A stretch of DNA of 63,285 nt, counting the filler, from Octopus bimaculoides (lineage: Eukaryota): assembly GCF_001194135.2 (NCBI RefSeq). It is 5 parts of 5 records of this genome, joined end to end, with 100 filler letters (N's around TTAATTAATTAA, not from the genome) between each part and the next. Parts side by side here need not be neighbours in the genome. Positions count along the whole stretch, not along the records: positions 20,492 to 48,534 come from NC_069009.1; 4 more parts are not named here. The stretch is one strand, 5' to 3'. The translations under genes and the position numbers were made by a program. A model generated the notes under the pieces. It did not search any database, was not told the DNA's origin, and saw nothing but the letters and a program-made list of their open reading frames with translations. Positions 1 through 63,285 of this stretch are shown piece by piece. The first letter of the stretch is position 1. Every line of letters starts with the position of its first letter.

Positions 1-61
<61 letters not shown>

Positions 62-777
62 TTTACTTGTATTTATACATACTGATACGTATACATATAC
101 AAATGCATACACTTCCCTACATGAATACATACACACATATACATATATATGCGCATATTTATATAAACACTTAAATGTGGTACTTTTTCAACATATCTCG
201 CACTGAACAACACTCAATTATTAATAACGTAGAAGAAAAGAAAGGAGAAACTAAGGTCACGTACAGCAGGATACAAGCTCAGGAATTAAAGAACGTCTTC
301 ACCAATGATGAAATTGAAGACAAAATGGGAGGCTGGAATGTTGTCATTGGACAGCATTGGTGTAGGTAGTGGGAGAAGAAAAGAAAAACAGAAACGTGAA
401 TTGTGCAAGAAGGGAAGAAAAACACAAACGTGTACTGGGAAGGAAAATAGAAGCGTGAAAGGTAGCGGCTAGCGGCCAAAGCGAAGAAGGGAGTGGAACA
501 TCGAAAGTGGGGAGGGAAGAAATTTGTAGAACAAGATGGGAACATAAAAACAACAGCAAATGAAGGAGAAAATTAAAAGGTGCCTGGCTTCAAATAAATT
601 TTCAAACGAAAAGGTAGCACAGTAGTGAAAAGCTTATGATAGGCCTGCTGTAGTGGTGGTAGAGGAGATCGAAATTGTGAGAGACTGAAAGAAAGACAAG
701 AGTTAGTGTCAAAGAGGGCTAATAAAGCACCAATAGTGTGACAGAAAGGTGTCACACAGATATATAATCTGTGAGGT

Positions 778-778
778 G

Positions 779-873
<95 letters not shown>

Positions 874-987
874 AAATTTATACAAAGCATGAGGTTCAGA
901 CAAAGTGACAGACATAGAGACTGACAGAGAGAGACAAACAGATAGATAGACAGACATATAGATAGATAGATAGATAGAGAGATAGAG

Positions 988-1030
<43 letters not shown>

Positions 1031-1048
1031 CAGATAGATAGATAGATT

Positions 1049-1101
<53 letters not shown>

Positions 1102-1135
1102 GCAGACAGACAGTCAGACAGACAGTCAGACAGTA
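778..1135. repeat. Compound (GATA)n/(GA)n/(GACA)n microsatellites
   Basis: Directly visible. Confidence 0.95.
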
Positions 1136-1669
1136 GATAGATTAGTTCGCGTCCGTGTGAAATCTAGCCACAATTGTTTCTTTATTCATTCTTTTATGTA
1201 GGTAGTATGGGAAAACTATGCCATCACTGAATATTTTATTATTGTTCTGTAAGATATCGCTGCAATTTTTAATCGGATATTTTGGGAATCTTTACATAAG
1301 TTGTTATAGATTTCTTCAGATTTAGGAAGTTTTAGTTCATTAAATTTACTCGTGTGTACAGAAAACTTAGTTTTATGCAACTTTTTTGTCAATCTTCTTT
1401 AAAAATTTTACTCGTTAATTTAATAATTGTGTCTATTGCTCCTCTATATTTGCTATCAATTGCTGAAGCTTTTTTTTCTTTTAAATCTAGTTTTAGTTCG
1501 CACAAATATTGTAATTTTGTCATATTGCCGTTCAAATATTTTTTTATTCAACTGTTGTATTGAATTTCATTTATTACCTCTCCACACACACAAACACACA
1601 CGCTCCCGTGCATGCACATACGCACACACCTACACACGCATGCACAGACACACGCGCACACATTTATAT

Positions 1670-1676
1670 ATATATG

Positions 1677-1714
<38 letters not shown>

Positions 1715-1774
1715 CGTGAGTGTAAAGAACAACAATACTACTACTACTGCTACTACTACTACTACTACTATTAA

Positions 1775-1868
<94 letters not shown>
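1670..1868. repeat. (TA)n/(TG)n/(TAC)n/(AAT)n compound microsatellite
   Basis: Directly visible. Confidence 0.95.
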
Positions 1869-1870
<2 letters not shown>

Positions 1871-3074
1871 AGGGTAAAATCATTTACCAGGTAGCCAGTG
1901 CGGAAAATTAAAAACATTTTAGGTAAATGTTAACAATGGGTCAGCTTAAAGCATCACCTCACGCTGCTAAAAATAGGCGTTAAAGTATTTTTTTACTACC
2001 TCAAAATCTCCGAGAAAAACACACTTAATATATGCGTGTTTTTCTCGGAAATGTTAAGGTATCAAAAAAAGACTCTAACGTCTACTTTTAGCAGCGCATT
2101 TATCTCTCCAACACGACCATCCTCACAGGTATCCGTCATCGACCCTATCATGTCACAGACTCTTTCACCCAGCACCCACACCATCATCCACACACCTACA
2201 CATGCACACACGCACACGTCAAGGTTACCAGCCCCTATCCATACGCACTTAACGCACGCGCACCTTCGTTTTCGGATCACCACTACTTTATTATCTAGCC
2301 TTCTTTCTAGCACTCCTGTCTGACCACCTCTGTCCAGCGTTCCTCATGATTGATCGCAAGCCACTAAACATTTTGTTATTTTCTCAATATGTTTATTTCT
2401 GTGTTCCTTTCTGTTGAATAGCGTAGGCTCGGAAAGTAAAAGACTTTCTCATTTCCCGAGCGTTGAACTNNNNNNNNNNNNNNNNNNNNNNNNNNNNNNN
2501 NNNNNNNNNNNNNNNNNNNNNNNNNNNNNNNNNNNNNNNNNNNNNNNNNNNNNNNNNNNNNNNNNNNNNNNNNNNNNNNNNNNNNNNNNNNNNNNNNNNN
2601 NNNNNNNNNNNNNNNNNNNNNNNNNNNNNNNNNNNNNNNNNNNNNNNNNNNNNNNNNNNNNNNNNNNNNNNNNNNNNNNNNNNNNNNNNNNNNNNNNNNN
2701 NNNNNNNNNNNNNNNNNNNNNNNNNNNNNNNNNNNNNNNNNNNNNNNNNNNNNNNNNNNNNNNNNNNNNNNNNNNNNNNNNNNNNNNNNNNNNNNNNNNN
2801 NNNNNNNNNNNNNNNNNNNNNNNNNNNNNNNNNNNNNNNNNNNNNNNNNNNNNNNNNNNNNNNNNNNNNNNNNNNNNNNNNNNNNNNNNNNNNNNNNNNN
2901 NNNNNNNNNNNNNNNNNNNNNNNNNNNNNNNNNNNNNNNNNNNNNNNNNNNNNNNNNNNNNATATATATATATATATATATATACCGGGTGATTCAAAAG
3001 TCACCATACATAGGAAATTGTTTTTTCTAAGAAACCATTAAATAAACAAAACTGTTTCTTATAAAAAAATAAAT

Positions 3075-3681
3075 TGTTCTTATGTATGGCGACGTTTGAA
3101 TAACCAAATCTAAAAAAAGAACGCGTAAGGACAGCATAAGAACTGCTATGAAGTCGCTTGGAATGATTCCAGAAGATATAGAAACCCTTGCTTCGGATCG
3201 AGTTGGATGACCAACAAAGGTGTGGAGTGGAGTAAAAGCATTTGAAGAGGCCAGGATAACGCAAGTAAGAATCAAAAGAGATCTAAGAAAGAATGTAACG
3301 ATCGAGAAGGTGAATGACAATGACCTTTTTGGGTGCACAGTCTGTGACAGGCTATTCCTGCCTTTAGCTGGCCTCAAATCCCATCTGCGAACTCATGGAA
3401 AACGAACCTCGACCAACTATTCTGAATATATGTCTGTGCAAACTTTGGAAAGCAGTGTATGCCAGAGGGTTTGTAAATCCAACAGAGGCTTCAAAAGACA
3501 TTTTAAGATCCACAAAGAGCAGGACGTTTCTGCAAGTATTTGTGGTCCAAATCAGAGGTGCAATCTATGTGGGTGTCTGTTCAGATCGTTGTCTGGTTTA
3601 AAAAGCCACATCAGAAGTCATGATGATACTAAGGAGTAGCTATCGAAGGTGGTCAAACTCTGTATAAGGAGTAGACAACCA

Positions 3682-3685
<4 letters not shown>
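3075..3685 (+). mobile_element. 3' end of RTE-clade LINE with three tandem C2H2-type zinc fingers
   Basis: LMYGD..RKDSIRTAMK..IETLASDR..W..GV..FEE matches the RTE ORF C-terminus (with stops). Fingers: CTVC..HLRTH, SSVC..HFKIH, CNLC..HIRSH; short 3' UTR then (AT)n. Confidence 0.75.
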
Positions 3686-3735
<50 letters not shown>

Positions 3736-4479
3736 CGTAAAGAAAGAATGATTTGGAATCCAGGTACATTGAATGATAGAAAACATGTAGAATCGATTAA
3801 TTAAATGGTATTTCAACATGTAAATCATTGGATGTTATCCAGAAACAATGTATATGGTCAAGACCTCATGCAAATGAATATAGAATTACATGTCTTGAAA
3901 ACTTGTTTATTGCAAACTATTCTCATCAAATTTGTATTATATTCCGGTACGATACATATTTTGGCTGCGTAAGCATCCTAACGTTCTTTGATGTAGCATT
4001 TACATGCATCTGTTTGGTTCATTTGCATTACATATTCATCCGGGTAGACATTCCTATGAAGCTTTGTACATGCACGTGGATACGCGTGGGTGGAGCGAAC
4101 TCAGGAATTTAGTGCTAGATTGTCCTTCTTAAAGTATATTCTCGGGGAGGTAATCAGAAAGTATTAGTGTACGGGATAGACATTGCTCTGATGTAAGATA
4201 TAGCTATAGTTTTGCCCCATGTAAGCTTAAATGTCCTTTTAGCTTTTAAAATAGATTATCTTATACATTTAGTAGTAGATAAAACCTTAACTGAGTCAGG
4301 TTGCATTCATCTTACTGAACACTGATATTAAGATAGAATGATACCATATAAGACAAACAGATAAAGAGGAATAAAAAAGAGGAAATAGAAGAAAAATGAT
4401 GTTTATTGCGAGATTCTTAAAAACTAACTGGAGTAAATCCACTGGGGTAAATTATGTACACTACTTCCAACGTGATATG

Positions 4480-4810
4480 CTACTAAAAATCTTCATCTGG
4501 AAAGAATTTGAATAATTTTGTATCTAAATGCTCGCATTTCAGTGCTAATTCGTTTCGGTGATTTAAGAACCTTCAACTAGACGTAAAGATATGGAATATT
4601 TCTTCCAAACACAGATTACACTCGAGTAGCAAATCATGTATGATGAATCTCGACCAATTATTATCCACTTAACAGCATATTTCGTGTTATTATTATTTAA
4701 AGACCAGATGACCTCACTCAAACTTGCACCATTCATTTTTCTGCGCTTAAAGTCCATAAGACTTGACTCTATGTAGTAATTGTAGATGATATCAGCCTTA
4801 CGGTACATAT
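4480..4810 (-). mobile_element. Degenerate Penelope GIY-YIG endonuclease C-terminal region
   Basis: SLSEVIWSLNNNNTKYAVKWIII..SY....C..C..KKYSI, then after a frameshift LNHRNELALKCEH, matching the Penelope LSxxIWxLK..Y.I.W..CxLCxxEK..LNxRxE..CRH pattern. Confidence 0.7.
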
Positions 4811-6952
4811 ATAAGCTATCATTATTTTCTGATAAATTTACGAAGACGATTATTAATAACGTTTGCTACAGGCAGAAGTACTACTTATTCCGTCTATATT
4901 ATTAGGTATTACCTTATGGGCATTATTAGTTTCGCTATAGGCAACATTTCGGTTAGATTAATTCAAATAAGTGTGGTTTAGCCGAGGCATTTCCCTTAAA
5001 CTATTTACCGAAGGCTGTTTGTTGTTTTCACTCTTATTATTGGCCAAATAGTTATTTATTATCATGATATAGTCATTCATATTACGCTCTACTATATCTG
5101 TATATTTATTATTACCACCTGTCATACTACTATTGATATTAGTGTTATTGTTTGTGTTTACTAGGTTCTTATTGCGTTTGCTAGGTATATATATNNNNNN
5201 NNNNNNNNNNNNNNNNNNNNNNNNNNNNNNNNNNNNNNNNNNNNNNNNNNNNNNNNNNNNNNNNNNNNNNNNNNNNNNNNNNNNNNNNNNNNNNNNNNNN
5301 NNNNNNNNNNNNNNNNNNNNNNNNNNNNNNNNNNNNNNNNNNNNNNNNNNNNNNNNNNNNNNNNNNNNNNNNNNNNNNNNNNNNNNNNNNNNNNNNNNNN
5401 NNNNNNNNNNNNNNNNNNNNNNNNNNNNNNNNNNNNNNNNNNNNNNNNNNNNNNNNNNNNNNNNNNNNNNNNNNNNNNNNNNNNNNNNNNNNNNNNNNNN
5501 NNNNNNNNNNNNNNNNNNNNNNNNNNNNNNNNNNNNNNNNNNNNNNNNNNNNNNNNNNNNNNNNNNNNNNNNNNNNNNNNNNNNNNNNNNNNNNNNNNNN
5601 NNNNNNNNNNNNNNNNNNNNNNNNNNNNNNNNNNNNNNNNNNNNNNNNNNNNNNNNNNNNNNNNNNNNNNNNNNNNNNNNNNNNNNNNNNNNNNNNNNNN
5701 NNNNNNNNNNNNNNNNNNNNNNNNNNNNNNNNNNNNNNNNNNNNNNNNNNNNNNNNNNNNNNNNNNNNNNNNNNNNNNNNNNNNNNNNNNNNNNNNNNNN
5801 NNNNNNNNNNNNNNNNNNNNNNNNNNNNNNNNNNNNNNNNNNNNNNNNNNNNNNNNNNNNNNNNNNNNNNNNNNNNNNNNNNNNNNNNNNNNNNNNNNNN
5901 NNNNNNNNNNNNNNNNNNNNNNNNNNNNNNNNNNNNNNNNNNNNNNNNNNNNNNNNNNNNNNNNNNNNNNNNNNNNNNNNNNNNNNNNNNNNNNNNNNNN
6001 NNNNNNNTGTGTGTGTGTGTGTGTGTGTGTATAGATATTATAGTTTAATTTTTCTTAAAGAAACACTCAACGCCCACCCATCACCTATCAGCTTTCAAAA
6101 AGCTAAAATCTCTCAATTTTTCACTTTAGTCTGACGTCTCCCCGAATTCCTAGAATTCTACTGAAATAGTAGACTTAAATTTACCAGGCCACCGCCAGAA
6201 AACTCAACATGCTACACACAACAGGTAAACGACATTATTTCTGAAGATACTTCCTTGCTTTCCAAAAAGCTAAAAGTGAAATATTGGGAGCGTGTAGATT
6301 TCTGAACGTAGTGAGGTGATGGATAAAATTCTTAAAGATTCGTACTCTCTATTTTTTCTCCATGGATTAACAAAACTAAAAATTTGAAAATAGTAAGAAA
6401 TTCAATTTGTCTGGAGAGGGAGAAAATCAAAATATTGAGAACGTGTTTTGTGAATGAAATCCTAATCTCCTGTATCACAAACATATGAATCGGGAAAAAA
6501 ATAGGAAAAACAATAAGGGGGCGGGACGGAAATATCACCTCGGACATGCTAGAAAGAATAGGTAAAAGACAGGATTTCTGAGAAAACTTCCTTTTAAGTT
6601 TATATCGTAGATCAGGTTTTTAAATACGCTCATCACAAACGCAAATTACACAATAGAAGGTCATTTTAATTGGGTTTGAGCTGTAAATTTGCACGTGCAC
6701 ACTGCAAGAATTAACATAGTGAGTGATGAGTGAAGTTGTGTGTTGTGATGTACGAAATGTTTTGCATTACTATGCAAGAGGCACTCACTCACTCTCTCTC
6801 TCACACATTATCTTTCCTATCCACGTACATAAATAAGCGGAGGTAAAGTATACGCACACCACCTGTTTTCGGCGTAACCCTAACCCTAAGTACCTGGAGT
6901 GCGTATTCGTGATCTTTGCCCATAAATAAACATGCATACATCTTTTTTGTGC

Positions 6953-7011
<59 letters not shown>

Positions 7012-7779
7012 GCTGTATTTCCTCATAACATATAGAAAAATTAATAGCTTTTATTGCAATATTTATGCGTACATTTTCATAGATCTTTGTCTGAGTAGAA
7101 TTCTACGCACGTGTGAAACCTCAGACGAAAGTGATACATTAGAAGCAAATCAAATTATTGTCCGAAAATGATCTCAAAATTGTGCGATCCAACCTAGTTG
7201 CTGAGGTTATTTTAGTTATAAAAAAGGGTTGTTGAGTCAAAAACATAGTTTCTTTGGTAGACAGGTAATAAGCAACTTTCTATATTATACACATGTGACT
7301 AATTCGGAGAAACATTAATTTCATTATTTACACATCATCACTCTCATAATGCAGCACTTTGTAATTTTAGTTCAGTTTGAAAGTGTGAAACATTTTCCAT
7401 TTTGTAATGAAACCTGGTCGTTGTAGAGAAGTGTGTTTGAAATAACTACTGCTGGTTTTTGAGATAACGTAGAAAATATGTAAATGAAAATGCAGTTTAT
7501 TTGACATATGTAATTGATTTGATTTTTCCAGAAGTCGGCGAGCTAGCAGAATCGTTAGCACGCCTGTTGGTGTCGGTCGTCTTTTTTGCGAATGGATTAA
7601 AGATGGTTAACCATTGAGGAGAAAATATTATCGTATATTTTGTATAAAAGATCAGGGAAAATTTGAAAATTGTGTTTAAATTGTTATTGTTTTGCACTGT
7701 TGAACGATTGTATTTCTGTTTTACGGCTGAATTGTTTTCCGCTGTTCCCCATTTGTAGGGGATGCGTATCTTCAAGGTT

Positions 7780-8760
7780 GTCCTATACTAATAGCATAAG
7801 CTCATCTGAGTATTCCTCCTCAGAAGAGGAACTCCTTAGAGCAATTGACAATGTAGACAAAATGAATTTTGCAAAGGCAGCCAGAAAAATATTAATTTGA
7901 ACCAGATTGGAAAGTTTAATGAACTACTGAAAAAAGGCGGACACAATGTAAATGTGTTCCTACCACAAGTCGTCATGTTACGTCAAAAGGAGAAATTAAT
8001 TGTGCTTCGAACGATCTCTGTGGAGGGCCAAAGAATTAAAGTAATGACGGAAAGTCAAATTGAGAAAGCATTAAAACCCATATGGGGAGAAATCGCGCAC
8101 ATAAATACAGGCAGAAAGTACGGTACGGTCGATCTGCGGATTAGGGATGCAGCAACCGCCAGGGTGCACTCTGTAACCCCACTGGAAACGAAGGAGGTAG
8201 TGCTTCTACGCACCTACCTGGGAAGTCGTATTTCCAGGGTGAAGGTGGAGGACATGACTCCAGTGATGCAGCTTGTTTGGTAGACGCGATCCTGTTAGAC
8301 TTCGAGGAGAAAGTGGTGGTCCTCCAAGCCACCTGCACGGCCCATACTAACTGGCAGAGGCAAGAGCTCACGATAAAAAGTCAAGCCACCCCAGAAGACA
8401 TTGAAAAGATCATAGAAACCATTACTGTGGAAGATGTAGTGTTGAGGGGTAAAGTAGAGGGCAGAGTCGCTAGGTGCTATCAATATGGCCCAAAGGGTCA
8501 CATTAGGATTGACTGTCATTAACCACTCGCTGACATCAAAAACAAAAAGGAAACCTCACCTCTGCCTCCACCAGAAATCAACACAGACAACATCAAAGGA
8601 CGAAGAAGGATGGGAAAAATAGAAAAGGAAAAGAGAAAACAAACTGGCAGTGATGAGTACCACCCCACGCCCACTTTTCCACACCCTTCCCCTGCAACCA
8701 CCGATCCTTCCCTACCCCGGTTGACATGGAAAAGTACTTGCATGCACTCACAGGTGTCCC
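7780..8760 (+). mobile_element. Gag-like ORF1 remnant of an L1/Tx1-type non-LTR element
   Basis: Three overlapping ORFs joined by stop/frameshift, ending in a degenerate zinc knuckle CYQY(C)GPKGHIRIDC, followed by a Pro/basic tail. Confidence 0.6.
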
Positions 8761-9022
8761 AAAACTCCCCCTTCCGTAAAATATAAAAAGAAAATTAAGT
8801 TACAAAATTAATATTGTTTTTACGAACTAATGAATAAACAATTGTTAACTGAAATCTACAGCTGTAAAAGTACGACATTGGTAAATGTTTGGAATGAGGT
8901 CCCCACGCATTTGGGATGTGCGATAATCAATAGAAATGATGAAAAGAAATCTAGAGTTACGTTTAAATTAAAATATATCTGCTTATGTAATTTCTGGAAG
9001 TGAATCATTTTTGTCTCTGTAC

Positions 9023-9060
<38 letters not shown>

Positions 9061-9137
9061 ACACACACATACAGACACACGCGCGCGCGGACAACGCACT
9101 CATATGTATCTATACGCACACACACACACAGTCGCAT

Positions 9138-10620
9138 ATATATGACTTCCAAGAAGTTGAAAAGCACTGGATGGAGGAGGTATCATTGTCGGACATCCAC
9201 TGTTGTCCTGTAGATTTCTTCGATGTTGTCGTTCATGTGAACTGCAATGCTTGAGTTTTCCTACAGTTCTTGGATTACTTTGATGAGGCTGTTCTCTAAG
9301 TTTTAATTCATCACTCGCCACAATCGATCATGCGAAACACGGTCAAATGCCTTTAAGAAGTAGATGAAGTTGTGATAGAGATTAGACTGGTGGATCAGAT
9401 GTTTGTCAGTGACGAGTTTAATGTTAAATATATACTCCACAATATTCCTTTCGGGCCAAACCCAGTTCGTTCTGCTGCAAGGATTTCATATCTTTCCCTT
9501 GATTCTGTTTAGGAGACCTCTTAGAAATTATTTGTTGGGGTGACTACGTAGGCAGATTGTTCTATATTTCTTAAGTTGCCCTTCTCACGAATGGGTATCA
9601 ACAATAATTGGGTCCTTTGCTAGCTACTTCGTCTCCCATAGCTTCTGAGAGATAAATCTAAGTGTCTTGATAAACTCTGGCTCTCCAGCTTTTAGGAGAT
9701 CTGGTGGATTGTTATCCATTCCTGGGATTTTGTATCTCTGAGCATGCGCACTGACTCTTCAACTTTATTTCTGGGAAATTGGAGTATCCCCAAGTTTTCT
9801 GTTATTGTTAAAAATAAGATATTGCTGTCATGGTTGAGTTTGTGACTGTAAAATATTTTGCAGTACTCAGATCATTCTTTGATGACATCATTCCCATCTA
9901 ACATCAGACTAAGAAAAGCATCAGGAGCATATGGACAGGGGATCAGCCCAGAAAAGAGGACGATTTTCGTAAATAGTAACTCAACAACCAGCACCATGCT
10001 AAACGGAGAAAGACAGAATGAAGTGGACACCTTCAAGTAATTAGGATCCACTTTGACTAAGCACAGCAGATCTCAAAGAAGATAACAAACCTCATTTTAG
10101 CCACCAATGCCATGACCCATTAGTTTTCCATCAAGTCTTAGAGTGTACAAGACCCTATTGATCTCGTTCCTTTTACATAGGTGTGAGAGCTGAACTCTTA
10201 TAGCTAACATGGAGCGAAGAATTCAGGCATTTGAGCACAGTTGCTTCTGAGGGTTATTACACTTCCCATACATAGAGCAAAAAGGGAACAGATTTGTTAG
10301 GCAGCAAGTCAACAAATACGCTGGCAGACAGGGACCACTCCTTGTGCATGTAATAAGAAGAAAGCTTGCCTGATACAGTCATGTATTCCGCCACTATTCC
10401 CTTCCTAAACCTTTCTTTAAAGCACAGTTGAGGGAGGGCGAAAGAGAGGCAGACGGAGAAAATCTTGGTTTGACAACATCAAGGACTGGACACAACACAG
10501 CAAACCTGCTACTGGTGACAAACTACAAAGGCCAGTATCGACGGCTGACTATGAAAGCGTCTGGAGTGGCACCCCAGTAACTGGCTGCATCAGTTAAGAG
10601 ATCTTGTTGATTGATGATGG
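9138..10620. mobile_element. 5'-inverted RTE (BovB-like) LINE fragment
   Basis: 9845 to 9138 on minus encodes the RT N-half (KSPGMD..YRTICL..FLKAFDRV..TTVDVRQ..LFNFLE). 9855-10620 on plus starts at FFDDI (YADD equivalent) and runs to the 3' end. Confidence 0.75.
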
Positions 10621-11235
10621 TATATGTGAGTGCATGAGAAGGTTTCACGGCTGACACTTTACCGAAGAGGGAGTAATACGTAATACCTAATGACATTGGT
10701 TGCAAAAAAATGATGATAAAACGGCTTATTTTCAAAATATTTTCTGATGCTTTATCTTGATTTTCGGGAATCCGAGGTCATATGCAGATTTTCTCCTATC
10801 CATGAGTTTTAATGTCAGTTGAAAGTCAACATTGAACGTGAATTCATATGAATTCATATGCATGTTTCTGTTTGTATCTGTACGTGTGTCAGTACATATA
10901 TATGTGTGTCTCTATCTGAGTATGCGTGAAATTTATTTTACGGAGATACATATCCAATAAATCAATTATGTTGACACAGTGGTTTGATTTTTAGAGCAAT
11001 ATCTTTAACGACATTCCTGAAATAATTTTCTAAATAAATGTTGGGCAGTTGTATTAGACAGACGTGACATGAAGAGACCATTGTTTTAAGATCGCAATTA
11101 AGAAAATTTATTAGGTTAAAAGGGATACTCGCCGGATTTGAAGTAGAAACGGGACGTTATCTCACCCACTATGTACATACACATACACACATACAGGCAG
11201 ACACACACACACATATATATAAATATATATNNNNN

Positions 11236-11406
11236 NNNNNTATATACGGCAGACTTATTTCTCTTTCTGTCTGCCAAATCCACTCATAAAATTTTGGTTG
11301 GATCGAGGCTATAGTAGGAAACACTTAAGGTATCACGCATGGGAACGAACCCAGAACCACATAGTTCTTACCGCATAACCAAGCTTCCTACCACACAGCC
11401 ACGCCA
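11236..11406 (-). mobile_element. tRNA-derived SINE
   Basis: Minus-strand head ggcgtggctgtgtggtaggaagcttg...gggttcgttccc; same family as 26158-26310. Confidence 0.65.
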
Positions 11407-12471
11407 CACATGCATACACATCCACTCTCTCATAAACTCACAAAATCATACACATATTTCGAAGATTAATTATATGCTTCATAATTTAAAGTATATGATA
11501 TTAATCACTGACACGTATAAGTTTTAAAATTATACTATAGTATAATTCATGTAAATACATTATTTTTCAATACATGTGTGTGTGTGTTTGTGTGTGTGTG
11601 TGTGAGTGTGCGTGCGTGTAGGAGGGGGTAATTTTTGAGCTGCATGCACAAACAAAGACAGGACCAACTTTTACAATCGAACGATCTCCATCGATGTCAG
11701 TTCAAAATCAAGATTATTTTAAACAAGGATCGATTATGTCAATTCATTTTTCATGAATAATACAACGAAAGAAGTAAAAGTAAAAATTCGATTTGCATGA
11801 TAATAAATGAAAATAAAATGAAGATAACTATTTGGCCATATAATTTCTGATGCTTCTGCTGACAGACGAGAGTAATGGAGAGGGGTACATTGTCATTTGT
11901 CGTTCGAATGTAGACGAAATGTTTCTGTCAAAAATGAAGCCATACTTTTACCATGTCGAAATTAATGAGGTAACCGAGTGAGTAGCAACATCGTCTCCAC
12001 GAACGAAACATAAACATCAGAAGCGCTCAATACAAAAGTAAAGCTTGAACTCCTTTGTCATTGAAACGGCTTGCATCAACTTGAGTGTGTTTTACGTAAT
12101 CAGGCAATCAATAGATACTTTTAATTGACCTATTTTGGTGATTACTAAAGGTTCTACCAAACAAGAGAACTGAAGTATGGACAAGCAAGTCACCTTCATG
12201 TCTAAGATTTATTTTTCAAACACGACGATTTATCTATATATAGCAAAATTGAACCTGTACCAGTTCAACATCCATCAAGGAAATTCGGTCAAATAAGGTG
12301 ATAAGTGTCGATCTCATACAGAGAATATCTTTTGAAATGGATGCAACGCAATTCATTATGCATTCCGTGTTATATACAGGAAATTTGATATATATTCACA
12401 AAAACACAGATACAAACACACACAAACACGCACACACACATGCACACACACGTACACACACACACATGCAC

Positions 12472-12515
<44 letters not shown>

Positions 12516-12539
12516 AATCAAAGGTAAACAGACAATATG

Positions 12540-13560
12540 AAACGAAAGATTAATTAGTATAGACCATTATATAAGGATTGAAATGAGAACGCCGAATATT
12601 TGATAAATAGTGATGAAGACCTGCTGCAATATGCCGCGAAAGACATGGGTGTCAATACAGATAAAGTGATGGGTAGGAAAGAGTTTAACAAAGAGCTGAG
12701 GAGAAGAGAAAAGAAGACCTTGAAATAAGAATGCATGGATAGTTTGATAGGAGTACACAGGACGTTAAGGATAATACAGCACCGTGGACATAGCTTGAGC
12801 CAAGTGATTTGAAACGTAACACCGAAAGCCTGGTATTTGCTGCACAAGACCAGGCTTTCGCTACCAGTTCAGTGACATATAACCTAAAAATGCAGACTGT
12901 GGAAGGGGGTGGAAAATGTGGCCCACTTGGTAAGTGAATGTGAGAGCCTTGCACAAAATAAATACCAGCCAATATGCGCCACTAACCCAGAAAGAATATA
13001 AGAGACGCCACGACAATATAGCCAGGCCTGTCCATTGGAAACTTTGCAACAAGTATGGACTTGACAAAGCAAAAATTGGTACGACTACAAACCTGCAAAG
13101 ATCCTATGGGATTTTATGATTCAGTGCGACCATGATCTCGAGAATAAGAACCTAGATATAGTCTTAATTGAGTAATAAAACAAACTATATTGGATCATAG
13201 ATATAGCATGCCCAGCTGACAACAAGGTGAGCGATCAGGAAGAAAAAATAGTCGAGAGATATGAGAGGTTGGCTTGGGAAGTTAAGCAGCTTTGGTCGAC
13301 GAAAAAGGTAGCAGTAGTACCAATATTTGCCGGAGCCGTGGGAACAGTGAGCAAAAATCTCGAGACGTACGTGGAACAAATAGGGGCTGCAATAAAGGTG
13401 GAGCACTTGCAGAAAACAATATTGCTTGGAACCGCCCGAATACTCCGGAAGGTGCTCGAAATATAAAGGGTGTTACTTTAGTTCACTGGTAGTGAACATC
13501 TGACACTGTACTACATCTCCAGCGTTAGAAGCTGTGCAAGGGCAATGATAATAATAATGA
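12540..13560 (+). mobile_element. 3' end of R4/Dong-type non-LTR element (CCHC knuckle + restriction-like endonuclease)
   Basis: CR....E.VAHLVSEC..LA...YKRRHD, K.LWDF..PDIV, IDIACPAD...K..RY..L, AVGTV...LQKTILLGTARILRKVL; (TAA)n tail. Confidence 0.85.
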
Positions 13561-13933
13561 TAATAGTTCACTGGCATTTTAGGTGACATACGCCTACAGG
13601 TAGCATAGCACCTCGTGCGGAATTGCTGAGTTTAAAAACACAACATATATTAGAGGAAGTTAGAAATGATCCCAGCACATGTTAGTAAGAAAGGCACATA
13701 AATCGCAGCCTCTCTGAACAAGTCAATACGAGGTTCTTAGACGAGGTTTGTTGCCTTCAATATATAGAATGATGGAATTAAAAATTCTCCGATATTGAAA
13801 ACGGCTGTAAGGCTGGATAAATTTACACTATATTCAGTATAAGTAGTATTATATAAGACTAGCCATCCATGAAGCTTTCCTAACACGATACACACACACA
13901 CATACACCCACACCCACACACACACACATACAC

Positions 13934-13964
<31 letters not shown>

Positions 13965-14139
13965 TATATATATATGGATATGTATATAGATGTATATATA
14001 TATATGCACGTATATATGCATATATGTATATATGTGTGTATATATGTATATATGTATATATGTGTGTATATATATGTATATATGCATATATAAATATATA
14101 TAATAATAATAATAATAACATTATGGATAAAAATCCTAA

Positions 14140-15200
14140 TTTACAGGTAATAAAATTAAATTTACAGGTAATAAAATTAAATTAAGTTTCACAGTATAAA
14201 ATATATACATATATAGTTTTAGGGAAAAGAACCAAGTTTGAACTGTAGCAGCGTAGCGATGAGTATCGTTTTTAACTTTGTTAAATGACTTTATATCATT
14301 GTTTGAAAAAATATGTATTTTTATATTATTCAATTGATTTTTAATGATAATTTTGGTCGATACCTTTTTTAAAATTAAATTAATTAGTAGTAAGTTTATC
14401 ATCTTTTCCTAAACTAAGACTTCGATTTGATTAGGCTTGAATTTTTTCCATTAATACTGTTTAACGTTTCTTTTTATTTTATGGGATAAATAACTAGTCT
14501 TTTTAATTAATTTTATTTATTATACAATATCGTTAATTGTTTTGTTATGACTTAAGTTATATAAAGTTTAATCTTTCATTCATAATAACATTTTCATTCA
14601 TGTTTTTATATCTATTTATTCTATTCCTTTTCTTTACGCAATATGTTCACGAGACTTCTTTTAAATAAACGTTTTAGTCTAAAATATTTTAGTTTAAACT
14701 ATTGCATCGTTTAGATATGTGCTACTTCTATCTTTATTATTTTAACCCAAAACTTCGTTCAAATTGTATTTTAAACGAAAAATTCGTTAAAGTTGGTTTT
14801 TGCATATAATATTCCCGTTACCTTGTACTATAATGAACGTAGGATTGATTATGGAATATTTAAATTTTGATATTTTTAATAATATTTTTCTATCTTAATG
14901 TAATAAGTATTTTATATAATTCATTTGTTAATTATTGTTGGTGGATATATACAATCTTTTATTATTTTTATTGTTGTATTTTGACCTGAAGAGTAGCTAT
15001 ATTTTTGAATAGAATTGATTTTCGATAGTTTTAATCGATTTAAATGTTCTTTATATTTGAAAATTGGTTATGAAACACGTGTAGTTGTTTTATTATCATT
15101 TTCTTATCATATTTACTTTGTGTTATATTATACTTATTTATTGTGCTTTTACTTATTAATGTTTCTATATGTGAAAGTGGATTTTTATCGATGAGTTCAT
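14140..15200 (+). mobile_element. AT-rich Penelope-like terminal repeat (pLTR) remnant carrying a hammerhead
   Basis: 14790-15200 is the reverse complement of 23383-23810 and shares motifs with 62260-62560. The Penelope assignment is inferred from the hammerhead type. Confidence 0.5.
14983..15087 (+). ncRNA. Type I hammerhead ribozyme motif with ~80-nt stem II
   Basis: GAC/GTT stem I; CTGAAGA 14986-92; GTAGCT/GGTTAT (wobble-rich) stem II; GAAA 15072-75; palindromic C-ACGT-G stem III; GTA 15081-83. Confidence 0.55.
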
Positions 15201-15261
15201 GAAACTAGGTTCTTTTCCCTAAAACTATATATATAAATATATATATGTATATATATCTATA

Positions 15262-15310
<49 letters not shown>

Positions 15311-15326
15311 NNNNNNNNNNNNNNNN

Positions 15327-15379
<53 letters not shown>

Positions 15380-15391
15380 ATATACACACAC

Positions 15392-15428
<37 letters not shown>

Positions 15429-15439
15429 TATATACATTA

Positions 15440-15730
15440 CAACCTCAGTCCGACCAAAGCCTTGTGAGTGGATATCGTACACGGAAACTGAAAGAAGACT
15501 CGTATAAATGTGCATATTTTTCTGCGTCTGCCTGTGTTTGTACCCCCACCATTGCTTTGTTTACATTCGCATAGCCTAGCGGAGCGGTTTGGTAAAAAGA
15601 AGTAGGAGTAAGCCCTACAATAAGTGTTACGCTTACAAAGAACAAAATCTGGGAACGATTTTTTCGACTAAAGGCTGTACTCCACCATGGCCGTAGTCAC
15701 ATAACTGAGCCAAGTAAAACAATAAAAGAA
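15440..15730 (+). mobile_element. SINE-family fragments
   Basis: gaccaaagccttgtgagtggat and ttcgactaaaggc..ctccaccatggccg are shared with 26158-27150. Confidence 0.6.
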
Positions 15731-15773
15731 ACTATGCCATTTTAGTCCCGTGCAAAATATTGTGTCTCTGCTA

Positions 15774-15808
<35 letters not shown>

Positions 15809-16030
15809 ATACAGGGTGTTTATTCGCAAGTTACAACCGATCTGTAGACGCCACTATAGTTAATAAGGCTTCTACTTAACACCGGCTTTGTTAGAAATAA
15901 GAGTTAAAATTACTCTGAGCCATGATAAGCACTGACAAGGGAGATAATTGTTATTTTTTACTATTTATGAAATCACCGTGAGATTTCTACGTAAGTGTTA
16001 TAAATTGACAAGGCGCGCCAGTTTAAACCT

Positions 16031-16125
16031 AGACAGCCGGGTAAGAGCCACTGACGAGCATTAATCAAATTACGAAATCACTGATGATCTCCCTATGCCC
16101 CGGATGCTGTAGTGAGCCTGTCTCC
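16031..16125 (+). ncRNA. Hammerhead-like motif with intact core and imperfect stems
   Basis: CTGACGA 16051-57; GAAA 16074-77; stem III TCA/TGA with CTGA loop; ATC triplet ending at 16089. Distal pairings ccggg/cccgg and agacag/ctgtct; proximal stem I and stem II are mismatched. Confidence 0.4.
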
Positions 16126-17479
16126 CTTGTCAGACATAATTTAAGTGTGTTTTCATTGCTAAGAGTTCTTTTAACTCTTATTTCTAGCAATGCTGTTACT
16201 AACTAGTAGATATGTATATGTGTGTGTGTATGTATATGTGTGTGTATTATATGCGAGTGTGTGTGAGTGAGGAGAAGTAATGTATGTATAGTAAAGTATA
16301 AGCAGCGTACGATTGCTGAAGCCTACATTACTCTTTGGAACGTTCAACCTCTTGATACTAATCTTCTGATTTAAGAGAATTATAATTCCGCAGAATAAAA
16401 GTTTGCCATAAGAACTGCACAACTGGAGTATATAAATGAAAGGATGATAAAAGATGGAATAACATGTATATATGGCACATCATTTATGTCATTTATAAAA
16501 GATGTTCTAAATATTCGTAGATAAATACAGTTGGGGAAGCTTTTCCTTCGCCAATTACAATCTATGAAATTTGGCATACATTAAGTGAAATTGTAACATT
16601 ACTATTTGCTGGATTACACTCTGAAACAGATTTTACATTTATAGATGGAGACAGCCTTAACCAATTACACATCTCTTAAATTCCCTGATGATATAAGGCC
16701 TGAATTTGGTAGACGTGCAGCAGTTATGTGATATGGGGAAGCACAGAAGAAATGAAATTGAAATTTACATGCTGTTATTATCATTTGTTTATTTTATTTT
16801 ATTTTATTTCAACTGTGTATATATTATGGCCAAAAACGCTGCTGATACAATTCAGCCCAATTACTATAGTTCTAACAAAGAATGTTTTAAGTGCAAAAAG
16901 TTACGTTATGTTTCAAAGTAGATGGGTATTAGTCGTGCATGCACGCAGATTATATACATATTTACACATATATGCTCACAGATACAAACATGAAAGTATG
17001 CATATATTTATATATAAAAGCAATTGTGCGGATAAATATATTAAATGTATTAAATGTCATATACAAAATATGTATTAATGTATACATGCAAAACGAGAGA
17101 AAGCAAAAGGTGGAAACTTTCAGTGGTGAAATTTTATGCATAAATATATAGATATTTATATTAATAGTTCCAACTTACACAGAGTACAAACAACACATAA
17201 AATTAAGCGGGTAGAAGAAATGTGCTATAAGTCGAACAGCTGTTTTCGGGGGCTCGGTGATACATTACAATGTTGGTAGATTTAGTACATCACAATATCC
17301 TGCGTATGGATGGAGTTAACATTGGATGAAATGAGGGTTCCAAGGACTACAAGGCCTGTCTTTGGAACCTGCAATTAGTTATATTGCACCCTAACTTAAG
17401 CCATCTACTGCCAATAATACAACGCTCAGTAGCCGAACTCCAGTAAATAATAACATACTCAAGGCATCTTCCCACAATA

Positions 17480-18050
17480 TTACCCATATGACCGCATATA
17501 CTGGCAGCGATACATTCTTTCAATCCAACACTGATACTTATTGTACTTCAAGTACTTCTTCACTAATAACAGACTACTGGAATTCGACCACTCCAGCAGT
17601 GAGCCCCAACCGCAAACTTCAACTGCTGAGCAGGAAGGAGAACTCGCAATTGTCAGCTTTCTCATCTCTGCCCTCTTGGAGGTTTCTGCCTGCCTTAAGA
17701 TGTAATCTACAAGTGCCGTATTATAAAAAGCACGCTCTCAGTAAGCAAGGGTTTAATTCAGCTGATCCCAAGCGCCGCTAACGTGCACTCATGAAAACTT
17801 TGTCCAATTCAAGTTCTAAATTATCTACCTCGATAGCAATTTATATTCACAACCTCAAATCACAAAATTTCCCTATACTGTATCCTATTCAATCGTGAGG
17901 CTCCCCCGTACAACGCAAACATCGGTATGTGTGAATTATGCTTAATCAACCTTCACCACCACAACCCCTTAATACTTGATAGATTCTCAGCTGTATTACT
18001 GTCATGTAAACACGTTCTGCTCCACATTTTCCTATTTTACTAAATCTATG
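17480..18050 (+). mobile_element. Degenerate Penelope linker + GIY-YIG region
   Basis: Across frameshifts: NCQLSHLCPLGGFCL*DVIYKC, STSIAIYIHNLKSQN, PPYNANIGMCELCL. Confidence 0.7.
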
Positions 18051-18089
18051 TAATCCCATAACTATAAGTATCCTTAACTAAAATTATCC

Positions 18090-18720
18090 TTGAGGTATGA
18101 TAAAGTCGCTTCAACTTATATCATCCTTCTTTGAAACTATTCTTTCTCATTTTTTTACCTTTGCAAATTCCTCCAACCCACTAGATCCAATCTCCTTCAT
18201 AGCCTCACAAGTGGAATTTTTTCCGTTCTCTCCTTTCTTCTCCTCAACCAAAGCCACTTAATACTTCCCCGCTCATTTGGATACTAACTCTGTTTTCCTC
18301 TATTCAATTTCATACACCTCTGCGTAACTAAGTACTCCCCCTCCAATACCAATTCACATTCTGTATTCCACTAACTATTGCTCTTTTGACCACCAACGTA
18401 TCCTTCTAGCCACTCCTTCTTTCTTCTCTCATACCTTTCTACACACCTTAGTAATCTCCCTCTGCCACTGAACTAGACGTTTTACTTCCCTCAAATAATT
18501 AACATTCATATTCTCACTGTCTCAGCTTCGAATAATTCTATAGCTATTATCCCTCAACTTTAAGAAATTCAACACAATAGACTAGCATTCAAATACTATC
18601 TACCCTATCTTCCTATTCAACTTCCTACTCTGCACCTCTCAACTATTACTTCCCTTAATACAGTCATTATTAACGCTCACTCCTCTAGAATTATCTTTTC
18701 TCCTTTCACCATTCCCAGTC
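18090..18720 (-). mobile_element. Decayed LINE ORF2 fragment (pre-RT region)
   Basis: CEAMKEIGSSGLEEF resembles the pre-RT E..K.G..G...L motif; many stops. Confidence 0.4.
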
Positions 18721-18769
18721 TTAACGCCCTCAGTTCCCTCTCTTATACAGCTAGCTCTTCACATTTAAT

Positions 18770-19050
18770 CATTAATTTTAAACAGAGATATTCGGCGTAT
18801 ATAAACTCATTTAAGTGTGAGAAGCATAGCAAATCACCCATCCTAGCGAAACATATACACCATATAATAAAAAGAAAGGTACCATATAGGATGTCATGTA
18901 CCATATAGATTCTTGGGTCCCATACCAAGGCCAACGATCCACTTCTGGACTATTCGCAAACGAAACCTTCCAGATATTAATACATAACTCACCATAATTA
19001 CTAAATAAGCAACAGGAACCTTTTTTCTACTTTTTGTCATAGGTTCTATC
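18770..19050 (+). mobile_element. Degenerate Penelope GIY-YIG C-terminal region
   Basis: FKQRYSAYINSFKCEKHSKSPILAKHIH..KVPYRMS, then PYQG...ETFQIL..LNKQQE..FCHR. Confidence 0.7.
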
Positions 19051-19139
19051 ACACCTTTAAATTCTTCCATAGATCCTAATGTAAAGAAAATCAACACACG
19101 TAACACATCCCTCCCTGGTCGTTACAATATATCTATATG

Positions 19140-19174
<35 letters not shown>

Positions 19175-19268
19175 CTATCTATCTATATAGTGAGAATTTA
19201 CAAAAAGAACAGTCGAACACGGGTGTGTAAACAACAAACAAATGTATTAGTTTGTGTGTGTATGTCTA

Positions 19269-19314
<46 letters not shown>

Positions 19315-20162
19315 TACATATATAAATATATATGTGGGGGGGTATATATGTACCCTTATGCGTGAATATGTATGTGTGTTTGTGTATGTACGTATATGTA
19401 TGTATGTGTATATATAATATGTGTGTGTGTGTGTACGCTTTCTTCTTTTTCCTCTACTTCTCTATCAACATATACGTATCTTAGAAGCTAGCTAGTTTCA
19501 ATTCAATAATTTTTAATTTTTGTAGTTTTTTAGGTTTTATTTTTCTTAGTTTGTAATTCTAGGCTTTAAGTTTTCATTTTAAATTTAAATTTTAAGTTTT
19601 AACTTCAATTCTTAATCGTTTGTCTCGTATTATTTAATTGCTATTAAGCTTGAAATATAATTCGAAATATCCTTACAAACCACTATACTGCTGTTTTTTG
19701 CTACCTTACCTAGATTGGCCTAACACTCCCACTTTACTGAAACCTTAACTTCTGATTTCTCACCCCGATGCAATATCTTTTATTCCATCCTTAAAATTTT
19801 TATTGTTATTTTTACCCCTTTACTCCTATCTTATTTTCATTCCTTTCTTCCTCCCTCTCCCTGTTTCTCTTCTCTTTCCTATATTCACCCACTCACAAAA
19901 CCCATTTATGTCTATATTACTACCTCGCTCTAGATACACATTTACAATATCTATACATCATTGAAAATACTGCCAAAATATGCCACCTGGATTTACTTAC
20001 GATTTTAACTAAGGACCTGTACCGGGAAAAAGATGAGTTGTGAACATTATTCTCCTGCCTATATTATTCTACCTAGATTTACTCTTTATTCTTCTATTTA
20101 CTCCTTTATTCGTTAATTTTCTTCCTTACAAACTGTAAATTTTCCCTGTCTAAAGTATGGAT

Positions 20163-20245
20163 GCTAGGTCTCTGATGACGGATTAACCAGTGCGTGGACA
20201 TACTAAACCACTGCTTGGGTTATCCCAGAAACGGCTGTAATTTAC
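20163..20245 (+). mobile_element. Penelope-type pLTR remnant with degenerate hammerhead
   Basis: CTGATGA 20172-78, long ggattaacc/ggttatcc stem, GAAA-CGGCTG-TA; the closing pair of stem II and stem I are mismatched. Confidence 0.4.
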
Positions 20246-20806
20246 CCTAATTAAATTATTCTAAATATGACTTGAGATACTCGTTCTGCCTTCATTTTGA
20301 TTATTCCTCTAGTATAATATATGCCTGCTATAACGGAACATCACAAGTAAACTAAACCTCTCGTACTCTCTCTCTCTCCCTGTATATATATNNNNNNNNN
20401 NNNNNNNNNNNNNNNNNNNNNNNNNNNNNNNNNNNTTAATTAATTAANNNNNNNNNNNNNNNNNNNNNNNNNNNNNNNNNNNNNNNNNNNNGAAATTAAA
20501 GAATGTAACGGAACGCTGAACTCCAGACTATCAACTTAAACAACATTTATTCAGGTGGTAAATATATACATCTTTAGCTCTTGTTGTTACAGCTTCTGTG
20601 TGTGTGAGCATAGTTGTTGGGACGTTGTTATGTAGATGTGAGCGAGCTGTCGAGTGTAAGTCCGAAAGATGGAGAGTGACAGCTATACACGTAAAGAGAC
20701 TGTCTCCAGGCTGGAATGTTGGAGACACTGCTTGACACGTCCATGCTCATGGTCGGCCGACCGAGAAAGAGATAGAATTAAGCGGGAAAGCTTGCTTGTT
20801 TAAATC

Positions 20807-20834
20807 CACGCATGCGTGAGACTACGCATGCGCA
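20807..20834. promoter_or_regulatory. Two NRF1-like CGCATGCG palindromes at the edge of a CpG-rich block
   Basis: cacgcatgcgtg 20807-18 and tacgcatgcgca 20823-34; no transcript evidence. Confidence 0.3.
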
Positions 20835-22475
20835 CGGCGTTACTACAAAGGCGTCAAGTGTTTCATGTGGTGATCGTAATATTTGTTTCTTTTTATTTAG
20901 CTGAAATCCATCTCGATGATCTTGGGAGTCGGACTTACTCTCGGCATTTACCCACAGTTCCCTTAACTCGCCCACTCTGGTGTCGTGTCACACAGCACCG
21001 GGTAGCTGCTACTGCTGCAGCAGAAGTCACTTTGCGCATAACACAGACACTTGCGCTCGATCTGGCGATTCTTCTCCGCAGCTGCTGCGAATCTTCGATT
21101 CGGTGACGTAACACGCAGCACTTCAATATGTGTTCGATACACTCTTGCTGTTTACCTGCGTTTCGCACCATTCGCCCACTCCGACGTCGCGAGACGGTTC
21201 ATTGCGCGTTTGCTGCAGCAGCAGCAGAAATCCCTTGGTGCATAGCACACGGACACACACGATCGCGATCGATCCAGCGCTTTGTCTTAGCCACTGCAGC
21301 AAAGCTTCGTTTCGGCGGCACAATACGCAGTATTCACGCCGTTTACCCGCGAACTTTCTACTAGTTCACTCTCATGTCAGTAGAGATAGAATTTAGTGGC
21401 CGCTGCAGCAGCGAAAATCCCTTGGTACATAACGCACGGACGCACCACACACTTGCGCTCGATCCGGGTGCGCCTGCGGCGAAGCGACGCTCTAATCGTC
21501 TATTCTAAAGTCGTGCGACAGCGCACTGGGCGGATCCTCGAGCAGAAGAGATCACTTGAAGCATTCGATCTGATGCCATATTTTAGTGGCTGCAGAGAAG
21601 GTTCGTTTCGACGGCTCAATATGGGGCACTAAAATGTGTCGGATTTACGTCCGCTGTTTATAAGCATTTAGTCGGAGTCTATCAATGAGATGTTGCCAGG
21701 CAGAGTAATACCCAACTGCAATCGCAGCAGAAGTCACTTGGCACATAACACTCGGACACACACACACACACACACACACANNNNNNNNNNNNNNNNNNNN
21801 NNNNNNNNNNNNNNNNNNNNNNNNNNNNNNNNNNNNNNNNNNNNNNNNNNNNNNNNNNNNNNNNNNNNNNNNNNNNNNNNACACCACCACCCACTCACCA
21901 GCACTGACCAATTCCCATCCCCACACTTTCACACCTACATACACACATGCATGCGTTAAGATCACGAGCATTCTCTCACACACACGCACCTTCGTTTTGG
22001 GATCACTACTTCTTTGTTATCTCCCCTTCTTAACTCTCCTGTGTGATCCTTCTGTCCGGCATTCGCCATGATAGATCGCCACCACTACACATATATTTTT
22101 TTCTCTTCTTGTTTCTCTCCTTGTTTCTTTCTGTGTTCCTTTCTGTTGAAGAGCGTAGGCTCGAAACCTTAAAGACTTTCAGGACAACAACCAGTGCATG
22201 GCTGCATTCAATATTCATGCATTGTCCTCTTTGTAGTGCACAGGCACAGGTTTATCTTTGCAGTTTTCTGGCCAAATATCAATCAGAAAATAGAAATTAT
22301 ATTTTTAAGAAATAAAAAAAATTTATAGAGCAGTTTTGTACTTTTATCATTTCTTATGTGAGATTTAGTTGTGATTTCTAGCATGTCCAGTCACAATAGA
22401 GGCTGTGTGACGATTGCAGGGTAGAGTGAAGCTAAAGATTAAGAATCGGGAGTGTAAAAAACACGAAATTGTTAG

Positions 22476-22760
22476 ATGTCAAACGAAAAACGAATCAGTG
22501 ATGTGGAGAGATGTTCAATAGCTTTTAAGCAACTAACCCCGAATGGGAAGATCTGCAAAGAGACCTCTGACTTGCTTTGGAGAATTTGTTGCAATTCCTT
22601 CCTCCAGAGTCATATCCCAATCATGATCATATACATCGCAAAAGAATCAAGAAAAACGAAAACAATCATAGCAATTAAGACTTGGGAGGCCAAACTTTCA
22701 AAATTGCGGGTCCGGATTCGGCCTAGAATGTTTTTAATTTACTTGCGGAGTCAGCCTGAT
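22476..22760 (+). mobile_element. Possible Tc1-like transposase N-terminal remnant
   Basis: MSNEKRISDVERCSIAFK resembles Tc1 N-termini; the rest is poorly matched. Confidence 0.3.
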
Positions 22761-23382
22761 TCCAAAATGGTATGATATGTTGGGCTACGGCCTCTAAGAG
22801 TAAAGTCGAAGAAGTGTGACACATTGACACTCACATTTATTATATTAGATATGTTTAATTTTGGGGAAACTTATTTCATTGAAGTGTATTATATATATAT
22901 ATATATATATATATNNNNNNNNNNNNNNNNNNNNNNNNNNNNNNNNNNNNNNNNNNNNNNNNNNNNNNNNNNNNNNNNNNNNNNNNNNNNNNNNNNNNNN
23001 NNNNNNNNNNNNNNNNNNNNNNNNNNNNNNNNNNNNNNNNNNNNNNNNNNNNNNNNNNNNNNNNNNNNNNNNNNNNNNNNNNNNNNNNNNNNNNNNNNNN
23101 NNNNNNNNNNNNNNNNNNNNNNNNNNNNNNNNNNNNNNNNNNNNNNNNNNNNNNNNNNNNNNNNNNNNNNNNNNNNNNNNNNNNNNNNNNNNNNNNNNNN
23201 NNNNNNNNNNNNNNNNNNNNNNNNNNNNNNNNNNNNNNNNNNNNNNNNNNNNNNNNNNNNNNNNNNNNNNNNNNNNNNNNNNNNNNNNNNNNNNNNNNNN
23301 NNNNNNNNNNNNNNNNNNNNNNNNNNNNNNNNNNNNNNNNNNNNNNNNNNNNNNNNNNNNNNNNNNNNNNNNNNNNNNNNNN

Positions 23383-23582
23383 NATAGAAAAATTAATAAG
23401 TAAAAGCACGATAAATAAGTATAATATAATACAAAGTAAATATCATAAGATAATGATAATAAAATGATAACACGTGTTTCATAACCAATTTTCAAATAGA
23501 AAGAATATTTAAATCGATTAAAACTATCGAAAATCAATTCTATTCAAAAATATAGCTAATCTTCAGGTCAAAATACAACAAC

Positions 23583-23641
<59 letters not shown>

Positions 23642-23810
23642 TGTACATATCAACCAACAATAAATAACAAACGAATGTATATAAAATGCTTATTATATTA
23701 AGATAGAAAAATATTATTAAAACTATCAAAATTATAAACGTTCCATAATTAACTTTACGTTTATCTTAATTATAAGCTAACAAGAATATTATATGCAAAA
23801 ACTAATAATA
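23383..23810 (-). mobile_element. Inverted second copy of the 14790-15200 repeat, hammerhead damaged
   Basis: Direct sequence similarity. A deletion after GAAACACGTG removes the 3' strand of stem I. Confidence 0.7.
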
Positions 23811-24234
23811 TATGCGTGTATATGTATATGTATACATGTACACACACACACATGTATGTATAAAAACAAAAGTGATAATTAATTTTAGGGCTTATAAATC
23901 TAATATATATTTTTTTTTTTTCTATACTTCCTACCAAAAATAATAGTGTTCAGTATGTTGGTCACAGGAATTTATGTCCAGGAAAGTTGTACATCATCTC
24001 CCTCTTTCTCTCACATGCCCTCTCTCTCTATCTCTCTCTCTCTTATCATTACTCCCACTACCATCATCATCACAACTACTTTTAATAAAACATCAACTCA
24101 CCCTAAATTTCTTTGTTTCTCTTCCTCTCCCTCTCTTTTTCTTTCTTTCTCTGTGTCTTCGCCCCCACCCTCACCCTCTCTATGCTTATTATTACTCTCA
24201 CTCCAGTACGAGGAAGTGTCACTGAATAGTGAGA

Positions 24235-24298
24235 GGGGGGTGTCAAAGTGTGACACACTGACACACAGAAATTAGTTTGCGCATTTATTATATTAGAT
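24235..24298 (-). mobile_element. Helitron-like 5' end (related copy at ~22810-22850)
   Basis: Minus strand reads atctaatataataaatg...tgtgtcagtgtgtcacactt, i.e. an A|TC start; the motif is repeated at ~22810-22850. Confidence 0.4.
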
Positions 24299-24775
24299 GT
24301 GTTATAAACACTTTGATATATTATCTATAATATAATGATTGAAGAAATGCAGGACTGTGTCCAGCTTTTTTTGCCCCATGTTATATTGCTTTGAAGCAAT
24401 TATAAATGAATATTTAAAAAAAAAAAAATTTAATTGTATATTGAACATAAATTATAAATCTCAATATTACAAGATTCGCTTCTGTTTTAAATGTCAACAA
24501 CTGCAGCGAGGTGAAGTTTTGTCAATGAACAGGTCGCGGTTTCAAAGCGACGAAAATATTTTGACACAAATGAAATTTAAATGTTGAAATGAAACTAACG
24601 GTTTTTGTGTGTTCTTGAATGGCTTACAAATATCTTCCATGCTGCAATTGTTTTTCTTTCAGCACACTATCTCAGATCAAGTCACTTGCTATGCAAGTGC
24701 ATCTCCGTCAAAAACTGTAAAAATAAAAAACAATCTTTCTATCTAACTATCTATAACATAATAATTAAAGAAGTG

Positions 24776-25860
24776 CAGGACCGTGTCCAGTTTGTTTCCC
24801 CCACCCCAACAGGACCGTATCCAGTTTGTTTCCCTCACCCCAGCAGGACCGTGTCCAGTTTGTTTCCCNNNNNNNNNNNNNNNNNNNNNNNNNNNNNNNN
24901 NNNNNNNNNNNNNNNNNNNNNNNNNNNNNNNNNNNNNNNNNNNNNNNNNNNNNNNNNNNNNNNNNNNNNNNNNNNNNNNNNNNNNNNNNNNNNNNNNNNN
25001 NNNNNNNNNNNNNNNNNNNNNNNNNNNNNNNNNNNNNNNNNNNNNNNNNNNNNNNNNNNNNNNNNNNNNNNNNNNNNNNNNNNNNNNNNNNNNNNNNNNN
25101 NNNNNNNNNNNNNNNNNNNNNNNNNNNNNNNNNNNNNNNNNNNNNNNNNNNNNNNNNNNNNNNNNNNNNNNNNNNNNNNNNNNNNNNNNNNNNNNNNNNN
25201 NNNNNNNNNNNNNNNNNNNNNNNNNNNNNNNNNNNNNNNNNNNNNNNNNNNNNNNNNNNNNNNNNNNNNNNNNNNNNNNNNNNNNNNNNNNNNNNNNNNN
25301 NNNNNNNNNNNNNNNNNNNNNNNNNNNNNNNNNNNNNNNNNNNNNNNNNNNNNNNNNNNNNNNNNNNNNNNNNNNNNNNNNNNNNNNNNNNNNNNNNNNN
25401 NNNNNNNNNNNNNNNNNNNNNNNNNNNNNNNNNNNNNNNNNNNNNNNNNNNNNNNNNNNNNNNNNNNNNNNNNNNNNNNNNNNNNNNNNNNNNNNNNNNN
25501 NNNNNNNNNNNNNNNNNNNNNNNNNNNNNNNNNNNNNNNNNNNNNNNNNNNNNNNNNNNNNNNNNNNNNNNNNNNNNNNNNNNNNNNNNNNNNNNNNNNN
25601 NNNNNNNNNNNNNNNNNNNNNNNNNNNNNNNNNNNNNNNNNNNNNNNNNNNNNNNNNNNNNNNNNNNGTCCAGTTTGTTTCCCTCGCCCCAGCAGGACCG
25701 TGTCCAGTTTGTTTCCCCCACCCCAACAGGACCGTATCCAGTTTGTTTCCCTCACCCCAGCAGGACCGTGTCCAGTTTGTTTCCCTCACCCCAGCAGGAC
25801 CGTGTCCAGTTTGTTTCCCCCGCCCCAACAGGACCGTGTCCAGTTTGTTTCCCTCACCTC
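24776..25860 (+). repeat. 34-bp minisatellite (caggaccgtgtccagtttgtttccctcaccccag), spanning an N gap
   Basis: Units start at 24776, 24810 and 24844 and resume after the gap to ~25860. Confidence 0.95.
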
Positions 25861-26157
25861 AACGTTATTAAAAAGAGTCGTATTTGATGAAATTATAAAT
25901 GAATATTAATCATGGATTATTTTACTAATTACAGAATAAATTATAACAGAATCTTTGTTCAATTCATGGGCATAGTCAATATATTTTATAATTTATGTAT
26001 CATATCTATATGTATATATCATATCAATATGCTAGCAGAAAACCGCTGGGGTGGGGGACCTTTTCCTGCTAGTTTAGTGATTTGTAGGAATGTGGCATTT
26101 CATTATGCAACCATAATATGCTATAAAATATATCAAATGTTTTTTTTTATATATATA

Positions 26158-26310
26158 GGTGCAGGAGTGGCTGTGTGGTAAGAAGCTTGCCTCCCAAGAA
26201 GATGGTCCCACCGAATGGCACCTTCTGCAAGTGTCTTCTCCTATAGCCTCGGGCCGACCAAAGCCTTGTGACTGAATTTGGTAGGCGGAAACTGAAGGAA
26301 TCCGATCGTG
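26158..26310 (+). mobile_element. tRNA-derived SINE
   Basis: A-box-like gtggctgtgtggtaag head and gaccaaagccttgtg..cggaaactgaag body. Confidence 0.7.
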
Positions 26311-26334
26311 TATATATATATATATATATATATT

Positions 26335-26826
26335 ATTTGTTTCAGTCATTTGACTGCGGCCATGCTGGAGCACCGCCTTTAGTCGAGCAAATCGACCTTA
26401 GGACTTATTCTTTGTAAGCCTAGTACTTATTCAATTGGTTTCTTTTACCGAACCGCTAATTTACAGAGATGTAAACACAANNNNNNNNNNNNNNNNNNNN
26501 NNNNNNNNNNNNNNNNNNNNNNNNNNNNNNNNNNNNNNNNNNNNNNNNNNNNNNNNNNNNNNNNNNNNNNNNNNNNNNNNNNNNNNNNNNNNNNNNNNNN
26601 NNNNNNNNNNNNNNNNNNNNNNNNNNNNNNNNNNNNNNNNNNNNNNNNNNNNNNNNNNNNNNNNNNNNNNNNNNNNNNNNNNNNNNNNNNNNNNNNNNNN
26701 NNNNNNNNNNNNNNNNNNNNNNNNNNNNNNNNNNNNNNNNNNNNNNNNNNNNNNNNNNNNNNNNNNNNNNNNNNNNNNNNNNNNNNNNNNNNNNNNNNNN
26801 NNNNNNNNNNNNNNNNNNNNNNNNNN

Positions 26827-26910
<84 letters not shown>

Positions 26911-27150
26911 ATGTATGTGTGTGACAGTGTATGTGTGTATGTATTTGTGTATCAGTGTTTGTCCTTCCATCATCGCTGGACAAGTGATGTTGGTGTGTTT
27001 ATGTCCTCATAACTTAGCGGTTCGGCAGAAGCGAACAATAAAATAAGTACTAGGCTTACAAAGAGTAAGTCCTGGAGTCGATTAGTTCGACTAAAGGTGG
27101 TGCTCCAGCATGGCCGCACTCAAATGACTGATACAAGTAAAAGAAGAAAA
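26335..27150. repeat. Inverted pair of the same dispersed repeat (26335-26480 plus; ~26975-27150 minus)
   Basis: cggccatgctggagcacc..ttctttgtaagcctagtactta versus its reverse complement. Confidence 0.8.
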
Positions 27151-27399
27151 TGTAAGTGAATACCACCTTCTGCTGTGTTAGCAGTGCTCTTTTATATTAT
27201 TTGTTAAAGTTATCTCTTCAAGCATGGAATATTAACATGCACACACACACAAGCAGAAGAAAGGTTTCCAGTCATAGAGATCATGCCAAAATAGATTTTG
27301 GATTTTGGATCTGGATCTTGTCGCCTTATCCAACCCATTCCAGCATGGAAGACAGGTGTTAGATGATGAAGAAAGAAGAAGAAACGTTTCTTTCTTGAG

Positions 27400-27640
27400 C
27401 TATGCCAGGCTCACGAGGGCCAGTTTCCCGGTTTCAGTGGCGTATAAATTCTTCCACCTGAACGGGACACCGATCCGTTGCAGAATTCCTCATTTTTTGC
27501 CAGCTGAGAGGACTGGAGCAACGTGAAATGAAGTGCTTTCGTCAAGAACACAACTTATCACCCGGTCCAGGAATCGAAACCACACTCTTACGATCATGAG
27601 CCCAACACCCCTAACCACTAAGTCACTTGCCTCCACCTTA
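27400..27640 (-). mobile_element. tRNA-derived SINE
   Basis: Minus strand shows acttagtggttaggggtgttgggctcatgatcg..ggtttcgattcctggaccggg (A/B boxes). Confidence 0.6.
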
Positions 27641-27969
27641 GATGACAATGATATACATTTGTAAGGCAGTGAGCTGGCAAAACTGTAAGCATGCTGGGTA
27701 AAAACGCTTTGAGGCGTTTCGTCCGTCCTTACATTCTGAGTACAAATTCAATCTTTTGAAGCAGCTTTCTTTCCAGGTGAGCAAAGATTAGTTCTACACA
27801 GGTGGCATAGAAAGCGATAATCTTAAAGCACTGTACACCTGCACAAATCCTCATTAACAACACATACTTATTAATCCACACATTCTTGCAATGAGTGTTG
27901 GAAATGGTACAAAAGAATTGCTTCTCAAGAATATAACATATTTCTGTCAAACCTCATCTAAACATTAAC

Positions 27970-28460
27970 CGTGGAGGCGCAATGACCCAGTGGTTAGGGC
28001 AGTGGACTCGCGGTCGTAGGATCATGGTTTCAATTCCCAGACCGGGTGTTGTGAGTGTTTGTTGAGCGAATACACCCAAAGCTCCACAAGGTACCGNNNN
28101 NNNNNNNNNNNNNNNNNNNNNNNNNNNNNNNNNNNNNNNNNNNNNNNNNNNNNNNNNNNNNNNNNNNNNNNNNNNNNNNNNNNNNNNNNNNNNNNNNNNN
28201 NNNNNNNNNNNNNNNNNNNNATGGCAAACTCTTTCACCACAACTTTCTCTCACTCTTTCTTCCTGTTTCTGTTGTAACTGTAATTCAAAGGACCAACCTT
28301 GTCACACTCTGTGTCACGCTGACTCTCCCTCGAAAACTACATTAAAGGTACATGTGTCTGTGGAGTGCTCAGCCACTTGCACGTTAATTTCACGAGCAGG
28401 CTGTTCCGTTGATCGGATCAACTGGAACTCTTGTCATCGTAATTGACAGAGTGCCACGTG
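27970..28460 (+). mobile_element. tRNA-derived SINE (gap inside)
   Basis: ggcgcaatgacccagtggttagggcagtggactcg..ggtttcaattcccagaccggg A/B boxes. Confidence 0.7.
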
Positions 28461-28572
28461 CAATACATCAACCAAAGTTTCCATAAGGAGGTTCTACTTG
28501 AAACCAAAATATGCTTTCCAAGCAAGTTTCACAAACTAGAAGAAATTTTCATTTTTCGGGGGGAAAAAACAG

Positions 28573-28713
28573 ACATTATTTACAATGGACGGTTAGGTGT
28601 CATCTTGTTTGTCATCACATTTCGGCTGATGTACTCTCCAGTCTTCATCAGGTGTTCTGGTGGAATAACAGTACACAAGATGAGGACACCTATCCGTCCA
28701 TTGTAAATAATGT
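28573..28713. repeat. Inverted repeat (~35-bp arms) enclosing a minus-strand hammerhead-like core
   Basis: 28573-28607 pairs with 28676-28713 (one mismatch, one 3-nt bulge). Minus strand reads CTGATGA-AGACTG..CAGCC-GAAA at 28651-28620. Confidence 0.8.
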
Positions 28714-30223
28714 ATATAATTCTTCATCCTCAAAATATAGAATAGTAAAAAGAGACATTTCTTGAAATGTGCCAAAAAAGTTATTTCTTCACAAATGTAA
28801 AATGACTGATGGATGAGGAAACAACCTTCAAAAGTCTGTTATTTCAATGCATACACACGTGAATGTGTGTGTGCACGTTCATGCACACGTATGTTACCTA
28901 TCACAACAGTTTGTTTTCAAGTAAACATGTCATATTCTAGCAGAAAACTGCCATCTAAACAGAGGTTTGCTTAAATATTTTATCAGAATAAATACTTAGT
29001 TTATTTTCATTAAAAAAAAAAGATTCGGCAAGTTTCTTTTCACTGGAGAAGTCATGTGAAATTGTGTTGTATTCAAAGGATCATTTACTTGTGACTTCAT
29101 GAAACTCCTTCAAGTGTGTGACTCTCCTCTCTTATATAATCATCGTTATTTTCTGCGGTTTTATTCTTTGACAAATTCAACCATTTAACTATGGGCAACA
29201 TATTTTGTCTTCCATGTTATTCAAATATGACAATTATTTTGAGTCTTTGAGCAGACCAAGATGAAGACCTCGCTCAGTAAAGGAACTGTTCTGGGCTCAG
29301 CACAGATTGAATTTACCCTTCTTAGTTTTAGAAAGTCAGTAAAAGTGTTTTAGTAGCACTTTTATAAATAAGTTTATTGCTACAGATTTAGCATTTAAAC
29401 TCACCATGTTTGGCCAATCTGCCTGTATTATCTCCAAACTAGACAGATCTGGCCTCTCACACGTACCCTACAATACTATTCTTAAAATACACAATGTCAT
29501 TGAAATCTCAAAGCTTGAAGGTAATGCATGACTAATTCCTATCAATGGCAATAAATAAGCCTTGAAAAGGGTTAAAACTAAATTTATTCCACCTGGTTTA
29601 TATAAACAGCAACTTACAGCTTCGGACCACTTTATTATTTCGCTGTGTATTCACATCGCATATAATGTGGGAATATAATTTCACCCGTAGTTATTCAAGC
29701 AAAAAATCAGTAACATATGTTATCAATTTATTTAGAATAATTTTGTAGAAAGTTTGATGCTAAATAATTTTGTTTTAATACTAAACATTTTTAATAGTAA
29801 TTATCAATTAAAGCTTTTTGATCTAATTTAAATATCAATATACCAGAGGATATTAAAACTGTTTTTGTAAGAATGGAATTGTTTAGAGAGGTGATTAGAT
29901 ATACAACAATAGCAACAACAACAACAACAAATGAACATTTCAAAGTATATCTTTATTTCAAAAACGAATTTCTAACAAAGAAGCCAAACCAGTGAAGGGA
30001 TCTCTATATGGTAGATAGATTTGCTAGAATTAGTAGCCAAATCCACTTCACTTCACACTTTATCCCTTTAAGGAAGGACATATTGGACAATATAGTCCTG
30101 AGTTGTCTACACTTAAGAAAATGACAAGATGGTCCTGGCTGGAATGGATTTGATCATAAGCCCTTGTTTGGTCAAGGTTAACCCGAGATTAAACAACAGC
30201 AACAACAACATTTACACAGAAAT

Positions 30224-30423
30224 TCATTTTGCATCTAATGATAAATATTCCAGTGCAGTAGAACACTCGGCTTCTTCAAGTGCTGCCCTTAGAGTCTCGA
30301 GTGTTCGTGTTTCAGGATCACAACTTTTAAACCACTTGCGAAGCATGAGGTAACCTAGTTTTACAGTGTCATTAGAATCACAATTGAGTTCCAGCTCTGT
30401 AGTGTCAGTTTCTAAGAATATAG
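30224..30423 (-). CDS. Terminal coding exon: rest of death domain (A-IFLETDTTELELNCDSNDTVKLGYLMLRKWFKS...TLETLRAALEEAECSTALEYLSLDAK*)
   Basis: Polypyrimidine acceptor tttttttttgttgtatcttttgcag; 200 nt to TGA at 30226-30224. The MLxxW...TxxxLxxALxxAE pattern is typical of death domains. Confidence 0.9.
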
Positions 30424-30879
30424 CTGCAAAAGATACAACAAAAAAAAATAACTGCAACAACATTAACAATAATATAAGAGATGTATAGGCTGTTATGAAT
30501 ATATTCAATAAGAAACTACTTCTATATGTATGAATATATTCAAAAGAAATGTTATGAATATATTCATAACATATATTGTTATGAATAGATATATATGAAT
30601 GTATATGAATAGATATATATGAATATATATATTGTTATGAATATATTCAAAAAGAAACTACTTCTATAAAGAAATAAAATAGCTAAGAAACAGGAATAAT
30701 ATAAGACATTGTTTTCTATTTCTAAAGACAAAAATAACAAAGGTTGAAACAAAGGAGAAATTTAATTGAAAATTACACTTGAGAACATGTTTGGTAAACT
30801 GATGGCAGGAGAAATATTTGTGAAGGCAAAAGTGTATCAGAACCTCGAGAATCAACTGAGACCACCAACAAAGTATTTG

Positions 30880-31400
30880 ATCCATTTATCCATTTTCTCT
30901 GCTCAATATTCCTGGGAGGGTTGTGGAGATAGAGACCTCAGGCACCTCCTCCATAGGGTTCCTATGAGAAGCAACCATCATATGACATTTTGGTTGGATT
31001 CCCAGGCATGAACAACTGAGACTATGGATATCATCCAACCATTTCACTCTTGGTCTAACCCTGGGTCTCCTGCTCCATTGGTTTGACTTGAAGAACCAGT
31101 CTTGTAATTCATTCCCGTGGCATTCTGATCACGTTTGTAGTACCAGAGATTTGGAGAAGAAGAGGCTCAACCTGGAGAGACTCCCTGATCTTGGAACTAT
31201 ACATCCTATTGAGTAACATTACTCCGGAGACCCTTTAGAGGAATCCTGTATATCTGTCTTAATCCGACAGACTTCAGATCTGATAATCAAAAGGTTATTA
31301 AATAATGTTTCTCTGTGCACTCTGTCACCTTGCAAAGTTCCCAACATGACACCGCAAGTCAAAGGATCAATGATAATCCACCAGTCGTTAATTCTGAGTC
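30880..31400 (-). mobile_element. 3' end of an RTE-type LINE in the last intron
   Basis: RRPRVRPRVKWLDDIHSLSCSCLGIQP...VASHR matches the RTE C-terminal RPxGRPxxxW motif. Confidence 0.55.
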
Positions 31401-32093
31401 AAATTTAATCCTATTTGAGTTTTCTCCAATGAACTCAAAATTCGATCAATTCTCCTGAGCCTACTCAGTTATTATTATGTCAGTCTCAGTGAGAGAAGCC
31501 ACCTCCAGTTTGGTTTGACTTGTGAATATATTCATTTTCTGGGAAATTCCCTTACGTAAATTCTCTCTTTCCGGATGGGGAGAATATGATATCATTTGGC
31601 TGTATGATCTCTATTAAGTCACTTTTTATTGAAGCATCTACAGACATGTCATGTGGTAAACTTGTTCCATTATGGCAATATAACTGGAATTATCAGCTTC
31701 CAACACAATAACCCGATCAATAATGGTTTCAAGAAGAACCTAACTTGAGGTCTTAGGTTGGAATAAAGATGCTTTGTCATGGAATTTAACTTTTGCACAT
31801 TTTCTTCATTGCAATAAACTAACAGCAGACTCAGTGAAAATGTAAAACAAACCAAAACTTTGTCGTTAACTCACCTGTTCGCCCTTTAACAACATATTTT
31901 AGTTCCCTCTTCCAAAAGACAGTATTCACACTATTTGTGTTTTCTAGTTTATCCATTATTACCAACCATGCCAACCTCAGTGGATATTTTACGAAATAGC
32001 AGTAGTGCCTTTCATGCAAGTAGTTTACAGGTAACCTTTTGAGTGGAAATTACAGGTAGCCTTTCAAATGGAATACTGTAATTTTATACTCAC

Positions 32094-32165
32094 CTACTTG
32101 CCACCAATTGCTTCCTAACCTCTTAGCCACTCTCAGGAGATCCTTCTCCTTCAGTATTGGACTCT
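32094..32165 (-). CDS. Exon D: N-terminal part of death domain (E-SPILKEKDLLRVAKRLGSNWWQV)
   Basis: ctatttcag acceptor, gtgagta donor; 72 nt. LxxVAxxLGxxW is the death-fold helix 1-2 motif; joins the terminal exon in frame. Confidence 0.85.
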
Positions 32166-33529
32166 CTGAAATAGATATTTCCAAGTTTTATAATTCATAC
32201 TAGAATTTCTTTATTTCTGTAAATAGTCTATTCTTCATTATTGTGAGACATTCCTATCATCAATGGTCAACTGGTGACCACTATGGTTTCGGTGAACATT
32301 TTTGTTCTTTCTACAGTGGTGCCATGTAATAGCGCAATATTTAGGTCCACAACAAAATAGATTAACTTTCCTAAACCCTGTCTCTCTATTCAGACATCTT
32401 ACATAATCTGACAACGTTGCAATTATCACATTTAATTATCATTTGATAAAACAGTTTTTCTCACAGTTCTGTCCTTTCTTTCTTATATCTGTGCCAAATC
32501 TATGACATATCATTGTTCTCTCACTTGTAGATTTCACTGACCAATATTCTTCTTATTTTCTTAATAGCAATGTCAGCCAAAGTGGTCTCCAAAGATCTAG
32601 CCACAAACACATGACAGATAACTTCAAGAAGGTTAAACATAAACCTGGCCACTTTGTGGATAATTTTGAATCTACCAACAATCAGTTCACAAGAACATCA
32701 TCTGATTCAGGAAATATTTCAAGACTTCTTAATAAATTAGCATTTTTCAGGTGAGCAATGATTAGTTCTAAACAGGTGGAACAGAAAGTGATATCAGGTG
32801 TCCTAAAACAGTGTAGCCTTGCACAAAATCTCATTAACTACATATAACTGTTCAACCACACATTATTGCACGAAATATCTGAAACGGTACGTAAGAAATG
32901 ATACTAAGGAATATATAAGCAAGACAGGAATATAGATCACACTGCAAGCACAAACTCCTTAATTTTGCAAGAGTTTTGACTTATTTATTGCTTATAACCC
33001 GTCTTCTCTTTATGCCATTATCTCGATGTCTCTACTCTTGTTGGACAATGAGGTTATGTACCATCATCCTAAACATTTTACAGGTTTCTCTTTAACCTTT
33101 GACATGGCTTTTGCTGCTACTTTGAATTTCATTCATTTCTGCTGACCTTTAGCAAATGACAGCATTACTTATTTGCCTTAAACCACATTCTTGACCAACT
33201 AATTAGTTAATCCAGTTTATCCATAACTATTCGTATATCCTTTTAGTCTGTTGTTAGCATTGTCACATCAGCCATGGATGTTTTCTCAGGTGATTTCCTC
33301 TGAGCCATTTCTTCTGATTAATCTGCTGATCTAATTAACAACTCCATAACAAGCACAAACCAAATGACTCATATTGTGCAACCTACAGCAATTCTAGTTT
33401 CAAGGCGACGCCAGTCTGCTGTGAAATTTTTCCTCATGCACCGAGTTTTAAAATCATTATAGTGGTTCTTTATTAGATTCTTAATCATCTCTCATATATA
33501 AAAGAAGTCCACTACTTTCATCAACAATT

Positions 33530-34250
33530 TATTTAGCATTGGCCATATCAAGCCATACAACATTCAAATCCCTTTTATTTTTCTTTGTGCCTTGTATCAC
33601 ATCCCAGACTGGAAATACATGTTCTACACATCCAGGAATGTCAGGGATTCCACTCTTCTGGATGCTTCCCGTCTCATAGCCATTATTTTGTAGATTTACA
33701 GTTGACCTCTTATCAAGTACACCCATATAAATCTTGCCATCTACATTCAAAGATCGAAAAGAGTGTGAACTGGTCAATCAGATTCCCTTTAGTGTCCTTT
33801 GATAGCTGAACTCCTTCTACCTTGTATCAGTCATCAACCAGTTCACCTTTATGTCACAACTCTCCAAGTAATAAGTAATACACATGACATAATTGAGTAC
33901 ACTTTCTGTGGTACACCATCACCTCCTGGGGTGCTCTTTGCTTGAAATATTTGATTGCTGCTTTCGATGGATATTTGAAACTGTCCATGGGTGGGAGTGG
34001 TTGATCTCGCTTTGGGTCAATGTAGACCTTCTGCATTCACCCATCCAGTTCATCTTTATTGCATTTTAGCTTCCTGCTCTTAGCATCTGCAAACAGCATC
34101 CTTGTAGCCCCATAAAGGTTCTTAAGGAGCTGCTCCCTAATCTGTTTACTCTCTCTGTGACATTTCTTTGCATAAGTTAGAGAGGAATGTTTAATCTTCT
34201 TGACCTCATGACAACCTTTTTAGTGCTTTTGGTAGCATAAAATGTACCCA
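33530..34250 (-). mobile_element. R2/NeSL-like reverse transcriptase fragment
   Basis: SIQKSGIPDIPGCVEH...KKNKRDLNVVWLDMANA matches QKGG.PG..GC.EH..LxVxWLDLANAYGS. Confidence 0.8.
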
Positions 34251-34478
34251 AGGCTCTTTATAATGTGGTTGATGTTGGGGAAGACATGCTACCACAGATA
34301 AGCTGGAATGTTTAAGTGAGATGTGTTCCTCATCCAATCAAGGTGGGCAGTGACTGTTAATAAGAACTGACATGGACGGTGACCACCCATCCAGTTGATA
34401 GGAGCATGGAAATCACATGATAACTGATGAGGACGATGTCATTTATTGCACTGTATCTTGCAGCCAGTATCTATCTTG

Positions 34479-34522
<44 letters not shown>

Positions 34523-35040
34523 ACGGTTGTCTCAGCAGCAAACCAAAGTCTTCTATCTGGATAAAGACAATGTTTTGTGGCTGTAATGATAGATTTATTA
34601 TCAATGAAAAAGGACAGGGTATTCACACTTGGCACACATTTCATTATGTCCACCAGATTATGAGATATATCTGCCCAAACAACATCAACAACAACAATAT
34701 CCTATCAGTAAACATAGTAAAAAAAAATGTAAAATAAACGAAAACGTCATTAACGCACCATTTATTCCTAAATTACGACATATTTTAGTTCTCTGTTCCA
34801 AAATACAATATTAACTCTATTGTCTTCTAAATTATCCATTTCATGAACCATGCTAACCACATTAGATATTTTGTGAAATTTCAGTAATATCAATATATTT
34901 AATAAAATTATTATGCAGCTAATCTCTTTAAATGTAAATTATGAATGGAACCTGTTCTCTGTCATTCTGATAAACTAATAAAGGCTCAGGTGAAGATTAT
35001 ATTTATAGAAATCCACGAGGTACTGATCTTTTATACTCAC

Positions 35041-35088
35041 CAATTTGTTGTGATGTTGTCAGCACCTCCTTCACACACATTGGAGTCT
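35041..35088 (-). CDS. Linker exon C (E-TPMCVKEVLTTSQQI), symmetric phase 1/1
   Basis: attcatttcag acceptor, gtgagta donor; 48 nt, open, in the homologous module position. Confidence 0.55.
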
Positions 35089-35167
35089 CTGAAATGAATA
35101 TTTTCAAGTTTTACCTTTCATAGTATAATTTCATTATCTTTATTAATAATCTATATTTTATTATTGT

Positions 35168-36015
35168 GGGAAGGGCATCAATACATTTTTTAACAGGTGG
35201 AAAGCGGTCCTTGCCTTACTTATTCTCGTTTTAATATCTTCGTCGGTGCCGCCGGAGAACGTTATCTTACTACCTAAATACCTAAACTCAGCTACATCTT
35301 CTAGTTCACCAGTTTCTAGTTTAATACGTTCACTGTTTTTTTCATTAACGCGCATAATTTTTGATTTGTCGCAGTTGACTTTCAATCCTAGTTTGGCAGC
35401 TACTGCTTCTAATTTTGACGTTTCATTTTGCATTTGGCTATATGTTTGTGAAAATAGCGCTATATCATCTGCAAAGTCAAGATCTTCTAGAGCTTCTGCA
35501 TCCATCCATTCAATGCCTGTTTGGCTTTCAATCGTAGTTTCCTTCATAATCCAATCTATAGCTAGTAGAATGTTATTGTATGGGGCTGAGACATGGCGAA
35601 TAACAGTTAAGTTAAATAAGCAAATACAATCATTCATCAATAGGTGCTTGCGTAGTATACTTAAAATCAGATGGGCCGGACACATCAGCAATATGGAGCT
35701 ATGGCAAAGAACGAATCAAGTTTCGATTAGGGAGCAAATATTTAAGAAAAAGTGGAAGTGGATTGGTAGCACAATTAGAAAAGACACACCAAATGTAGTG
35801 AAAAGTGCTTTACAGTGGAATCCGGATGGATATAGAAAGAGGGGTAGGCCTAAGAACTCGTGGCATAGATCAACAAAAAAGGAACAAGAGAAAGGGGGAC
35901 ATTCATAGCAGAGTATAAGTACAGAAGTGAAAAATTATGCGACATGAAATTCAATTATAAGTGTCCTATTTTCCGCGTTGGAGGGTTAAAGGCAAGAAAG
36001 AAAGGGAAGGGCATC
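35168..36015. mobile_element. 5'-inverted RTE LINE flanked by 12-bp direct repeat gggaagggcatc
   Basis: 35570 to 35180 on minus: DWIM..DLDFADDI..YLGS..RISKARTAF. 35571-36003 on plus: LLYGAETW..WIG..ALQWNPDG.RKRGRPK. Repeats at 35168-79 and 36004-15. Confidence 0.9.
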
Positions 36016-36919
36016 CAGTTGTAAGAGCTGTGTCAAAACTGACCTCACTTGTACTGGTGCCACATAAAAAGCACTTAGTCCACTCTGTGGTATGGATGGT
36101 GTAAGGAGGGGCATCCAGCCAAAAAAATCATGCCAAAACAGATACAGAAGTCTGATGTACAAACCATTCAACCCATGCCAACATGGAATCAGACATTAAA
36201 TGATGATTATAATGATTTCTATCATCAATGGTCAACTGGTGACCACTATGCCTTTGGTTCACATATTCTACAGTGTTACTATGTAATAGTACAATATTCC
36301 GAACCACAACAAAATAGACAAACCTTCCGAAATTCCTCTCTCTACATAATCTAACAATTCTGCAATTATCTAATTTAATTATTAATTGATAAGAGTGTTT
36401 ATCTCTTAATTATGCCTTTCTTTTCTTATCTCTGTGCCAAATCTGACATATCATTGCCCTCAAAACTCTGGACTTCACTAACCAAGATTCTTCATATCTT
36501 CTTTTTATTTCTGATGTCAACCCAGTTCATTGACTAAAAATACAGAAATAATCCATTTTGTATGTTTGTCGATCTTGTACCCAAGAAAAACAAAAGAACT
36601 ACATAGAAGGCAACAAAATTTAAAATGTTAGGTGAGGGTACAAGATGATGATGCTACGACAAAATAAGTTTACATTTCCAGTATGTAAGTGTTAGAAAGT
36701 GAATTGAATGATAGCAGATTGATTATCATGTTGATGGGCTATATCCTCATCATCATCATCTTTTAACGTCTGCTTTCCATGCTAGCATGGGTTGGACGAT
36801 TTGACTGAGGACTGGTGAAACCAGATGGCTACACCAGGCTCCAATCTGATTTGGCAGAGTTTCTACAGCTGGATGCCCTTCCTAACGCCAACCACTCAGA
36901 GAGTGTAGTGGGTGCTTTT

Positions 36920-37620
36920 ACGTGTCACCCGCACGAAGGCCAGCCAGGCGGCACTGGCAACGGTCACGCTCAAAGTGGTGCATTTCATGTGTCACCCGCA
37001 CAAGAGCCTGTCCAGGGGCACTGGCAACGATCTCGCTCGAAAATCCCACGAAGGCCAGCCAGGCGGCACTGGCAACGTNNNNNNNNNNNNNNNNNNNNNN
37101 NNNNNNNNNNNNNNNNNNNNNNNNNNNNNNNNNNNNNNNNNNNNNNNNNNNNNNNNNNNNNNNNNNNNNNNNNNNNNNNNNNNNNNNNNNNNNNNNNNNN
37201 NNNNNNNNNNNNNNNNNNNNNNNNNNNNNNNNNNNNNNNNNNNNNNNNNNNNNNNNNNNNNNNNNNNNNNNNNNNNNNNNNNNNNNNNNNNNNNNNNNNN
37301 NNNNNNNNNNNNNNNNNNNNNNNNNNNNNNNNNTTTCATGTGTCACCCGCACAAGAGCCTGTCCAGGGGCACTGGCAACGATCTCGCTCGAAAATCCCAC
37401 GAAGGCCAGCCAGGCGGCACTGGCAACGGTCACGCTCAAAGCGGTGCATTTTATGTGTCACCCGCACAAGAGCCAGTCCAGGGGCACTGGCAACGATCTC
37501 GCTCGAAAATCCCACGAAGGCCAGCCAGGCGGCACTGGCAACGTTCACGCTCAAAGCGGTGCATTTCATGTGTCACCCGCACAAGAGACAGTCCAGGGGC
37601 ACTGGCAACGATCTCGATTG
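36920..37620 (+). repeat. 115-bp tandem repeat inside a SINE-like element
   Basis: tgtcacccgc recurs at 37341, 37456 and 37571; each unit has two ggcactggcaacg sub-repeats. Confidence 0.9.
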
Positions 37621-38259
37621 TATATATGTAATACAATAGCACACTGCCTGACACTGCAATCGTAGATAAGGTAGTTCCTTGAGCAAGCAAAGAAAAATGT
37701 TACCAGTTTCAGGGCCAAATATTAATTAGAATTTATTTTCTAGATCAAATACAAATGACCAGGTTTCGTATCTAACTTGGACAAAACAAGTCAAAACTAA
37801 AACCAAATGGTGCCACTGTGCCACTATTAGCATTAATACCATCTACGAAACCAACGAGTGTGAGTCTAAGAATGACTACACAGATGGTAAATGTTATCCA
37901 ATCAATACAGCAAGTGTATTTTATATATAGTTACAAACAAGGATTTGTGTGTTCAAGTCACATTTGCAACTCAGATTATTTTATGTTTATACTAATACTT
38001 TAAATATGAATAGAGTTTCACCGTTCAATACTAAATTTAACAGTTACTAAAAGTAATTTATTGATCATTTTACTTATTATAATTAAAGAGAGTTAATGTT
38101 TAGCTTTTTTCAATTTATAACAATGGTATATATTCTAATTTGAGACATTCTGAGTATTCACCTGTTATGCACATTATACGTTGTTCAATTTATAATAGTG
38201 ATTTGTAACTGTTATGCCAATTGTGCTAGGATTCGAGTGACTTCCCTTGTTATATTTCG

Positions 38260-38482
38260 TTATTGCCCACAAGGGGCTAAACATAGAGGGAACAAACAAG
38301 AACAGACGAACGGATTAAGTCGATTACATCGACCCCAGTGCGTAACTGGTACTTAATTTATCGACCCCGAAAGGATGAAAGGCAAAGTCGACCTCGGCGG
38401 AATTTGAACTCAGAACGTAACGGCAGACGAAATACCGCTAAGCATTTCGCCCGGCGCGCTAACGATTCTGCCAGCTCGCCGT
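38260..38482 (-). mobile_element. tRNA-derived SINE, near full length
   Basis: ggcgagctggcagaatcgttagc..gagttcaaattccgccgaggtcgac..ggggtcgatgtaatcgac; same family at 56660-57250 and 60310-60520. Confidence 0.8.
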
Positions 38483-39606
38483 CAGCATGTGCATTTGACG
38501 GGAAAAGAAGAGAGAGAACGGCCATTTGGAATAACTTACGTTGAGTCAAGACTATCGTGGATAACACTATAAGACGTCTTTCTATTTAGGACTATGACTA
38601 GAAATTAGTTTCTTTGAACCAGGATTTACTGGTTATATATTACAACACATAAACAAGAGACAACATATTATGATAGATTTTCAGGCTACATAACAACAAC
38701 AACAATAACCAATCAGAAAATATATCAAGAACTTTCTCATTAATTCACCTGCTTACACATAAATAACAACATTTTAGTTCTCTTTTCCAAAAGTCATTAT
38801 TAACTGTGTGTTTTCTAATTTATTCATTTTACCAATCATGCTAAACTGGATTTTATGAAATTTCAGTAATATCTTTAATACAATTACTTTACAGCTAACC
38901 TTTCACATGGAAATTACGAACGCAACCTGTTCTCAGTCATTTTGACAAAGTGGACAAAAACATGGGAACACAGAAGTCAGATGATAAATATTAAGGACGG
39001 TGTCATTGATTGTATTGCATTTTGCAGCTAGCATCTATCTTAAAAAAATAGAGAAAATGGTTGTCTACACAGGAAACCATAGTTTTCTACATGGATAAAG
39101 ACAATATTGAGTGGATGTAATGATAGATTTACTATCAGTGACAAAAGACAAGTTGTTCGCACTTGTAATGCATTTCATTGTAACTCTACCAGATTATAGG
39201 AGTTATCTGCTCAAACAATAACATCAACAATAAACTATCTGTAAACTTAGTAAAAACTGTAAAACACAAATATTGTCATTAACTCACCTGTTTACACCTA
39301 ATCAAAAACATATTTTTCCCTATTCCAAAAGACTAAATTAAATCTATCATGTTTTCTAATTTATCCACATTACCAGCTGCACTAACCTCAGTGGATAATT
39401 CATGAAATTTCAGTAATATCGCTATCATCATCATCATCATCATCATCATTTAACGTCCACCATCCATGTTAGCATGGACGGAATTAGTTTACAGCTAAAT
39501 ATTTCAATTGAAATGTAGGAATGGAAGTTGTTTTCAGTCATTCTGACTATCAGAGTAATTCAGGTGATTTATAGAAATCAATTAAGTACAGTTATTTTAC
39601 ACTCAC

Positions 39607-39678
39607 CAACTTGTAGTGCCTTTCTTTCAGAAGTTGGTACCGCTGCCTGGACTTGCTTGTTCACCAACTTGAGATTCT
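39607..39678 (-). CDS. Linker exon B (E-NLKLVNKQVQAAVPTSERKALQV), symmetric phase 1/1
   Basis: atttatttcag acceptor, gtgagt donor; 72 nt, open. Same length and end sequences as exon D. Confidence 0.65.
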
Positions 39679-40429
39679 CTGAAATAAATATTTCTAGTTT
39701 TTACATTTTATAGTAAAATATTTTAAATCTCAATTAACAATCTATACTCCATTATTGTGAGAGGTTCCGATTATCAATGGTCAACTGGTGACCAATATGG
39801 TTTTGGTCAACATCTTGTTGCTTTCAACAGTGGTACCATGTAATTGCTCAATACTTAGATCCACAACAAAATAGACTGACCTTCCTAAATCCCTTCTCTC
39901 TGTTAAGACAAATAATCTAACAATGTTCCAATTATCTTATTTAATTATCCTTTGATAACAATGTTTGTCTCTAAGTTTTGTCTTTCTTTTCTTATATCTG
40001 TACCAAATGTATTACATGGCATTGGCCTCAAAACCCTAGACTTCACTAACCACCATTCCTCTTTGGCTTAATTCCAAAGTCATCCAAGTTGGTCCTGGAA
40101 GATCCAGTCACAAACACACGAAACACCACTTTGAGTACGATGAAGATACACTGGCTCTCTTTGATAAATGCTGCTGGTAATCATTAATTCTAACTCCCCA
40201 CATTACAGTCCATCAGAATATCATCTGATTCAAGAAACATTTCAAGACATTCGAATGTTATATCCTCCTTCATAAAGCGGCTTTTTTGAACAATGATTAG
40301 ATCAACACAGGTGGAACAGAAACAGGTATCAGATGTTGTAAAACACTGTACACTTGCACAGACCCTCATTAACAGCATATACCTATTCATCCACACATTA
40401 TTGCAGTGAAAATGGTACAATAGAGCTGG

Positions 40430-40880
40430 TTTGCAAGAATACAGTTCAGAAATCCATTACCTTTGTTGGTAATAAAGGTTTCTTCCACAGAGTGGGAGGC
40501 AGATTGTATAAAGCCTGTGTATGAAGAACTATGCTCGAGTGGAGTGAAACATGGGCTGTGAACATTGAAGGCGTGCAAAGGCTTGGAAAAAATGAAGCCA
40601 GCATGCTTCACTAGATGTGTAATGTAAGTGTACAGGTACAACAAAGTCTGAATGTTTTAAAAGAAACATTGGGCATCAGATGTAGCGCACAAGGGAGAAG
40701 ACTGTGTTAGTATGGTCATATAATGTGTATGGATGAGGTCTATTGCATAAAGAGGTGCTGATATCCAAATGTGGAGAGAGGTTCTGAAAAAGGAACACCT
40801 GGGAAGACTGGGCTGAAATAGAGAGAAATGATTCTTAGATGTTGAATCTAAGAGACAATTGACAGTTTGCTGTGCTTCAG
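40430..40880 (+). mobile_element. RTE/RTE-X LINE 3' fragment
   Basis: Frameshifted GRLYKACV..TML..SETWAV....QRL.KNEASML..MC, and later PGKTW-like motif. Confidence 0.7.
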
Positions 40881-40919
40881 AACACACCACCCACCTAAAT
40901 AAAATAAAGGTCATAAACA

Positions 40920-41495
40920 CATTTCAGTCTCCCAAAAATGCCCTCCACACAAACACAATCAACTGAAACCAGAGTGTCTTTTTTGGTCAGCTAAAAGCAG
41001 TTTTGGCACAAACTTGGCAGACACACGTCTCATACCCAAATCTTCAGTGATAATAGACTGAACTGGACAATAACTAATCTTCACATCCTCTGATAACTCA
41101 CGGATGGTGAGTCAACGATTTCCCCTCACAGCTGCAGGCACATCTGTGATGTTTTTCTCAGTTCTGCTGGTTGCATGTCTCGCAGAACGTTCGTCAATAT
41201 AGACATTTTTTCGACCATCTTGGAAACGTCTGAACCACTCGTACACTTGTGTGCAGCTCATACACTCCTCCCTATACATTTTCTCCAGCCTTGCATAAGC
41301 CTCTGAGCAGGTATCATCAAGGTCAGTGTGATGACCACACACTACACACCTTCATTGCAAACACTGCTGTAAACAGCGGATGTGAGCTAGTTTGTAAAAA
41401 CTTGGTGCATATGCACAGTAGAGTTTAAGGTCAATCTTTTCCAAGCGGCTTCACTCTGTGTGCTTTAGCTTCCTTATTATATCAACAGTCCAGAT
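40920..41495 (-). mobile_element. Mariner transposase N-terminal (HTH) fragment
   Basis: EAYARLEKMYREECMSCTQVYEWFRRFQDGRKNV..DERSAR..TSRT, continuing RLTIRELSEDV..EDLGMRRVSAKFVPKLL. Confidence 0.85.
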
Positions 41496-44140
41496 GCTTA
41501 TTGATCAGATTATGTATTGTGAGACATTCCTATCGTCAATGGTCAACCAGCAACCCCTATTGTTTCTGGTCAATAGGTTTATACTTTCAGCAGTGGCCCC
41601 ATGTAATAGCCCAATATTTAGATCCACAACAAAATTAATTGACCTTATTAAACCTCATCTCTCTATTAAGACATCCTACATATTGCATTTAATTATCGCT
41701 CGACAACAGTTTTAATCTTAGTTGTTTTGTTTCTTTTTTTTATATATCTGTACCAAATCTATGACGTGTCATTGTCCTCTCGCCTCTAGACATCACTAAC
41801 CATCATTCTCCTCATCTGCTTAATTCCAATGTCAACCAAGGGGGTCACCAAAGATCTAGCCACAAACACTTCAAGAAGAATAAACATATAACTGCTCTCT
41901 TTGCTAAAGGTTGCTTTTGGTAATCCCTAATTCTGATTCCTCACATCAGAGTTCATCAGAATGTTACCTGATTCAGGAAATATTTAAATATCATTCATCT
42001 TTAATAAAGCAGCCATTTTTCAGGTGAGCAATGATTAATTCTACACAGATGGAACAGAAAGTGATATCAGGTGTCGTAAAACATTGTAACTTGTACAAAA
42101 CATCGTTCATCATCCTCATTTAATATCCACTCTCCATGCTGGCAGGGTTAAATGGCTTGACCGAAACTGATAAGCTGAAGAGCTGCACCAGGTTCCAGTC
42201 TGATTTGGCATGGTCTCTATGGCTGGATGCCCTTCCTAACACCAACCAATCAAGGAGTGTAATGGGTGCTTTGACATGTCACTGACATGAATGTCATTTG
42301 CATAACACTAGCAACAATCATGACTACGATGCACAGGTACCCTTTGCATGGTACTCTCAACAAACACAACTACAGTTCAGGAGTGTCCTTTCCATGGAAC
42401 CATCGATGACCATGACTGTGATTAGGATTCACGGGTGCCATTTACAAGGCAGCAGATATGGCCTGACTCCAATTTCATGCTTGCCATTTACATACTCTCA
42501 CTATAAAACGTCATTAATTTGTCTTTCTGTTTCTTTAAGTCATACACCATGCTGGTCTATGACAACACCATATTCTTCAGTGAGCCACTACCGTAGACAC
42601 AGCACAATTAAGTCTCTGTAGTAGCTCCACTTCTGCATTATTGATAATGATAAATGTTTCCTTTTCTTTTACTCACTGTTATCCACTGGAGTATTGGCAA
42701 TTGTTTTTGATATTTCCAGTGTAAATTATATACAAAGTCACAAGAAGCAACACAAAGACAGCAAACTGCAAATGGACGTTATCTCTCTATGAATGCTGAG
42801 ACACAAATGATGCTTGGTGGTAAGTGGCAGCTGACCTACCAAGCACTGCCAAGTCATGCTTGAGTGAGTAGGGTTACAGTGATCAGCTGTTTGAGCACCA
42901 AACATCCCATTACAGCATGCTTCACCCTCCACAAAAATGTTTGGTTTTGGGGTCTTTCTAGATTTTAGATTTCCAGATAAAGGATTGTGTATCTGTTTAA
43001 TATATGTTCTGGGTATAAACCCCAAGAGATTACATGTTATATTAAAAATTAAACTATTGTAATAATTTGAGGTATTTATAAGACGTTGAATCACGAAGAA
43101 TTACTGGAGGACATTACCACAATCAGTATTTAATATCCGTTTTCTAAACTGGTATGGGTTGGATGATATGATAGGAGCTGTCAAGCCAGAAAGCTGCACC
43201 AGGTCCCATATCTTTGGCATGGTTTCAATGGCTGGATGCCCTTGTTAATGCCAATCACTTCACAGAATGTACTGGGTCTTTCTATGTGGCACCATGACTG
43301 GCATCACCCAATCAGTGCATGGGAGCACAGAAATCAGATGGTAAATGATGAGGACAGTATCATTTATTCTATTGAAACTAGCAGCCAGTATCTTTCTTGA
43401 AGAGAGAGGGGGGGGTTGTCTGAGGAGGAAAGTAGAGTCTTCTAAAGTAAAGACAATGTTTAGTAAAGATGGAGTTAAAACAAATTTTAGTGGACGTAAT
43501 GATAGTGAAAAGAGACAGAGTTCACACGTTGAACAATTTTCACCATAGCATCTGGTTAAACAAATACAGCCACAGCAATAACCAGTCAGTAGACTCTGTA
43601 AACATATAAAACAAACAATCACTTTGTCTTTAACTCATCTGTTTTTCCCCTACAGAACAAAATAATTTTAGTTCCCTCTTCCAAAAGACATTATCAACTC
43701 TAATTCAGCCATTTTACCAACAGTGCTAACCTTAGAGGACATCTTATTAAATTTCAGTAATATATTCAAGGGGTTTCTTGACTGGGAATAACAGCTACTG
43801 CTGCTTGTAATTGTATACAGAGAGAGAGAGAGAGCGAGAGAGAGACCACAGGGAGATGATAGACACAGTGAATAATCTCCAAAAGGGGAGAGAACCGCTT
43901 CAGGGTTACGCTTCGTCTTTTGTATTTTTTCCTATCTTGAGAGACTTTTTTCCTATGAGTAAAAGATAATCTCATGTTTCCATATTTTTATAAAATCCAA
44001 AAGGATAGAATTACTTTATAGCTAACCATTTAAATTAAATGCAGAAATGGAACCTGCTCTCAGTCATTCTGACAAACAAGTTGACTCTGGTGAAGGTAAA
44101 CTTTATGGAAATCAATTAGGTACTGTTAATTAATACTCAC

Positions 44141-44189
44141 CAGCTGTCTAACACCGTCTGGACTTCCTTCTCTTCCATCTTTGGAATCT
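44141..44189 (-). pseudogene. Degenerate paralogue of the linker/death-domain exon (pseudo-exon A, EIPKMEEKEVQTVLDS)
   Basis: Sits at the homologous module position with an intact gtgagta donor. The acceptor reads ttttgg instead of tttcag, and the 49-nt length breaks the phase-1/1 symmetry. Confidence 0.45.
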
Positions 44190-44739
44190 CCAAAATGTGT
44201 GCTTCCGACTTTTATACTTTATAACAAAATTTCTTTATCCCTATTAGTAATCTATATTTTATGATCATGAGAAATCTCTTTCATCAATGACCAACTGATG
44301 ACCCCAATGGCTTTGGTCAGTATTTTTAGTTTCAAGTGTTACTGCTTAGTATCTCAACACTTCGGTTCACAACAATATAGACTAGCCTTCCTAAATCTCC
44401 TCTCTCTCCATAATCTAACAATGATGTAACTATCTCATTTAATTATCTCTTGATAATGTAATAATATAATCACAGTTCAATACTAATTTAACATTCAATA
44501 AAAATAATCTAACGATCAATATTCTCATATTTAATCTTTTTTTTTTGTTTTTTTTTTTGCATTTACAACTATGGTGTATATATTCTAACTGGAGACATTC
44601 TGAGTGTGTAAAATATGTTGTAATTTCTCCAACATTCCAAAACAACCGATTTAACAATCAGACTCATTTATACTGGCCCTTCAACTCTCGCAGTTGAGAT
44701 TTTGTCATTGAAATTCCTACATTACAAAGCTGGCTCTGA

Positions 44740-45070
44740 TGTTGTTTTTAATCATTAGCTTTTGGCACATAAAAAGCACCATTCGAGCATGGCTCATGCC
44801 AGTGCCATCTGACTGTCACCCATGCTAGTGGCACATAGAAAGCTCCATTAGAGTGGTCCATGCCAGTGCCACCCCACTTGTTCTTGTGCCAGTGGTACAT
44901 AAAAATCACCCACAACACGTTCAGAGTGGTTGGCTTTAGGAAGGGCATCCAGCTGTAGAAACCTTGCCAAATCAGATTGGAGCCTGGTGCAGCTTCCCAA
45001 ATTGCCAGTCCTCAGTCAAACCATCCAACACATGCCAGCATGGAAAGCAGACGTTAAATGATGATGATGA
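44740..45070 (+). mobile_element. SINE 3' region (related copies ~36004-36200, 36750-36920, 42110-42300, 43130-43320)
   Basis: ggaagggcatccagctgtagaaac..ccaacacatgccagcatggaaagcagacgttaaatgatgatg motif, recurring in both orientations. Confidence 0.7.
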
Positions 45071-45379
45071 TGATAACAACTGGGACCTTTGAGATTTGTT
45101 GATATCTCAGTTAGTCGACATTTATCGTTCAGTAAAATGCATTAATGTTATGTTGTAGACAGTACCCTCTTGATGTGTGACAAGTTTCCTACTTGGATAA
45201 AGACAATATTCAGTGGGTGTAGTCATAGAAATACTGTCAAAAAGAAAAGGCACCTGGAACTTTTTTATCAAAAGTCTGTCAGATTCTCACAGACCTGGGT
45301 CTACAACAAAATGAAATACATCATTGCCCACCATAAATTCCATGAGACAAACAGGCAGGTCATCAAAAAGTATCCTTAC

Positions 45380-45519
45380 CAAAACCTCTTCGTCTGTTCA
45401 TACATGTTCTGCACTTGGGGCATCTTTTAAGTTTAATTGTGTAGCACTCTCCACATACCGCATTATGTGCACAGGGTTGTAACTCCACAGTGGCCTCATT
45501 TACTTCACAAAGCATACAC
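45380..45519 (-). CDS. RING-HC (C3HC4, MIB/IAP-like) exon: CMLCEVNEATVELQPCAHNAVCGECYTIKLKRCPKCRTCMNRRRGF
   Basis: Acceptor ttttcttctgcag, donor gtaagg; 140 nt, phase 2 to 1. All eight Zn ligands are present (C-x2-C...C-x-H-x3-C-x2-C...C-x2-C). Confidence 0.9.
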
Positions 45520-45949
45520 CTGCAGAAGAAAATAAAAACACATTCCACCTATAACATTCATTTGTAACAAATATTACATCGTGTCCATGTTTACAGTACA
45601 GAATATTATGAGGCACTGCAATGTCCAGAGTGAGGAACATGGCTTAGTGGTTAGGCTATTGGACTCATGATTGTGTAGTTATAGTTTCATGTTTGAAGCA
45701 TCAATATGTGAAACTGCCAGGAAATATCGATGAGATGCAGTACATGATAGGAGAACAGAGGATATAAAAGAAGGTGCAACAGAGCGTCCAACCATATCAA
45801 GTGGGTGACTAATATTTGAACTATGTTTAGCAACAAAATTGGATGGTAAAATGTTCTGAAAGTTTGTTTGTTCAACAACAGAGGCTGCCTCACTCTCTAG
45901 TTGGCTTTTTTCGCAATCCCTACACACGTCAATTTATAGGCAATCCCAA

Positions 45950-47030
45950 AAGACTGTACAGAGCTTATTGCTGAATACTACACTGGCAATTTTACAGTTG
46001 GAAATTCAAATGAACCATCTTTACTGCTCCCGAGATCAAATTCCATGTCACTTGTTGAATTTATTTCTACAATGCTGTGATGCCAATGGAAGTTTTGAAG
46101 GTGTTATTTGTCTGCTTCTCAAAGGGTGCATCCTTTTTCTATACTTCTAATTCAGCTTAACCCAGTATAATGGAAAATTGCCTGTGTTATTCCTCTTCTC
46201 AAAAAGGTTGGCCAGACATCACCTGTTGATAACCATCCAGTCAGTCTCACTGAATTAACGGTTTCCTGTGAAAGAGAGACATTCTGAAACACCTGAACTC
46301 TCAACCTTATTGATTTGGATTCCTAACTGTAACTGCAGTGGTCAAGTCAACCCATTGATTTTCTTGAAGACATCACCTAAACCACAGATGGTGGTTCATA
46401 GGTGGATGTTATCTATCTCAACTTCACCAAAGCCTTTAATTTTATGCCACACAAACGAATTATGGCAAAAATGTCTGCAATGGATGCGAGGCCTAAATTT
46501 TATAACTAGTTGAAGTCTTTACATTCTCAGTTGAAAAGAAATTGTCACAGTACTAGGATAACATTCTGCACCCAATACAGAAGATCTGTAGGGAACTGTT
46601 CTTCGTCTTCTGTTACTTCTTGTATGTGTTAACTAAATCCATGCCAACTATATGCCATAGATCATTCCTTTAATCTCACCTGGACACAATGCAGTAATGG
46701 ATTGCTGACTGGAAACAGAAGTTGGCTATAAACAGGTGCACCACCATACAATATGGGAGGAAAAGCCCAGAATTTATCAACTCCTTTCAAAACACCAAAC
46801 TTAAGAATTCTATCAGTGACCTTGACCTTGGCATTAATCTCAACAATGGTCCTTGATGGATGAACCACATTCTCAAAATCATCAAAAAGATTAAAGTTGT
46901 CTTAGCATCAATCAATCAGTCTGCCATTTATGGCCAATCTATTTAAAGTTAAATATGGCTATCATATGTCCACACAGTTTGCATCTCCAATCTGGAACCC
47001 CATCTTANNNNNNNNNNNNNNNNNNNNNNN
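45950..47030 (+). mobile_element. Decayed CR1-clade RT fragment
   Basis: VDVIYLNFTKAFNFMPHKRI, and later W..DWKQKLA.NRC motifs across stops and frameshifts. Confidence 0.7.
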
Positions 47031-48081
47031 NNNNNNNNNNNNNNNNNNNNNNNNNNNNNNNNNNNNNNNNATGTTTACAAAGTAAAAAGGAACACCCATG
47101 GCTTTTGGAAATATCTCTCTTCACTCAGAATTAAGCACAGAATAAACTACCCAAGTCAGTTTTTAGCTATCAGGACACTGCATCTTTAGAAACTTCCATG
47201 TTTCCTGAAGTGCACCAACGCCACCCCAGATGTTCCTATGCACCCTTTTCTTTTCTGTTTCGTTGTGTTTTATTCTATGTATCGTGCATGTACTTCTAGC
47301 TTTCAATGCTGTCATTATTTGATTAGCTGCTGCTTTCTGTCCCCTCTTTTACTCTTTTCCAGTAAGTTGTAGTACATCTGAGCTCCGTTATAAATTATAT
47401 TATTATTATTATTATAATGTTCCCATAAAAAAATCCTACCAATGCTTGTATATCGAATGAAGCAGAACCACATTTATACAGTCCAAAAATCAATGTCTAT
47501 AAACAATATCTCAATTTCAAGAGACAAAGAAAGTTAAGTATATTCTCTAAGAGAATAATGTGTCTGCTTCAACAGCAGTTAATATAGACAAATGTATGGC
47601 AATGAAATTGCTGAAACTGATAAAATACAGGAGTTTAAGGTGACCAAGAAGCCTAAAACATGAGGAATGGTTTATATTTTACTAGAAATATTTGTTTTCT
47701 GGCAATTCTCTTTTGTGGAGATATGTGGCAATGTTACTTCTAAATAGCAATTTCAAAATGTGTTCATTAACTTTATTATTTAGTTGTACATTTTCTTATT
47801 GGTTACAAATCTTTAAAATAGGGAATTAAGGGAGGTAGGCGGGGGTGAACAGTGTCAAGACAACCAATTATGCAAATGTAATCAAAATAAAGGTCTCTCA
47901 TTGATCTCTCAACAACTACATTTTGTTTATTGTTCTTCTTAGTATTATTGTATAGCCTCTCATCAATACACTAGTGACAGTATAATGTATTGGTAGAAGT
48001 AAGACAATACAAACATAAAAACATGATTACATACAAAATAAACAATAATGGTTTATCTTCTCTTTCCCAGTGAATACTTAC

Positions 48082-48257
48082 CGTGATTGTAAAAATGTTT
48101 GTAATTTTTCTTTCAAAGCTTGATTGGTAATGTAGTCCAGCGGTGTATTTCCTCTGCTATTTTTATGGTAAAAGTCGGCACCCTGGCGGGCTAGATAGCA
48201 AGCAACCACCACACCAGAGAGCCTATTATCTTTGCTTCGTTTGAGCTCAGTGCAGCA
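48082..48257 (-). CDS. Internal exon of ANK-RING-death domain gene: last ankyrin-like repeat (CCTELKRSKDNRLSGVVVACYLARQGADFYHKNSRGNTPLDY...), phase 0 to 2
   Basis: Acceptor tttgtag and donor gtaagta on the minus strand; 176 nt, open frame. GADxxxKNxxGxTPLD is an ankyrin junction motif. The phase-2 end (CG) joins the RING exon in frame. Confidence 0.8.
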
Positions 48258-48651
48258 CTACAAATGATGAAATATAAAATGACGAGTACAATACTACACA
48301 AATACATGGTAAAGATGACCCAACTTACACAACAGTTCAACTACATATACACATAGTTTGTCGATCTGGTGATTAAAATGTTTACACAATATTGAGGTAT
48401 TGAGTTCTTACATCATCTATAGTTCATTTCTCATTATCATTTGTTTTTACTTTACTTTCTCCATTAAGACAATATTTATGATCATTATATTGAGCAAAAC
48501 ACACATTATTGGTTAACATCAAGATTGATGATACNNNNNNNNNNNNNNNNNNNNNNNNNNNNNNNNNNNNNNNNNNNNTTAATTAATTAANNNNNNNNNN
48601 NNNNNNNNNNNNNNNNNNNNNNNNNNNNNNNNNNTATATATATATATATAC

Positions 48652-48685
<34 letters not shown>

Positions 48686-49174
48686 ATTTATGTATGTATG
48701 TATATATAAGTGTGTGTGTATATACGTGTATCTCCACGTATATGAAGATCTATAACAACAATCAAGGCTTTATATATAATATCTGTAAAAATGCACATAC
48801 GTTGTGTCTAAGAATATATGTGCATGTGTGTTTGTGTGTGTTTGTGTGTGTGTGTGTGTATGTGTATTTGTGTGTGTGTGTTTATGTCTTTCTGTCTGTC
48901 TGCCAGTGTGTCTGTGGTACTCTGTGTTTCTGTGTATGTGCGCGTTTTGTAAGTTATAACTAATAAATATTTTATATCCTGTAAATATTACCTATGAAAC
49001 CTAATACGTTTGAATAGGCTGGATAGATGCATATATTTTACGATAAAAAACTTTGTCTACTCTGAGTTTCCCCTTGGCAGATCACGACTCTCAGCTGGCT
49101 GACGACAATCGTGATGAGCCGAAGGCAAAACTCAGAGTACAGTGGCGTTTATTATTATTATTATTGATATGGAT

Positions 49175-49213
<39 letters not shown>

Positions 49214-51020
49214 NNNNNNNNNNNNNNNNNNNNNNNNNNNNNNNNNNNNNNNNNNNNNNNNNNNNNNNNNNNNNNNNNNNNNNNNNNNNNNNNNNNNNNN
49301 NNNNNNNNNNNNNNNNNNNNNNNNNNNNNNNNNNNNNNNNNNNNNNNNNNNNNNNNNTATATATATCTGTATGTATGTGTGTGTGAGAGAGAGTTTATAT
49401 GTACACATATATTATTATATTTATTCACATATGTGTCTGTGCGTATGTATATATATGAATGCTACTGTTTGTGCGTGTGTATGCGAGTGAAGAGCATTCA
49501 TAACCTTAAATCTACTACTGTTGACGTGTAATATAGTTCATCTGTGTAACCCAACTACTTTGTCAGGGGAAGCGATCGCTGGAAATATTCTGTACGAAAA
49601 TCAAAACAAAGTTTTGATGGAATCATAGCAGATCCCGATCATCCAATACAAACTATATACTGTCTAGCGTCAACTTAGGTGAGAAGAGATGTGTTACACG
49701 ACAAACCTCTTCCGGTGATAAGCTCCGGTAGCCTCAGAATCAGTGTATCTTGCCCTTTGATTGTTCACTGTGAGAGTTCTAAAGGTAACTGGAAAAGCTA
49801 TTAACCATTAAAGCTTTTGCAGTTATCCTTTGAAGCAATGTTGTTAAGTGAAAAATACATCATATTGATCTTCGACCGGGCTGCCATGGATTTTGTTACT
49901 TGACTCCCGTTCAAAGTAGAAGTTGAAAATTTTCCAGGATTCATGAAATCTTGCCTTTGTTTTAGTCGGTAGAATGTCTGAATATTGCTAGACCGAGCAG
50001 GGAAGCTCATCATCAGACCCTGTAGACATCAATACAGGTGCCGTTTTTGAAAGGTATGTTTCAGGATAGGATAGTATATTGGATATTAGGTAGAAGTTTT
50101 ATTTTGGCGAGAAAACCAGCAGATAAGATACATGCGAACATACATGGTTTACCATAAGAATATTATCATGGCCATACCGTATTATATCCCAAACCAACTA
50201 TTATTAGTGACTGGATAAGGTAAGAGTTCGTGATAGAAAAGGATGGCATGCCACTTTCATTATATTTATGGCATGCCACTTTCATCATAACCCCACTAAA
50301 ATCAATCGGAATACTATAGGAAAGCTTTTCTGCAGCACTCCTAAAATAATTGCATGCGGAATGCTCCAAAGAAGACTAAATGACGCAGGTAGGTAATCCA
50401 GTGACAACGTTAGATCAGAAGCTGCAAAGTGACCTTGTGCTGTTGGTAAACACAATGTGGTACGTCGAAAACAGATAGGGTATCTCTTAATTCTTACTCT
50501 GAACAAAATGTCATTATTACTAACGCCATCTTCAAATAGAAGGGAGAACAAAATATGAAAAGGATGCGTTCGTGTCCGTAACATTTCTGTCTATCAGATA
50601 TCCCCCATTACTGGTTTGAACAGGACAGAATTCATATGTATTTCACAGGAGATAAGTAGGGCAAAGTATAGAGTGTATTAGCAATTGCTTTGATTGAAGA
50701 TTGTCTTCTCGTTAGTAACCAAACGGAACAGGATCCTGTTATCCTAAAACAAATGAATTAGCAACGGAGAGGTCCGGAGGTAGGAATGCAAAGGTATACA
50801 TGATTTTCTGTAATTGTGGGGAAAAACAAAACCAGGAAGTTTCAGTGAACCTACGAGTATGACATAGATAAAGATGTGTTGAGTAAACTAACTTGGAATC
50901 ATCATAAATAACTGTTTGTGGGAATACTACACTTCACTGTTAGATCAACACAAAGGAGCTCGCCAAAACTGTTTACAAGCCCCAAACACAGTTTCAAAGT
51001 AAGAGGAGTGTTTAGGAATA

Positions 51021-51235
51021 TACGACGGGTCCTGAAAAGTTACTTCCTTTGGGTATTATAATAAACAAGTGGATCAGTTAAATATGACTTTGTTAAACGT
51101 ATTCCTCTCTCAAACTCACACACTGCAGCGACCCTTCAGTTATTTTAAGCTCTGTAAAAGAACTCAGAAGTTTGGGCCTACGACAACCCTTTCGCAATAC
51201 GCTTAAAACCAGCAATTTTTCAGCAGTCCCTCGTA
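51021..51235. mobile_element. Mariner-type MITE with TA target-site duplication
   Basis: TA|cgacgggtcctgaaaagtt ... aattttcagcagtccctcg|TA imperfect terminal inverted repeats. Confidence 0.65.
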
Positions 51236-53200
51236 CTTAAAATATAAATTTGAAACGAGGGCAAAAATGGTTGAGTTGCAATCGGTTGTTCATTTCAGTG
51301 AAACGTATAGTTCGTATTATGAATTGAAGCAAAAAAGAGGGTTTCTAATTAGCTGAGAGCAGCATAAATCAATAATGTTTTATGAAGTACAAATTTCTGG
51401 TCGTTTTGTAGAAAACGTCATAAGCATACATATACATATTGATAAAATAAATTACGGTGTGCAGTAACAGATTGTACACGATGATACACTGGTATGATAA
51501 TTATTAAAGAAATATGTATAATTTTCACTTTGTTTCATTATAGCTACTATAAATATTGGAATGGTGATATAGGTACATATAGCCAAAACATAATTAATAT
51601 TCCAAAAACCAACTAAATTTAATGCACTTTTAATGAAATGTGATCTAAGATAAAAATTTACGCAGGATATTTCCAGGTAGAGTTTCACTCACATATCCGA
51701 GATTATATTTGTCACACTTTCATTGGCGACCACCCAACAAGTTCCATATAATAAAATACCTACTAGCAGCAAAGTGCGTACTATTTCTTAAAGCAATTGT
51801 GAAATTATTTCATAATCTATTTGACCATCTTGACCAATGCTCCAATCACAACGTGAGCTAAATATTTCTGTTGAATTTATGCGTGGTATATAAATTTACG
51901 TGTGTGCGTATATGTGTATATAAGTATATATATATATATATATANNNNNNNNNNNNNNNNNNNNNNNNNNNNNNNNNNNNNNNNNNNNTTAATTAATTAA
52001 NNNNNNNNNNNNNNNNNNNNNNNNNNNNNNNNNNNNNNNNNNNNTCTTACCACATAGCCACGCGATGGATTACTGCTGATCCCCCACTCCTTACCAAATT
52101 AATTTAAGGAGTATTTGTCTGCCCGGCTTCATCGCACAACACACTGGCCCAAGCTACTCTGCAATGGGACCGAACTTGAAGCTACGTAGATGAAAAGTGA
52201 ACTATGTTGTGGTCCCATCAGTAAACATGAAATTTCATTCCATTAACACTTTTAATTTCTAGCACGTGACATCAGACGCATTGACATGTTATGTGCCGTG
52301 TGGCAGGGAATGAATAATATATACTGGCAACAGTCAGTTTCATCGTTTCTTCAGATCGATTGAAGAAGAATAATAGAACGAAACTGCAAGGTTGCCAGGA
52401 TATTTAGCTCTTTCTAATTCCCGGAATAAATATCACCCTGCACACAGAGTTATGAATTTTCTTTTTTCATCATTATGCCAGCTGAATCCTGGAGCCCTTC
52501 TCCAGTTCTTCGGCGTGGGGGAGATGTCACGGTTATCTAACAAGACCGGTATCTCATTGTTTTCTACTTATTACTTGACTTCAATACAAATTGCCAACAA
52601 TAAGAAATGACAGCATAACTCTGTGTTAGTGAGAGACCATTATTCATCTATTCACCAGAGAATAAAAAGAAGAAATAAATAAATGGAATGGAATAAAAAG
52701 AAAAAGAAAAAAAAACGTTTATGAACTCGTGTGAGTCATTCGGTGAATACGTATTTATCATTATCACGATTACTCTTGTCTATATTATATCAGTAAGACA
52801 AACAAAAACAACAACAACAGCAACTACAATAGTAAGAATAACAACAACTAGAATAACAACAACATCAATGGAAAAAAAAAAGATGCAAAAATAAAAGAAA
52901 AAGAAAGGAAAGAGAGAATGAAATAATATGTGAAGAAACGAAGGAAAAAATGAAAGAGAATGAAGATAGGGCTTCAGATTTGAGGCCCCATGTTGTGAAT
53001 GATAAAGAAAGAGAAAGAAAGAAAAGAGGAACGTCGATCATTTTACAAGATGTCATTCTTTCCGATGAGAATTCATTTACCGAAACAGAGACACATGAGA
53101 AATATTAGAACAGAAATAAGGGAACGTTTGTGTTTATGGGTGCATTCACATACACGTGTATAGCTGTCTCTCGAGCACACTATCTCTTTTCTCTCTCTAC

Positions 53201-53269
<69 letters not shown>

Positions 53270-53960
53270 NNNNNNNNNNNNNNNNNNNNNNNNNNNNNNN
53301 NNNNNNNNNNNNNNNNNNNNNNNNNNNNNNNNNNNNNNNNNNNNNNNNNNNNNNNNNNNNNNNNNNNNNNNNNNNNNNNNNNNNNNNNNNNNNNNNNNNN
53401 NNNNNNNNNNNNNNNNNNNNNNNNNNNNNNNNNNNNNNNNNNNNNNNNNNNNNNNNNNNNNNNNNNNNNNNNAGAGAGAGAGAGAGAGAGAGAGAAAGAT
53501 CTTCTGTTGGACGTGTTAATAAAATAACAATTGTTTTAGTTTATTTATTTCGCATCAACTTTTTCACATTTTTACATGAGTTTTTCTACATTTCTTAGAA
53601 ATGCTTCCATATTTTACGGTCTCACCTTCAGGACGAACCAATTGGTGTTGATGGCTCCACTTTTTTTTACAGTCGACTGTGCAATAGGATTTAACGATGG
53701 TGTTGACATAGAATAAATCTACGATCGACTAGATGATTAAATATTAAAGCCATATGAATAACAGCAACGTTCAATTCGAAAACAAACATACAAACGGCGC
53801 ACGCACTAATCAAAATCAAAAATAAACCAAAATTTCCTGCGTCTTGAAATAAAACATCAACATACATACATTGAAATTGCGATTGTAATGTCGACATAAA
53901 AACAAATCTTTCTGTACCAGAATAAAAGAATAGTAAAAGAACATATATCTATGTATCCAT

Positions 53961-54050
53961 ATATATTGAAATGTCTTAACTGAAGAAGGTCTACGTAATC
54001 CTATATATTAGACAAACCTGAAACGGGCGTATTAAATGATTTCAATATAT
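53961..54050 (+). ncRNA. Type I hammerhead ribozyme motif (Penelope-type, minimal stem III)
   Basis: CTGAAGA 53980-86; stem II AGGT/ACCT; GAAA 54020-23; C-GGGC-G stem III; GTA cleavage triplet 54029-31. Stem I is TTAA/TTAA plus a perfect 12-bp atatattgaaat/atttcaatatat extension. Confidence 0.75.
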
Positions 54051-54399
54051 CACTACATACATGCATACATACATAAATACATACAAAATACCCTGTTGTT
54101 GATGCTTAAATTCCAATGAAGGAGCCTTGAATCTATGTTAGAAACCGGTTCTTTCTCTATTGGCAAGAAATCTTGAAATAAAAATGAACAATGACATACA
54201 TACATATCATTTAATTTACACAATTACGAAAATGCACTAATTTCAGGAATAAAAGAATGACCCAGCCATATCAAATTGAATAAATTTAGACTGTTACTCG
54301 CGATCTAACGCTTTCATACTGTTTGTTACTCAATAAGGGGAGAAATATCGTATATTTTACTGTAAGAAAAATCTTTTAGAGTTTTCTGGAAAGAAAAAG

Positions 54400-54780
54400 T
54401 AAGAGCAATTGAGAAATGTTACAGGTTGTTCCTATATCTCGTACAACGAACATGTGACGAATAACGAATTGAGGATGGGAATAATGAAGGTGACACAATG
54501 ATCTGCTGACAATTGTAAAGACAAAGAAACTGAAAGGGTACGGCCATGTAATAAGGAGCACCGACCTAGCAGAGACAATCCTGCGGGCCTTAGTCGAAGG
54601 TGGACGAAAGCAAAACAGCCAAGGAAAAGATGAATTTGTAACATCAAAGACTGGACGGGACTAATTTCCCCGATTCACAGAGAGTAGCGGAAGACCGAGA
54701 GAAGTGAGGAAATCCGATGCAACTTTATCAGGGAATCCCCATCTCCCGATAACCACACGGTGAAGGGATAGGATAGAACA
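54400..54780 (+). mobile_element. RTE (BovB-like) LINE 3' end
   Basis: DLLTIVKTKKLKGYGHVIRSTDLAETILRALVEGGRK...KDWTG...AEDRE. Confidence 0.8.
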
Positions 54781-55446
54781 GATAAAGTTTCCTGGCCAAC
54801 TTTTTTCTGGTGTAAGTTTTCTGCGACCAATGAAGCTGCATTTCAGTTAATCGCAACGTTTAATTTGTTATCCTTAAACGTAACATATGGTTGTGAGAGA
54901 GGAACACGTACTCTACATCATCTCTCTACGATTTATAGTGGCAATTAACTTCCAGATTGTTTGGGAGACGTTTGTATACTAGTTCTAGAATTTTATGAGC
55001 TATTAATATTAACAGCTTATGTTATATGTCTATATATGTTCTTGAATAAACTGCAAAGGTTCTTTGTGTTAATGAAGGAAACGTGTATCACCTCGGAATT
55101 ATGTAAAGATGTCAAATTCCTTTTTAAGGAACTCTGGAATTTGTTGTACACTTTGTGGAATATGACACATTTTATGGGGTTAAAAAATCGTTTTGAATTA
55201 TTCTGCGCTTTAGTTTTGCGTCCTCGCGTTTCCCCCGTTTCTTCAAACTGCGGCATTTATAGATAGATGGATCGATACATATATACATACATAGATAAAA
55301 ACACGCGTTTATATACCTACCTATATGTACATGTATATATGTATATCTTATATATACATAGATTCATATTTAAATATGTCTGGATATAAAATACATACAT
55401 ACATACATACATACATACATACATACATACATACATACATACATAC

Positions 55447-55503
<57 letters not shown>

Positions 55504-55635
55504 TAAATGGATAGAGAGAGAGAGAGAGAGACAGACAGACATAGATATACGTATATGTAAAATTATATTTGTGCATATATATATAAATATATTTATATAT
55601 ACCTATATATGTGCATATATACCTATAAATATTAT

Positions 55636-55693
<58 letters not shown>

Positions 55694-55756
55694 NNNNNNN
55701 NNNNNNNNNNNNNNNNNNNNNNNNNNNNNNNNNNNNNNNNNNNNNNNNNNNNNNNN

Positions 55757-55793
<37 letters not shown>

Positions 55794-56659
55794 TTGGGGT
55801 GTATGTACGTCACATGCACCGCCGCTGAAATAAAATAGGAAGCTAACATGTGATCAATGTCTCACAGACACCAACATCCACACACACACTCACACACACA
55901 CACACACGCACGCACGAAGGCATACACAAAAACTCCCCTCCCCCACAGACAATACAAAAAACAGCAGAACACGCGTAAAACAAAAGTGCGCAGACGCGAT
56001 CTGTTGAGGGCCCTGCCTAATCTAACAGCTGTAAAAATCTAACAACATATGTTTATCAACAGAAGAATTAAAACCTCTATTTCTATGCATTGGTCTTTCT
56101 CTATCTTGTGATTCCTACGCCATTTACCTTTTCTTTTTCTTCGCAAAAATCCTCTCTTTTGTCAGACATTCACAGATTCTAATGACGGCATCGCTATTGC
56201 CCTGAAGCGCCATCTACTAGAGATGGTGTTTGGGTGAGATCCGGGTTGATCATGACTAGATTGTGGATGGTTCATGGCAGATATGCTTCTTGTCTAAAAC
56301 ATCTGATATGGTTAGCAGATCTTGCCGATATCCATCCCTGTTTATCGCCCAAAGGTAGCCATCCAGCTTTGATTTAAACCACATCTCCCTCAAGAAATAC
56401 ACATTTTTATCAGAACTTTACTCTCTCACATTCTCTCTCTCTGCCCTCTGCTCCATCTTATTCTCCCCCCACCCACCCACCGACCTTGCTGCTCATTATA
56501 GTTATAATTGTTATTGTTGTTGCTGTTCTTATTGTCGTTGTTGCTGTCGCTGATGTTGGGGAGGCGGTTGTAGTGTTACTGCTCATCATAGTGTCGACGG
56601 CGTTGTTGGTGGTGTTGGCGTCGATCGGAATAAATTACCTTGCGTTATTCATTCCAGCT

Positions 56660-57247
56660 AAGGCGGTGAGCTGGCAGATCGCTTAACGGTATTTCTTCCG
56701 CTTGCAGTTTCTGAGTTCAAATTCAACCGAGGTCGACTTTGCCTTTAATCCTTTCGGGGCCGATAAAATGTGTACCAGTTGAATACCAGGGTCGATGTAA
56801 TCGACTTAACCCCTTACCCTCGAAATTGCTGGCCTTGTGCCAAAATTTGAAACCGATATTAATTCCAGCTAAGGCAGTGAGGAGGCAGAATCGTTAGCAC
56901 ACCGGAAAAAAATGCTTTGCAGCATTTCGTCCGTCTTTACGTTCTGAGTTCAAATTCCGACGTGGTCTACTTTGCTTTTCATCCTTTCGGGTCGATAAAA
57001 TAAGTACCAGTACATAACTGGGATTTGCTGCAATCGATCAGACCCCTTTTCCAAAATTTTAGGCCGTGTGCCTTTAACAGAAGGGATATTTATTCCAGCT
57101 TTTTACATTCAGAGTTCAAATCATGCCATGGTTAACTTTGTCTCCCATCCATCCTTGGTCGATTGAATAAAGTACAAATGATATATTTGAATCAATGGTA
57201 TCGATTAAACTCCTATCATAAAAATTGCTGACCTTATACCAAAATCA

Positions 57248-57250
<3 letters not shown>
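56660..57250 (+). mobile_element. Three head-to-tail, progressively degenerate SINE copies
   Basis: ttccagctaaggcggtgagctggcag..gagttcaaat..tcgataaaat..accag repeats at ~56650, ~56860 and ~57090. Confidence 0.75.
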
Positions 57251-57304
<54 letters not shown>

Positions 57305-57376
57305 CTCCAAGATTTTGTCCCTTCTCCAATTGCTAAATGTCCCTTAANNNNNNNNNNAATCTTAATTGTTGATATG

Positions 57377-57415
<39 letters not shown>

Positions 57416-57566
57416 ATGGACATACAGATCGATAGATAATTAGATAGAGTTTATGATAGTCTTATCATAAATATAAATTTAGAGACAGAAAAAGCCAAAG
57501 TGTTGCACAAGAGTTTTGTTTGTCGGTTACAAACGTACATGCCGACAGTCTCATATACATACATTC

Positions 57567-57603
<37 letters not shown>

Positions 57604-58545
57604 NNNNNNNNNNNNNNNNNNNNNNNNNNNNNNNNNNNNNNNNNNNNNNNNNNNNNNNNNNNNNNNNNNNNNNNNNNNNNNNNNNNNNNNNNNNNNNNNN
57701 NNNNNNNNNNNNNNNNNNNNNNNNNNNNNNNNNNNNNNNNNNNNNNNNNNNNNNNNNNNNNNNNNNNNNNNNNNNNNNNNNNNNNNNNNNNNNNNNNNNN
57801 NNNNNNNNNNNNNNNNNNNNNNNNNNNNNNNNNNNNNNNNNNNNNNNNNNNNNNNNNNNNNNNNNNNNNNNNNNNNNNNNNNNNNNNNNNNNNNNNNNNN
57901 NNNNNNNNNNNNNNNNNNNNNNNNNNNNNNNNNNNNNNNNNNNNNNNNNNNNNNNNNNNNNNNNNNNNNNNNNNNNNNNNNNNNNNNNNNNNNNNNNNNN
58001 NNNNNNNNNNNNNNNNNNNNNNNNNNNNNNNNNNNNNNNNNNNNNNNNNNNNNNNNNNNNNNNNNNNNNNNNNNNNNNNNNNNNNNNNNNNNNNNNNNNN
58101 NNNNNNNNNNNNNNNNNNNNNNNNNNNNNNNNNNNNNNNNNNNNNNNNNNNNNNNNNNNNNNNNNNNNNNNNNNNNNNNNNNNNNNNNNNNNNNNNNNNN
58201 NNNNNNNNNNNNNNNNNNNNNNNNNNNNNNNNNNNNNNNNNNNNNNNNNNNNNNNNNNNNNNNNNNNNNNNNNNNNNNNNNNNNNNNNNNNNNNNNNNNN
58301 NNNNNNNNNNNNNNNNNNNNNNNNNNNNNNNNNNNNNNNNNNNNNNNNNNNNNNNNNNNNNNNNNNNNNNNNNNNNNNNNNNNNNNNNNNNNNNNNNNNN
58401 NNNNNNNNNNNNNNNNNNNNNNNNNNNNNNNNNNNNNNNNNNNNNNNNNNNNNNNNNNNNNNNNNNNNNNNNNNNNNNNNNNNNNNNNNNNNNNNNNNNN
58501 NNNNNNNNNNNNNNNNNNNNNNNNNNNNNNNNNNNNNNNNNNNNN

Positions 58546-58579
<34 letters not shown>

Positions 58580-59628
58580 CACACACAAATGGGTTGTTTG
58601 GTGGGTGTGTAGATAGAGAGGTAGGTAAGTAGGGAGGTGTGTACGCAGCGTAATGTTAAGGAGATACGAATGGCTCTGATATGAAACACACACACACACA
58701 CACATACCCCAAAACACAGAACAGCAAAAATAAGTTTGTGAATCACGTGTGCGTACGTATCTATATCTATAGCTATACCTATATCCGTCCGTCCGTCCAA
58801 CCATTTGCGACATCAGAGTCGGACAAGTTTGTCAGTACCACACGAGAGCCGCATAAAAGAGCCGAGTATCTTTAAGATGAGCCAATATGGTGAGCTGGCA
58901 AAGCAGTTTGGGTTTGAGGGTTTCCACTGTACTGTGAAACCAGTTGACGTTGAACAGCAAGGGTACGTGGCTGCATGAACCGATCAGCTACTCGGGCAGT
59001 TGGGTGTCGTCGCAATTAAACGGGTGTCTGATGTTGCTGGAAAGAGCTCAGTATGGATATGGGCAAAGAGAAATGACCAATGGACCTAGTTCTGGATCCC
59101 ATTGGTCATTTACAGGAAAAATAAGGAAGAAGAGAACTGGTTCCCTCGTGAGTGAGAGTGGCTTGGTAGACTGAAACACGGAGCCGGGAATAAAAGAACG
59201 ACCCAGGTTCAAATCCCGCAGGAGAACACCTAGGAGTCATGACCTGGGTTGGTCTGGTTCCCCTAGTGTGTCAGGTATAAGGGCCGAAACACTTGTCGAA
59301 TGGGAGCCCTTCCTCTGAAGATCTGATGTGCGCTCGCCTTACGGTGAGTTTCTGTTATTTTTCTTTTTTATTTATCGTAGCTGCGAGATTCACCCGATAT
59401 GTGTTGACCGGCCGCCTCCCACTGATGATGTCCAGGAGACTGAAATTATACAGTAGACTAATATCAGAGTATTCGGTGTGCTAACAAGGCATCCATGTTT
59501 AGTTGGATATAAAAATTGCCTTTATACACACACACACACAGACATACACATACATACGCACACACTCACACACTCACACAAACATATGTATGCATGTATA
59601 CATACATATATCTATATATCTATCTATT

Positions 59629-59681
<53 letters not shown>

Positions 59682-60309
59682 GGGTGTATGTATATCAATC
59701 TATATGTATGTATGCATTTTTTTTGAAAGTATGTTAAAGTAATCGCGCGATATCGCTCACATATTCCATTACATGAGGAACAATCATTTATTTCCATATC
59801 TGTAATATAATACAAGCGCAGTGTGCAGTCAATGCGTAAGTTCAACCCTGCACTGCGAAGACAGATGCAAGAGAATGCCATTCGACAGACACACCCAAAC
59901 ATTTTTGTAGAAACGCCGTAATTTGCCTGTCATGTTCGCATTGGCCTTGTAAATCATCATCATGTCTTAAGAGTTATCTCAGAGCACAGAAGTGAACGAG
60001 AGTGAGCAATTTGACTGAGCATTGAGTAATGAATAAAAAGATAGCTATCATGTGACAAGACGAAGCAGACATCACCCGAATATATCGGTGACGTTATAAG
60101 AAACTTATAAAAGTTCGAAAGAACGTGAAATGATTATTTTTTTATTTACTTCATTTTTCTTTTTTTTTTTTTTTGTTGGAATTGTACCTCTCGAACCATA
60201 TGGATCTCTCCAAAAGGGATACTCAACCCAATATTTACTTTATTATTCATAGGATCATGCGCTTCGAGATCAACTATGTCCAAAAGAATATAATATTTAT
60301 ATATATACT

Positions 60310-60520
60310 AAAGCGGTGAGCTGGTAGAAACGTTAGCACGCCGGGCGAAATGCTTAGCCGTATTTCGTCTGTCTTTATGTTCTGAGTTCAAATCCCGCCG
60401 AGGTCGACTTTACCTTTCATCTTTCCCGGGTCGAAAAAATAAGTACCAGTTGCGTCCTGGGTTAATCTAATCGACTGCCCCCCTCCCCCAAAATTTCGGT
60501 CCTTGTGCCTAGAGTAGAAA
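60310..60520 (+). mobile_element. tRNA-derived SINE
   Basis: aagcggtgagctggtagaaacgttagcacgccgggcgaaatg..gagttcaaatcccgccgaggtcgac. Confidence 0.8.
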
Positions 60521-60627
60521 AGCATATGTACATATAGACACACATACATACATACATATATGTGCGTGTATGTGTGTGTGTGCATGTGCGTGTGTGTGCA
60601 TGTGTATGTGTGTGTGTGTGCATATAC

Positions 60628-60659
<32 letters not shown>

Positions 60660-60663
<4 letters not shown>

Positions 60664-60870
60664 TACAAATGTGGGAAATTCTGCCTGTCTGTGTGTGTGT
60701 TTGTGGAGTTGTTAGCTAACTTCTCCTACTTCGTTTTAGCGATTTTGATAAAACTTGACACGTGAGTAGAACACATGTTTGGAAACCTCATTGCATACTC
60801 AGATTGTTGTAAAAATCATTAATAGGGCCCATGGAAGGGATCCTTATATATATCTAATATATTTCATTTT
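60660..60870 (+). mobile_element. Helitron/DINE-like non-autonomous element 5' region
   Basis: tatatactacaaatg..tgtctgtgtgtgtgtttgt..cgattttgataaaacttgacac resembles DINE-1/HINE 5' blocks; no 3' end was identified. Confidence 0.35.
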
Positions 60871-61617
60871 AAAAACTAAAGGAAATAACCCATTCTTTTT
60901 CATGAATAATTTGGTAAAAATGAAATTGAGTATACTTATTTCTTAGTATTTGAACTGTTAGAGTTATTTTCCCAATTTATCCAGTACAACCCTTCAACAA
61001 GTAAATAGTATTTTCCTAAACAATAGATCTACTTACTTCGGTTAGTGACATATTCACGAATATTCCAACACTAGCACCCCTGAGGGTAAAATTTTGCTAT
61101 ACATACATTACTAGTATTTCCTCCTATGTTTTATATACTCTGGGAACGCCCTAAAGCCCTTTTCGGGGCTACTTTATTTGAATTCTTACTATCGGGTAAC
61201 TAATTTCATGTTATTTTATAACTGACCTCAAAGTTTGGGTATTCATGACTTATTGGGAATTCCTAAAAACAAGATCCTGCGTAAGACAGTTTGGTATTCT
61301 CTGTAAATGTACAAAAACCGTTTTTAAGGGCTACATACGTTGTATCGCTGTAATTGGATTAGCGAAACAATTATGAGAATGGAACCAAGGGATAAGCCCC
61401 GCGTTCCCGGGAATTACCGCATCCTCTTCCATCCTCTAGCTATGCTAGTATTACGGTAGTCATTCTAGTTATATGTTGAGTTCAACTATACATTTCAACC
61501 CGGTCCACTAAAACTATAAGGAAGAGGTCCCTAAATGTTTTAGTCCATCGACCCTTCATGGAATACTTGACCCCTCATCGACCCCTAAGAATGTACAAGA
61601 AAATAACGAAAATAACT

Positions 61618-61627
61618 AAATAATAAT

Positions 61628-61665
<38 letters not shown>

Positions 61666-61727
61666 TAACAATAATAATAATAATAATAATAACAATAACA
61701 ATAATAATAATAACAATAATAACAATA

Positions 61728-61785
<58 letters not shown>
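61618..61785. repeat. (AAT/AAC)n microsatellite
   Basis: Directly visible. Confidence 0.95.
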
Positions 61786-61786
<1 letters not shown>

Positions 61787-62393
61787 GTATGTGTACATTT
61801 ATCGACCCTTGAATACTCCATTCGATCCTCAGGAATCGATATCGACCACTTTGGAAACCCCTGCTCTAAGGGCTGATGTTTCTTGCCACCCCCGACCTCA
61901 ACCAAATCCATCTGTCTCTCTCTCTTTCCGTTTCTGAATTGGCTGTCTTTCTGAAAGGGTCATAGGAGAACCCATTAACACTAACTTCTCTGGTGAAGAG
62001 AGAACGGTTGAGATAGAACCCAGTAACCTTTGTGTTGTACAAGAATGTCTAGAAACAAAAAAAAAAAAAAATCAAAATTATAGCCGTACGGACGGGCCAA
62101 TGTCCTTGCAGACGAGCGAATGTGTTTATAAAACGAACGTATATACTAATGATGTGTGNNNNNNNNNNNNNNNNNNNNNNNNNNNNNNNNNNNNNNNNNN
62201 NNTTAATTAATTAANNNNNNNNNNNNNNNNNNNNNNNNNNNNNNNNNNNNNNNNNNNNTATTTTAAGAAATATTGTTAAATATTTTTCGATTATTTATTT
62301 ATTTATTGGTAAAACAAGTATTTTTTTTTAGATATTTAGTATAAGTTACAATACATACATTGATTTTTTTATTATTATTTTATTTTTATTGTA

Positions 62394-62521
62394 GACCTGA
62401 CGAGTGAATATATTTCTGAATAAATTTAATTGTAGATCGATTTGATTATTAATTGAATTATTAATTGAATTGGTTTTTGTAGTTTTCTATTTGAAAATAT
62501 AGCCACGAAACGTGCGTAGTC
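62394..62521 (+). ncRNA. Type I hammerhead ribozyme motif with ~100-nt stem II
   Basis: GAC/GTC stem I; CTGACGA 62397-403; GTG/CAC closing stem II plus tatattt/aaatata; GAAA 62507-10; C-GTGC-G stem III; GTA 62516-18. Confidence 0.65.
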
Positions 62522-62678
62522 ATTTTATACCATTTACTAGTTATTCTTTTTGTATTTTATATATATGAATACATATACATACATACATACATACATATAT
62601 GCGCATATTTATATACATATATAACATATATAACATATATACATATATTTACATATATATACATATATTTACATATAT

Positions 62679-62679
<1 letters not shown>

Positions 62680-62774
<95 letters not shown>

Positions 62775-62784
62775 NNNNNNNNNN

Positions 62785-62876
<92 letters not shown>
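62680..62876. repeat. (GTA)n microsatellite
   Basis: Directly visible. Confidence 0.95.
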
Positions 62877-63232
62877 CGCGTTCCCCAATGTCTTCTTTAT
62901 GTTGGTCACATTATGTTCCACCCATTAATTTATCAACTCAAACATTTCTTATCTAACTTCCGGTATCTCCCACCGCGCTCTCTGTCTGTCTTCCTATTCG
63001 TTTCTCTTTCTCCCTATCTCTCTCTCCCTCCCTCCCCAAGCCATCTCTCTTTCTCTCTCCTCCTCCTCTCTCTCTCCCTCTCTCTCTCTCTCTATCTCTA
63101 TCTCTCTCTCTCTCTTTATTCATTTATCTATTTATTTATTTATTTATCTCACCATTGTCTTCTTGCCTATCCCATAAGCTGAAATTAATTGACACTCATC
63201 GACTCTCCCTTGTTACGAAAATTTTCGAAATT

Positions 63233-63285
<53 letters not shown>

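Follow-up and report, generated by a model that had tools for sequence, protein, structure and literature searches.

Arrays of tandemly duplicated exons in animal genes have been reviewed (PMC9013439). They consist of adjacent homologous exons of equal phase and similar length, copied together with flanking introns; the additional copies extend a protein or exchange segments of it, and the usage for which such arrays are chiefly known is mutually exclusive or cassette splicing. In two further systems, the docking-site/selector-sequence cluster of Dscam exon 6 (PMC1431710) and the competing RNA structures of ATE1 (PMC7797038), each array exon is preceded by a conserved element in the intron. 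The octopus locus described below shares the homologous, phase-matched exons copied with their introns and the conserved intronic element. It differs from the usual arrays in that its live copies are all included together in the sampled RNA and in that duplication has lengthened the protein, with copies of a domain exon having become a linker that is predicted to be disordered. It also departs from Dscam exon 6 and ATE1 in that a shared complementary docking site was searched for in the pre-mRNA and was absent, the exons are not mutually exclusive, and three of them are live.

The analysed DNA, hereafter the window, is a stretch of 63,285 nt from Octopus bimaculoides (GCF_001194135.2), in which positions 20,492–48,534 come from NC_069009.1. 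It covers the 3' half of the gene for XP_014783123.1 (P0033), which lies on the minus strand, is already annotated as "MIB2-like" and encodes a protein that is 100% identical over the RING, B, C, D and last exons. In addition to ankyrin repeats, the protein has a single RING of the MIB type, a linker and a death domain. The ankyrin repeats resemble the MIB1 ankyrin fold (PDB 8v0e), and the C-terminal RING type, zf-C3HC4_3, is in common with MIB1 and MIB2, with the RING exon scoring 27.0 bits, exactly at the Pfam cut-off. Unlike the MIB proteins, the octopus protein has just one RING and ends in a death domain, a domain that they lack; no MIB/HERC2 or ZZ domain is listed for the 333-aa protein. 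Its family is lineage-expanded, and all 72 matches were from Octopus in a search restricted to proteins sharing short exact words with the query. The death domain is in common with RIPK1, ankyrin-3, PIDD, TRADD, FADD and Fas, to which the octopus protein adds a RING and ankyrin repeats, with the first death-domain exon duplicated into the linker. In agreement with the initial annotation, exon D is the start of this domain: it encodes residues 145–168 of the assembled 234-aa construct, in which Pfam Death spans residues 153–229, and PDB death-domain matches concur. A profile covering exon D and the last exon matched solved death domains nearly end to end (RIPK1, E=5e-6), with the family profile alignment beginning at profile position 3. 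In the AlphaFold2 model, the ankyrin region and the death domain have pLDDT values of 70–92, and residues 198–244, spanning the B and C segments, fall below 50. Exons B and C thus encode a linker between RING and death domain, as the initial annotation had it, and this segment of about 40 residues is predicted to be disordered.

RNA-seq junctions define one chain, RING–B–C–D–last exon, in which every intron is GT..AG on the minus strand (Table 1). In three runs of raw reads, each acceptor had a sole upstream partner, namely the RING exon for B (55/55 reads), B for C (84 reads), C for D (81 reads) and D for the last exon (79 reads), with a consensus agreement of 0.93–1.0. Contigs from two further runs hold the complete chain with all four junctions, and those from four more runs, checked at exon D's two junctions only, were concordant; the nine data sets come from six studies. 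The run X1 contig joins the last ankyrin-region exon to the RING exon at 45520, and the 3' UTR extends to ~29930, the X9 contig spanning 29935–30423. Many reads mapping to the RING exon derive from a near-identical paralogue. The uniform upstream partner at every acceptor and the concordant contigs indicate that B and C behave as constitutive exons in the sampled RNA. They are therefore indeed spliced in, but in all junction reads, and exon A was never seen to be included, the B acceptor joining the RING exon each time; the optional cassette use suggested for this gene was not borne out. Exons B, C and D begin with AG, finish with G and are in phase 1/1, every junction into them is a Glu codon, and the reading frame is open across all three. 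The intron between B and C holds an assembly gap (37079–37333) inside the 115-nt tandem repeat, which has no bearing on the frame because reads join 35088 directly to 39607.

Table 1 Positions of exons, conserved patches and inserted elements in the window
Feature	Positions	Strand	Evidence
Last ankyrin-region exon (…LSGVVVACYLARQGADFYHKN…KLQTFLQS)	48083..48254	-	tblastn with family proteins; part of P0033
RING exon, 141 nt (CMLCEV…CPKCRTCMNRRRGF)	45380..45520	-	RNA depth and junctions
Module A up2 patch (GATAATTAAAT…GTTAGATTAT)	44410..44447	-	module alignment
Module A conserved intronic block	44259..44407	-	nhmmer E=7e-39; 1e-38 against larger target set
Pseudo-exon A, 49 nt, acceptor AG lost	44141..44189	-	flank sequence, reads
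Module X conserved block, exon missing	41512..41664	-	nhmmer E=1e-42
Mariner-type transposase fragment	41112..41342	-	Pfam HTH_48 (Mos1 transposase), 27.8 bits
Module B up2 patch, 87% identical to that of D	39912..39949	-	alignment
Module B conserved intronic block, ends 70 nt upstream of exon B	39749..39901	-	nhmmer
Exon B, 72 nt, phase 1/1 (ENLKLVNKQVQAAVPTSERKALQV)	39607..39678	-	junctions 39678/45380, 35088/39607
Partial extra copy of the module's downstream-intron part	38717..38949	-	self-blastn
Tandem repeat, 67- and 115-nt units, intronic, contains gap 37079-37333	36911..37616	.	
Module C up2 patch	36346..36383	-	alignment
Module C conserved block, 3' end cut by retroelement insertion	36214..36343	-	nhmmer
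~1.04-kb insertion between block C and exon C	35173..36213	-	module alignment closes without it
Exon C, 48 nt, phase 1/1 (ETPMCVKEVLTTSQQI)	35041..35088	-	junctions 35088/39607, 32165/35041
Module D up2 patch	32403..32440	-	alignment
Module D conserved block, ends 69 nt upstream of exon D	32235..32387	-	nhmmer
Exon D, 72 nt, phase 1/1 (ESPILKEKDLLRVAKRLGSNWWQV), first death-domain exon	32094..32165	-	junctions
Last coding exon, rest of death domain, TGA at 30226-30224	30224..30423	-	RNA

The module and exon counts given earlier were recovered: five tandem modules, A, X (without an exon), B, C (split by the 1.04-kb insertion) and D, align along ~600–1000 nt at ~70% identity overall. The flanks of exons B, C and D are almost the same at both acceptor and donor, and the exons themselves are more alike than expected by chance, supporting an array formed by tandem duplication of a module carrying the first death-domain exon. 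Exon A is dead; it keeps the donor GTGAGT but has TTTTGG in place of the TTTCAG acceptor, and its frame-breaking 49 nt are 2 nt below a live 51-nt exon type of the paralogues. In module X, homology stops at the block, and the mariner fragment lies just downstream of the expected exon site. The insertion in module C carries a reverse-transcriptase ORF fragment (35161–35691; Pfam RVT_1, 32.5 bits).

The contrast between exon and intron divergence that had been noticed by hand alignment is real, and its counts were reproduced exactly. Exons B and D are identical at 36/72 positions, against 19.4 ± 3.7 for shuffled B, indicating that they are still homologous, and the blocks at 32236–32375 and 39750–39889 are identical at 120/140 positions without gaps. 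When modules D and B were aligned with MAFFT, identity was 85% in the block (122/144), 72% in the ~70 nt beside the exon, which had been judged intermediate by eye, 69% in the other aligned intron (227/331) and 50% in the exon. Both the exon and the block differed from the intron (Fisher P = 0.004 and 0.0002, respectively), confirming in a formal alignment that exon divergence exceeds intron divergence; exons B and C have diverged from D further than the aligned intron did. Exon D itself is 88–90% identical to its counterparts at paralogous loci L002–L004, 96% at L005 and 72% at L001.

The reading that we consider probable, though by no means certain, is a duplicated module array with relaxed B and C exons, moderately constrained intronic patches and some conversion. 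Judging from the anatomy, repeated tandem duplication of a 1–1.5 kb unit would have built the RING-to-death-domain interval, the unit comprising an upstream intron, a phase-1/1 mini-exon and a downstream intron, with the module containing exon D as the founder. The copies met different fates: every sampled transcript includes B and C, whereas A decayed and X is exonless. Exon D would be held by the death-domain fold, and B and C, freed from this constraint, would need only to keep frame and to avoid stops, so that they could drift rapidly and accept in-frame indels (from 72 to 48, 51 or 78 nt across the family), with the introns beside them changing more slowly. The patch up2 and the 150-nt block may be moderately constrained non-coding elements copied with every module, which is the weakest step. 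The locus is thus an ordinary array of duplicated exons, accompanied by an intronic patch of moderate conservation, and its status as a generator of diversity was not shown; the proposed likeness to invertebrate immune-gene diversification is speculative.

A rather unlikely alternative is that B, C and perhaps A are regulated cassettes whose combinatorial inclusion yields linkers variable in length and sequence between E3 ligase and death domain, with the block as a control element and the exons under diversifying selection. The frame is kept whichever of B, C and D are included, as initially annotated, since all are in phase 1/1 and multiples of 3 in length, and alternative exons typically have intron flanks that are better conserved than the exon itself. 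In addition, paralogues carry 0–4 cassette units, and predicted isoforms differ by whole units. In one O. sinensis gene, predicted isoform X1 has three cassettes and X6, X7 and X8 have one of them alone; other predicted pairs differ by exactly one or two 17-aa units, and proteins with a common N-terminus by whole 26-aa units. Variation in linker length is therefore real at the family level, the isoform part of it being drawn from predicted models, and to this extent the variable-length linker of the initial annotation stands. These isoform models, however, rest on near-identical cassettes, where mapping of spliced reads is ambiguous, and variation in cassette number was not found in the RNA of the XP_014783123.1 gene, which yielded a single chain with one partner per acceptor. 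Exon A, moreover, lacks an acceptor and, if included, would break the frame. The pN/pS ratio was ~0.4–1.8 among recent cassette copies, with very few sites, and 0.94 for B versus D; a value of ~1, rather than >1, is the expectation under relaxed constraint, and the diversifying selection that had been proposed is therefore not shown. Against the reading of relaxed constraint, exons B and D differ at 36/72 sites, compared with ~21–31% in the flanking intron, so that the exon evolved faster than the intron; for drift alone to explain this, the intron must be under constraint or subject to conversion. Positive selection may therefore act on the linker.

Conversion or unequal crossing-over among modules and paralogues could by itself keep the introns alike, with exon-overwriting tracts purged by selection or never having occurred and the block being the best-preserved patch, without function; as the whole account, we find this unlikely. 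Between paralogues, some patterns are conversion-like: the window gene and L005, both of O. bimaculoides, form a mosaic of 95–100% and 67–88% patches, and the introns of the D module in the window (wD) differ from those of vD, tD and sD (loci L002–L004) by 0.16–0.20, compared with synonymous divergences of 0.33–0.76 when the same genes are paired over their ankyrin, RING and last exons. Modules t2 and t3, which have identical exons but introns that are 1–5% different, also count in favour. Within the window, by contrast, every patch is ≤87% identical for any pair of modules, and block D is as near to sD (84%) and vD (81%) as to B (85%), showing no sign of recent within-locus homogenisation. 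D-type introns also group by position across loci rather than by locus, and conversion alone does not account for the highest conservation falling on the same two patches in every locus. The earlier suggestion of intron conversion thus has indirect support from the paralogue mosaic but not from the modules inside the window, where recent conversion was not seen. Under the duplication-and-relaxation reading, the introns are probably also kept similar in part by sporadic gene conversion between the numerous paralogues.

The block is one of two patches, the other being up2, that are 80–87% identical within modules of ~70% identity. It gave 22 matches in six loci (the window and L001–L005; O. bimaculoides, O. 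vulgaris and O. sinensis), all in sense orientation and within the RING-to-death-domain interval, where it precedes cassette and D exons, and in 16/19 modules with a recognisable exon it ends 55–82 nt before the acceptor. The module A block is 69–73% identical to those of B, C and D. No coding frame was found in the block. The chance that an interspersed repeat (SINE or MITE) of unrelated origin was inserted into each module to give the block is close to negligible. Transposon fragments do abound in the region, but the block is collinear with homologous flanks on either side in every module, keeps a constant offset to the exon, and has no copy elsewhere in the ~230 kb examined across the six loci. 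It also lacks the RNA and contig depth spikes that mark real repeats here, such as the high-copy tandem repeat at 36911–37616, where both depths are very high, and a tRNA-like part was searched for and not found.

The exons of snoRNA host genes are less well conserved than their intronic RNAs. The octopus block resembles such RNAs as an intronic, sense element of ~150 nt, present once per intron, that ends ~70 nt before the acceptor and exceeds the adjacent exon in conservation; it also has motifs resembling ANANNA and ACA, together with a hairpin of 9 bp in which 90% of cells are paired. A non-coding RNA gene, snoRNA-like or miRNA-like, is nevertheless very improbable, failing the available tests. 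Rfam gave no match at E≤1, the RNAalifold consensus was −7.2 kcal/mol with an unfavourable covariation term, the hairpin did not exceed shuffles in pairing (46/500) or covariation (41/500), the presumed hinge contains indels of 2, 4 and 8 nt, and no reads piled up on the block. In contrast to snoRNA hosts, the octopus block thus has no family match, supported structure or stable RNA signal, and its host is a protein-coding gene with conserved domains.

The block and up2 might instead act on DNA, as an enhancer or internal promoter, for example for death-domain-only transcripts, rather than in splicing, although this appears improbable. Conservation of primary sequence without significant covariation would suit such a role, as would two TAAT cores in up2 (ATAATTAAAT, GATAATTG) and a TTGACCA…TGGTCA-N5-TGACCA palindrome in the block, of the type bound by dimeric DNA-binding proteins; these short matches come from motif reading. 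The predicted O. sinensis protein P0019, which begins just before a D-type exon, also fits, as does the conservation of the block in the exonless module X and, at 1.1 kb from its exon, in module C. On the other hand, no intronic start was seen in the reads, depth over blocks D and B equals the intron background, and reads of exon D are all spliced to C. As for splicing, the block persists in the exonless module X (80% identical to block D) and in module C, where it now lies 1125 nt from an exon present in all reads, and between loci the D-module blocks (80–84%) are barely more conserved than their neighbours (74–85%). The distant block C, the exonless X and this weak inter-locus contrast argue that a close-range splicing enhancer is not required. 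Within the duplicated-array reading, our best guess is that the block and up2 bind factors that help to define very short exons in long, transposon-filled introns. One paralogue exon tolerates 297 nt between block and exon.

RNA-seq reads and contigs supported four junctions in the 3' half of the gene, 45380/39678, 39607/35088, 35041/32165 and 32094/30423. All four read CT..AC on the plus strand and are therefore GT..AG on the minus strand, where the RING-like and death-domain-like open reading frames also lie, ruling out a plus-strand gene. The joined exons form an open frame, …CPKCRTCMNRRRGF / ENLKLVNKQVQAAVPTSERKALQV / ETPMCVKEVLTTSQQI / ESPILKEKDLLRVAKRLGSNWWQV / AIFLETDTT…LSLDAK, followed by the stop codon. 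A profile search returned the 333-aa protein XP_014783123.1 (P0033 in our family set) with 100% identity across the joined stretch; therefore, a public annotation of the gene already exists, in which B, C and D are ordinary exons. Since reads run directly from 35088 to 39607, the assembly gap between these exons is irrelevant to the frame. The paralogous O. bimaculoides locus L005, considered as a gap-free version of the window locus, is actually a paralogue with 82–95% identity. Among the intronic repeats (36743-38571, 34479-34523 and others) are a (GA)n microsatellite and a very high-copy transcribed family, with word depth up to about 1e5, to which the 115-nt tandem array around the gap belongs.

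Features of the exon array, with the upstream partner read at each splice acceptor
Feature	Coordinates	Strand	Remarks
RING exon	45520-45380	minus	RNA-seq
Exon A	44189-44141	minus	49 nt; TTTTGG, versus TTTCAG in the other exons
Exon B acceptor	39678	minus	upstream partner RING exon; 55 reads; agreement 0.96-1.0
Exon C acceptor	35088	minus	upstream partner B; 84 reads; agreement 0.96-1.0
Exon D acceptor	32165	minus	upstream partner C; 81 reads; agreement 0.99-1.0
Last-exon acceptor	30423	minus	upstream partner D; 79 reads; agreement 0.93-1.0
Module A	43.3-44.5 kb		
Module X	41.5-42.1 kb		homology ends at the block; mariner HTH_48 fragment directly downstream
Module B	38.96-40.4 kb		
Module C	34.4-36.5 kb		broken by a 1.04-kb insertion with a reverse-transcriptase fragment (Pfam RVT_1)
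Module D	about 31.8-32.9 kb		
Assembly gap	37079-37333		intron B-C; within a 115-nt tandem repeat of the high-copy element

The initial annotation had proposed that B and C are variably included cassettes. The junction tables over the 15-kb stretch were flooded by repeat artefacts, and therefore we read the partner sequence past each exon edge directly in three raw-read RNA runs. Each acceptor had a single upstream partner, and B and C, far from never being spliced in, were included in every junction read. All four junctions appeared likewise in contigs from two further runs, and the two junctions of exon D in contigs from four more. Neither exon skipping nor the use of exon A was seen in these nine runs from six studies (four of them checked at exon D only), and B and C are therefore constitutive within the available RNA; the alternative inclusion in mRNA that marks alternative or mutually exclusive cassettes was absent from the sampled RNA. 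In a search for complements of at least 12 nt, G:U allowed, between the module upstream regions and the whole pre-mRNA, only scattered AT-rich matches were found and none was shared, ruling out docking/selector pairing through a common complement. The data lend no support to a regulated diversity system in the window gene.

The same reads contained several minor features. Most reads over the RING exon came from a near-identical paralogue: their upstream partner (…EKLKACLLS/R) matches the family protein P0035 and not the window exon at 48083, and mixed bases occur at 45409, 45414 and 45427. In RNA run X20, about half of the depth runs on from the RING exon into the intron (45330-45379), which could be intron retention or simply unspliced RNA; the read-through message reaches a stop 6 codons on (…RRRGFGKDTF) and would encode an ankyrin-RING protein without the death domain. 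At 32150-32165, a minor transcript (5 reads in run X22; contig depth 4.3 versus 23.5 in run X2) keeps the exon C end and, from nt 16 onward, exon D unchanged, with GGAGTTAAAACTTGG replacing AGAGTCCAATACTGA as the first 15 nt of exon D, and is probably from an unsampled close paralogue or a divergent allele. In the death-domain coding exon, position 30276 is T>G relative to the assembly in every X20 and X22 read and in roughly half of those of run X21, and so is a polymorphism or an assembly base error.

Self-comparison and multiple alignment delimited five modules, and the anatomy and numbers of the initial annotation proved correct. Exons B, C and D (72, 48 and 72 nt) are all phase 1/1 and keep the frame open; as in a tandem exon duplication array, neighbouring exons are homologous, common in phase and frame-keeping in length. 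Exon A is 2 nt short of the live 51-nt exon type of the paralogues. The array is thus a product of tandem exon duplication: copies of the first death-domain exon were kept as constitutive linker exons, alongside one dead copy and one lost copy. Part of the far-upstream module sequence recurs at 27770-27935, downstream of the 3' end of the gene, with 74–76% identity to 32744-32915 and 40287-40441; this copy may be a leftover of another family member.

The two hand counts in the initial annotation, 36/72 matches between exons B and D and 120/140 between their intronic blocks, were reproduced exactly. Shuffled B versus D gave 19.4 ± 3.7 matches, indicating that their homology is still recognisable. 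In the formal alignment of D with B, the identity was 50% in the exon, 72% in the ~70 nt adjoining it, 69% in the other aligned intron, 85% in the block and 87% in a second patch further upstream (up2), and thus the block is not the sole conserved piece. Conservation extends to the acceptor and donor regions. The acceptor and donor flanks of the exons are near-identical, and the flanking introns have 69–85% identity. The proposal that the exons diverged more than the introns was therefore borne out (Fisher P = 0.004 for exon versus intron; 0.0002 for block versus intron), so that the intron is constrained, converted, or both. Diversifying selection on the exons, the explanation offered earlier, found no evidence in pN/pS, which was 0.4–1.8 from a handful of changes in the recent 78-nt cassette copies and 0.94 for B versus D, with both site classes near 0.5. 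These values are what relaxed constraint gives, and the counts are too few to speak against diversifying selection.

Conversion of the introns, the other explanation offered, gained indirect support. For comparison, we fetched the paralogous loci L001 and L005 from O. bimaculoides, L002 from O. vulgaris, and L003 and L004 from O. sinensis. Against L005, the window gene alternates between patches of 95–100% and 67–88% identity. Of all the aligned patches, the 5' part of the last coding exon, covering the middle helices of the death domain (30330-30449 versus about 46430-46550 in L005), has diverged most: its identity is 67–73%, against 85–100% around it, and its pS is 0.44, against 0.04–0.13 in the other exons, a pattern that suggests either a mosaic left by conversion or fast evolution in this patch. 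Relative to L002-L004, the divergence is 0.16–0.20 in the module introns and 0.33–0.76 at synonymous positions in the ankyrin, RING and last exons. Conversion is active in the family on the strength of this mosaic and the low intron divergence. Within the window, module pairs reach at most 87% identity in any patch and block D is equally close to the blocks of other loci and to block B; therefore, recent within-locus homogenisation was not seen.

A profile of the five window copies detected 22 block copies in all, every one in sense orientation between the RING exon and the death-domain exons, and none outside that interval in about 230 kb. The block ends 55–82 nt upstream of the acceptor in 16 of the 19 modules whose exon can still be recognised; the other three are exon C, at 1125 nt, a paralogue exon, at 297 nt, and one weak partial match. 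The modules can be aligned for several hundred nt on either side of the exon and the block is collinear with homologous flanks in every one, so it is not an independent insertion, contrary to the possibility of an unrelated recent repeat. A tRNA-derived SINE was ruled out, as ARAGORN found no tRNA in the block. A snoRNA or other known RNA was also rejected: the block had no Rfam match at E ≤ 1, the folds of single copies were mutually inconsistent, and the RNAalifold consensus was weak (−7.2 kcal/mol, with an unfavourable covariation term of +0.42). The sole common hairpin, of 9 bp (TGGTCA-N5-TGACCA), was paired in 90% of cells, as matched by 46/500 shuffles, and its covariation score was matched by 41/500, so that neither value stands out from shuffled sequence. 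The depth over blocks D and B equalled the intron background, with no pile-up, in three RNA-seq runs of a kind of library that usually loses ~150-nt RNAs. The block is not coding, either as an exon or as an alternative exon: indels of 2, 4 and 8 nt separate its copies, it resembles no family protein, and a tblastn comparison of the 72 family proteins with the module introns gave chance-level matches only.

Among the D-type modules of the window and L002-L004, the block hardly stands out: identities are 86–92% in the exon, 76–99% in the block and 74–100% in the neighbouring intron, the top of each range coming from a near-identical O. vulgaris/O. sinensis pair. The D-type introns group by position across loci, and the introns of window modules B and C join them at a distance of ~0.22, where the exon types differ by 0.4–0.5. 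We conclude that every module was copied together with two moderately constrained non-coding patches, of which the block is one, and favour for the block a role in helping to define these very short exons. The case for a strictly local role is weakened by exon C, which works 1.1 kb from its own block, by module X, which keeps its block without an exon, and by the small excess conservation between loci. In every module, up2 and the block are separated by a GA run, which is longer in the cassette modules of O. vulgaris and O. sinensis through expansion.

AlphaFold2, run on a 34-sequence family alignment, gave a pLDDT below 50 for residues 198-244, spanning B (204-227) and C (228-243), and therefore the linker that B and C encode is predicted to be disordered. 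Confidence was high for the ankyrin region and for residues 250-329, the latter with helices at 250-270, 287-301, 309-318 and 322-329 (pLDDT 70–91), four resolved versus the six of a death-domain bundle. The family profile of exon D and the last exon matched solved death domains from profile position 3, in support of exon D as the start of the death domain, as initially annotated; the best match was RIPK1 (E = 5e-6), followed by ankyrin-3, PIDD, TRADD, Fas and FADD, with RIPK1, ankyrin-3, PIDD and TRADD spanning E = 5e-6 to 4e-3. Pfam Death (PF00531) scored 18.9 bits in the window protein (cut-off 22.6) and 30.7 bits in its paralogue P0001. The RING scored 27.0 bits against zf-C3HC4_3, for which the cut-off is 27, and its cysteines are invariant in the 34 family members; from this C3HC4 zinc-binding pattern, the protein is a putative RING-type E3 ligase. 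The ankyrin part, which resembles the MIB1 ankyrin domain, among others, dominated the results of the fold search. In MIB1 and MIB2, the ankyrin repeats are preceded by MIB/HERC2 and ZZ domains and followed by at least two C-terminal RINGs. The precomputed Pfam list for P0033 holds ankyrin families and zf-C3HC4_3 only, with MIB/HERC2 and ZZ domains absent, and a Pfam scan of the 234 aa that follow the N-terminal 99 residues, beginning with the last ankyrin exon and ending at the stop codon, found one RING and Death. 'MIB2' is thus a naming convenience, because no MIB/HERC2 or ZZ domain is listed.

The 72 relatives retrieved, by a search that reaches only proteins sharing short exact words with the query, all come from O. 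bimaculoides, O. vulgaris and O. sinensis. A literature search found no paper on this octopus ankyrin-RING-death-domain family. The analysis documents a large Octopus family that public annotation misnames as MIB2, and an RNA-verified, clean case of a well-known process, in which a domain exon and its intron were tandemly duplicated and the copies kept as a predicted-disordered linker. Exons more diverged than introns are expected in a young multigene family under relaxed exon constraint with paralogous intron conversion; on its own, this pattern is no evidence of a diversity-generating system, a practical lesson for genome scanning.

The linker between ligase and death domain varies between paralogues by whole exon units: family members have none, one 17-aa unit, or one to four 26-aa units (APKFEDRCVQTEATCQELGAASQAI). 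If linker length sets the reach of the ligase to death-domain-recruited partners, the family would be a natural test series. Predicted isoforms of one O. sinensis gene have three cassettes (isoform X1) or a single one of them (isoforms X6, X7 and X8), and in further predicted pairs the difference amounts to exactly one 17-aa unit or two; all of these isoforms are computational models across near-identical exons. A regulated diversity system is a possibility for the family as a whole. The duplicated mini-exons of this Octopus-specific family would then form a combinatorial cassette system in which the O. sinensis isoforms are real, up2 and the block are a shared control region, the choice is switched in certain cells or after immune challenge, and the window gene was sampled only in an 'all-in' state; we regard this as quite improbable. 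If true, cassette choice would adjust how far apart the ligase and the death domain lie. The predicted O. sinensis proteins P0023, P0025, P0002 and P0003 share one identical N-terminus and have up to four 26-aa cassettes, three of which are APEFEDRC units missing from the fetched L004 assembly. L004 itself, where the interval concerned is 20286-20315, has two APKFEDRR units and one RPIFEDKEVQ exon; assemblies or individuals may vary in cassette copy number, or the repeats may have been collapsed.
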